DNA of 63,864 nt, filler included, from Choristocarpus tenellus KU-1152 (lineage: Eukaryota > Protista > Phaeophyceae): NCBI GenBank assembly GCA_964200185.2. It is 14 parts of 14 records of this genome, joined end to end, with 100 filler letters (N's around TTAATTAATTAA, not from the genome) between each part and the next. Parts side by side here need not be neighbours in the genome. Positions count along the whole stretch, not along the records: positions 14,367 to 20,396 come from CAXNAD020009125.1; 13 more parts are not named here. The stretch is one strand, 5' to 3'. The notes below the pieces were generated by a model. The model saw only the letters and a program-made list of their open reading frames with translations. It made no database searches and had not been told where the DNA came from. Position numbers and translations under genes: made by a program. Shown piece by piece: positions 1 through 63,864 of the stretch (position 1 is its first letter; each line of letters opens with the position of its first letter).

Positions 1-1712
1 CTTTGTTGTAACAACAACAGTGATAACTGTGCCTCGACTATTAATTCCCCACCCACCCCCCACCCCCGTGGAAATTGGACCCAAGATTCCTGACAACCTA
101 CGAGCAGGCTTCAACAAGTTGAGGAATAAGGCCCGTTGTCGTGCAAATAAGGGTGTTCGCTCTATCGTTATGGTCAATAAGTTCAGGGAGGGTACAACAA
201 CGGGGTCGGGGGAGGGATCAGGGGGAGTTAGGAAGGAGTCTGCAAGGGACTGGAGTCATCTTGACAAAATAACATTGATGCGAGGCAACTCAAAGGTGAG
301 TTGCGATCTGAGGGTTAGGGAGGAAGTGGTCGTGGAGAAGGAGAGCCCAATGAGAGAGGGAAGAGGGATGTCGGAATGTCATACGTATTGCATGTGGACA
401 TACTTTTTCCATGTGGAGAGTTCCAGTCGGATGGCGATGAGCAATGAATTGAAACCACTGATGTAACAAAAAAGAATGGTTGGCAAGTCCGTCCATCATG
501 TATTGGTAGCTATATCCCATACACCTGACAATAGACAGGTGTGCCTTATACCTTGCCATGACACACTTCATCAAAGGGTACGTACTATGTCATACACCAT
601 ATACACCTGAACTAAAAGTACGGTTCTAAGAATCAAAGTGCTATGCTACTCGTAGCATTCCCTTTCAACCTTGACTCCTATCACACACACACACACTGTA
701 CAAGTATTCACACACAGTTTTCCTCGAGCACTTGTTTGCAAATGGCTAGGAAGTGGAGAATAATACCTTAACTTTCCTTAATACCTTTGCATCCATCACC
801 CCCCGTACAGCATTTTCACATCAATTCCATTGTCGTATTGCCTTTCTTTTTCTTTTTCTTTTTCCTACCTTTTTTTTCTTCTTTCTTTGTGCACGATCAG
901 CACCAATGCACAACACTAACAATGCCAAACTTTGACAAGCAGTGCACTAGGACCATGCAAGGAACTGTTGATCGTATAAGGGTATACCTTGCACGATCAG
1001 CAATATCATTTTCTATTGTCACAATGTCGTGTTGAACCCCACTTTTTTTGCCAGCAGACGTTAAGGGTTTCCACAAGTAAGTCAGAGCTCTACTCAAAAA
1101 GCGATTCTGAATATATTATTTGCAGCAACCCCCAATGTGCCTTTGGGAAGCTGAGTTGAGTTTGGTCATGCACCCCTCACTCATGTTCACACCCGCATTT
1201 TTTTGGGACAATTTTTTCACTCATGGGTGGATGTCCGACATCAGTCACAGGTATCTATACCGCTATTCTTTTGGTGACACACCAACAATTATATAGTTGG
1301 AGCTATGAAATAATATGAATGAGAGGGTGTTGAGGGAGAGGGTAAAAAACACCAGTTGGAACAACTTAGGGTTAGGGTATTCCACGATACACACTAAAAA
1401 GAAAGTTCTTAGAAGAGGAATTGATATGTGGGATAGTGACGGTTACATTCCACATGAAAAAAAACTGGGCCTTGCGTATTATATATTTTTTCAAGTCCAT
1501 AGCCCGCGCGGCATTTTGATCACAGTGCCAAACAAGGACAAATAGACACAAATGAAGAGGGAAGAGGTCATACGTAACTCTAGCTGTAACATTACAAAGG
1601 TTTACTAAAGATCAACAGTATCATCAACAATACTCCAAGTAATATATAACAACGAAATAAAAATAATTGAATCATACAAAAAAAATCGAAAAGTGATTCA
1701 TGGTTGTGATAT

Positions 1713-1730
1713 TTAGGGTTAGGGTTAGGG
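1713..1730 (+). repeat. Interstitial telomere-like (TTAGGG)3
   Basis: Three exact TTAGGG units. Similar tracts at 45875-45886, 61981-62006 and, as CCCTAA, 62924-62942. Confidence 0.8.
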
Positions 1731-3034
1731 TGCCGAGTAGCCACCAACTTGATGGAGTTTTTTTTTTAGCAGATAACTTAAAAAAAGGTAAAGAGAGAGA
1801 CTACACCAGGCACAAACAACCAAGTATGCGTAACCTCTCCCACAAATGATTGCACATAGGTGCAGCGGGTGACAATCACATTCCTCACAAAATGTTGGCC
1901 CCGCTAGACCTTTCAATGGTGGCTTTCCATCAACCACAGCCTCACCATGGTATGAACCTGAGGAGAGAGTGTACTGGTGTTGCCAGTATACCGATGATGG
2001 AATCATTGGGATATTTTGGACAGGTTTTTACCAACTAGTATCCAGAAGGTGGAAGTAACTCTCATCAGGTGCCTAAGCCCCTCTTCCAAGCACTCTGGAC
2101 GAAGTGAATTTTTGAGGTTTGAGGTTCCGTTGGGGGGGTTGTATGACCTGAATGAGGCTCTACCCACTGAATGCTTGATTCTACACATTTGACAAACAAA
2201 ACATATTCACCATCTACAGATACATTACTCTGGTGTTCCACTTGTATTTTTTAAGACATTGAAACAGTTTTACCACAAAAGTGTTAGGTTTTGGTATGGA
2301 TAAAAAATAAGTCCGTATTTTGTTTCAAAAAAGTGGAAAAATTGCCCAACATTTAAAATGCTTTAAAGGGGGGGTTGTACACTACATGCAATTCATGGTT
2401 TTGGAATAACCTACACAATTTGCAAGGGTTACAAAAAGGCTGCTGGTCACCATTCAAATCTTGAATTGTATTCCAAATGGTACCAAAAGGCGAAATGTTT
2501 ACACAAATACACTAGCCTATACACATACACACAAAGACATGGTGTTGAGACGATGACGGTAGGTTGTCAGGAAATAGCAGCTGAAGCATGCAATTTTCTA
2601 GGTACCAAGAAGCACCGAGTCAGTTTAGATGTCATACCAATTACTTGAACAATTGCATTATCCTTGCCCTTAGATAAGGAAGAGAGGAATAGACAAGAGC
2701 CTTAAAACAATTGTAGGCAAGCAGTCCCCACCCATGTTGAACTGTATAGCTCCATAACGGGATGCTCTAGATTTACCAACCTACTCCGAGTATCGAAATA
2801 CCTAGCTCTAGATTTACCAACTTACTCTTCTACAACCTCCATGCACTGTAGTGCCAACCATGCAGCTCAAGGTTTCCAGAAGTCAATTAACCATCATCAT
2901 GTTTGCTCAATGGTATTACCCTCAATTTCTGACAAAAAATACATTTGTTCACCCTGTAACCTCAACGCAATCAACCATTACACTACCAACATCCCCCTTC
3001 CCCTCCTACTTCCCACTTGTAATGCGTGCCCTAG

Positions 3035-3256
3035 GTGAGTGCCTCAGTTGGTAGCGACTTTGATGACGACGACATAAGCGATATCATGTCCATGGTGAGC
3101 TTCATCAGTAGGGACAACCGTAACTCAGTGGTCTCACATTACAGGGGTGGCAGGACATCATCACACTCACAAGAGCATGGGAACATCCACAAACCACATC
3201 AATTAGTTCACAGGGGTGGGAAGAGTGTCATGGATGGAAGCACCAAGGATGACTGA
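3035..3256 (+). CDS. Probable terminal exon of an unidentified gene
   Basis: A pyrimidine tract ending in ccctag| precedes an open frame (VSASVGSDFDDDDISDIMS...KDD*). No recognisable domain. Confidence 0.35.
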   Translation: MSASVGSDFDDDDISDIMSMVSFISRDNRNSVVSHYRGGRTSSHSQEHGNIHKPHQLVHRGGKSVMDGSTKDD

Positions 3257-4101
3257 GACTATAAATACTCCTATTGTAGTGGTCACTAAGTAGGAAAGTG
3301 CCCTCAATGTTAAATTTGATGCTTCATCAGGCAACCTTTGGGAAGCACACATGTATAGTAAAGTATATCCACTAATGTGATTGCGTTGACCTCTTTTCAA
3401 TACTCTTCTTGTTCTCCTGCGTGCCTTTTCAATACTCTCCTTGGTATGGTCAATCCAGTCAGACCTTTACAACTATGGACAGAAGTCGAAAATACTAGTC
3501 AACCCTTTCATTTTCAGTGAGTGCATAATTAATGGAAAACTGGGTTCATGCACATAACGTTTTCAGGGTGCAACAAACCAACTCCACTCCAGTCTTCACC
3601 ATTGGATATGGTTTCAACTTGAAACAACAGAATCAAATGGGATGGGAAGCTGTAGATTGAAGTATGTGCCCCAGGACATGGCATTTCAATGGAGTCTCAA
3701 ATCCCTCCCACTGGTGGAAGTAGCATTGCACAGACCACTTGATTCAGAGCTATTTCACTGACCTATGATCTGGATTTTTTTCAGGCAGAACTTGTTGGCA
3801 GGAATAGGAATAACCTTGAATATCAACGTTGACATAAGATGTGACTCTTTTCTTTACATGGTGAATGGAACAACAAAACAAACTATATCCAAAATACACA
3901 TCAAACACACACACACACACAAAAGGTGACAGCTTGTACCTTACAGGAGAGCAAACACACTGGCCAAAAAACACACACACAAATACTTGCTCTAGTTGCA
4001 GCACACACATAAGCAGAAGATCTGGCGCCGGATTTTTGTTTCTCAAAATTAACAGTGTCCAATGCACAATCGTCTTAGCACCTCTTTTTTTGTTTAAGGT
4101 A

Positions 4102-4201
4102 NNNNNNNNNNNNNNNNNNNNNNNNNNNNNNNNNNNNNNNNNNNNTTAATTAATTAANNNNNNNNNNNNNNNNNNNNNNNNNNNNNNNNNNNNNNNNNNN
4201 N
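4102..4201. other. Artificial contig-joining spacer (first of 13)
   Basis: N44 + TTAATTAATTAA (stops in all six frames) + N44. The same spacer occurs at 7391-7490, 11431-11530, 14267-14366, 20397-20496, 23192-23291, 29154-29253, 33943-34042, 36653-36752, 40192-40291, 49614-49713, 58285-58384 and 61197-61296. Separate 10-N gaps lie at 32021, 46186, 55982 and 62662. Confidence 0.98.
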
Positions 4202-5980
4202 GAAGAGCACACTCAAAGACCTTCGCGAAATTGCTACAGCCTGATACCATAAGGAGACAGGACATCGTTCACCTCCCGGCGTACAAAATCGATCGGAAGG
4301 GACGACATGACCACCGTGTCCCCCAGTTTGGCGGCATAAAGTCCATGCACAGGTTCATCACCAGTCCAAGTGCAAATGGTACCTCATCCAAGGTCGTCTA
4401 TACCGAGGTGTCGTGCTACTGCACGAGCTGTTCAATTGGTAACCTTACTGGCTGCAAGTGGCAGGGCACACACGTGCCCGCACTCAAGGAGATCCACCTC
4501 GGATTTCCCCCCAAAGACGACGTGTGTGACATTTACCTTAGGAGCCATCTCTCTAGGAAGAAGAGGCAGCTCGCAGTGGGGAATGTATGCATTGTGCAGA
4601 CGGAGCCGTCGGAATACGATGGGTTGGAGTTCCTGCCGTTCACCATAAACAAGAAGGAGACCGAGAAATGGAACTCCAGGGATCATTCCAGCTACGGAGG
4701 AATGTTCAGTGCTGGTGATGAGGTGATGTTTCTCAGGGAAGACTTGAAGATGTTGACTGCCGCTTTCGTTGATGGAGTGCCGACAGTTCGCCTCTCAAGT
4801 GCGAATCGGGTGAGGCCCCCGAGATCCCCACTAAACATTACTCTCTTATAAATACTAACGGAAATACGACCAATTTTTTTCACATACAAAAATAACATAG
4901 ATGAGATCATTTTACAATATTGTATTATATATACGATATTATTGTGTGTATATTTTTTCCCCTTAACCTCTGTCATTGTCAATATTCCTTTTTGGTTCAT
5001 ATTGCTATCTATACGTATATATACATGTACACATATGTTCATCCCGCCACACAACAACTACTCACTATCATCAAACACCGTTTATAACACGATGGTCTTC
5101 AGGATCTAACCCGCCACCCCAACACCATCAACACAAATAACGTGCTCGAACTGCAGGCCAATCAACCGGGCCCCCGTGTTGTCCCCCTTCAGGCTATCGT
5201 CGAGCCTGACTTCACGCACCTTCGTCGTAACAACCTAGACGATACCTACACCATCCTCCCCGGCCAATACCAGAGATTCACTGTGGAATCCAATCGGCAA
5301 TCCCTCGGCGGGATCCCTGTTCGCTTCTCCAGACAACGCAGACGTGGAGACACATCCAATGCCAAGAGTTCAGCAGAGGCACCCCCTTCATCCTGTGCGG
5401 GAGTGGAGATGATATCATCTGGGGGCAGGTCCGTGACGTTGACATAGACGATTCCGGGGCATGTATCTACTCTGTGCAATACGTGGGTCAATATGATGAC
5501 ACCTCCTTGCCACCCGAGCTGAGGTCGTTCATGACAGAGGACGAGATCGAGGAGGGGGTCGAACAACTGAAGGAGAAGGAGAAAAGGGACTGCAATAAGA
5601 CTGCAGCCCAGCGTGCCAACAAAAGCAAGGCACGGATGACTCTACAGGCAAACCGTAGGGAGGAGGAGAAGGATACCGGGACATACATCCTCCTCACACC
5701 ATCATTGAGGGTTGTGCCAGTTTTGGACAGGGAAGGGACACTTCATTCTAGAGCTAAGGGCAGGGGAAAGTACTTTTGGATGGACGAGCAGTGGATGCGA
5801 GGGACTGTCACCAAATACCAGCCCCGCCATACCGAGCCAGTGGGAGAGGAGCGACTCAGCTACCCTTATGAGGTCAAATGGGAGAATGGCGAAGTGCGAA
5901 ATATCAATCTTCTTCAAGAACTATACAGCATGGAGGCCAACACGGAGCCGAGATCCTGGTTCTGGACCAGTCCCATATGA
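4202..5980 (+). mobile_element. Probable DNA-transposon-derived gene fragment: Sola-like transposase C-terminus plus Tudor-like domains, with a likely frameshift
   Basis: 4231-4809 encodes GIKSMHRF...EVSCYCTSCSIGNLTGC, resembling the H...SCxCxxC...C tail of Sola-type DDE transposases. An AT-rich intron-like segment spans ~4810-5102 (gtgagg...ttcag). Coding-like sequence resumes at 5103-5980 with a frame change near 5340-5420, giving IIWGQVRDVDIDDSGACIYSVQY and KYFWMDEQWMRGTVTKY...YEVKWENGE. The catalytic core is not in the contig. Confidence 0.45.
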
Positions 5981-7139
5981 CCGCGATATGGAACGGAGGA
6001 TTGCAGCGAGTCCGACGCGCTACCATCTTTTCCAAATTCGTGGTCGTCTGTCACTCCCTCCCCTTCATCTAATGGGAGACATCATACCTCCCGTTGGACA
6101 TCCTATCCTGCATCATAGTTGAGGTCGGACGTGTGTTCTTGAGGCAGGGGTCATTTCTTCCATTTCAATTACACACAAGGGTGTAATGTCTATATCTCCT
6201 TCCTTTTTTAGGCGTACGTGTGCAGCCCCAACTTTGGATTTTGTGTTGATTTTTACTTATAGACCGTTCCAAACCTGTTTCTTGGTCAATTACAATTCCT
6301 TACGACTACTGGTATATATTACATGGTGTGTGTTCTAGTTCAAAAATATCTACATATAGAGTTTTGCGTCGGAAAAATGAGTTTAGTTCTCTGTGTGTTT
6401 ACTACAAAAAGCATATATTCTCACATCGCAAATAATAATGCACATCACTGCAGAAAATAATTCGTTGCACACCACCCTTCCAAAGTGTGGTCTTTTATAT
6501 GCGGAGTTCCTCCTTCCACCCTTTACAGACGGAGACAACAATCAACATCGCACATTCCCCTCTCCCACATAAAATGCTTGTTAGACTTTGATATCACATG
6601 CCCCCCCTCCACAAAGGACATAATTGACACACCTCCAAATACACAAACGTCACGCAATTACTCCCGTCGAAAAAATTCATCCCCCCCACATCCTCAACTT
6701 ACATGGAACTCACACAAATTCCTTATTCCCTTCTTACCCCTGAGCAACTCACGAGGCCCTCTCCATCAATTAAGCATCTTACTGGTATACTGCATTCTAT
6801 ACAAGTAACACAATGCAGAATGATCTGTGATGCAGGTAATTTTTCTACCCCACAGATATGATCGCCAATGAGTGACAGAGCTGTAACGACTTTTCAACCT
6901 CGATCTTGAATTCGGCATGTTTCATCCGTGGTCAAACAAAAATTTCTTGTCACCCTATTTCTGAGGTCACCGGTGTCGCCAATTGAATCGTGTGATTCTA
7001 TGGTGGCGTGCTTCACTCAGGCAAGGGTGGCAAAGAGAATCACCAGGCAAGACGGACTAGACGAACAAGGACGAACCGTAACCGAGGGTACGAGGTTAAG
7101 GTTGGACAAGTGCAAAATCTAGGTGTGATGAGCATCTTC

Positions 7140-7390
7140 AAAGATGGGGCTTCATCACCACAGCCCAAGACGTGAGAACAAAGTGGATCTTCCATGTGTG
7201 ACAACTCTGTATGACGAGGTGTCCCAAGTCTATGTGGGATTGGTCTCGTGAAGAGATTCCCTGACCTTCCAAATGAGGCACACCAAGGGAGGGAAAGCTC
7301 TTCATTAGCCCTAGCGTGCCACCGGACCCAGTGTGGACAAGGAGCAAACGCCTGGACCTCGACACAACCGCTGGAACCAGCATGCCAGAT
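7140..7390 (+). mobile_element. CRE-like non-LTR retrotransposon fragment
   Basis: ALACHRTQCGQGANAWTSTQPLEPACQ is nearly identical to the copy at 58069-58150. Degraded and truncated at the spacer. Confidence 0.65.
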
Positions 7391-8296
7391 NNNNNNNNNN
7401 NNNNNNNNNNNNNNNNNNNNNNNNNNNNNNNNNNTTAATTAATTAANNNNNNNNNNNNNNNNNNNNNNNNNNNNNNNNNNNNNNNNNNNNCGCCACCCCC
7501 TCCCAGATACTTTGAGCCCAAACTAGTGGTAGAGCTTTACACCACTATGCAGCATGGACATCAATGCGGCATGAAGGTTGCAGATGCTGTTGGCAACTCC
7601 ATTTGATTGTAGAAAATATATGTATCCGCAGTGATTTTCAATTTTATCACAACCGTGTGAAAGCCCCTGGGAATATATCCAAGATAAGACCCTGCACAGT
7701 AACTCTCTCCTTTTGATTGGAAATGCAGTATCCTTATTTTTACTGTACAGGGAAAGAGGGAGAAGGATCATGCCCTGCTCAACACTAGGAGTAGGATCAT
7801 CTTCCTAGAATCAAGAATAACCGATATAACCTTACCCTTGACTCTCTATGAAAGGAAGGTCCAGATCGGTTTGGACTAGTTGTCTTGTTGATGTCTCCAC
7901 TTCCCCACAACCCTGAGCTCTCAAGTGTCGCCCCTGTGCTCCCCAAAATATTAACAGTCTGACGATGTTCAAATAATTCCATTAGATAATACCAGCACAG
8001 TTGTCACCCCTGTTATAGTATCACTAGGGAGAAGTTAGTACAACAGTGCACATGATTCTGAACTCTGAGACTACCATGAGAGTCAAACCGACAGAGAAGT
8101 AGGCAGGGTTACATATTAAGGATCCTGAGAAAGGGCAAAAAATATGCCGTTTTGCACAATTCCAGAAAGAGCCTTCCTGGATTGTGATGTCACTTGAATG
8201 TGGAAAGGGGACATATCAATTGTGTGGACATTATTGTGGACATGAAGCAATGGAGGGAATAGAGTGTAATGAACAGGTTAAGAAAGATGGCTTAAA

Positions 8297-8310
8297 GGCT
8301 CAAAGTATCT

Positions 8311-8350
<40 letters not shown>

Positions 8351-8351
8351 A

Positions 8352-8382
<31 letters not shown>

Positions 8383-8430
8383 AGGTGGTGGCGGCCGGGG
8401 GATAACAAAAAAAAAAAAAAAAAAAAAACT

Positions 8431-8481
<51 letters not shown>

Positions 8482-8627
8482 CGGCTGTCAATTTAGGGTC
8501 AATTTTTTCATGTCGCGATTTTTGGATGATTTGGTTGAATACGTTGGATGGATTATGTAAATGCACTTCTCCTGATTTTGGCCCAAATGGACACCCTGTT
8601 GTAGACCACCCCCAGATACTTTGGGTC
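8297..8627. mobile_element. MITE family B, complete copy
   Basis: Termini GGCTCAAAGTATCTGGGGG / CCCCCAGATACTTTGGGTC, flanked on both sides by TAAA (4-bp TSD). Internal poly-G is probably mis-assembled. Confidence 0.8.
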
Positions 8628-9032
8628 TAAAATGCAAAAGGGTCCAAACCTGCCTACTTCTCAATTAGCTTGGCTGATGAGTTACAAAATCAGGATATTA
8701 TCCTTCTCATTGGTCACAACATACTTGTTGGTGTGGACATTTTTTGTCATACTCGCCTTACATTGCATATAGAATACCCCCACTCTCTGCTGAACTGACT
8801 CAGCTTAAACTTTTTTAAACTAAGGGTGGTAGTGACAACATAGCACACTACCATTAACGGACAGCATCGTTTTTTTCTTAATGCAGAGATCTCCTAACTT
8901 CTTTTACTCTTTGGTGGAGGGCACCTCCTTCATCCAATATCTCCTTTGCCTTCTTCCACCTCTACGGTCTGGATAGGGATGATATCAGTTTATCATGATA
9001 AACCAATTTGAAAGTGAGTCTCTCTTCATTAC

Positions 9033-11361
9033 CTGGGTTGTCTTGGCCGTAGTATCCTCAGGGCGTGATGACAAAGGCGAGTCAGCATTGTTGTCCTCCC
9101 CTTTCTCATCCAGGTGTTTCTTACTATGGTGATGGTGATGATGATGGTGATGATGATGTCCATGATGCCTTCCATGGTTTCTGCTCTTCCTCTCCCTGGC
9201 CTGTTCTACTTGCATTTTCAGCCGTGCTAGGTCATTGCTAGCACCGTGCCCGGCAGTCTTGTTCATCTCCTTGTGCTAGAGAATGGGCAAGGGGAAGATA
9301 TCCATGTATGTATATTGTGGGGGCAAGGGGCCCCTTTGCAGAAAATAATTTGATCGAAATATTTTTTTTATTCGACACATGGTCAAATCTTACACAATTC
9401 TTCCCCTAATGGTTCACACCCAGCCACAACCCCAGCCCCAGTCCCAGGCTACTCGCCAGCCCTATATCCTGGAACAAACCTTGGTTTGTAGTGTACCCTT
9501 TTCCATGACTCCCAACCTCTCATGATACTCCAATGTTGATTTGCACCCGGCCTTGCAGAGAAGATTGAGCTCACTTCGCCTTGAGATGAAGTAATGTACC
9601 ACAGCAAGGGCCAACAGGGTCCAACCAGAGATCATGAAGGCCACCATCCCATCCGATCCTGTAGTATCACCACCTGAAGATCCCAGCATGCGGTGCCCCT
9701 TGCTACCATCTTCATCACCATGATCATCATAACGATACTCAGATTTGCTCTCAGAGTCAGGATTCATGGCCTATTTCCGCCAGGAAGCATATCGATCAAG
9801 GTAATAGGGTTGTGAGTCACCTAGTCGTATTAGAAGTATTGGGTGGGCAAGCTTTCATATGCTTACTTGGTAAGTCAACAAAAAATTGAAATTCTGGTGT
9901 CTCAACTCAACTCTCACTTTGACTTCACTGTGTTGTACCTACCTGAAGTCCTCTAGATATGCTCAAGTGTACAGTACAGCAGGAGAACTTCACCATGACA
10001 AATTAATTTGTATGACATTAAATACATTGTATCTATATGACATAAATGCTTTCAGTTGTGAGAGGAGTCGCATCAGAGCAGCACACAAATCCCAGACAAA
10101 ACACACACACAGACGCACCAACAAGTATTCTTAAATCTGCTTAGCTTGCCACTTGAGCAAAAAATGCACAAAAGGATATCCGTGGTTGGAGTTTGGCATA
10201 TTGAGGAAAGAAGAGTTAATGTTTTCGATATTTTGTAGACTAGACTTCACCGTGCAAACCCTTCAACAGAACGCCCTATAGGACAATGAACGCGCTGTCC
10301 ATGGTAGCAGGCAATGGTTCAACTCTGTGAGAGACAAGTTGTACCAGTTAGTAATCCATTAAATCCCACAAACTCATAACAGTATCAGATATGACAGTCA
10401 CTTGGCACCATGATAGCAGCAATTTCATATCCCTTCTTTCACTTCCTTTCATTCATTTTAACCTAGCCTCCACCCTACTCCACTTTACCCCATAAATGAT
10501 ACCCTTTGCCCCATCCCAGTGTATAGCTTTCTTCACAAGATTCCCCTGCTGCCCCTTGATTACGCTTCCCAGCTCCATTGTATCTAACCCACAGTACCTT
10601 CCAAACTTCGACCCGGGCCAGGTTGAGGAAGCACACAATGATAAGGACCAACCATGTTGTTGCTTCAACATCAACCAGGGACAGGATGAAACGATCATTT
10701 GCCTCACGCATGTAGAGTGCAAAGTCAAAATTGTAGGGAAGATCAAACGTTGTTTGAAAGAAGTTATGAACAATCTTAAACTCCATCATCTCACGCAGGT
10801 CGGAGATTGGCAGCCATCTGATGATTTGGAGATCAAGGGGGTGGACAGGGCATGGGCAGAGATAGGCATTAGGCAGGAATAAATTTTGTACCAGACAATT
10901 AGATATGTAGTTTGAATTGATGCCAGAAAATATCCCTCCAGCATATGTCACTGGAGAACTCCAACACTCTAGTTTTGCAATGTTTCTCGACAAGGATGAT
11001 ACCAACTATGACGGACAAAGGCCCTAACTCCTTTGAGTGTCTCTTTGTGAGTGCTGACCTTTGCTGCCTCTACTGTACTTCAATGTGTTCATGAGAAATG
11101 TGGGCAAGAGGTGCAAGGGCTACTATACAAGAACAACATTATCACATTTTCCTTCAGATGACCATCCTCACCGAGCCTCCCCACATCCCTTCTTCCCTCT
11201 AGCCTCACTTGTCTCACCCGATCTCTTAGATCGTACCTAGCATGGAAGGTCTTGCTCTTTCGGTGCAGTGAGTAAATTGACAGAAGGTTGTCGACACTGA
11301 AGTTTGTTGATCGATCAAAGCGGTTCTTGACCTTAGTGCTCAAAATGATCATTAGAGACAT
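9033..11361 (-). CDS. MLO-like multi-pass membrane protein (internal exons)
   Basis: Phase-compatible GT-AG exons 11361-11237, 10817-10598, 9770-9480 and 9275-9033. Exon 2 EFKIVHNFFQTTFDLPYNFDFALYMREANDRFILSLVDVEATTWLVLII matches the MLO motif FDFxxY(M/I)xRxxExxFxxxVGxSxxxW followed by a TM helix. Exon 3 has another TM helix and exon 4 a poly-His tract. A further exon is possible at ~7958-7837. Confidence 0.7.
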
Positions 11362-11532
11362 CTACAAAATTAGGGGGAGGTTAGGGTGAAAGAAGGAATG
11401 AAAGTAGAGGAGTGGAAGGGGGGTGGGGGGNNNNNNNNNNNNNNNNNNNNNNNNNNNNNNNNNNNNNNNNNNNNTTAATTAATTAANNNNNNNNNNNNNN
11501 NNNNNNNNNNNNNNNNNNNNNNNNNNNNNNCA

Positions 11533-12678
11533 TGCTCAATTGCAACACCACCTCCGAGTGTGCGCATCACACCAAACCCCACCCCCACGCCAACAACACC
11601 ATCTCGAAGTGTGAGCATCACACCAAGCCCCACCCCCACGACAACAATGGCTCCTCGAGGAGAGGACTACTACTCAATTTGTTAATAGCACAGCTGGAAT
11701 GGAGTGGTTCTATCCCTCCTTCTCATTTTATTTCATAATGTGAAATAAAGCATTAAGAAAGAGTCCTTACTTTCATGTTCCCATGATCTCACGCTTGATC
11801 CTGTCTTAAGTGTACGTATGTACTTGAACGTTGTTTTATTGGCTATTAGTCTGTCAGAGTGTGCAAGAAAGGATTTTTCACTTTGCATGGGTGTAATGCC
11901 CTGTTCAGATATCATTGATATGTTTATATCATTCTGATGCCCTTGTGTCTCAACTTGAGGCATTATGCAGGTACTGTGTCGCTCAATGCAAATCTTCCAC
12001 CATAAAGTATCACCCAGATCTCTTCCACCTGATCTTGTTCTGTTGTACGACTCCCACACACCCGGCGTATCAAAAGGTCAACCTTCAAGTCAAGGCGTAG
12101 ACGGAACTGTTATTATTCTGGGTGCGTCATTTGGGTGTGTGGCATTGGGCATTCTTGGAGTCACAGCATTTGTGGTTCACAAACGGAAGAAGGACCGAAG
12201 GAATTCTAAAGCTGCCGCTGCTGCATTAGGATCAGGTGTTCCATGATAATCTATCCATTGGAAATTTCTTAACTCCCAACCTTGGTCTGCACAACAAGCA
12301 TCATATGTGATTCTAAAGTATACAAACACCTTGGACCCTTGTTGATTTAGCTTCCAAATAACCATTCACCTGACCTGGCATGCGGTTGCACAGACATATC
12401 TCCTGGACTCCAATCATTCTACTGCTTGACAAACAGAAGTTATGTTATATAATAGGAAAGTGGTAGTTCTCCTTGAGGATGACTAACTAATCCCCTCCAA
12501 TACTGAGTAGTCCAACTAGTACTGAAGCCCTGACCACTCTCTCCCTGTCATCTGCCCCCTCCTTCTCTGGCTCCGACTTTTTACACCTATGCAAACAGCG
12601 GGAGGAGGTGGAGGTAACCCCGGTGCACCTCCGTCTTATAAAGAATCTATTGGGGCAAGGAATGGTCGATGTGCTTAG
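11533..12678 (+). CDS. Single-pass membrane protein, 3' part: Pro/Thr stalk, TM helix, PPxY tail
   Basis: The frame from 11533 reads SIATPPPSVRITPNPTPTPTTPSRSVSITPSPTPTTT (duplicated unit). The TM exon VIILGASFGCVALGILGVTAFVV-HKRKK ends at 12235 (G|gtgttc) and splices in phase to 12599-12678 (aaacag|), AGGGGGNPGAPPSYKESIGARNGRCA*. The join from stalk exon to TM exon is unresolved. Confidence 0.6.
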
Positions 12679-13386
12679 AGAGCTCGGCAACTAGAATTTG
12701 CCATCATGCAGTGACATTTTTCCCCTTCGTCCTTTAAGTGACGTATGAGGTTTGCTAGTTTTACAGTTGGGGAAATGATAACTGAACTCTGTGCATTTGT
12801 GCAGTAAATTTTGAAGGGTGGTTTGTGACCATGTCACATTTTTTTTACTTTATGCCCTTGGTGTTGAGATTCCTTTGTGGGGAAAGCTGAACATTGGACT
12901 GTTAGCACTGTTGAGGGCCAGAGTATCTGGGGGGGTGGGCCGGGCGTCCGTTTTCTGCTTTTTTTTCAAAAATGCGATTTTTTGGATGATTTGCTTGCAT
13001 GCGTCGGATTTCAATGTTTTCAAAAAGGGTTGGTGGTTTTGGTCTGTTGCTGTTGCGTTGTTGAGAACAGTACTAAAAGTACTCCATGCTCTTATTTTGA
13101 ATTTGTTTTTTGTCCAAAGTTGGGTTGATGGTTTTAACAACGCTTGAAATACACGTGTGTATTTTGGGTTAGTTTGTGTTCAGACTTGGGTGCTGATGAA
13201 CAATGCTAAATGTATATGTACCATTATTTTGGGTTAGGTTTACGGTAAGTGGTTAGGCTTGGGTTACGGTAGGGTTCGACAGCAATACAGTATGTTTTGT
13301 TTTGTGTTATTCTTGTGTTAAGACTTGTGTTTTCATGAACAACGCTATTAGAGAAATTGGTGTTCCCAACACTGGTGTATGTCAAT

Positions 13387-13645
13387 GACTCAAATTATCT
13401 TAGAGGGTAGAGCCGCGTCCATTTGGGGGCCAAAATCCAATGTTGCGATTTTGATGTAAATTTGGCTATTGTGTTTGTTAGGAAGTGTCAATATCCTTTT
13501 TCCGGGCACATATTTTAATGACGTATAAATACAACCTACTCTGAAATGTTTTGGGGTAGGTAGAATGTAATAAAATATCCGTGGGAAGCCAAGCCCCAAA
13601 TGGACAAACAAGGCAAAACTTGTGCCCTCTAAGATGCTTTCGCTC
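13387..13645 (-). mobile_element. MITE family A, complete but diverged copy
   Basis: Reverse-complement homologue of 47794-48050, with degenerate AAAGTATCTTAGAGGGTA TIRs. TSD not preserved. Confidence 0.85.
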
Positions 13646-14757
13646 CCCTGGCGAAATTTTCTTCCCCTTGAGTCTTGGATAACTGTCATGGAGGAGTGAA
13701 TGGGGAGTGGGCAAGTTCATGAGTTGTTGGTCAACGAGTGAATAATACTTTGTGTTGCGGCAGCGCCAGCGTAGTGCGCACGTTTTTACAGTAGGTGAGC
13801 AAAATCAATCTCAAGACTGGACGTACCCATTCATCTGGGAAGGTCTCCGTGCCTATCACGTACGAGAGAGAGTGTGTGTTCGACAGTAGTTTTTTGGCTT
13901 CCTGGTGGGAGAAGACACTTGCGGCGACCAGTACAATGTCGCTCCAATTGTAGTTTTGCGGGATCTCTCCTCTCAAGATGGAAAGTCCATCTCCAGCCAA
14001 GATATCAGTGCACATTCTTGCGAAATGCTGTTCCCCGATCTCTTTAGTGACTTAAACAAAGGGAGGGACATATTTCGCGTTTCAATTTGGAACCGGGGCA
14101 CGTGCAGTCAGGATTGCAAGGATGTCGGGTTAAGAATGTGCAGACAGAGGAATATATTGTGTGCAATGATCAAATGCCGCCAAGCACAACCGCACAGATA
14201 TGCCCGCAAAGTTGTCCAAGTGTTTGGGGGGTTAGGGTTAGGCCACCTGCTTTCTGTAGACATGGGNNNNNNNNNNNNNNNNNNNNNNNNNNNNNNNNNN
14301 NNNNNNNNNNTTAATTAATTAANNNNNNNNNNNNNNNNNNNNNNNNNNNNNNNNNNNNNNNNNNNNGGTGTAGACCTCCCCCCCCCTCCCAGATACTTTG
14401 GGTCAGAGAAGGGAAAAAATCGCCACTATGCAGCCACGGTACTGAAGAAGCACTAGCAGGAAAGACACAAAGGTGGGGTACCAGGGATTGTCTGTGCCTG
14501 CCTATTTCGCTAAATCTGGTGAATCGGTTCAATAAACATGCAGAAAACATGCTTTATCTGTCATGTGTAGCTGAGGGGTCTGTGTAAGATAACTTTAACG
14601 TTGAAAGCAAACTATATTAGGAATTCTTAAGCTAATAATATTGAAAGTATAACAGGCCAGGGCCCAGCCAAACAGCATAAAAAACGAATCACATTCTGGG
14701 TCAACCATTTCCCTCTATACAACACATGGTTTTTTAAAATGAACTCCAGGTAGGTGA

Positions 14758-15015
14758 GAGCGAAAGTATCTTACAGGGTAGGAGTTTTGCCCTGCTTGTC
14801 CATTTGGGGCTTGGATTTCCAAGGACTTTTTATGACATTTTACCTACTCGGAAATGTTTAGGAGTAGGTAAAATTTGTATGTTGTGAAAAGGTGTGTCTG
14901 GAACAAGGATATCGACACTTCCTGACAAACATGATAGCCAAAATTACATCAAACTTCAACATTGGGTTTTGGCCGCCAAACGGACACGGATCTACCCTCT
15001 AAGATACTTTGACTC
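14758..15015 (+). mobile_element. MITE family A, complete copy
   Basis: GAGCGAAAGTATCTTACAGGGTA ... TACCCTCTAAGATACTTTGACTC. The body aligns with the other A copies. No clean 4-bp TSD. Confidence 0.88.
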
Positions 15016-15139
15016 TGAAAGGTTAGTGGGTGGGGTCTAACGATCTTAGCATTAATTGATATTGCAAGTATGATAGTTACAACTGGATGAATGAATCAAA
15101 CCAACTCATAGGTTGGCAGGGTTGCATTTTATAGATCTC

Positions 15140-15337
15140 GAGAGAGGGCAAAAATATGCTATTTTGTACAATTGCAAGATGAGCCTTTGCTGAATTGTGG
15201 ATTCACATTGCGTGTAAATTTGCGTAAACTATTGTGCACATAAAGCAATGAAATGGAGGTGTTGCACAGGGTAAGAATGATTAATTGGAATGCAAAAGGG
15301 TTCTCAACCTTCCTACCTTTCAATTGGTCTGGCTAAT
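15140..15337 (+). repeat. Dispersed repeat; uninterrupted homologue of the sequence flanking MITE 8297-8627
   Basis: Aligns by eye to 8127-8296 joined to 8628-8677 (gagggcaaaaatatgc...ttttg.acaatt...aatgcaaaaggg...aacct.cctac...tcaatt). Confidence 0.7.
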
Positions 15338-15723
15338 ACTATCTGCTGGTTTGCTTTTAGCCATCATATATCTTAAGCACTCCTAATCGCTACACCGTAT
15401 TTATTACTATATTGACATTTTCCAAGTAATTCTGTAATTTTTTGTGTTATTTAAAAGAAAAAAATTGTCTTCACTTATTAAAAACTCTAGGGACTAATCT
15501 GACTCGTGGTCAGAGGCACTACACATTCGACTACGACTACTTCTCATCATTATATATTCTCGGAAATAATATGTATGACATGTACTACAGAAATCCTACT
15601 CCTCCTGTCTAATTGCCTAGGGGTAGTACCATTAAATGGTAGTACTATACTGCCTCCGTTGGTCCATTGCTTCTTGCGTATTGGGTTGAGCCATCCCACC
15701 TCTCATTGCTCCATCTCGTCCCT

Positions 15724-17247
15724 CTAATCTTGTAGTTGAAACGCTTTGGCGTCTCTCAGTAATGAGTGAAGGCTTGCTATCTCGTTTTTGATCTGGCGTT
15801 TTCGTGGTACAGGGATAACACTTTGTATTATTGTGAATAGGAAAGTATTGGATATATATCTACTAATAATGTGCTATTAATAGAAGTAGAAGCTGTAGTA
15901 GTATTAATTGTAATGGGTGGGCAATGAATAATCGAGAACAGTTTTCCCTGAAAGACGTCTGGCATCGATGGGGTTCAAACCTTCGAAATCCATACAGGGA
16001 ACGAACTATCATTTATTGATTTGATTGGTTCATTAGTATCATAATGTCACGCATTTGTTCGAACATGTAGTGATCCTCAAAACAAGGAGAAAACAATAGG
16101 CAGATAGGGTCAAGGAGAAGAAAGGGACATACACCATACTCGATCCCATGGTCAACAAAGGAACGCAAACGATATGTATATATATGTATGTATATATAGG
16201 ACTATGTAATAAAAAGAATGGCAAATTCATCAATCAAGTCCACCGAGATAAGAAAGTAGTGAGCAGAAAGAAAAAGGGCACTTCAAGGATCAGCTCCAGC
16301 ATCAAGGACCATAATCGGTTCAAGGGGTGAATATCCATAAGCACTTCGGAACATCTAGGTTTAAAGTCTTAACAATCCTCTTCTCCTCCAATGAAGAAAG
16401 AAGGTTCGGCAGGTAGGTATTTTACACGTAGTTGGTCAAGTCCGCTTTCGCATGATGGGCGACTGTTTCAACCTTTCATGAAGTATTTGGTTCCAAGCCC
16501 AACGCATCTGTGGCACCTGCTCAAAGTCTTCTGCAAGAGAAACACACTGATAAGCAGTTATGATGTCGAAAGCCTTGAGGTCATCTTGGAGGGCACCTCA
16601 CCCAGTTTTTCTCCATGTCTCTTCTCCCCTTTTGGTTTCTGAGTGTTGAGTTCTCCAACCATGAGGTTCTTGGGTGATCGATCATGTTCCATTTGCAACT
16701 GTGCAAATTACCTTGGGAGGTAATGCTATTTGTTAGTAGTGAAGATAAGGTGTGAAGCCTCACACAACCCCCTTTGCTGAAGGTGATTACATGGTTGAAG
16801 ATTAGAAGAGTGACCTTTGTGTGGTGTCTTCTCATTGCTTGTTTATTATTTATTTGTGCTTCCTATCTGAGTCAACGGTCATGTCAAAGTAGTTGGATAC
16901 AGAATAAATATCAATACACAATCCCATACATAATCTGGATGTACTATTTTATTAGTTGCATCACATGGACTCAATTCAACACAATAATCTCATATATATA
17001 CACAAAATAAGGTACACGTCACTATTGTCCTATTTTGCACAGCAACAGGAAACCTGTAAATGGTAAGAGTTTTCTTTTGCGTATACTGGGCCCAATGCAA
17101 TCGCATCCAGTTCTCTTCAGGGCTTACCTGTATGACACGAGGTGGTTCATACGTTTCCGTTTGTGGCTCAATGGAGCGCTGTAGGAATTTGCAGTGGTGG
17201 GCACGGAGTGAGACGAAATGATCATTTCTCGAAGTGTCCACACCCAT
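15724..17247 (-). CDS. Hypothetical small spliced gene divergent from CDC26
   Basis: Five phase-compatible GT-AG exons can be joined to give MGVDTSRNDH...PRVIQ / KPKGEKRHGEKL / EDFEQVPQMRWAWNQILHER / CSEVLMDIHPLNRLWSLMLELILE / IKNEIASLHSLLRDAKAFQLQD*. No homology recognised. Confidence 0.3.
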
Positions 17248-17537
17248 ACACGAGACAAGAGTTTCCAGTACTTCGGCTTCGAGCATCCAAAACTTTAGAT
17301 CAATCAAGTGGTACACCTACCACTCCATCATATAACTCTTTCCTGTACTTCTTGAACTGTTCAAATGTTTATTATACAGATGATGGTAAGATCGTCTGGT
17401 CAATCACACCCTCAATCGTTTCTATATAAATCTTGTAGATATTGGACACAAACGGGTATATATGTACCTTAATTGTTCATCAAAGGAGTTGGTTTATGGC
17501 ATCAACACATCGACTTTCATCACCCCCAATACAAACC

Positions 17538-17762
17538 ATGATTCATCGGAAGCCAACTAGAGTTGAGCTTACATCGGAAGACGCACAAGAATACGAAGAG
17601 TTGCAGAAGAAACGGGAGGCTGAGCGTCAGCAGGGAACTGCTCCGAAAGACGGGGACGGGGCAAAGAACGGGACAACAATCCAACCCTCTGCCACAGACG
17701 CAAGACGAGACGCCCTTGCTGCGAGGAAGGACGCCATTGCCGAGAGGATAGGGATTTCCTGA
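17538..17762 (+). CDS. CDC26: Anaphase-promoting complex subunit CDC26 (APC12), 74 aa, intronless
   Basis: The N-terminus MIHRKPTRVELTSEDAQEYEELQKKRE matches the conserved CDC26 motif M(L/I)RRKPTR(L/I)ELxxxDxxE(F/Y)E. It is followed by a charged disordered tail and ends in ERIG. Size is typical. Confidence 0.9.
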   Translation: MIHRKPTRVELTSEDAQEYEELQKKREAERQQGTAPKDGDGAKNGTTIQPSATDARRDALAARKDAIAERIGIS

Positions 17763-17799
17763 TCTTGAGCAAAAGGGGAAGCTTTAGAGTTTGCTTTCA

Positions 17800-18321
17800 A
17801 TGAAGGAAGTCGGGTTCTGGAATGATCCGAGGAACCTCGACGACCTCCGCCCTGATCCAAGGTTGTTCGTTGATGAAAGTTGGGGCTCGAAATCAGTAGA
17901 AGTAGCAGCCGTGATCCTATACATCAAAACTGGTTATATTGAGTCGTTTGAGCTGGGCTATTCATTCTGCAGATTTGGGTGCGGGTTGAAAGATGAAGTT
18001 GGTGACACTCCAGGAATGACTGAGATGGGATGCTGCACGCTCACGGACGGGGAGTACATTTGGCCGGAGGGTTATGAACACTACATACGCCGACATGCTG
18101 TGCGTCCACCGGATACTTTCATTCACCGTTCACTGGAAAACCTCAAGAGACTGCAGGATGTGCAGGAAGGGGGAAGGATGCGATGGGTGGAGGAGGAGGG
18201 GGCACCAGCAGTGTTGGACCAAGGGACCAAGACCTTCCTGGATGAGCGGACGACTTTGGGTACACGCGTTCCCCATTCCTCTAAGTCAGGACTCCTAGGA
18301 GAAAGGTGCTGTTTAGCTTAA
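17800..18321 (+). CDS. Uncharacterised 173-aa protein with Cys/His putative metal site; intronless; starts 37 nt after the CDC26 stop
   Basis: Clean ORF with PDPRLFVDESW, GYSFCRFGCG and MGCCTLTDGEYIWPEGYEHYIRRHAVRPPDTFI. As I recall, this motif pattern is typical of a family of bacterial and giant-virus hypothetical proteins. Ends in CCLA*. Confidence 0.85.
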   Translation: MKEVGFWNDPRNLDDLRPDPRLFVDESWGSKSVEVAAVILYIKTGYIESFELGYSFCRFGCGLKDEVGDTPGMTEMGCCTLTDGEYIWPEGYEHYIRRHAVRPPDTFIHRSLENLKRLQDVQEGGRMRWVEEEGAPAVLDQGTKTFLDERTTLGTRVPHSSKSGLLGERCCLA

Positions 18322-20331
18322 GGTCACTAGCTTGCAATTTTTGCATCCAAAACCAGTTCGGATAATATTGTCTTGTGTGCTGCAGTGGTGCCTATCAATG
18401 GGATATTGAATGAAGCTGGAAACAATCATTTCAAGCAACTTTATAATATTTATAATACTCTACGCTTTTCCTGCTATGGATCATGGTGAGCCCTTGAGAG
18501 AGGACGGGAGGAGTGGGCAAAAGTTTGTTTTGGTTTCAGGTATCAACACAAAAGAAAACGCCTCAGTCCACAATGCAGTGTGAAGGATTAGATGTGTGGA
18601 AGGGAGAAGAGAATTGTGATTCATCTCTTCGGTTGATGTAGAAGTCGGCGGAAGTAGCTAATGTTTCGTTTCGTTGCACCCTAGTACAATAACGTAACAT
18701 ACACATATGAAGGGTATAGCTGACGAAACTCATCTCATAGTGTGTAGTAATAAACACTTGTAAAATGTAATGTACAATAAGAAATGCAAATGGAAGTATT
18801 TCGCCCTTATGTCAGAGGGAAAAATGCGAGTCGAAGGTATTTGAATGCAAACGGAGAGAGTACAGCTCACCTCAGGTACAGCACCACTTGAACTCTACCC
18901 TCAGGCTTACACCTTTAAACCATATGTGTACATGCAGAACTTGTGTAGCGACAGATCCTGTGGACTCCTTGAGCTGTATAGCTAGGGTCTGCATGTTGAG
19001 ACAAACTTGTAGGCAAAGCAATGCCAAATTCAAATGCTCTTTTGTGTTATTTATTTCCCGGTCACTTCTATGTGAGTTTTACAGACTAGTTCCTGACATC
19101 TCTCTTTGCACAGCCAAATACACCCTGGATTAGCAAAAGGCTCACAACCCAGGAAAGAGGAAGACTTGCTTCCTGAGGGCTGTATTCAAGGGTGACAAAT
19201 AGTTCGCCCATACTGATGATCTTGCCAAGCATCATGAACAAATACGACTATCATTTTGGTATATCCTGATAGCCTCAGCCATCTCATCCTTTATTTTTTG
19301 GGATTTAGGGGTACTTACAAGATGCATCATGATTGCTTGTCAGCCCAATCCTGCCCAGCTTGGTTTTGGCCATAGAGAGACAGTACTTCAAACAGGAGAA
19401 CAAGTTGCCTTCCATGTTGCGCTTGCTGTGCTGTAGGGGGCAGCCGACCCGAGTGCTGTTTCTATATTTCAACAAAAAAATGATGGTTTTGAAGCAGATC
19501 ACCAGGTAGTAATGATGTGTGTGGTTGATTGTCGACACTTTGCACAAAAACGTAAGATAATAGTGCTCCTCCTACATAGTCACTCACCATGCAATCACCC
19601 CCTTGCTCGGACCTGGCACACTTCTTGGTCTTAACATCCTTGCCCCAAAGAATCTCGAACTTTGCCGATACACAGGTAACCATATCTGAAATATTTGTAT
19701 GCCCAGGAAACAGGACCCCTCAGAAGGGTCTTCGACAGATAGACCAAAATCGTGTGAACGCTTTAATCTGAAGTAGTATTCATTGCACGGCGCAGTGTTG
19801 TCACACACAGGTAGGTATGATATTGTAGTAGTTTCATTTTTTAGAAAGAAGTCTTTTGAAAGTGACCACTCTTAACACAAGACCTTTAGAATTCAGAGTG
19901 ATTCGTTGAAACCCACAGTGGGATCTTCTATAGCATTTGAATTTTAGTTCTGCTGGAGGAACAAACTTGGAATTTTCTAATCCATGGTGTAGTTTGTCGG
20001 TAGTGGGGAGCTTGTTGAAATGAGACCCAATCTGGCGATGTTTTGTGCGCTTGTGCTGGCTCTCTTATAATATCAAGGCGTGCATCTACCTTACGCAGTG
20101 ACAATGGTGATGCTTGTTGTTTGTGTGTTTTGTCATAACCCCATATGTTGTGTGCTAACCCATATGTTCTATGTACCACTACTATTCCTACTTCTACTTT
20201 GCTGCAAGTACTACTGCTACCACTACCATCACAATATAAATCGACAGCTGCACGCATCTTATGATAATTGTCTGAAATTCCTCTTTTCCGCCTCTGCCCC
20301 TTCTTCTAGTGTTATTGTTATGGTTGTCGAA

Positions 20332-20396
20332 GAGTAAAAGTATCTTAGAGGGTACGAGTTTTGCCCTGTTTGTCCATTTGGTGCTTGACTTCCCAT
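20332..20396 (+). mobile_element. MITE family A, left end (truncated by spacer)
   Basis: GAGTAAAAGTATCTTAGAGGGTACGAGTTTTGCCCTGTTTGTCCATTTGG. Confidence 0.85.
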
Positions 20397-23300
20397 NNNN
20401 NNNNNNNNNNNNNNNNNNNNNNNNNNNNNNNNNNNNNNNNTTAATTAATTAANNNNNNNNNNNNNNNNNNNNNNNNNNNNNNNNNNNNNNNNNNNNCGTG
20501 TGCTATGATGTTCCTGTGTGTGATGTGGATCAACTGAATATCAACTGATGCTATGCTTCTATCTACTGTCATCGATGTGGTGATGAGTTGGAATGCGCAA
20601 TAAATAAATGAACACTAATAACCAGTGCAGTGCACCAACCAATCAACAGTCAGTACAAGCTGGTAGATGCGTATCATATCAACAAGGAACAAATGAATAG
20701 CCTATGTTTTAACAGGACATATTAGGTTGTAGTGAACAACCACTTATGGGACACACTCTTGTATTATTAGTTCTTGAAATGCCTTCTATAGCAGTGTACA
20801 CATTAATTTTGTACTTCGAAGTACTGAATAAGCTTTAAAGGAGATATTGTTGTATTTGTAAGTTGCCAGAGAGTACATATTTTTAGCAAGTACTATAGAA
20901 AATTTACACATACATTACTTTATATTGAACAAAGTTTTAAAGGTACATTTTCGAATTACTAGAGTACATGTTGTTTCGAATAAACCACGTTTTTTAGAGA
21001 GGTGTCTTAGCATTGACGACAAGTGTTGTATTTACAGCAGTCCCAAGTATTTGTATTTTATTTATATTTTTTGCATCTTAGTCATGGATAATCCCAACCA
21101 GTAGCTACAGGTACTTACAAACTGCACCTCTCTCATACTATCTACTCTCTGTTGCACTGCAACTAATTATCTACTCCGTTCCTGCCTTGACTATCACTCG
21201 TTGGGTTCTGCACTCCCACCACTCGTCACTCCGCTTCCTCCCTCTAGTCTTCTCCTGGATCCGCCCCAAAGTTTCCCACCTTGATATTGATCGGGCGTTT
21301 CTGTGGTATAGGAGAGGAAGGATAGTACAGGGTGTAAGATCTGTTCTCTTTGCCAAGTGGAAAACAGCATAATCGAAAACAGATTTTCTTGAAAAACACT
21401 ATGTTGTTCAAGGGACTCGAACCCTCGAGAGATGAGCAGGTTTAGTCACTGCGCACACAAGGACTCTACGTCCAACTTTGACACTCTCTATAGTAGAAAA
21501 TTTCTTGCAAGGAAGGAAAATCCACACACTTACCCCCACCAAAATCGTACAACACGCGTGCGTGCAAATCAAACAACCGTACAAGGTCTTCGACTGAAAG
21601 GTAGCTGTCAAAAACTCAATATTCCCCTACCTGTATAAGACATGTCCTTTCAATTGACCAGGCAATTGTTGCATAACTACAGTGTGTGTGAAGATCGTCA
21701 CTCAGACTTACATAGACACCTGCTATTTTTGCCACTGGCGAGGTAACCGCCAATTGTAGTTGTCAGTAGGTGTCGTCATCAAATGTAATTGCTCGCCATC
21801 ACTGATATGGACACCACAAGATGATCCTTTCCAATCAATTCTCAACGTCCATCCGATCGTCTCCCTTCAATCCCCTTGATGTATTTAATAAAATATCTTA
21901 ACCCTCTCACTCCACTTTCTCCATGTTTCTTCTTCGCCTCCCTCTTCTCGCTCAGTCCCACGGGCTTAGACACGTTGGGCAGCATTAATGGCACGTTGAA
22001 TGTCGGCACCAACACATATTCCTGTCGACAAGCTGCTGGGGATATTAGTGATGTAGGGAACAAAATTGGTGGCTCCTCTGCACCCATCACAAACGTGCCT
22101 CCTCCTGGTACCGACAGATCAACCAAATTTCAACAATGCACTTCTAAATCGCCAAACTTCAGGGAAATAATCCCTTCCAATCGCGCCACTGACAGCTACC
22201 TCTTTCATGTGGGCCAATGGGATGAGTTACGATATGGGATCTATTACCACGATCACCTGATCTCGCTCGAAAAACCGGAAAAGAGTCGACTCTGGCTGAT
22301 ATTGCTGCAGAGGAAGAGGTGGTTTATTGGGAGGGTGTAGCGCAAGACCTACGATTCGTCCTCTACTGCCCCAAAATGTAGATCATAGGACACTGGGTCA
22401 GGCTATGGCCCCTGACATTGTGAGAAGTGAAGGAGCCCCTCAGGGTTGGAAGGAGTGTCATGTTGTGAGGAATGGAATGGAGAGGAGTAGAGGGTTCGGT
22501 CACTTGCACCACACACAACACAAAACCAACCTTTCCCAATGGGATGTTGCCATAGCCAATATTGTGGGATGCGCCCCTGCCCCTTCTTCTTACCCCCATT
22601 CAAGTCAAGGTCTTTGAGGATCCGTGTTATTTTTGACGTGCAGTCGTTAAATGATCCTTCAGAATTATCGAGGAACAGCTGGACTGGGCTTCTACAAAAC
22701 GTTGAATCTTTGTAGTTCAGAAGAATAATGCCCCTCCAAATACACCAAGAGAACCTTAACAAATAAGGAGCTAGGAATTGAGCTAGGAAAAGCCTAATAG
22801 TGGAATTGTACACTCAGCATCAACCTGACAGCAGTCTACCATGAAGTAGGGGACGAGTGTTTGGGGGGAGTATGATCAGTTTTGGGATGTAATTATACCT
22901 AGTTGTCTTACCTACATAGTACATTTGGTTTTGAAGTACTCTAGAGTACATGATTTGTGAGGGTGGCGAGAAGCAGAGAGTATACGCATTGTAGTGTGTG
23001 TGGCATCGCGACAAACGCAAGAGGAGGGAGACCGTTGGGGGGTTTTGGACGACGACCACTGTTGTCAGATATGTCGTGCAAGCATTTCGTGATACTTTAT
23101 GCATCATGCAGAGGCGATAAACCTTTTGCGTGGTGACGATACCTTTTTTGTTTGGGGGTGGGAGATGAGGGTCAAAGTATCTGGGAGGGGGNNNNNNNNN
23201 NNNNNNNNNNNNNNNNNNNNNNNNNNNNNNNNNNNTTAATTAATTAANNNNNNNNNNNNNNNNNNNNNNNNNNNNNNNNNNNNNNNNNNNNAATAAAAAA

Positions 23301-23449
23301 GGGACCCCCCCCCCTCCCCCCTACTCTGGAGAGTCTTGTGATGGGCATCATGAATATGCATTTATGTTTAAAATCCGACGTCTACATCAAAAGTGATGAT
23401 ATGGAACAACCCTGGAAGAAAAAGCTATTGGTACCATTATACCAGGTAT

Positions 23450-24150
23450 CCTGTACCACTGCCTTCCTGTACCTCCAACCTAGCATATTCTTGCACACCA
23501 GGGTAAGGAGGAAGGGAAGCATCCCAAGAATCTAACAAACCCCTCCTTGCAAATAAATCTTCCTGGTGTCTCCAGGTTAGAACACATGACACGTATAGAC
23601 AGGGCTACCTGCGTTGTAACAGAGACTATTTGTCGTAGGCGGGATTTGACCGCCCCTTTCCTGCTGTAGCCTCCAGTCCCTCTCCCCCCTACCCTGTGCG
23701 TACCTAGCTCATCCAGGAAAATTTACGCTTGCTTAAGGTAACAATATCATCGCGTTAATGTAACAACAGTATTTGGATGGTAACGTATGGTAGGGTGAAT
23801 GGTAGTACCTACGGTTGTGGAATTGTTGGTGGTGGTTTTAGATTTCAGATGGTAGGGTTGTGGCATAATAACCACCTCTCAACATTTTCCAAAACCACAA
23901 CTGTAACGTAACTGTATAACAATCATTTGAATATTGTAAGCATTAGTATTCCCAATTTCCTTTCATTTGATGTAAAGAAAGAAAGTGTAATGAAACATTA
24001 CTCAATATTATATTTATTATTATTATGCCCTCTGACATTTTGCAGATGTGTCAGGGAGAAAACCAATGAAAACTTTACATATGTCGTTATTAGCCCTAAA
24101 GAAATAAAATATCCTAAACGTGAGAACACTATAAAACACTGTAAGTGTGA
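23450..24150 (+). repeat. Dispersed repeat family C/D
   Basis: 23450-23640 aligns with ~57195-57370. 24005-24150 carries TTATGCCCTCTGACATTTTGCAGATGTGTCAGGG-AAAACCAATGAAAACT, also seen at 55845, 55920, 56650, 57061 and inverted at ~38460-38520. Confidence 0.8.
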
Positions 24151-24425
24151 AATATTATACATACAATATTTGATTTTTTTTCCCCTTCGACATAACATTC
24201 TATTCTAACATATAGATGTCGATGTTCCCAAATTCATCAAGTGATGTATGTAGATATTCTTTCTTCTTAAAATCGTCCCGTATCATGCATGCGTGGTAGT
24301 GTATCGTATGTAGGGTATGATCAAAGGTTATTGTCCCACCACTCTGACCACCAAATCGTTACTTGTACGGTCGCGTGCCCAACATTAACCTTAACTGCAC
24401 AATTCAATCCAGGTCAAAGGTGACG

Positions 24426-26412
24426 ATGTTCGGGCCGCATGGGTGCGCAGCGGTGATGGCATTGATCTCTCCGGCCTTGTCGTGGGGCCTGATGCCCAGG
24501 TTCCCAGATGTTTTTACGCAGACGCGCCAGCAGCCAAGAGAATGCCAACAGTGCTTGGGGTGAGTGATTGACATCAGTTTACCCAGCATATCCCCATGGC
24601 TTTCCAGGTCGGCGTTGATGGGTGGTCTTTGGATTCTATCTTCTTCCATCAAGGTACCTCCATGTCCTGTTGAGGTTACAGAGGACCCTCTCTGACGCCG
24701 TCCTCATGCCTCCTCAGTCCCATACCCGATGGCGCTTGCACGCTCCGTACCCTTTGCGGAGGCAGCCGTCGTCAACCACCAAAGGCGAACAAATTGAAAT
24801 CTTCCGAGATAGGTACGCCATGGTGGAATACGGGTACGGTAGTTGACGCCCTTAGAGCAACAGCCCAGTCTACAACCCCCAGGGTCGTTGCTGGAATTGG
24901 CACTCTAAATTGCCCCTCATCTACCGGGGAGGGAAAAGCGTGGTTTGGAAACGTATGCCACGGTGGAGCAAAGGGGGGCAATGTAACAATCAGTGACTCA
25001 AGCACAAGTGAAGTTGATTGCGTTGAAAGAGGGACACCTTTTACAGGTTGGACAAGCTTCGGTGGCTCACCACCCCCAGCGCAACGAGGGGAGTTCTTAG
25101 GACATTTAGCCGTCCTGGTAGTCTGGCTGCCAGGGCTGTGGGGACAATACTCTGGGTTGTTGAAGTCATCACCTCTACTAACCAAGGCATTAACTGCTGG
25201 CGTGATTGCTCTACTTGGAGACTTGGTCGCCCAGTGGTTCGAGAATCACCGGTCGAACAGACCTCTTGGGCCTATGGTCAAGGTCAGTTCATTCATTAAA
25301 GGGAGGCAACATTTGCTTTGCGAAGCAGAATTCCAGATAAAACCACTTTCCATAATCTTTCGTGTGTACCACATGGCAATCTGTGTGTGATCTCTTGTCT
25401 TCACCTTTTTGGAAATTTCTCAAATTGCACTTAACCAAATATTGCATGGGGACCACACCTCCCCTAACACAGGATGACAAACGATTATTAGCAGTTGCAG
25501 TTGACAGCATGTTCTTCACTGGTCCTGGACTGCATGCATTATACGGGGTATTGGAAAGGCTTGTACCAACAGCTGGACATGGGGCTGTTCCAGCAGCAGT
25601 GCATGTTCTGGTTGACACATTTATGTTCGACCCTATCTTTGTGGCATCCTTTTTCTGTGTCACAGGATTTGTTGAGGGGCGATCATTTCTTAGAGATATT
25701 CTTCCGAACATGAAAAGGTGAGAGTGAAGATTCATTAGTCGCACAAGACCCTGGCAATTGTAGATTACTTATACGCAGGATTTGTTCATCAATGAACCAG
25801 GGTGTGACTTGTTGAAATAAAGCTCAATGTTATTTTAGTTCATATTATAATATCATGTTGATTTTTAGAAACTGGTGGACCTATCTTGGTTCCTCTATTC
25901 AGTTCAATAGACCTAAGCAGGTAGCTGATCAAGGATGAACACGTAAGTCTCGAAGGACCACAGACAGGCCAGGGACAGATCAGGTTACAATCTGCGGTTG
26001 CCCTTAACCAGTCCTGTTAAAACACACTTTAAGGTACTATTATTAGGTAGGGAATTATAAATTCTCTTTGTACGTAGCATTCATAGAATTTCACAGGGGT
26101 TGATACACAAGCCTGGTCTGACTGAAATCTTCAACCTTTAACTGTTAGTTTTTGGGGGTCAAATCAAATGTACATGGGTTTAACACCCCTCTATCCACCC
26201 TGCACCCACATGATGTCCCAAGCAGGGAGTACTGGAGTGCTGTTCGTGGCACATGGGCCATCTCTCTACTCTTCTGCCCAATCCAGTTTTTTTCCTTCCG
26301 ATACCTGCCTCTGCAATTTCGTGTCATGGTGGTAAACCTATGTGACATTGGTTGGACATCAGTTTTGAGTTTCTTCAGTCACAGGGCAAGGTCAACCACA
26401 ACGTTTAATTAA
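24426..26412 (+). CDS. Mpv17/PMP22 family membrane protein with N-terminal targeting-like extension
   Basis: Exons 24426-24559, 24682-25282, 25473-25717 and 26226-26412 are all in phase. Motifs: YSGLLKSSPLLTKALTAGVIALLGDLVAQ, D.KRL...F.GP.LH..Y..LE, VLVDTFMFDP, W.....PIQFFSFRYLPLQFRVMVVN...IGW. The first exon and first intron are less certain. Confidence 0.9.
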
Positions 26413-29400
26413 CAATCCTTGGAACAGATGCAGGTGGTTGAGTAGGCACCTAAGCTTTTATATTTGCCCAGGGGAAATACATGAGCATCCTGATTAATAT
26501 TATTATAAAAAATTGATGCATTGTGCACATCTTGTTCCTTGTTTTTCCCTCATTGTGTGTCCTATGTCATGCACTCACTCTCTATAAAAAATAATACCAT
26601 TTCAAGAAAAGGGGTTCCTCGATAGCTCAGCATGGCGTGTGACCTTACATTTATAGGAGCTTCCTCTTACTGTTTTTTGTCGAGTCGACAAGGCTGGAAT
26701 GAAAATGCCATGACTTAAAGGAACCTTCTAATGACACAACCTACTCCAACATAAGGGAGTCTTAGACAGCGTATCCTGGTGAACCCTTACGTGAAGGGAA
26801 ATCTCCTACACGCAGTTCCTCCACCTCCCAGAATGGTCAGCGGTATGCAAAATGCTGCCTCCTAGCCCTTCCGACTAATGCTGATTCTGGTACAGGCAGA
26901 AAACTATTCTCGGCCACACTCTATTACAACGATATATCACCTAAATGTTCTTCGCCACAACGAACTCTTCGCCATCACCCCGATTTCCCCTGACTTTCCA
27001 ATGTCGCCTTTCTTTCCTGAGCCTTCTTCCATCTGCTCTCCGTCTCTCGTATCCTCTCCTGCCGGCCCGATTTCCTTTCAGCAAAGGCAGCATTATTCTC
27101 TGCCTGATGCGCGTTCGATCGACTACTAGACTTCATTTTGCTTTTGACACCTCCCATTTCTATCGCCTGTAATCGATCGTATTGCAAGCCGCCAACTTGC
27201 ACGTCGTACAGGCACTCGCTACGTTGGGGTCTTGTGTGTCAATAAGGTAGGGCAAGTGTGAAGGGACTCGATCCTGAGAGAGAAGTTAGACCAAGGCACA
27301 CCCAAAGGACTGGTTCTCACTCCGCAAGACTGGTTAAACACACCTCAATTTGTGATGGAACCTTTATCACCCTTGCTTCAGTGAGGAGTGAAGGTTTTGT
27401 AAGTTGTGAAGTGAACGTATTACTTCATTTCCAGTTTGGAAAGAGGAGATGAACTCTTCTTCAAATATTCTATCCGACCTTTCTATCCGCGATTTTTTGA
27501 CACGCGGAGTAGTTGGCATGTAACAGTTTGATTTCTTCGTTCCAATCAGGTCACGTACCTCAAGTATATAGAAATCACAAAATATTGTTTCCATAAGATG
27601 CCTTGAATGAAGGGGAGTTGCTCTGATTTTGATGTGTGTGACGAAACAGACAAAACACAGTTAGGGTGGAGAGCAAAAAAATGGGGAACGTTAGGTGATT
27701 TATCGAAAGGAACGTTTCCTCTCCCCCTCGAATGAAACAGCACTACTAGCAGTCTGTTTCAGAGGATGTAAACTACGCCGTAAGGAAATATGTAGTATAG
27801 GCAAGTAGCGGAAGACAAGAAGTTCTTCTCTATAAGACACTGTTGCGAAGATAGATGATGTAACCACTTTATTAACATTCTTGTTCTTTCACTATCTCAG
27901 AGAGTAGAGAGGACTTCAGAGGGACTTATCCTGACAACAAAGTTGAAGTCAACGAAGACTGAATAGACTCTTTGGAGAAGAAACTACTCAGTGTATGTGA
28001 ACCCAATGGAAGCACCCAGCATACCTAATGAGGATAAAAAGTCCTTCATCCGTTTCTGCCTGCGTCCACGGTGGTTTGTGGACTTGCAGTTGCTGAGTTC
28101 GCACGTTCATTGATTCAACTTGTAACAGTTTCCCCGTGCTGAAATAGTGAAGACGCTGTTCGATAACAAACTACCGATGAAATCAGCTCACTAGCCAACC
28201 TTTTCTATATCTCAAACAAATTTGCATATTATCTATGTTGAGCTTTTAAGGGCTGCTATTTTCCCGTTCAATCACTGTATTCCTAGTCACACCCCTGCCA
28301 TAACGACAGTTGGTCTATCAAAGAGACCAGGCTCATGCCCGTCGTAATTCTGCTCCTCAGTATCATCAACATTCATTCTATATTCCCAGTAAGTGTGGCC
28401 ACCGATTTCGTGGTGGAATAATCACATTTGCCAAGCTTGGCCAAGGCTGCAGTAAAGAAGTGCCTGCAAGGCAACCCAAGACAAAATTTCTGACCTGCTA
28501 GCAGGAGCAAATAACGTGATCACCATCCCACCCAAGACACGACGATATGCCCAGAATTGGTGAGGTTCAAGAGTACGTTCACAACTGCAGTATAGGGGTA
28601 CATCCTCGGTAAGGCCAGGAGATGGTATAACGGATGTGATGGCATACATAAAAGTACCAACCTTGTGGGAGTCACGGTTAACTTATCTTGGAGGTTCACA
28701 TCACACATCTGCAAATTCATCTTGGCCTACTAAGGTCAACACATAGAGGAAGCAGTATCACCCTATGCCAGACTTGCACTTATCTTTGCTTTGGCTTTAT
28801 CCTGTAAACAGCAAGAAGTGGTCATGGAGATAATAGTCTTGTGAGTTAGTGCAGGATGGTTTATGTTAAAGGAAGAATCATCCATGTAACTATAGACCAG
28901 GAATCCTCAACAAATTCAATATCTAACCCTACAAACAAGGGATATCGGACCACTGTGATAATTAGAGCTTGGTTGGATCTCTATATAGGCCTTCACTGTC
29001 AGCTCTTTTCAGAAGACTCTCATTTATATGCTGCAAATTGTGTCCTCTGTCCTCTATGAACGGAGCTGAGTCCGCAACAGTAGAAGCTGTTAAAGTATCC
29101 CCAAAATCATCAAAGAACATAAAGGTGATAAACCTGGCGAGATTGCTTGGTGTNNNNNNNNNNNNNNNNNNNNNNNNNNNNNNNNNNNNNNNNNNNNTTA
29201 ATTAATTAANNNNNNNNNNNNNNNNNNNNNNNNNNNNNNNNNNNNNNNNNNNNACAATACTTCAACAACTCAATGTTTCTCCCACAGAATCATATTTTAC
29301 ACATGAATAAAAAGCATATTCTTAACAGGGAGATATGAAAGTGAAGAGTTACAGTGGAGTAGTGATGACACAAACGAGTGAGTGTAAGGAAGGCAGAGAT

Positions 29401-29823
29401 GTAGCCTCTTGCCTGTTTGGCTCAATCAGCAAGAAGTGCTTTCTAAATGGTGTGTTACTGTTATATGCAACAGAATATTGCAGTGTCCTATCCTCTTTAT
29501 ATTTTTCTCCGGCAGGACAAAAAAAAAAAATCATTTAAATCAAAAGAACTAAAAAACGCCAATCTTCAAAACATATCCGTGCAAGCAAAGAGAGATCTCC
29601 GACACAATTCCAAGAACTACATAAAGATAACACAATAAACCAACACATTACAGATAAAGCTCCACAACAACATGCTTGGCACAGAATACAAATAGACCTA
29701 CAGGTACCAACCACACTAAGCACAGAAAAACGTCGAACAGAGGAACATTTACCCCCGAGCCCCCCTCAAAAAAACTTACAACAACAAAAAATCAAAATAC
29801 CACTTTTTCTTTCGAATACTCAC

Positions 29824-32050
29824 CTCCCCCACAGTGACAATCAACGCCCCATCAGCTGCAGCTGTCACCGAAGTCACGCCCCCTTCATGCCCAACCATAT
29901 CTGACAACATGCAACCGTTCCTAGTGTCCACAGCGGTCAAGCCTCTATCCCCACCCATCACAACCACCGATGACGAGCTCCCCACCCCCACATGCACCGC
30001 TGCGAGTCCTGTAACCTGCCCAACAGCAGCAATGAAGGGAACCTCCCCCCCTGCCCAGCCTACACTATCCCCGGCCAAGCCCACGCTCTTGCAACCAACT
30101 ACCATTCCAGCAGTCCAGGAAGAGGAGCAGCGACCATTAGAGCCCCCTGCGGGTCCAATAAGGGTCAGTGCAGTGGGAAGTGGCCACCGGTAAAGGATGC
30201 CTCCAGCCACTGTGAGCAGAATAGGTTCTCCCTTTGTACTGGGTACCACAGCTGTGCAGGTCACAGGGGGTGCAACCGTATGAGACAGCAGGACCTTAAA
30301 AGTGTGACAGGAGTACACCTGCCAGAGACACAGTTTTTTTGTTTTATACAAGGGAGAAGAAGGACAGGGTGTTTACTTCAGTTTTTTGGGAGAGGGAGGG
30401 CAGGGGACTGGGCGACCAGGGCCCAGAAAGATTTGCTGTCCAAGGGGGGTACAGTAATTGTCGTGCAATTTGGTGCCCTACTCACTTGTCTTACCTTGAG
30501 GTACTTCTAAACCCAAAGGTTGCTGTAATTGACACTTGACAGCACTTTCGCGCTTGAGGATGAGTCATAGGGATTAGAGAGGTATGCGTAAGAGAGAACA
30601 CACCGGGCCAAGAGGCTGTACAGTGGAGAGTATCGTGGTTTGCTTCAGCAAATCACCACGCAAACAATCCTCCATAATAAACTCTCCAGACAACTTTTCC
30701 AAACCTCTTCAAGTGTGCCCTTAAGATAGATATTTGTAGAGGGAGAGAGAGAGCCCTCTAGGGCAAACCCGAAGAGGTCATTATCAGTCGAGCAACCTCT
30801 ACTGTCAAGTGCCCTGTATTGTCAAGTACCTTGTACCAGCATCAAACACCCATCCTCTGCTTACCCGAACAGTACCGTCAGCATGTCCAAGTACCACTGC
30901 ACGTCCTCCATTCAAGAAGGACTTGGATGTCACCTTACAGCAAACATTCGTAAAGTTCTGGGCAGTGGAAACAGACAGGGCAGGGGGGAGATCAAACAGG
31001 AACAAGAACTCCACAAACTGATGCATCCCAAAAAATCGATAGGTGTTGAAACCTGAGATGTGGTCGTATGGATGCTACCACATACCAATGAATGCAAAAA
31101 CTAAAAATGCCTCTCTGAGTCGAGTGTAAAGTACATCATGAAATCACACACACACACATATACACATACACGCGCGCGCGCGCGCGCCTCTCCAACCACT
31201 CCCACCAAAAAAAACATGGGGGAGGGCGAGGAGAAGGGCATGTGGAGAAAGAATGGTGATAATACTTCTAAACGGGCGCAAGAATTTGGATAGAAAAATT
31301 AAGTGTATTGCTATTGTACAAGAGTATTGCTAATTAGAACTGTCTTTTCATAGTCTCCCCCAAAGCAGCAAATTCACACATATGAACGGTATCAATTTCT
31401 TGAGGTACATGATGTGGGATTGCTCTTCATGTTGAACCCCTGAATTTGACATCAGGAAGTACCAGAGCAGACCAGTATTATATACTTACTACACATAAAC
31501 TTCTTCCCCGAAGCCTATTCAGGAGTCTGTGAACACAAAATAACCACCACATACAGACCAAACTAACACAAACTAGGTATGCATACACTTCCCACTTTTG
31601 TAAGGAGTTTTCTTGGGCAACTATGTAAGACATGACCTGAACAACAATACTACCACTGTCTCCAAGAAATGCACATACATTATATTCAAATAGTTCTCAA
31701 GCAATCACTATCAAAGGCAAGAGTTACACAGAGCTGGAGGGGTATGGGGGGCAGCAAGAGGTGAAGGAAATTGCAGCACCAAGTAGGTCATTATAAACGT
31801 ATTTTGAAGCAGTTAAAGCACATCGCTAGTACTCAAGCTTTTTTAAACAAAAACTTTTATTAATACCACCTCATCCCTACTTTCCCAATATACATCACCA
31901 TCCATGTAAAACAAAAAAGAAAGTAGAAGGTGCAGGGGGGGGGGGGGGGGGGGGGGAGTGGACATGGAAAGCGGGGGGGCGGCCCGCCCCCCCCACCCGC
32001 TGAGGGCGCCGCCCCTATCGNNNNNNNNNNAGAAAAAAAAAAGGAGAAGG

Positions 32051-32097
<47 letters not shown>

Positions 32098-33090
32098 GAA
32101 CCTTCAGAAGGCCCGGGGCAGGCCTCACAGCCCACAGACTGGCAATGCACCTGCTGGCATCACGAATGAGGAGGTACTCTCCCGTTGCACAAAACACCAC
32201 TTCATCCAACTAAGTGAAGTTTGATTCATATTGAAGGTACCAAGGTACCACAAGAGCACAAGAGCAGTCAGAGAGGTAGTATGCACAGGAGAAAAATAAA
32301 AAGATACAATAAAAATGTTTTAATTGTAATTGTTACGACAATGACAATGATGATAGTAATAATATTAATAATAATAATCGTGAACAGCTGAGGTGCAAGC
32401 CACGAAGGACAGGAAACTCACACGAGGAAAGCAACTGGAAGATTTAGTCAAGAGGGTAATAATCAATATATCGTGAAAAGCACACGGAATCTGCTTCAAA
32501 AGATCAAGGTTGAATTGTTCAAGTTTGGGGAGGGGAACAAAGGTACTCTTCAACAACTTAAGCAGAATATATGCAAACCAGGTATACACGCACACACACC
32601 CCAATTGCATGGTTCTTCCCTGTAAATCTACTCTCACCACATCGGTACAAAAAAGCACGCACACATACAGCAAACCCTATACTTTTCAATGTATTTTTTA
32701 CTCTTTAGTTTCACACATCAGAGCAAACATTTCAAACTCATACACAGAGATACATTTCGAGATCATCACAATTGTCATATTTTACATCCACTCAAGCATC
32801 TTTTTGCTTCTCTCCTGCTGTCGATTCGAAAGGCTTGAGATACAATCTCTCTCCAACCTCCCCCCCAAAATCAACTCCAATTTCATCTTTTTTTTTTCTC
32901 TTTTTTTTCTACGGCCCTTACCTCTGAGCCCCCACAGTCCATTCGAAAAAGCTCCAGATCACGCCCAGGTTTCCGTAAAACCTGCAACGTGTTGTTCCCT
33001 CCCTTCCCCCATGCTCTGACCTGCAAAAGATCACTTGGACCAAGCACAGCAAATAGCCCTCCTGCTCCAGATGGAGCATCCACTATCGAA
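29824..33090 (-). CDS. WD40-repeat protein (internal exons)
   Basis: Exon ~30260-29824 contains DMVGHEGGVTSVTAAADGALIVTVGE|gtgagt. Exon ~30960-30865 contains FLNGGRAVVLGHADGTVR|gtaagc. Candidate exons ~32210-32150 (EVVFCATGEYLLI) and ~33090-33020. Boundaries are approximate. Confidence 0.7.
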
Positions 33091-34042
33091 TGACCACTTC
33101 ATGCGAAGGTAGGGGGGGGGCAGGGGAAGCAGGTATAGTTGGAACTGGTCCTGTTGTGCTTAGGATTGGAATGGTTCATTCATACTGTGGCAAGGTATAT
33201 CTGGATTTCAGTAACTGTAACTGGACTAAAAAAACAGTTACGAGCTAGGTTCTGTGATTGGTCTAGTGACTGAGACATTCACTTTCAAGGATACATGGGT
33301 CTAATGAGTGTCAAACCCCTGAAATGTTGGAAATTTTTCAAGATTTAGAAAAGAAAGAGGAAAGTGAGTAAGAGGTGTTAATTGAAGACCCTCACCCTAA
33401 CCATAACCCTACATGGACACAATAGGTCTTGATTGACGGTGAAACCATCTAAGAAAGGGATCGATTTGACCCTTCTGAGTTGTAAGGTTGTTTTGAACCT
33501 TGTGCAATATATATATATATATATATCTACACCACGCCCACGCCAAAAACATGGCAAAAACCTCCCTTAGGAGAGGGCGACTGTGAACAAATATTAGCCA
33601 AGACGTTAGCCAAGAGTGCCCTCCACAGTAATCAACACATGTATTATATCACAGGACAGTCATGGAGGCCCAAAAAAATCAGCAACAACCTCTTAGATGT
33701 GGTAGCATCACTCTGAGCCCAAAAGAATCAAATGATTAGAATCTCATTTTTCACAATTGTGTTTTATAATTTATTTGTAATGGGAAAAAAGTTACTGGAA
33801 AATCATCACTAACAAGGTTGAAACGTTTGGAGCTGTGAAAGGCTGAGCCAAAGGTCAAGCCTAGGATCAGCACAAGCTGGAGTAAAGAGTAAGGACATAA
33901 ATTGAGCCCCCCACCCCCCCCCCCCCCCCAAACACACAAAAANNNNNNNNNNNNNNNNNNNNNNNNNNNNNNNNNNNNNNNNNNNNTTAATTAATTAANN
34001 NNNNNNNNNNNNNNNNNNNNNNNNNNNNNNNNNNNNNNNNNN

Positions 34043-35260
34043 CAGTGCGGCACGCCCTCGTGATGGTCCCTGATGAGCATAGACTGCCACGACATGTTGG
34101 GCCAGCCCTCGGAGCGGAGTTTGGAGCGTCCGAGCGTTACATGCGAGGGCTCTGGGAGGACGTCACCGATCAGCTCGCCCGTGGCCACACGCTTGACCTA
34201 GGGGTGGGCGGCACGTAGTGGACGGCCTTCGGAGCTCACACTGACCAAATGGTCACAATACATAGTATCAACTCCGATAATCTGTCATCCACAGTGCGTT
34301 AGGTGACAGTGAAGATGGCCGCCAAGGGGCTGAATTATAGCACAAGCACCATAAACAGGTGGTTGGATGATATAGGGGCCATGCCAAATCGCCGCTGGAT
34401 CAAACTCAAGCTTAAATCGTAGCAAAAGGTATGGAGAATGAACTTTGTTTGCGATCGAGTGGGCCGAAAACGTGGTGTATACGCCTCTATGGCAAACACG
34501 ATCCATGTGAATGAAGCCTGGTTTTATGTGATGGCTGATGGAGAAAGGGTTAGACTATTTCCGCATGAAGACGATACCAACCTTCCAGAGTCCCCTACTG
34601 TGCAGCAAAAGAGTCATATCCCCAAAACCATGATCATTGCAGCCAACGCCCGCCCAGATTCGACTTGCAGCTTTGATGGAAAGCTTGGTGTTTGATGTAT
34701 GTGTGTGCGCCAAAAACTACAGATAGGACAAACAAGAACCATAAAAAGGGAGATGTGTATGAACAGGATTGTACTATAGACCATTTGTGGTACAGTAAGT
34801 GGTACATGGAGGATTTACTGCCTGCAATCAAGACCAAGATGTCTTGGTTGCAGGGGAAGCACGTTATCGTTCAGCAAGACGGTGCTACCCCCCACACGGG
34901 CAAGGGTAACTCAGAAACCTTGTCAGGGGCAGGGAAGGCTGAGGGGCGGTCGATTAGGCTTGTGACACAGCCATCTAACTCCCCCGACCTCAATATCATG
35001 GACCTATACTTCTTCAGGTCTTTGAAATGTAGGGTGATGGGGAAGCGGTTTGGGTCGGTTGAGGAGATGGTGAAAGTCATTAAGAAACAGTATGAGGAGT
35101 ATGATGAAACCACACTTGAGAGGGCTTGGCAGCTCCTTTTTGTGGTGTGCAGTCAAGTACTTAGATGCAAAGGGGGGAATGACTTCAGTGTGGAGCACAC
35201 AGGGGTAAGGAAGAGGCAGTAGTGTGGTAAGCTTGGAAACACGCTGAAGGTAGACATGAA
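34043..35260 (+). mobile_element. Tc1/mariner (DD39D/plant-mariner-related) transposase pseudogene
   Basis: IHVNEAWFY (first Asp mutated to Asn), KSHIPKTM, FDGKLG, VQQDGATPH, QPSNSPDLNIMDLYFFRSL, GGNDF. Contains stops and frameshifts (e.g. ~34693). Closely similar to 60540-61130. Confidence 0.93.
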
Positions 35261-36446
35261 GACTCTCCACATTTCTGTATACACACTACCAGTCAACTGC
35301 TAACAAGTATTTTGTTAGACAGGCTTGGCCTATGCCTGATATGGAATCACATGCTGATTATGTGGAGGATGCAAATTTACCATATTTTGTGGTATTCAGA
35401 GACCATATAGGCAGACTCGAGTTGCTGAAGCTGGTATATTGACAAGAATATATTACATACGTCGGATGGATAATGTAAAGGCACTTTTCCTGATATTGAC
35501 CCTGATCTTGACCTAAATGGACACCCTGGTGTAGACCCCCCCTCTGCCCCCACAGATACTTTGGTCCCATAGCCCCACTCGTTCACTTCCTCAAGATTGC
35601 AAATTTCCCTCAAAATACCCGAACTTCTTGGGCGAACAAGCATCGTCCAAGCACGCCACCAAACCTGCAAACAGCAGCCTCCATTTGCTGTTATTCACAT
35701 GTATATGTATGAATTAGTGTATGGTAGTTGCTTCGATTTTTTTCCACACAATTATTAGTTATCAATAGAAGTACTTTGTAGTGCCTCCCTCAATGATAAG
35801 ATGTGTGGTCCGTGTATGTTCACCTTCGAAACCCGATACAGCACTGAAGCAATTTGCAGTGAATGGTGGATACGGACCTGGTTGATTGCAGTGGTTCTTC
35901 ATTAATGTGTACATTGTGAAGCTATAATGCAGCAGAACCTCGGAAACTTCAGCCTTGGGCATCTGCAGAAGACAGATCTTCATCTCTTTATGGTACACCA
36001 ACTACCCGAGTTATCGTGAAGTCTTCAATGTGCTTCGTAAAGTGCCGCCATGTTCACTCGTTGGATACCCCCTGGTGGTGGATTTTTGTGGCAATATCAA
36101 AATCATTACTGATCAATGAGTATCCGATATTAGCAAACTGCTATTCTTTTCAGACTGTATCTTTGCCCTGCAAGGTTCCTCAATATCGATTTACTAATAT
36201 TGATTGTAAGTCTACTGCCTCCTGGCAGACTACGAGACAAAAAACATGGTCTCTGTCGTGTCGGTCAAAATTCCTTGCACAGAAAAATATCGAAGAGGCT
36301 TACAACATACGCACTAATTACACTGTAGTGGGTGAGCTTTTTCAAGGCATGCTCAAGTAAGGCATGTAATCTTAGTTCATCTTACTATCTGTCATTATCA
36401 ATTGAGTGTCATACCGCATGTTTCAGGAAATATTGGGCAGACATAG

Positions 36447-36652
36447 GAGTGAAAGTATCTTAGAGGGTACGAGTTTTGCCCTGTTTGTCCATTTGGGGTT
36501 TGGCTTCCCTCGAGGTTTTTTATGACATTTTCCTACTCCAAAATATTCCAGAGTAGGTAAAATGTATACATTACGAAAAGGTATGTCCGGAATAAGGATA
36601 TTGACACCTCCTAACAAACACGATAGCCAAAATTACATCAAAATCGCAACAT
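36447..36652 (+). mobile_element. MITE family A (truncated by spacer)
   Basis: GAGTGAAAGTATCTTAGAGGGTAC plus family A body. Confidence 0.88.
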
Positions 36653-38920
36653 NNNNNNNNNNNNNNNNNNNNNNNNNNNNNNNNNNNNNNNNNNNNTTAA
36701 TTAATTAANNNNNNNNNNNNNNNNNNNNNNNNNNNNNNNNNNNNNNNNNNNNATTACTCCATACATATTTTACCGTAACTGTCCGATAGAGTTGCAAGAG
36801 TCTAATCAAACAAGATCAAATGCCATCGATTGGAGCAAAGAAATTCGGTCGCAAATTACTTTGTGTGGAGTTAGTAAATGCCGAAAGGTTCGATTGAATT
36901 GCCGAAAAAAGGAAAATCGCTGAAAATCATACATATATTTTTTGCGATCAGATTTCTTTGTGCTAATCGACTGCTTATAATCTCAGCTTTAATTTGATGT
37001 GCTGATCACCGATCAGGGCGCCTTGCCTCACCTCGAAATTGATCAAGATCTTTGATGCTATCATAAAGGTAAGAGTTAACAATATACTGTGCGATGCTTT
37101 CGGAGCTTGACCTTCGCACGCAGCTCGCTATAACATAGATTGTCCACTTAGACCTCTGCATAATGGCTGTGGAAGCCCCTCTGTTGAAGGGCATGCTGGA
37201 TATCTTGGTGCGGTCTCTACCTCCAGGCTTCAAGTTCACAGAAGTCGAGGGAAGAGGTTGGGCAGAGCGCACGTGCTGGTGATCGCCATGTGTCGAGAGG
37301 GGGACTCACGCTTGATCGAGTGGACCAGTCAACCACTGCGGAACAAGAAATCAAAGAGGGGTCGCGACTACGACGGAGAGCTTGTATTCTTGGTCAAGCT
37401 CAATGAGGGCTGGCTTGCTGCTGCCTGATGAGCTTTTAGGCATATAACGGTGGAGCTACAATAACAATGAAGAGTTTAGGGTTACACACAGACAGATGAG
37501 ACATGGAGGATCACGACTCTTCTTCTCCCATGAAAAAAATCGTTCTGGGAGATGAGAAACAGTCCTCCAAGGCATATACAGGACGACGGACGGACGGGCG
37601 TTAAATTAACTTGATTTTAGCGAGGAAAATCACTTGATTCTAGTGAGGAAAATCGCCCTCTCGCCCATCGCACCATAACCAACTCCAACCTATCTAATAA
37701 TGTTGATTCAAGAGACTCGACGAAAAGCTCTACTCAGCAGGACAAATTCTGTCCTAGAGGCGACTGCCAACACCATATTAAGTTGACTTTCCATTGACTT
37801 TTCGTCTGACCCATCATCTCTAAAATGTTAGAGGGTATGATAATACATATTTGAAATTTGAACACAAGCGCGTCCATTATCTATTTGTTGTAATTGTTGA
37901 TTGATGTGAAAATGAAATGATGTATTATATATTTCATATATTATATACATATATAGAAGGAAATTACGGAATAGGTTTTTGATTTTCTATTCTAAATATA
38001 CTTGTCAAACAGAATCCACCTATGATCACCACTATAAAACAGAGGGAAACAGAGAGGTTTTCAGACTGGAGGGGACGTGGAATACTCACAGGAGGAAGGG
38101 AATGGAGAGAGACAAGGCAGGAGGAGGGAGTAATCCCTTAGAAGCTACTCACAGAAGAGAGAACAACCAAAAGTTTATTAGGGGGGTTTGACAAGTCCAC
38201 TCAAACCACCTGATAATTAATTCAAATCTTCTCAACGAAAGTCACCTTAAAGGTACACGTTGGTGGGAAGATTGCTATCACACTCACCCCCTCTCAAATA
38301 CGAATAGGAGATTGGAATGTACCATGGGCAGAATAATATATAGAGTACAATTTATGACAGTTGTTACTCTTGTAAAAATCCTAATTATATTGAATTAATT
38401 TCTTCCCTCTCACATCTCCAAAATCTGTAGTAAGGGTAATATATTACAATAATAATGAATAGTTTTCATTGGTTTTTCCACTGACACACACCTGGAAAAA
38501 AAGTCAGATGGAAAATAATAATAAAAGTATATAATAATATATTATTATGTCCCTGTAACATTTTGGTAGAGGAAATATGACGTTCTATATAGTTTGGGAA
38601 TTATTGCAATATATCAATTGTAATCAATATCTTCAAAACATCTATCGTACTAATACATTCAAGTATAAATAAATAGCCAGTGTTTGGAATTTCAACATCA
38701 ATTAATATGATAGATTAAAAAATCAAAAGAATAAATATATCCATGAAAATGTCAGAGAACATAACAATATTGTGAAAATCCATAATAGTACATATAATAA
38801 TATAATATATATATATATGAGGACAATGTATTTGTTTGTGTTTGTTCTACATACTAACTACATCGTGCAACTCCTCCCCCATCAACCACTTTTTTTCTGG
38901 TTGTAGGATCTCTTCTACAG

Positions 38921-39934
38921 ATCATAGTTGACTCCTTCCAAAACTTGGATATGGGACTGACAGATGCATTGCATACGACAATTGAAGACTGGCCTGCTAT
39001 ACCAACAGAAACTCTATACCTCTTCATTGCTCTGCCAATTCTGGCCCTCGCTGGAGCATATATTTGGTTACGATGGTTATGGCCAGTCAGAGATGCTGTC
39101 GACCCTCATTCTGGACACGATGTCAAAGAGGGCATGTCTCTCAAGTCTACAAGCGGCAATGGGTGGGTGTTTTTCTTACCTCAGAATATATTACTGCCTT
39201 TCTTTGCACTTTGGCAGGTATTAGGGGGAAATTAAGTTCCCAGCAAAAAAGGGGGAATGCAGATGGATCCCTAGTTGAAGTAGCAGTAGCTCGTCGCCAC
39301 CCGTTTGTTTTGGGCTGCGTGTTCCAGTGACCTGCACTCGCCAATAAACTCAGGCTTCTTGTGACCACATTGCACACTTAAAGACTTCCTCATGTCATGT
39401 ATTTGAACTTCATGACAGTTTCATTGGTTGTGTGGCAGACGCGAGAAGACAAGGTATCTTGTCTGTCACTCATTAGCTGTGGAACGTCTTCAATGGGATC
39501 GATCTGGCTCCCATCCTCTTACCACTTAAAGAATGAGTTGCACCGAGCAGATCTGAGTCCACTAGGGTCTAACCTTTGCATCAACTACAATCTTCACTAC
39601 ACAACTCCGATACCTCCATTCAATTTCCAATCAACTCGACCATATTGGCAAATTTCCGTTCTCAAGGGGCTACGCGGCAATAGCTGATGGAGTCGAGAAA
39701 GGCAACGTCGAAAATTTGGACGTTGAAGACGGTCATAGCAACGGCCTATCCAAAGGAAACGGTTACGAAATTCGTGAAGCGGGAGACGTGGCTGGGGATT
39801 ACTCCAAGGACTGGAAACGAACCTTCGATATGACACTTTTAGTGGTCATGATGGTCGGACTCCTGGTCCTTATCGCTGTCACTCAGTACCACAAGCCGCA
39901 GCTCTTCAGCAACATCCAGTTCTGGATTATTCAG
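38921..39934 (+). CDS. Unidentified multi-pass membrane protein (two internal exons)
   Basis: Exons 38921-39162 (ctacag|...GG|gtgggt) and 39667-39934 (ctcaag|G...CAG|gttggg) join in phase. Hydrophobic helices LYLFIALPILALAGAYIWLRWLW and LLVVMMVGLLVLIAV. Confidence 0.65.
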
Positions 39935-40613
39935 GTTGGGGCGGATTGTGGTTTTGGGGTGGGACTTCTTCACAATGCCAATGGTGAATAGGCATTTCCA
40001 TACGTGGCAATGGGGATGGGGAAACTATGTTCTTGTGTGATAATTGCTGTGAGGCAATGAAGGTACACACGGTCGAGTGTGCATGGAAATACCTTGTCAT
40101 TAAGAATAGGATGTTCGCCTGGATCCTGGTAATTTTCCACTCAAGTTGATTATTGACCAAACGTATCTGGGGGGGGGGGGGGCTACACCAGNNNNNNNNN
40201 NNNNNNNNNNNNNNNNNNNNNNNNNNNNNNNNNNNTTAATTAATTAANNNNNNNNNNNNNNNNNNNNNNNNNNNNNNNNNNNNNNNNNNNNTCTCCCCCC
40301 ACTTGCCAACCAACTCCACACTATCGCCACTCACTCCCATGCCCCCCCCCCTTCCCAACCTGTCCTCAATCCCTTGTGTAGTAGGCAGAGAAGGCACAAT
40401 ATGATAGCAACCCTTTCAAACAACCAAGGAAGCACAAGTACCCCCAAAGTGTGACCACCTTTCAAACCTTCCTCTACAAAATAGGGTAAACCAGGTGGAA
40501 ATCGTGGTCAAATTCAATATTTCACCCATTAAATAAAATTCATCATAGGAGAAGTACCCCCCCCCTCGCCGCCTCCCCCCCCTTTCTCTACCAAAACAGG
40601 ACAATACACCCAT

Positions 40614-42785
40614 TCATCGCTTGACCCACTGGAAGCTCTTCCTGGCCTTCTTCTTGCCTGGTTTCTTACGCTCCACTACCCGAGCATCTCGGGTAAGGAG
40701 CCCCGCTATAGATTTCCAAACAATACAGCAACATTACGGACAGTGAAATGGCTTGGTTAGGGAATGAAAATGAGAGACAGGAAGTACAACTTGGAAGAGC
40801 ATTTAACTGAGAGTGGTTCTCATGTTGAGAGGAACACTTCTCACTACAACAAAACATTCATAATGACCAATACTACACTATGTATATATATATATCAAAT
40901 CAAGACAATCAATCAGGTGCACCCCTCCTGTTGCAGCTTCCCTTTCCCTGCCAATCATTCTGTGACAAACATTTCAACCGCATGAATGTGACCCACCATT
41001 CTTTAGCGGTGGCCTAAGATAGGGATCGTGCGCCTCCAGGGCCCTAGCAATTCCTAGACGGACAGCGCCCGCTTGTCCTGTGTTCCCACCTCCCTCGACC
41101 GTACACCTCACATTAAGAAGACCCAACTTCTGTGTAACCTGAAGAGGCAATAGGACCTGCTTACCGGGGACAAGGGTTAGCGGGGGAGCGGCATCACAAT
41201 AACATATACAATCATGGTGCAAGGGTAATTACCTAAATTAGATGCTGCTTCTGTTACATAGAGGATTGAAAGATTGAAAGCATTGAATGCACCGAGGATG
41301 CAAGGAATGAGTGAGTAAATGTGCTACAGGCGGCGATGGGGGTGTAACCCCTGTCCAAGGATGGATTATATGCTCTCGGGGGCCTCTTGCGATAGGGCTG
41401 ATAGGCTAGTCAGCTGCAATGGTACTAAATCAAGTCTGGGCATAATGGGATGTGTCACGTACAAGTGGAAGCGTGCGGCAGACAAAGCTTGAACACATGA
41501 TAGTGAAGTCTGGAGTAAGATACAGAGATTCCCTAATCTTCTTGAGGAGTTGGAGGAATGGGGGCGGGGGTCTCAGCCTTTGGGATGTAGAACCCAAGTT
41601 GCAGTCGAGTCGTTTTGTCCTACACATTCACACTGAAAATCTCGGGCTAATAGGGGGAGGGGGGGGCAATGGTGATATGAGAAGGGTTGGACGGAGGGTA
41701 AGGGGTGCATTCAAAAATAAGAAGCAGACAGGTTGTTTCAACCCTTGTAAGTGATTTTAGGATCTAGGATTAGGGGTACATTTTCTGAAGCGTTGGGGCT
41801 GAAAGGAGAACAGCCAGTACACAAAGATTGACAGAAGATAATATTATGTACTGACTGCCCTCTCTGTGTTCTTGAACACTCCCACCAAAAAGTCCACACT
41901 AAAGTCCACACTCACAATTTGGTCTTCAGGTCTTACCAAAGTTTAGGATTATGCACCCCACTTCTACACATGAGCAGAAAAAGGGTTGCAAGAACTTTTA
42001 TGAATCTCAGAAATAGGTCTTTTACTCAAAAGCACTCTTCTCACATCATCCTTGTGGCAATCCCGATCAAAGTAGTCAATCATGGCTTTGCCATTGACCA
42101 TGAAGTCCCCCTCTCCAGGGTTCAACCACACCCGTGCCACACTGGCCTTCCGCCTGCCTGTACCATAGGACCGCCCCCACCTGTCCACTTTTGCCTCTCT
42201 TGTTGGCTCAAACTCCTGAAGGTGCAAGGGAAAATATTGGTGGGGGGGGGGGGGGGGTACGGAGATTGTGTACACATAACCTAATCTTTCCTCCTAATAT
42301 GATCAAACAGCCATCTCAGGTGACTAACTAATGAAGATATCGTGTTCTTCCCTTCCTATGTCCTCCACTCCCGAGTGCACTGCAATCTTATCACTGACCT
42401 TGGACTTGTCATCTTCTCCGGCGTTCGATGAGTACTGCTCGATCAGCGATTTTAACCTTGAAGACACTTCGGTTTTGCTGCCTCCCCCCCCTCCCCCTCC
42501 ACCACCCTCACCATTACCTCTTACTCTCATGGCCAGCTCTTTCCTCACAGCTTCCCCTATTTTAGAACCTTGTGCTAAAGCCGACATTGAATTATCCATG
42601 TCATTTGCACTGTTCCTTGATGCTGATTGGGTAGGTTGGGAAGGAAAAGTAGTGGAGGAGGAAAGTGCTCTAAGTCCAGTGGTGCTGGTCACCACAGAGT
42701 GGAGCAATCGGCACTGGTGGACACCTGAGCACACAGCGGCTGCAGTCCTAGCAGCAGCATGAGTAATTGCTGCCGTTGGTGGCAT
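40614..42785 (-). CDS. MRPS9: Organellar (probably mitochondrial) ribosomal protein uS9
   Basis: Exons 42785-42399, 42215-42045, 41156-40997 and 40705-40614. Motifs [64 protein letters not shown]. The N-terminus is an Ala/Ser/Thr/Arg-rich presequence-like region. Confidence 0.95.
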
Positions 42786-43894
42786 GGTTGTGCGCACACA
42801 CTCCTTTCGATCTTGAAGTTATGCCACAAATACACTGCAAATGTTATGCAAAATAGGGGTGGGAACAGACCAGGTTCAAGTGAAGCGGCATGTCAAGTGA
42901 AGGGGATGAGGAGGGTGCATCTTTCCGACGATCTTTCCCCCTGAGCTAGAGATGTTCAACAAGTATATCACCAACAGAAAGAGCGCCTCCAGCTACTGCA
43001 TTCTTGTTTTTTCTCTTTCTCCCTCACTAACCTCACCCAATCCTGACAACCACACAACAGAGTCCTTGCCAAGTGGAAACGGTGCTATTGTTGTATCACC
43101 TCTTCAATAACTATTCCTGCGATCATTAAGGTGCAGATTGGTTCCCTACATGGAAAAAATTGATATCAACTAGCATTTGATAGGTTCATCATTGGAGACA
43201 TTGTACAGCCAAGAACTCTACCTATCTTTCACATTATTCTAACCTATTCAAGTGTCCACTCAAGCCATACGGTGCTGATCCATTCACTGCAAGGCCCTTT
43301 CACTGGACCCCACTCGCCATCCCCCACTCTACTTTCGCCCACATGCAACCACCACTGGAACAAAACCAACTTCTCGCGTATAATCTCTGTCTAACATGTT
43401 ATTCATCGGGTGGAACTTGTTGGCCACAAATGCACAAATGCGGGCTCCATCCTTCTTCAACTCCTGAAATGATGGGACAGAAGTGTCCCCTTGAGGCAAA
43501 CAGAAAGGTGGAAGCTTTGCAGCACGTAACTCACCTTTGAGACCTTCAGTCTTTCCTACCAATTCCCAGGATCACGGGCATCGATCCAGCCCTGCACTCT
43601 TCCAGTAAAGTCCAATCTTCCAGCAACACCTCCAACCGAAGTGAGGGTGGTTGTTAAATTGTTTCATCTTCGTGTCATGGGTTTCGTATTACTTGTAGAG
43701 GGAACATTTACTCTCTTCATATGGCTGTGGGTAGTTCCAACCCCAAAATATCAATCATTTGTTCAACCCCTTAACCCGACTACGAACTTCCCCTTCCAGA
43801 CGGGTCGCATTGCACGCATTGTGGAGTCCCCATTGGTATTTTATTGTGTACTCCCTTGAGGTTTGGACTTTTCTGGGCAAGAAACTCTCCTGAT

Positions 43895-46800
43895 ATGACA
43901 AAGCGCAAGTATACGCTAGCAAGCGTTGGTGATGGACCCAAGTCCTGTGCCTTCTTCGCTTCTGACACAGGGTGCAGAAGCGGGTCGGCATGCAAGTTCA
44001 TACACGAAGGAGTGAAGACGGTGGGGTCGAGCATCCAGCATTCCAAATCCGTAGCTTGGCCAGCAACTTCAAGTCCGACTCCAACCCCATTGCCAACCCT
44101 TGGCGTAGGCCTTGCCTCCATCCCAGCTCCAGCGCCAAAAGTACAATTACTCAATTCCATGGATGCTTCATCAAATCCCAAAGTACCTAATGGGCACCTG
44201 GTTCCACCAAAACCGGAAGTCCCCAAGGCAAAGAAGCGCCGACGGAAGAAGGAACCAGTCGTATCCGAGAGCCCTGTCGCTCATCCTGTGTCAGCATCGA
44301 CGCCTGCACCTGCACCATCGCCAGTAATGGCTCCCTTGGCTCCAGCACCTACGCAAGAATTTATGGATCCCGCGCCAACACCTACGGTGGCCTCCTTGAA
44401 CGACCTAGTGCCGATGCAGTTGCCGGGGGCGACAGGTGGTCAAGACACCCCTCAAAAGGTGAAGGTGTGCTCTTTCTACAACAAGAAGAAGGGCTGTGCA
44501 ACAGGAGCTTTGTGTCCATACTTGCATAGAGGAAACGCTATGAGGGGAAGGAGGTTTACGAGGGGACATGGCACCCCCGCCTCCCCTGATAAGTCCGCCA
44601 CAACGACCACCTCACTTAGGGGAAAACAAAAGGGGAGGCGTTCGAAGAACAAAGCTAACTTGTCTCCTGCACCTGCCCCGGTCTCAGCAGCAGCGGTTCC
44701 TGCACCGGCTCCTGAGCCCAGGAAATGTCTCTTCTTCATCAGTCCAACAGGCTGCAGAAATGGTGAGAGCTGTCCATATCTTCATGGGGAAGGTGGGGCC
44801 ACAAACGCGCCCGTGACAGGGGCAGGAGTGACAGATGATTTTCCTCCATCAGTAGCAGCCCCTGCAGCACCCCCATGTTCTTCCCCCTCCCCTACCCCTG
44901 CCCCACAAGGAACTTGGACAGCCCAGCTCAATCAAACACCGGGAGTCAATCAAGCCCCAGCACCTACGTCCACGATGAGCTATGCCCCAGCGACCCCATT
45001 CCATCCCCCCCAGGTACCCTCCTCCTCACCACCTGCCCCTCCAGGAGGATTGCCGAAGGTGGAAGTAACATCAGTACCTGCAGTAGAACAAAATTGTGCT
45101 CCTAAGTGCAAGTTCTTCAAAATGCAAGGGTTCTGCCAAGGTGAAAGTAGTTGTCCTGTTATTCACACAAATCTGAACGAGGCTCCAACTGCTGCTGATA
45201 CTGCCTTACCTGCAGCTGCTGCAGAGCTTGCCCCTCAACCGCAGCATGTCGAGAAGCGTCCTAGGATAGATATTGTGGAAAATGCTGTTCTGCCACCGAT
45301 ACAAGCTCCACTGCCAGTCACAATGGCACCATTGCCATTCGCAGCAGCCCCAGTCCAGGCACCTGTTCCTGCACCCATGCTGCCTCCTCCCCTTGTGCCT
45401 GGTACTGCCAGGGAGATGATTAAAAGCACAAGTGGTGTCATCAAGGGTGCGCATGACTCAGATGAAGAGGAGTCCACATCATCTTTGCTTGCTGGTTTGC
45501 CAGTGAGCTCCTTTGTTAAACCAGTCCCCGAAAAGGTCACAAAAACGACGGTGACTTCTCCTAGGGTAAAGGAGTCAACTGAATATCCTCATCCCCGGGC
45601 GGATGAGTGGCAGGTGAGGGCAGAGCTAGGGGTGAAAGGAACAGTGGAGGATGGGGGGGAACGATTGTTGTGTCATGTCTGTAACTGGTTTATTTTGGAG
45701 GGAGTTAGTGTTTGATACCAGGTAGTGGAAGGGTAAGTAAAGGTTTTTTGCAGGGCAAGTAACTTGTATTGATATATTGCCCGAGTGTGACACACATGTG
45801 ACACACAGGGCTATTCCATTGTTGTATGTAGATTTTTCTTTTTAGCATTTTAAACTATGCTTCAATGGTGTGGCTTAGGGTTAGGGTGAGCGTTATGTGC
45901 TTGGTAACAAGGTTGTGTCAGGAGAGTCTAGATGCAGCCTGCCATGCAGTATTTGCTAGCGAGCTCTTGGTAAGGCCATGGTTTTGTTCAGACTCCACAT
46001 TGACCTTCTAATTTTCATTCAACTTGTACCACCTCTTTTGGTTGATGTGGCTCAACCTGCCGATTAATGTCTGTTGTCGTGAAACTCTGAATATTTGGGT
46101 GGGGGGGGGGGGGGGGTACAGGGCCCGGGGGGAAGGGCACAAGCTCACCCCCGGGACAAGAGCACAAATTCATTCAATTGGGGTTNNNNNNNNNNTTCTT
46201 CTTCCTTCTGCTGTCTTTTTTTGGGTTGTGTGGTCCTGCGCTGTGTGTTTTTTGTGTGTTGTGTGGGTGTTGGTTGGGGGGGGGGGGGGGGGGGGGGGGG
46301 TTACAGGACCTGGTGGAAAGGACACAAGCTCACTCCCGGTACAAGAGCACATATTCATTCAATGTGGATTCAACGTGGATTGAAGCACAGAAGTGTTCGA
46401 ACAAGTGCAAGGATCTGCCACAAGTCATCGCTTTGGATTGTGAGATGTGCATGAGTGAGGTAGGTATGAAGAGAGGAGGAAACTTAAGGGTATACAACAT
46501 AGGAACCACCTTACTGTAGAGAGATCTGGCTTGTGCTGTGTGCGTCAGGGGGAGGGGAGGAATCTGTGGTGACACCTGACTGATGAAAGGTTTGGATCGG
46601 ATATCACAGGTGGCTGTTGCGTGCTGATTTTTTTTGTGAGAAAAAGAAAAAGAAAAAAGAAAATTGGCTCTTTAGTGTACGTTTTAATTAAACATCAACT
46701 GTCATTTTTTTTATTTGATGAAAATGTGTGTTGCCAATTCGTAGCGATGTAGGTGCCAGTGTCTTTTGTTGATAGGAACAGGCCTTAGTTTCTCAGAGTG

Positions 46801-47043
46801 AGAAAGGGGGGGGGGATGATTCGATTCAATCGTGATTTTTTTTATTTGATGTATTTTTTTTGTTTTCCCATCAAATTGTACTGTACTGCACTGGACCATA
46901 CTGTATCCATCATCAGTGAACAGCCTTACAGCTGATGACCTCGTTACAGGGTTAGGGATAGGTTAGTTTGTCCTTCACCACCTTCTCAGGCGGGAGGTAC
47001 AAAATTACACAACAGAATACCCCTGTCCCTCCTTGAAGACTTG

Positions 47044-47083
<40 letters not shown>

Positions 47084-48969
47084 TGGCTCTGCACCCCTGG
47101 CTTGTATCTGTTCAGGATCCAGTGAGCAAGAAACGCAATGGGAAGGAGTTGGTCCGCTTGAGTATTGTGGATGGGACAGATGGCAAAAGGCTGCTGGACA
47201 CGTTGGTGCGACCAACAAACCCCGTTATTGAATGGCGTTCTGATATTCATGGGGTGAAAGCTGACCACGTCACGGAATGCACATTTTCGCACAGGTTTGT
47301 TTTTGTCTATGTTTCATATGTTTGGCTTGATGCCGTTTATCTTGTTGCGCAGGGAGAAAATATGTATGGGTTTATGGCTGGGGCGATGAGGAATGGAAGG
47401 GGAAGGGGATGTGTAGTCGGTGTTGTTGGAGTGTTTGACGGTTTGGGGTTTAGTCTGTTTCGGGTATACTTTACGGCGATCAACTCCCAGATCCTGTTTG
47501 GGTCGAGGGGGTTACTGTTGGTTCTCTTAGAGACTAAAAGGGGCGTGTTTGGTGCTGTTGCTGGAGTTTTTAGCTTTCTTTTGGGGGTATACCTTCTTGT
47601 GACCAAGAGGTAGATTATGTTTCGGTTGAGGGGGTTAGTTTTCAGTTCATATCCTTTGCTCCCAATGGGTTTTTGCAACACCTCTACAAAAAAAGAGTGA
47701 GAAATTGATATCATCTTGTGCATTTTTTAATGTATATAGGCCGATATACCCTGCAAACTGTTGGAATGGAGGAAGTAGATGATAGTAGTAGTAGAGTGAA
47801 AGTATCTTAGAGGCTACGAGTTTTGCCCTGTTTGTCCATTTGGAGCTCGGCTTCCCATGTTGTTTTTTATGACATTTTTCTACTCCCAAATATTTCGGAG
47901 TAGGTAAAATGTGTATGTTATGAAAGGTGTGTCCGGAACAAGGATGTTGACACTTCCTAACAAACCCGATAGTCAAAATTACATTGAAATGGCAAACTGG
48001 ATTATGGCCCCCAAATGGACGTGGCTCTACCCTCTAAGATACTTTGGCTCAGTAACGCATCAATATTAAGGAAATATAGTACATGGTATGTTGAAGGTGT
48101 GCATATTATGTATGTATTATTATTATATATTATGTATGTAGGTGGTGCGTGTTTGTATGGCAGTGTTTGCATATGTGAAATTTGACTGATAATTAATTTA
48201 GTTACGCCTCCTAGAGATGGAAACCCCTTGTGGTTATTTTTTTTTGGGGGGGGGGAGGGCAGGGAGCTTCAAGGCAATCAGTCAACGGAGGGATACAAGT
48301 GAAGAGATGCGCTGGCGTTGTTGGTGTTGATTTCTCGCTTGTTGGGACTTTGTGGGTGCTGCAATGGTCAACCTTGGTGCTCAATCCCAGTACACCAACT
48401 TGAGTATTTTGATGGATGATCAATTGCTGTAGGCAGAAGAAGGACTAGTAGCGTCATGTCAGTGCTGCCGTTGGATTTTGTAGACGTGGATGTGCATGTG
48501 CATGGGACAGGGTGTAGCATTGTTTTGGAGGAGTAGAATTTCTGGTCAGGTCGAGAGCCGAGAGCCGTAAAGGGTAGTGGTGCTATGGTAGGCGCATTAG
48601 AGCATGACAACCCTTGGACAGGAGTCTGAATCCTATGAATGTGTTTCCCTGAGTGGACCCCTTGCTTGCAGTGTACATTGTTCTTGTGTGTGAGAATGTT
48701 TTAGTGGGTTTCGATCTGTTTCCACTGGTATGTAGGAATCTCTGCGTTGTGATTGGAGTGGTGTTAATGGTGTGGTGTAGTTTGTTTCTGATGCCTGTAT
48801 AAAACACGCTCCTGAAGGGTATGTAACTCCTCCGTGCAACTCTTTTCTACTTTCCCACTTGAATCCTTGGTGTTGATATAGACATGCTCAGGCGGCCATG
48901 GCACGACTTTGCTGCAAACACACGGTGATCATTGGACACGCCCTGAATAATGACCTGGAGGCGCTCAAG
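43895..48969 (+). CDS. CCCH zinc-finger + DEDDh 3'-5' exoribonuclease (REX1/REXO1-like), 3' end missing
   Basis: Exons 43895-45613, 46307-46459, 47116-47294 and 48882-48969 are in phase. Four C-x8-C-x5-C-x3-H fingers sit in Pro/Ala-rich linkers. Exonuclease motifs: ExoI ALDCEM, ELVRLSIVD...LLDTLVRPTNPVIEWRSDIHGV, ExoII IIGHALNNDLEALK. Confidence 0.92.
47794..48050 (+). mobile_element. MITE family A, complete intronic copy with TSD
   Basis: GAGTGAAAGTATCTTAGAGGCTA ... TACCCTCTAAGATACTTTGGCTC, flanked by AGTA on both sides. Confidence 0.92.
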
Positions 48970-49524
48970 GTACACCTTGTATTGACATTTTAAGTACAAA
49001 TCCGAGCATTAAAATAATAATACTTAGGGTTAGGGAGTAAGGTGCAGGTGCAGGTTTTGATGATGATCTGAGGGTGAGCTGTGTGAAAGTTGCTGTTGCT
49101 GAAGATACTGGACTGAAGAAAACTGTGAATTAGTTTGCTAGGTGTTGATCATGATTAGACAATGGCCAAGTAGGACCTTTTAAAGGTTGCAATCCGGTAA
49201 TCTCAGCGTGGATCAAATCAAAATGACCATCCACTGTACGATCTCTGCGTCCAGGAAAGAAGAAATCAGACTGACTTGGTGTATTGGGCATCAAATGTGT
49301 AGGACGAAAGTTCTGTTGGTGTAGTTTTTTTTTATGTATATTTTTTTAATGCAAGAATTGTAGACAAGACAGGGGTTAGATGGTTCCAATATGTGTATGT
49401 ATACGTTGTAGTGAAGTATGTAGGACCAGTTCAATAGTGGTGGGATGGTTTTGAAAACGATACATAGATTTTGAAGAAGAGATATTGGGGCATCAGCTGA
49501 TCGGTATGACATCTTATGTGCTAT

Positions 49525-49564
<40 letters not shown>

Positions 49565-50451
49565 ACCCCCTCCCCACATACTCTCTTTCCTTTTCTCTTT
49601 TTCTTTTCCTTCTNNNNNNNNNNNNNNNNNNNNNNNNNNNNNNNNNNNNNNNNNNNNTTAATTAATTAANNNNNNNNNNNNNNNNNNNNNNNNNNNNNNN
49701 NNNNNNNNNNNNNATAACGGACGGATAAAGAAAGGCCACTTTTCCTGGTTTAACCCAAATGAACACCCTGGTGTAGCCCCCCCCCCCCCCACAGATACTT
49801 TGGGTCAATGGACGAAGACAACTATATAGAGAATAATATACAATCAGTGTTGCTTGCAACGAAGGCCTTCCTGCTACTACACACAGGATTAAAGGTGGTG
49901 CTTCTATATGCTTCTGAATGAATTTATGTGTATTATGACAAAAAGTAGGAAATGCCACTGATTAGGTGCAGACCAACTCTAATACAACATAATACATAGT
50001 AAATCTATTGAATAAAGGAGAACTAATCGTAGTATTAGTCGAAGTATAATATGTCGATGTATCGTATGTACTCCGGAGTAGTGTATCGTACGAAGATGAT
50101 CTACAACGAAAATAATTGGCCGTACCGTTCCTCGCGTACCACCTGGTGTTTCTGCCCCAAAGCGCTTGAAGCACCTTGACAGTGAGTAGTGGTACTTGCT
50201 GCGCTGTACGTGACATAATCTGTCATGTGCATGCACGCCTTCATAGTGCTTGTTCTACTAAGAAATCCCCCCGCCCTTATTACTACCACATGGTACGAGT
50301 GAGTCACCACCTCCTCTTTTTCATAGAATTGCTGTGTATTGTTGTGTGCCTAGATGCCTTCCCATCACGAAACAAACAAGTAGTGCTAAGGTTTAAATGT
50401 GGAGGAGATAAGGCAAAACCCCCCCTGCCCCCTTCCAAGCAAGTAGTTTTA

Positions 50452-50628
50452 GACCCAAAGTATCTGTGTGTGGGGGGGTCTGCACCAGGGTGTCCATTCG
50501 GGTCCTGACCAGGAAAAGTGCACTTCATTATCCATCCGACGTATGCAACCAAATCATACAAAAACCGCAAGATGAAAAAATTGGCCCCAAATGGACAACC
50601 ACCACCCCCTCCCTAGATACTTTGAGCT
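50452..50628. mobile_element. MITE family B, complete copy with TSD
   Basis: GACCCAAAGTATCT ... AGATACTTTGAGCT, flanked by TTTA on both sides. Partial B ends at 7491-7518, 12915-12950, 14367-14404, 23169-23191, 35450-35567, 40155-40191, 49714-49806 and ~62535. Confidence 0.88.
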
Positions 50629-51432
50629 TTTAACTCTACTAGTTTGCTTTTAGTGAGTAGGCGTTGCAGTATGTCTTGGACGGTAATTTACGTAGGTGGT
50701 CCAAAACACCTACCATTTAGATTAGGTGGCAGGTTGTCTTATGTTCACTAAAAACATTTCAGAAGGCATGTTTGTTTTCAGAACGACAGTGACGACGATG
50801 TATACACTCGCTAAAAAAAATTACCCAGAGGTGAGTAGCGGAGGGATGAAGTCGTATTGTATATATATATATATATATATGGTGTCATACGTCTTTCCAA
50901 GTAAAACTCGCCTATCAGGTTGTTGTGTATCAACTACCATATAATATGGAAGGTCTCTTCCGTTTTGACTCATGGTAGGGTTGTGGTTGACGGGTTGCTG
51001 TGCTGTCAATTATTGGAAGGATGAAGTCGAACTGTAGACATACGTGTCAATACGTCTTCGCAAGTTGTGGTCATTGATCAGATTATACAAACTTCAATGC
51101 CGCATGGAAGGCGTCTCCGTTTTGACCTGTTTATCTGTGATTGAAGGTTGTTATGAATGGATGGATTGGTGGCATTGAACTGTCCACCAACAGGGTCTAC
51201 TCTTCACAAGGAACCCGTCTGTTACCACCACTCACTCTCATTCGTCATTTTTGGAGGAAATCATTTTAGTAAGTAGTGCCGATATTGTCAGTGTTTGTCT
51301 TGAAATGTAATAATATAGTTATCGGAGACATTACGTTTACTCAACATTCTTCCCCTGGAGGTGCACATATACGGAGGGAAGTTCAGACAAAACTTGACAT
51401 TTTTGAACGATGACACAAACAAGACAGAAAAC

Positions 51433-53475
51433 ATGGTGTCTTTCCTTTGGTGGTGTACCATCCTGGTCCTGCTACAGGCTGTAACAGTTACGAACTTCAC
51501 GCTTAGCGCGACCAGGAGAGAGTCGACACAAGATAGTCACCACTTTTGCGTACGTGAAGCCAGGACTGAGCTAACTACTTTCTCACCCCAATTTATACTG
51601 GCTAAAGATCTCGGGAAGTATTTCGAACAGGGGAGGTGAGTACTACTAGCACTTAGTCGTCCACCGTACTTCCAGCCTTATTTCTCCGGGGGAGGGAAGG
51701 ATCGGAACGTACATGGCTAAGGTGCCGACCATCAAAGTATATTGCATTCCATGGTTGAAGTCGAAAAAGGTTAATGGCTTGCGCATGATTTTCTTGTTGT
51801 GCGTGTTAAGGTTTAACTGCAAACCATCTGAACGTTTCAATTTTTGCCCTTCAGGCTGTTCCATCCTCCTTACAGGACGGTTGCACTCGAGAATGTGACC
51901 TTAACCCTGGAGGGTCCTGGTCCCTTTGCTTTAGTTGGTGACAGTGGATCGGGAAAAAGGTGAGGTTTGAGGATGGCAGGCTGACTACCCTCAGATTATC
52001 CTATATTCAGCTTATTGATCCTGCTGATGCTTGGGGGCCTTCGTTCCATTCATATTTTGCAACTCTTCTATTACTCTTCGGGCTCATTGCCTCCTCAACG
52101 TGCTCGTACCTGCCAATATACCAACGGCAACATTGCAAAGTCGCTTTCAGTGAAGCTGTTCTAATTATCCAAACATGGGTGGTGGAATGATCTGAAAGAA
52201 ACAGTTATGGGGTAAGCCTTGTCAATTGTAGAGTGTGACCCAGCGCAAAAATATATTCTTCGGCGCCACTCGCGTCGGCTCCAAGTTGGGTAAGCACGTA
52301 GCGCGCACATCATTTCCTTTGTATTGCTTTGGTTAAGTGGATACTGCTCATAATGTAGTAGCAAGAGCACCCTACATATTTCCAGTTGTAGCCTTACCTA
52401 AACTGCCGCCTTGTTTTCTTTAAATTTCTCGCGACCCTTGTTCTGACCTTCATGCTGTAGGAAGAAGGAGTCCTCATCTGACCAAGTAGTAGTTGCAATC
52501 ATTCGCACTAACAACAGCATCAGGTAATGTTATTGTGCTGACATTCTGCATGCTGGGGCCTAGTGGAAGTAGCCTATGGACAGCTAACATCAAGACTTTG
52601 TATTGTTCTGCTGTGTCCACTCTCTGACAATGGTCAATGCTGAGACCGACCCCTGTAAAATGTTACCCAGCCTCGTGTTTGACGCCTAGTCTTCTGCTCA
52701 TGCACAATCATATTTGCACAAAAATCATGCCTAAACCCTCAGCACATTCCTGCGAATCCTGTGTGGCGAGATAAAACCCTCTAAGGGTCGTCTTTTAGTG
52801 CAATCAATGCTTGACGATGGTGCTGCAAGACAAGGAACTGAGTCGTCTATATGTACCCCACACGTCGGTGTGTACCTAGACCGAGACTCATTGCGTACCA
52901 TAGATCCGACTGAGACCGTTTCAGCATCTGTGGGTGCTGCTCTGAGTAAAAGATCACGAAGTTATCCGATTCTAGTGCCAGGGATGCCTGGGGTTTTGCA
53001 TGGCAAGCGCTCTCCAGCGTCTGATTTGACGGGTTTGGTTGATGAGGAAACAGATATGGAGGTAAGATGTTTGTTATGTGCAGTAGGACTGTTGGAGCTC
53101 AGAGAACAAAACTCTGGTGAGCTGTCTCGTAGTAACCTCTTACGCCTCCTGCTATGCCTTGGCTTTGCCAAGGGAAAGCAGTCGTTACAGCTTTCGAAGG
53201 TAGTAGCAACACCAGGGACGTTGGCTGGATTTGTTTTGTGTCTTGATGAACTCCTTGAATTCGAGGAAGCACCTGTTCGGGAGGATGTGGAGTGTATCTT
53301 ACAGGAGTTGTGCCGAACGAAGGGTGTTATTGTGCTGTCCGCAACACACAACATGAATCATGTGAAGGGACTTTTAGCAGGGGGGTGGGGCGGTAGAGTT
53401 GTGACTTTCTCGAAGGGGCAAGCCTTGGCAGTGACACCTGTAGAGGAATCAGTCTATGTTATTGAGAATGTCTGA
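51433..53475 (+). CDS. Stand-alone ABC-type ATPase with degenerate signature motif
   Basis: Exons 51433-51635, 51876-51959 and 52743-53475 join in phase to give LAKDLGKYF...VALENVTLTL...ALVGDSGSGKSTFLRILCGEIKPSKG (Walker A split by an intron). The signature position reads ELSRSN, Walker B is VLCLDE and the H-loop is SATHNM. The N-terminus is hydrophobic and signal-like. Confidence 0.9.
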
Positions 53476-55689
53476 GGTATTGTAGGGATAGGAGTTAAGA
53501 CTGATAGGATTGGGAGCTTTGAGTTTAGCTATAACAGTGAGTGGCTCATGTGGAATGCAGAGTATACATGACATGGGTTGGTGCTTTGGTTGAGGCGGAG
53601 GAGGGGAAGAATAATTTATACTGTCTTCTCTTGGAAGAAATGGAAGGTGTCGAACCTAGGAGCTTGCAAGAGGTTGAGTATGCACCCCTTGTTTGGAGGA
53701 TACTCTATGAACATGTGGGGCGAGGCTTTGAAGTTGTCGGAATGAATGGTACGAGTTCAAGCTGAGGATGATGGTCTTTGGGCATGATCAGTTTTGGAGT
53801 TGTGCAGTATATGGGGTACTCGTGATAGTAGGCAGTTAGAGGTTAGAGGTGACACAATATATCGATAGATGATATAGTAGATATATGCATAGGGTACGAG
53901 GAAGATACAAGCTTGGAAGATGGTCATCTCTGACCCAATGGACGTTGGTGAAAAATCTCATTTTTTCCTCGTGTTTTGACGGCTGTAATGAACGTATTCC
54001 TCATTTTCTGCGATTAACACTGGAGTCCATAAACAACCACAATTTCTACACAGTCCACTGTTTTGGAGGAGATTCAGGAAAACGTGTTATCTCATTGTTT
54101 TGTGTGTATGGTTTCTTTTGGAATGTATGCACCAGCCTTGGGCTAATTGTGTGTATAGGTACTGTTGGTATTACTCCAGTTTGCTTCTAAGTGTATGTGT
54201 GTATATGTATGACACATGCATTCATGCACATTGTACTTTACTATTATCATGCACATAAAATAAGTTGAATGGAACAATCCAAACAGTAGGAATGAACGTG
54301 AATGAAAGGATCCCTTAGACCACCAGCATCTACCCCGTTCAGACATCTAAAAGACGATCACCAACCACTCCCCGCTGCCTTAGCTGTGGGCGATGAAGGC
54401 AGCTATATTTTTTCACCCAACTGTTTTGAAACTGGCACTGTCTTTCGCACCACTATAAATGCTGTAGAGCATGGGTTTTGCCACAATGTTAAATAGTTCA
54501 CAAATTGTTGGATGTTCTTGAATAAGAAGTACTTTGAGGGAATGCTGTATGTACCTGGTATAATAACCCAACTGTTTTAGATATCCTGAGTCAAAGTAGA
54601 CACGAAATGATTCCTTGTTTGTTACCAAGAAGAGTATGGAGGGGTCGTACAACCCGCCTGACACCCTTTTCTTATCTCGTGTCTATCCCCCTCCCCTGAC
54701 TCCCAGTGAACACCTTGGTCCTGCTCGTCTGAGATGCCAACCATTCTCACTTGGATGAATATCATCAGCAGGTCATTATATAGTATGTGCAGTAAATAGT
54801 ATTGTTCAAATTAGTCTGAGGGGTCCCAAACTCTTGGTCCAAAGGTAGTCAGAGGGAAAGCAATGCACAAGGCTTCAGAAAATACAAAAAATCAATAGAT
54901 AATTATAGAAAGGAGTTTGTGAAAGAAGGAAAAATGTTGAAAATACTATGTATCAGAAAGACAATTAAGAGAAATCCAGGTACGATTCACTAGTCCTTGA
55001 TACTTGGGATGGAATGTCGTTAGTGACGCTACACATTACCAGGTGTCGTATGGGAAAAGGGAGAAAAAGTACACAGAAGAATTGAGGGTCATGCGAGGTC
55101 AACACAGTGCGAGCACCACTGATGACATGCCACACAACAAGGAAAGAAAGGGAATGAAAGAAGGATACTTGATGTTGAGATACAGTTAACCATTTGATCC
55201 AAAACTATTTTATTTTACTACAGACATGTTACTTCTACATCATTTCCATACATTAAATATAATAATGCTCTCCATATCTGCCTCCAACTGGTATATTGGT
55301 TCCTCGTATCATTAACCCTGATAACTATCCTCGATAGTACCAACACCCTTTCGCTCTCTGTAGACCAATTAAAACAAAAGAACGGAGGTACATGCTTTTC
55401 CCAGTCAACGTTTTGGAGGGCACACAAGGGTGTATGTACGCCATGTCTAATTTGGAGTGTCGGGAACGGAAACTACACTGTCCTCACGTAGCGTAGTCTC
55501 ATGTTCCACCAATCTACCACAATACTCACCATGCAACACTTCGACAACCATTTCGTCACAGTATGGCATCAATGAGATGACGCTGAAGTGAACTCATACT
55601 CAAAAAATATATATCCTAAACAGAAAAATACGATGGTTTGTACAGCAGCTTTTTAAAATTATTGCTATGATTATTACGATTATTATTAT

Positions 55690-57380
55690 TATGTTTGGCA
55701 TTTTGTAGATGTGTCAGGGGAAAAGCCAATCCAACATCATACAACCTCTAAAAAATTAACAGTAAACGAAAATGCGAAAGATCTATTTTATATTTGAATA
55801 CCAACTATGCTACAATTAATACACAATGTTTGTATTTATATTATTATGCCCTCTGACATTTTGCAGATGTGTCAGGGGAAAAACCAATGAAAACTATACA
55901 TATTATATTTTTATATTATTATGCCCTCTGACATTTTGCAGATGTGTCAGGGGAAAACCAATGAAAACTATATACATATGTNNNNNNNNNNTCCTCAACA
56001 TAAGAATACTGTAAGACAATGCGTGGAAACCACTAATCAGTTACTTCAGCACTATCAAACATATTATATCATTAGTGGCCCTAAAGAAATAAAATATCAT
56101 AAATGTGAAAAAACTATAAAACAATGTAAGTGTGAAAACCACCACTAATCTATCAGTCACTTCACCATTATCAATATTGTACTACTGTCTTCGTGTGCTT
56201 CCTATCTACCTACTCCTGCGCCCCGGGGGGGCATGTTTGTATCATGATTGTCATGATCATTACCATGATTTGTGGGATTGTTGTGATCATTGTGACTGTT
56301 ATCATTATTTTGACAATTATGATTATTGGAATTATTGACTGTTATTTCTATTATGATTATTGTGATTATTATGAGGGCTATAATTAGTGTGGTTATTATG
56401 ATATCTATGACTATTGCTATACAGAAAATATATATTAAAATATCAACAGAAAAGATGTATGTCAAAACATTTTTGTGTTGTGGATTGAGCGTCATTTCAA
56501 CAAGGTTCTTTTAAGTAACAAGTCCGTGAAATTCATTTTTTTATCCTATTCACACTAGCTTGTAACCAAAGATTCAAATTTCTATGAAATGTCACTTTTT
56601 GGTTTCAATGAAAAAGTCTGAATACAAAAGATTTTGTTATATTTTATTATTATGCCCTCTGACATTTTGCAGATGTGTCAGGGGGAAACCAATGAAAACT
56701 ATATGCATATGTGTATATAAAATGTCCTAAACATAAGAATACTGTAAGACTTTTTGTTATATCAGTGTTTGGGAATTGAGTCAGACAAGGATGTCAACTT
56801 TTGTATATAGGTTAAAAAATGTACCTCCATATTGTAGTTACATGTGAAATAACTGATCGTATTTATGGAGTTGGATCTTTGGGATATCAAGTTGAAGTTG
56901 TGGTTATTGGACAGTATGATTGGGTGAAGGTCTATTACATTACCAAGGTTAGTTGGGTGGTCTTCATTTAGGCATGTGTTGATGTAGGGGTGTTGAACTG
57001 GATGGTCTACTGCATGTTAAAGAAGCTGATGTTTCCAAGTGTTGTATGTATTTTTATTAGTATGCCCTCTGACATTTTGGAGATGTGTCAGGGGGGAAAC
57101 CAATGAAAACTCTGCACAACGTCAGTATAAGCTCTAAAGAAATAAAATGTCATAAATTTGAAAGACACTAATCCATTTGTTACTTCACCACTATGTTGTG
57201 CTACTGCCTTCCTGTGTCTCCAATGTACCTATACCTGTGACGCGGGGGGAGGAGCTAGGGAGGCATCCCAAGAATCCAATAAACCCCTCCGTGCCCATCT
57301 CCCTGGTGATTCCAGCTTAAAACGCATGACACGTCTAGACAGTGCCACTTGCATAATTACCAAGCAATTTGGCATAGCCG
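55690..57380 (+). repeat. Cluster of family C/D repeats with an internal low-complexity (ATT/GAT) tract
   Basis: Five copies of the CTGACATTTTGCAGATGTGTCAGGG core, one partial. Degenerate trinucleotide tract at 56240-56415. Confidence 0.85.
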
Positions 57381-57509
57381 GGATTGTATATAAATTAATT
57401 GATCAATTCTTTATTGGGTTGTGTGGAAAGCAGGTTTGTCTGTTGTTATACCGTTATTGCCGTATGACACATACCGTTAAACCAATTGAGGTTGTGTTCT
57501 GAGAACTTC

Positions 57510-58284
57510 AGTTCAACTGTGTGGAGGATATAATGGAGGTGGGAGACTCAACAGAGGCGACAGATTTCTTCGAGGGAGGGTGCAAAAATGGGTCTCTCCA
57601 CCTAGGGACCCACCAACAACTACAGGCAGAGATGCCCACAAGTGCGGGGGGTCTGGGCCTCTCCTCTATAAAACACTGCCAACATGCGGCTTTCGTAGGA
57701 TCACTGGTGGCTACTCTCCCCACCCTCCTAGCAACGCAGCAAGGGCATCACGGCGAGTCCTTCTCATAAGCTGTCTGCACAAGCCCTACAGTACAGACTT
57801 TAGGATTGTCCATTCACTTCCTCCTTTCCACAGGTATCCCCTCAGAAGACCTTGCAGAAATCATTGGCCAAGACTGGGTAACCTGGGGAGGAACAACAAC
57901 CCCTACATCTGCCGCAGAGGTACACATCCAGGCAGCTCATGACGCCAGGATCACAAGGAGGGCTCAACATGAGATCACACGCCTCCTCAACAGATCCGTT
58001 TTGACTCCTTCAGGACACAACTGGCCGGCCTACCCAGCAAAGCACACCAGGGGAAAGAAAGCTCCTCATTGACCCTAGCGTGCCACCGGAGCAAGTGTGG
58101 ACAAGGGCCAAACGCATGGGTCTCAGCACAACCTCTGGAACCAGCATGCCAGATCCCACTTCTAGATTTCAAGCTTACAGTCAGCAGATCCCTAGGGAGG
58201 GAGGAGGCCCTCTCAAACAGGTGCCCAGTGGCAGGGTGCAGGAGGCAAAATGTCGATAACAGACATGCCCGTACCTTCTCCAGG
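57510..58284 (+). mobile_element. CRE-clade non-LTR retrotransposon fragment (post-RT region to Zn-knuckle), degenerate
   Basis: QAEMPTSAGGLGLSS...AAFVGS, then G.GPNAWVSAQP...F...VSRSLG...CPVAGC...VD.RHA. These are motifs typical of CRE-like elements. Interrupted by stops and frameshifts. Confidence 0.8.
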
Positions 58285-58384
58285 NNNNNNNNNNNNNNNN
58301 NNNNNNNNNNNNNNNNNNNNNNNNNNNNTTAATTAATTAANNNNNNNNNNNNNNNNNNNNNNNNNNNNNNNNNNNNNNNNNNNN

Positions 58385-58518
58385 TATGAAAAGGTGTGTG
58401 CGCGACAAGGATATTGACACTTACTAAAAAACACGATAGTCAAAATTACATCAGAATCGGAACATTGCATTTTGATCCCCAAATGGACGTGGCTCTACCC
58501 TCTCAGATACTTTGGCTC
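58385..58518 (+). mobile_element. MITE family A, right half
   Basis: ...CAAATGGACGTGGCTCTACCCTCTCAGATACTTTGGCTC. Confidence 0.88.
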
Positions 58519-60385
58519 AACTGAATAATCGAACTGAAAGATATCCAGTATATTTGAAGACATTTCCTTTATGGCACCCTCTACAAGCCTGGTCTGCACC
58601 CTACAGGCTTATGGATTGGAGCTACATATCCCATCGTGGTAAGTATGCTGAGCGTTTTGTAACATAGCCAGGACCTACTTCCACTTAAGCCTGCTAGACT
58701 GCAGGCTTGCACTGCTTTCTCGACATAGATAAATGGGGATAGGGGCACTGTGTCATAGGTACATCACCCTCAAGAGTCTTCTGTGCTTCCATGATGGGCC
58801 TCCAGTAACTTTTTTTTTAACCCATCGCTTGATGATAGCAAATAAGAGGATAAACGAGGCAAAATGAGATATTGGGAAGAAAGGTTGAACATTGGAGGTA
58901 TGTAAGAGAGAAGCCGCGACAAATGACATGACAAGATTGATGAAGATAGCACATGTTTGAACATGAAGAAAAAGGAATGGGGTGTGTGTGAAAGAGAGAT
59001 GTCAGTACTTCGAATTATAAACACTTTGAATGGCATTTAGAACACACTTGTGCAAGGTTTGACAGGTGACAGGAAACTTCTTTCTAAGTTTCATGCCCCC
59101 TACAAGCGATCCCAAATGAAACGTGTGAACTACCAACAAGCCACTAAACATCATGCATCACTTTCCTTGCCTCCTCCTCGGTATCCTGCACATCTACTCC
59201 GAACGCTCCTTGGGCCGACTGGACTTTAAAGACGTGTCAACAGCTGGCTGGGCTGATTCCTTGGTATCTTTTAACGCTTCTCCCTCGTTGAAAGCTATAC
59301 CAGTCACATCCTCCAAGCAGCGATTTATGCAGTGATAAGGGTTACCTTGTAGTGAACAATCTTTAAGCGGACATCATTGGATATGTCTGTCTTATCACTT
59401 TATCTCACTGGCAGGCATTATATACACACATGTTGGCATTGGGGAGCATTTATCTACAGGTCATACATTACAGGCTCCAGTACATACACTACCTCTGTGC
59501 CAAACGTTTGTGCCGCGAAACATCTGGGTTCACCGAGCGAGAACGGCGCTGAATCGGATGATAAACCCATAGAAGGAAATTGGGTTGATAATCTCTGTTA
59601 CAGCGCACTCCAGAACTCACCTCCACAGGATGCGAAACTCAAATTCATCTACCTTAAAACGATGCTACGGGGGTCCACAGATGATGACCACGTATGATGT
59701 CAGTTGATACTTAGCTCAGTCGATGTCTCGCTTTTCGCCTTATCAAAAGAGGGTAAGGATCATAAGTACTGACTCGTGTGGTCAGCAACAAATCAGCCTA
59801 TCATTAACGTCATTCACCGTTTTTCTACAGCCAAAGAGTTAAATGACGTCTGCAAACTGCTTTATAAATACTCCAATCATAAATATTTATTCTGCAACTT
59901 TCAGGAATTGATATCTATTCTGTAAGGTTATGTATGCATTTCGAATCTTACTCTGCATCTTCCATCCTCTCAAAGTTCCTCTTATATGAATTCAAACGTA
60001 TGTATACTGTTCGCACATTTTGGCACACAGAAAGAAATGCTCATGCTATTCGCCTGTAACATGCCACCCAGCGTGAACTAGCGACACATGTTCACGCTTA
60101 CCATAGGCAATTGTCACCGGTGAAGGCAATGGATATCATCAATCACCTCAGACCATCCTGTGGCAAGGAGAAAGAAAGAAGAAAAAAAAACCCTGACTCC
60201 TACTAGGCCTAACACATATATCCTTATCTACTCGGAGAAATCTGTCTGCATCTATAGCCTAATCGGACCATACGTTTGCTCTTTTAAAAGTACAGCTACC
60301 ATAAGGTGCCAAGTATCATCTGCTTATTGCCTGTCTCATCTCAGCTTCCAGGAAAGGTGGGGGTCGAAGATCATCAGGTACAAAC

Positions 60386-61130
60386 TTGAGGTGCTTCAAG
60401 CCGTCGAAGTATGGGTCTTTTGGGGTGATTTTGAGACCAGAACTGGCACATCGAGGGTCAGAATGTCGGCATGGCAACCTCCCTGTCAGCACTCCCACTT
60501 GGAAGGGTGCCCAAGTATCCCTGAATACCAGGATTGCGCTTGCAGTGCAGTATGCCCTTGCGATGGTCCCTGGTGAGCATAAACTGCTGCAACATGTTGA
60601 GTCGACCCTCGCCGCGGAGTTTGGAGTGTCCAAGCGTTACATGCAAGGGCTCTGGGAGGACGTCATTGCTCAGCTCGCCCGTGGCCACAAGCTAGATCTA
60701 GGGGAGGCGGCACATAGTGGGCGGCCTTCGGAGCTCACACCGACCAAGGTGGTTGCAATACATAGTATCAACTCTGATAATCGGTCATCCACAGTGCGTC
60801 AGGTGACAATGAAGATGGCCGCCAAGGGGTTGAATTATAGGACGAGCACCACAAACAGGTGGTTGGATGATATGGGGGCCATGCCTAATCGCCACTGGAT
60901 CAAATCTAAGCTTGAATCATGGCAAAAGGTATGGAAAATGGACTTTATTTGTGATCAAGTGGACCGGAAACGTGGTGTGTATGCCTCCAGGGTGAACACG
61001 ATCCATGTGGATGAAGTCTGGTTTTATGTGATAGTTGATGGGGAAAGGTTTAGGGTATTTCCGCATGGGGTTGATAGCGACCTTCCAGGGTCCCCTACTG
61101 TGCAACACAAGAGTCATATCCCCAACACCA
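60386..61130 (+). mobile_element. Tc1/mariner transposase, N-terminal half (second copy), interrupted by a MITE
   Basis: HTH-like LAAEFGVSKRYM, SGRP, STVRQV, IHVDEVWFY (first catalytic Asp intact), KSHIPNT, then an abrupt switch to MITE A. Confidence 0.9.
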
Positions 61131-61196
61131 GAGTGAAAGTATCTTAGAGGGTACGAGTTTTGCCCTGTTTGTCTATTTGGGACTTGACTTCCCTTG
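61131..61196 (+). mobile_element. MITE family A, left end nested in mariner
   Basis: GAGTGAAAGTATCTTAGAGGGTACGAGTTTTGCC starts exactly where homology to 34621 onward stops. Confidence 0.9.
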
Positions 61197-61702
61197 NNNN
61201 NNNNNNNNNNNNNNNNNNNNNNNNNNNNNNNNNNNNNNNNTTAATTAATTAANNNNNNNNNNNNNNNNNNNNNNNNNNNNNNNNNNNNNNNNNNNNACCA
61301 CGCCTCGCCCACAAAAAAAAAACAGGAAAAGCAAACCCCCCCCAACAAAAAAAAAAAAACTCTAAAAAAAAAACACCCCCCAACAAACCCCAGGGCTGTG
61401 ACAAAAAGCCCCCCAGGTATGACTACGCAGAAACCACTCAGGACACGGTATGACTACGCAGCCAAATCAGCAATGCTGACAAAACTCTCCAATGATCAAC
61501 GTACGTATGTTCAAGAGCAAGGCAACAAACACCCCTACTAATGTACTCCAATACCTGACAGCCGTTGCCCTATAGCTCTTGCCCCCCCCCCTATGAAAGG
61601 GGAATGAATCATTCTAGAAAATGCTCCCGTCCCGCTTTTTTATTTATTTATTATTATTATTTATTGCCAGCTTCAGAACAATATCTGCAGCGTATCGCTC
61701 AC

Positions 61703-62555
61703 CTTGCCATGTATAGGGTAAGGAAGCACCCCCAACTTGCCCCCAAAGTGTTCAACTATCCCCTGCAGTCCAAGGCAGACCCCAAAAACCGGCACGTTCA
61801 AGTCCACCATCTGAAGGCGTGTGCGTGTGTGTGTGTGTGTGTTTTGAGGCAAAGAGTCGATTGAAATGAATGTGTAAAATTCGTTTAGATCCCCCCCCCC
61901 CCCATCTACGTTCACAGAGCGATTGATCCTCTGCCTGGGCGCTCTGGAGTACCAATTATTTCTGTTTTCACCTTTCAAATGGGTTAGGGTTAGGGTTAGG
62001 GTTAGGTCTTGCAACGAAAGGACCGGACAGGGGGCGGAGGGGGGGGGGGATACCCCTGAGGGAAAAAAACCCAACTCATATACACGACACTTGACTGCCC
62101 GTTTCACCAAAATAAGGAAGGAGATCACTTATCCCCAAAAAAACAACGTATAATAAGAAAACAGACACAAACCCAGGCGCTCTTCCGAGGTCAGCCCTTT
62201 TCAAGCAGAGCAGCAGACTTCCAAACACAAGCAAAACCTCTTCCCCCCCCCCTTCCCACCAAAGCGACTCTAGCACATGCCTACCTCCAGTATATACTCT
62301 CTACCATTCCCACCTCCTTTATTGTGCAGGAGAGATTGAAGTCCGTCGGGTTCCCTGGTCCAGGGGAGAGAACAACCAGGTCTGGGAAGGGCTGCTTACC
62401 CTTCCGCACCCCCCTAAGGTATGCTGTCAAGGGCCCCCCAGTGCGCACTGTGGTCACCTGAAGAAAAGAAATTAAAAACCATGGCCAAAGGAGGAGGAGG
62501 AGGAGGAGGAGGAGGAGGAGGTGTGCATTAAATAGGGACTCAAAAGTATCTGGAT

Positions 62556-62586
<31 letters not shown>

Positions 62587-62690
62587 CGGGCCCCCCGCCC
62601 GGGGGGGGGGGAAAAACCCCCTGTTTGTTTCTTGTTTTTCCCTCTTTTTCTCCCCTATTTTNNNNNNNNNNGGGCAAAAGGGAAGGAGGA

Positions 62691-62723
<33 letters not shown>

Positions 62724-63605
62724 TTAGGTAGGTCAGACCCTCAGCACTCGATGGGATAACTAACTCCCTTGCTGAATCTTGAATCTTCCCTTGAATCTTC
62801 ACAATTTTCAGGGTGAACTTGCCTAGGCCGTGGTCTGAACAGAGGGTTCTTACTCTGTGCACAGAATGAACAACTAACCCTAACCCTACCCATCGATAAC
62901 AATAACAATACAACAATACTAAACCTAACCCTAACCCTAACCTGAGGTACGTGCGCCTGCCTGTTTGCCTATTTTACGTACAGAGACTGGAATTAAAACA
63001 ATAAAAAGCATTACGCCCTCTGTACTGAAGAGAGGAGTAAATCAATTCAGAACAGACAAGCGTGGCCGGAAATGCCACAGCAACCAATCCACCTGATTGG
63101 TCAATCAGATCAGGTGAAAAAAAAAAAGTATTTATGCACCACATTGTACCCACTGACAACCAGGATGACCTCACACACACCTTACCTACTCCCCCCACCC
63201 CCCTTCCCCTTGACAGGCTACACTGCCACTACTTCAACCTCCAGAGTGAGCACGCCTTCCAGACCACAACCAAACGAATACGCCTGTCTGCTCATACAAG
63301 CCTTAACACATCTCGGGTTCACTTCTCAACCTAGCTGAGACACTTGCCTTCAATTCTTACGTTATTTTTATTGTTTATTTATTTATTTATTTTTTACACC
63401 GTACCATAAGATAAAAAATAAAAAAATAAATAATTTTTCATATACATATATAATAAAAATTGCATTACACAAACCACACACGCCTAATTACCTCAGCCCC
63501 TGTCTGTCGAAGGTAGTTTCCAAGTGTGTGCACAAACGAATCCTCATGGTCAACCACAAGAATGCTCTTGCCCACGCCTGTGCTAATGCTGGCCTTGAAC
63601 GCTTC
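61703..63605 (-). CDS. trpG: Anthranilate synthase glutamine amidotransferase domain (fused TrpEG type), internal exons
   Basis: Phase-0 exons 63605-63492, 62457-62314 and 61810-61703 encode [37 protein letters not shown] and [20 protein letters not shown]...P.HGK (class I GATase with catalytic Cys). Confidence 0.92.
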
Positions 63606-63864
63606 CTGAAAAGGGAGGGGGAGGGGGGGGGTGCGGAGAGGGCGTACGTAAGGACAGACATCTCCAACCTTGGAAGGCGTTATCTTGGGGGACAGACAGG
63701 ACACGCCTCCCGATTCAGGCTGCAACCTTGGAAGGCATGCACGCGAGCACACACGAATGAACTTAGCAATAGCAATACGCACCAGCCAGATAGACACACT
63801 GTTTTTTTGTTTTTTTTTATTCAGCAAATTTAGCATTCGGCCTGTATTATTTTTATTTTCAATA

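Follow-up and report, generated by a model that had tools for sequence, protein, structure and literature searches.

In land plants and green algae, CDC26, a subunit of the APC/C, shares a bicistronic locus with TTM3 (Lorenzo-Orts et al. 2019, as cited in PMC6973038, PMC11062462 and PMC11291117), and this locus is also known as CPuORF HG30 (PMC3426882). For the Arabidopsis pair, the translated second ORF is reported to protect the CDC26 ORF from nonsense-mediated decay (PMC11291117). In green-algal bicistrons, ATG is depleted before the second ORF, and leaky scanning, tested in vivo, responds to the strength of the ORF1 start (PMC11291117). A locus of the brown alga Choristocarpus tenellus KU-1152 (assembly GCA_964200185.2) raises the question of whether CDC26 also became the first cistron of a leaky-scanned mRNA in stramenopiles, with another partner, as a sequence-only reading had proposed. 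The window, i.e. the whole stretch of DNA that was analysed, comprises 63,864 nucleotides of joined parts. The locus lies in the piece from 14367 to 20396 (record CAXNAD020009125.1), and all positions without a locus name are counted along the joined stretch.

Two adjacent reading frames

An ORF scan of the piece found the two same-strand ORFs of the sequence-only reading, both uninterrupted, on the + strand and 37 nucleotides apart. The first one (17538-17762, 74 amino acids), the putative first cistron, encodes CDC26 (ANAPC_CDC26). It matches the Pfam profile PF10471 with 38.6 bits (E 2e-9), above the curated cut-off of 24.5, and the N-terminal motif M-x-x-R-K-P-T-R is kept in the alignment of its orthologues. 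A single-sequence search with this protein returned no homologues, while a profile search did retrieve CDC26 proteins. After the spacer (17763-17799) follows ORF2 (17800-18321, 173 amino acids), the putative second cistron, which weakly matches PF25535 (DUF7919). For Ectocarpus, Ascophyllum and Discosporangium, the NCBI records do not include CDC26 among the genes called at this locus, so that a core cell-cycle gene missed there is recovered here at its brown-algal locus.

An in-frame ATG is also present at 17496, 14 codons 5' of the CDC26 start. Alignment with the orthologues speaks for 17538 as the real start codon, and the transcript therefore probably begins, or is spliced in, 3' of 17496.

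Conservation of the gene pair

The locus was compared with eight other brown-algal loci and with L055, which carries a more distant ORF2 homologue (P0053, run SRR29150329); together with the Choristocarpus locus they form a set of ten. Each of the eight other brown-algal loci retrieved has CDC26 directly 5' of ORF2 on the same strand, and in L055 a divergent CDC26 is found 127 nucleotides upstream of the ORF2 homologue. The adjacency anticipated for linked orthologues is thus present in nine of nine, and CDC26 is the upstream ORF in 10/10 loci, as in the green CDC26-TTM3 bicistron. Both ORFs are under purifying selection, with dN far below dS (dN/dS about 0.1-0.3 where dS is measurable). Synonymous divergence between loci has reached saturation or comes close to it (dS from 0.85 to beyond measure). 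Two independent colinear ORFs, each with its own start and stop, are therefore conserved, which is the arrangement by which a bicistron is recognized. By these comparisons the pair is evidently real, conserved and under selection.

The very short spacer, which the sequence-only reading had noted as leaving almost no room for a 3' UTR, poly(A) site and promoter, is indeed 37 nucleotides long in Choristocarpus, but its length is not conserved: the ten spacers range from 33 to 502 nucleotides (33-39 in three species), and it is the lack of AUG that is kept. The spacers fail to align even between two close species, their frame offsets include 0, 1 and 2 (a multiple of three in 3/10 loci), and CDC26 ends with any of the three stop codons, depending on the locus. 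This variation excludes a conserved fusion of the two frames. The check for splicing that would fuse the frames likewise found no conserved frame relation and no strong splice acceptor.

Outside this set, CDC26 was not found near the ORF2 homologues of Aphanomyces (L054) and of two further eukaryotes (L056 and L011), using the profile search that was able to detect the L055 copy; the Aphanomyces homologue sits head-to-head with a MatE gene. As CDC26 is not found near these homologues, the link appears to be lineage-restricted, with the partner free-standing elsewhere. In the eukaryotic contig L056 (2610-3516), the ORF2 homologue is head-to-head with a small BBIP10-like ORF at a distance of about 200 nucleotides. 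A convergent gene with an Img2 domain lies 3' of the pair in Ascophyllum (L003, 4119-5672) and Ectocarpus (L004, 4359-5834).

Depletion of AUG upstream of ORF2

No ATG occurs in any frame between the starts at 17538 and 17800, in agreement with the sequence-only reading, which leaves an AUG-free scanning zone of 259 nucleotides (17541-17799) made of the CDC26 body and the spacer. The codon usage described for CDC26 was also found: all eight NAY codons followed by G are NAC (GAC six times, TAC and AAC once each). For ORF2, the described seven NAT-G out of nine were counted (7 NAT, 2 NAC), but one of the seven is a His codon, so that the proportion for Asp, Tyr and Asn is 6/8. Taken by itself, the Choristocarpus locus gives a modest signal (P about 0.014 under the synonymous null, 0.018-0.05 with shuffles, Fisher 0.002-0.011), and one longer ATG-free stretch, of 281 nucleotides, is present elsewhere in the piece, in non-coding DNA at 15290.

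The signal is decisive only across the ten orthologous loci, which share ancestry, so that the pooled P values given here overstate independence. When each locus was recoded synonymously with its own codon use, 13.9 out-of-frame ATGs were expected within the ten CDC26 ORFs and none was observed, versus 65 observed and 55 expected within ORF2. At NAY-G sites, CDC26 has 36 NAC and no NAT, and ORF2 60 NAC and 49 NAT (Fisher 3e-8). CDC26 codons of the same type without a following G are NAC in 23 and NAT in 10 cases, which differs from the 36/0 at NAY-G (Fisher 3e-4). The avoidance extends to codons 14, 15 and 19, with NAC at 25/25 sites. The AUG avoidance foreseen for linked orthologues is thus borne out, and since other synonymous sites are saturated, it is not simple inheritance and argues for ongoing selection.

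The spacers show the same feature. In 2,042 nucleotides of pooled spacer, ATG occurs 3 times where 22.5 were expected, and none of the other 63 trinucleotides has a lower ratio; CAT, the reverse complement, is at a normal level (30 versus 31.5 expected). All three remaining AUGs have a pyrimidine at -3. Over the ten loci, the interval from one start to the other contains 0.9 ATG/kb, compared with 16/kb in the upstream flank and 21.7/kb in the flank that follows ORF2. AUG is therefore depleted from CDC26 and the inter-ORF region and not from ORF2, the pattern by which a leaky-scanning bicistron is identified. The Discosporangium CDC26 contains one in-frame internal Met, in a fair context. Non-brown CDC26 genes from metagenomes freely contain internal ATGs, which in 20 of 25 loci occur as early as the first 21 codons.

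Start contexts, splice sites and RNA structure

In 10/10 loci, position -3 of the CDC26 start is a purine and position +4 is not G, a context that appears usable but not optimal, and not obviously weak. Since the purine is present in all ten loci, leakage past this start may be low. The ORF2 start has a pyrimidine at -3 in Choristocarpus, L001 and L005.

None of the acceptor-like sites in the orthologous spacers is stronger than those in shuffled sequences. Introns in the spacers were considered as a general feature and rejected, as these sites are at shuffle level and the spacers are AUG-poor throughout. Acceptor-like sites are found 3-10 nucleotides before the CDC26 AUG in four loci (L002, position 1934; L004, 2198; L005, 2026; L008, 2024) and were not found there in Choristocarpus or Discosporangium, which suggests a 5' UTR intron in the later-branching brown algae. 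Contigs L007 and L055 begin 5 and 7 nucleotides 5' of the CDC26 AUG, in the region of the acceptor-like site of several species; if they are RNA contigs, a break at such an intron would fit these starts. No unusual RNA structure was detected in the AUG-free zone (z 0.15), and a search of Rfam gave no match.

Coverage of the locus by sequencing runs

No run recorded as RNA contains the stretch, but three runs without a recorded type do (X1, X2 and X3). X1 and X3 cover the region evenly, in a DNA-like manner. X2 has zero depth on the unique flanks at 15400-16687, 17171-17492 and 19908-20200, and a single contig from 17598 to 19340 with a depth of 336 and no gap, joint or difference, beyond which only scraps with a depth of 2-5 are found. 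Because depth is lacking on the unique flanks and high on the ORFs, we interpret X2 as an RNA run in which one unspliced transcript dominates, its type being judged from depth. Apart from roughly the first quarter of CDC26, this contig covers both ORFs and the spacer, together with a tail of about 1 kb, the latter a putative 3' UTR (18322-19340) whose end is that of the contig rather than a mapped poly(A) site. It starts 60 nucleotides inside CDC26, so that the CDC26 AUG lies outside it, and no pyrimidine tract precedes 17598. The continuity expected over both ORFs is thus seen from this point onwards in an RNA-like contig without a joint. Co-transcription of CDC26 and ORF2 is indicated but not proven, as contigs show neither strand nor RNA ends and often lose 5' tips, and one contig over two genes is not the same as a single molecule.

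About 500 nucleotides 5' of CDC26, positions 16700-17040 hold a very high-copy repeat, with a summed contig depth of 1e4-1e5 in the DNA-like runs and also present in X2, which is probably a short interspersed element. Three related copies of 25-65 nucleotides (14757-14821, 14993-15016 and 20331-20395), direct and inverted, 86-96% alike and resembling transposon ends, were noted towards the two ends of the piece.

Proposed expression of the locus and alternative explanations

We consider it likely that CDC26 and the DUF7919 ORF are carried by one bicistronic mRNA that is read by leaky scanning. The idea of CDC26 as a leaky-scanned first cistron is supported by the linkage in 9/9 other loci, the AUG avoidance, the non-CYTH partner and the X2 contig. 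A single capped Pol II transcript would carry CDC26 first and the DUF7919 ORF second. Part of the scanning ribosomes would initiate at the CDC26 AUG, and the remaining ones would bypass it, scan 250-805 nucleotides kept free of AUG and initiate at ORF2, so that both ORFs would be translated from one molecule. By analogy with Arabidopsis CDC26-TTM3 (PMC11291117), translation of ORF2 may guard the short CDC26 ORF against nonsense-mediated decay. The ORF2 product would be prenylated and probably zinc-binding.

The main rival is a gene with two 5' ends, in which a long isoform makes CDC26, with ORF2 translated poorly or not at all, and a short one has its 5' end, set by transcription start or by splicing, closely behind the CDC26 AUG, so that the rest of CDC26 and the spacer serve ORF2 as an ordinary AUG-free 5' UTR. 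This would account for the same AUG depletion; the X2 contig does start inside CDC26, at 17598, and the acceptor-like sites close to the AUG in L002, L004, L005 and L008 make an alternative acceptor nearby conceivable. However, the avoidance at codons 14-19 lies upstream of 17598 in Choristocarpus (17580, 17592) and is present in all orthologues, so that a second end would be needed within about 40 nucleotides after the AUG in every species, over a saturated synonymous distance. With no pyrimidine tract before 17598, no joint in X2 and contigs being unable to show an RNA start, we regard this arrangement as unlikely, although it is the one to which we give most weight after leaky scanning. A bicistronic mRNA on which ORF2 is reached by re-initiation after translation of CDC26 is considerably less probable. 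CDC26 is short (40-100 codons over the loci) with a purine at -3 of its start, and the spacers are AUG-poor, as such a process would have it, but re-initiation needs AUG-free sequence only past the CDC26 stop and leaves the 36/36 NAC-G sites and the 0 versus 13.9 AUGs inside CDC26 unexplained. It is this depletion inside CDC26, and not just in the spacer, that favours leaky scanning, and tests in green algae argue against re-initiation after ORFs of such size (PMC11291117).

Two further explanations appear highly improbable, each to about the same degree. The two ORFs might be separate, tightly packed monocistronic genes, with the depletion being a by-product of codon bias in CDC26 and of the spacer serving as ORF2 5' UTR; CDC26 does prefer C-ending codons generally (23 NAC versus 10 NAT where no G follows), and spacers of up to 502 nucleotides could house a 3' end and a promoter. 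Yet NAT is excluded only where G follows (Fisher 3e-4), the spacer is reduced to 33-39 nucleotides in three species and is AUG-poor over its entire length, which neither a 3' UTR nor a promoter needs, and the X2 contig is unbroken across both ORFs. Alternatively, ORF2 might be expressed as a fusion protein, by read-through, frameshift or splicing, or by internal ribosome entry in the spacer. The number of spacer nucleotides is divisible by three in three of the ten loci and a CDC26-CYTH fusion is annotated in Apatococcus, but frame offsets of 0, 1 and 2 and all three stop codons are represented, no acceptor-like site beats the shuffles, X2 contains no joint, and the spacers, unalignable between two close species, have no stable structure.

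The ORF2 protein

Leaky scanning would deliver as second product a protein that is assigned to a eukaryotic subfamily of DUF7919. The match of Choristocarpus ORF2 to PF25535 (20.2 bits) is below the cut-off of 27, and that of its L055 relative (31.5 bits) is above it. The Pfam search gave no CYTH match in ORF2, which bears out the claim of a non-CYTH second gene, the match being to DUF7919 instead. Ten homologues were retrieved by sequence search, mostly brown-algal, and every one with a species name is from a brown alga: Discosporangium (58%), Ascophyllum, Ectocarpus, Undaria and Sphacelaria. In a quick tree, ORF2 is sister to the Discosporangium protein (SH-aLRT 94), which suggests that its source is probably a brown alga of the Discosporangium order that branched off early. 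A profile search with ORF2 returned 2,036 relatives, the closest of which form a broad eukaryote-type clade that includes oomycete and foraminiferan proteins (SH-aLRT 97, quick tree), the more distant ones being bacterial and viral DUF7919-like proteins. A recent transfer from bacteria was considered and rejected as unsupported, as the gene lies inside the eukaryote-type clade and the bacterial and viral DUF7919 proteins are more distant.

Across 114 sequences, four residues hardly vary (C57, C61, H94 and H99), which suggests a possible zinc site. A Cys at position -4 is found in 12/13 brown-algal, 9/49 other eukaryote-type and 0/27 outer-clade proteins; in Choristocarpus this C-terminal end (18307-18318, + strand) resembles a CaaX box, a prenylation signal predicted from the motif only. 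Our best guess is that ORF2 encodes a small membrane-anchored zinc-binding protein. Its structure model, a confident one (pLDDT 90.6), matches DUF7919 clusters in fold and features, and no solved structure was matched, by sequence or by fold. Over the N-terminal 1-120 residues, ORF2 resembles DUF7919 proteins from bacteria, phages and protists, both in profile searches and in its predicted fold (TM 0.5-0.56), whereas the eukaryotic subfamily differs from the other members by a C-terminal extension, often with the Cys at -4. A fold like that of model residues 1-135 (TM about 0.5, borderline) was also seen inside actinobacterial TNT-domain and phage proteins, a likeness that implies no function.

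Comparison with known bicistrons and origin of the pair

Like green CDC26-TTM3, the brown-algal locus has a short CDC26 first and a longer unrelated ORF next on the same strand, in an arrangement conserved across a whole lineage. Unlike it, the host is a stramenopile, the partner is of the DUF7919 family with a CaaX-like end and not a CYTH/TTM enzyme, and the locus is described here from its sequence, with a putative transcript and putative products. The locus thus appears to work like CDC26-TTM3, yet falls outside that family because its partner is not CYTH. With the green-algal leaky-scanning bicistrons (PMC11291117, PMC11892635) it shares a short ORF1, a short, unconserved inter-ORF region and ATG depletion 5' of ORF2 but not inside it; it differs from them by the supergroup and by an ORF1 start context that is not obviously weak. 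With about 0.05 of the flank density and a spacer observed/expected ratio of 0.13, ATG is more strongly depleted here than in the green algae, whose medians of 0.43-0.49 were obtained with different nulls.

We see an even chance that brown algae and a close outgroup independently made CDC26 the first cistron of a leaky-scanned mRNA by capturing a free-standing DUF7919 gene. In that case, two eukaryotic supergroups would each have turned the same essential APC/C subunit into a first cistron, with unrelated partners, which would point to a property of CDC26 itself: its ORF is tiny and would profit from translation of another ORF behind it. In the literature searched, which included few subscription papers, nothing relevant was found on nuclear bicistrons or polycistrons of brown algae or stramenopiles or on brown-algal CDC26; within that scope the locus would be the first nuclear bicistron described for a stramenopile and would extend cap-dependent nuclear bicistronic expression to this group. 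A natural second case of CDC26 as first cistron with an unrelated partner makes the question raised by Arabidopsis testable, namely whether the pairing serves the function of the partner (polyphosphate metabolism) or the need of CDC26 for a translated downstream ORF. The test on NAY-G sites and spacer AUGs could be run genome-wide for further hidden bicistrons of brown algae, and the locus represents a native two-gene cassette for seaweed genetics.

Among the CDC26 genes from a scan of metagenomes, none was both stramenopile-like and accompanied by a recognisable partner. In the green lineage, P0035 of Apatococcus lobatus is annotated as one CDC26-CYTH protein, which is either a real fusion or a gene model joining two green cistrons. 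The metagenome contig L017 carries two tandem CDC26-like ORFs (293-679 and from about 860), the first of which has a UBA-like extension, as judged by eye.
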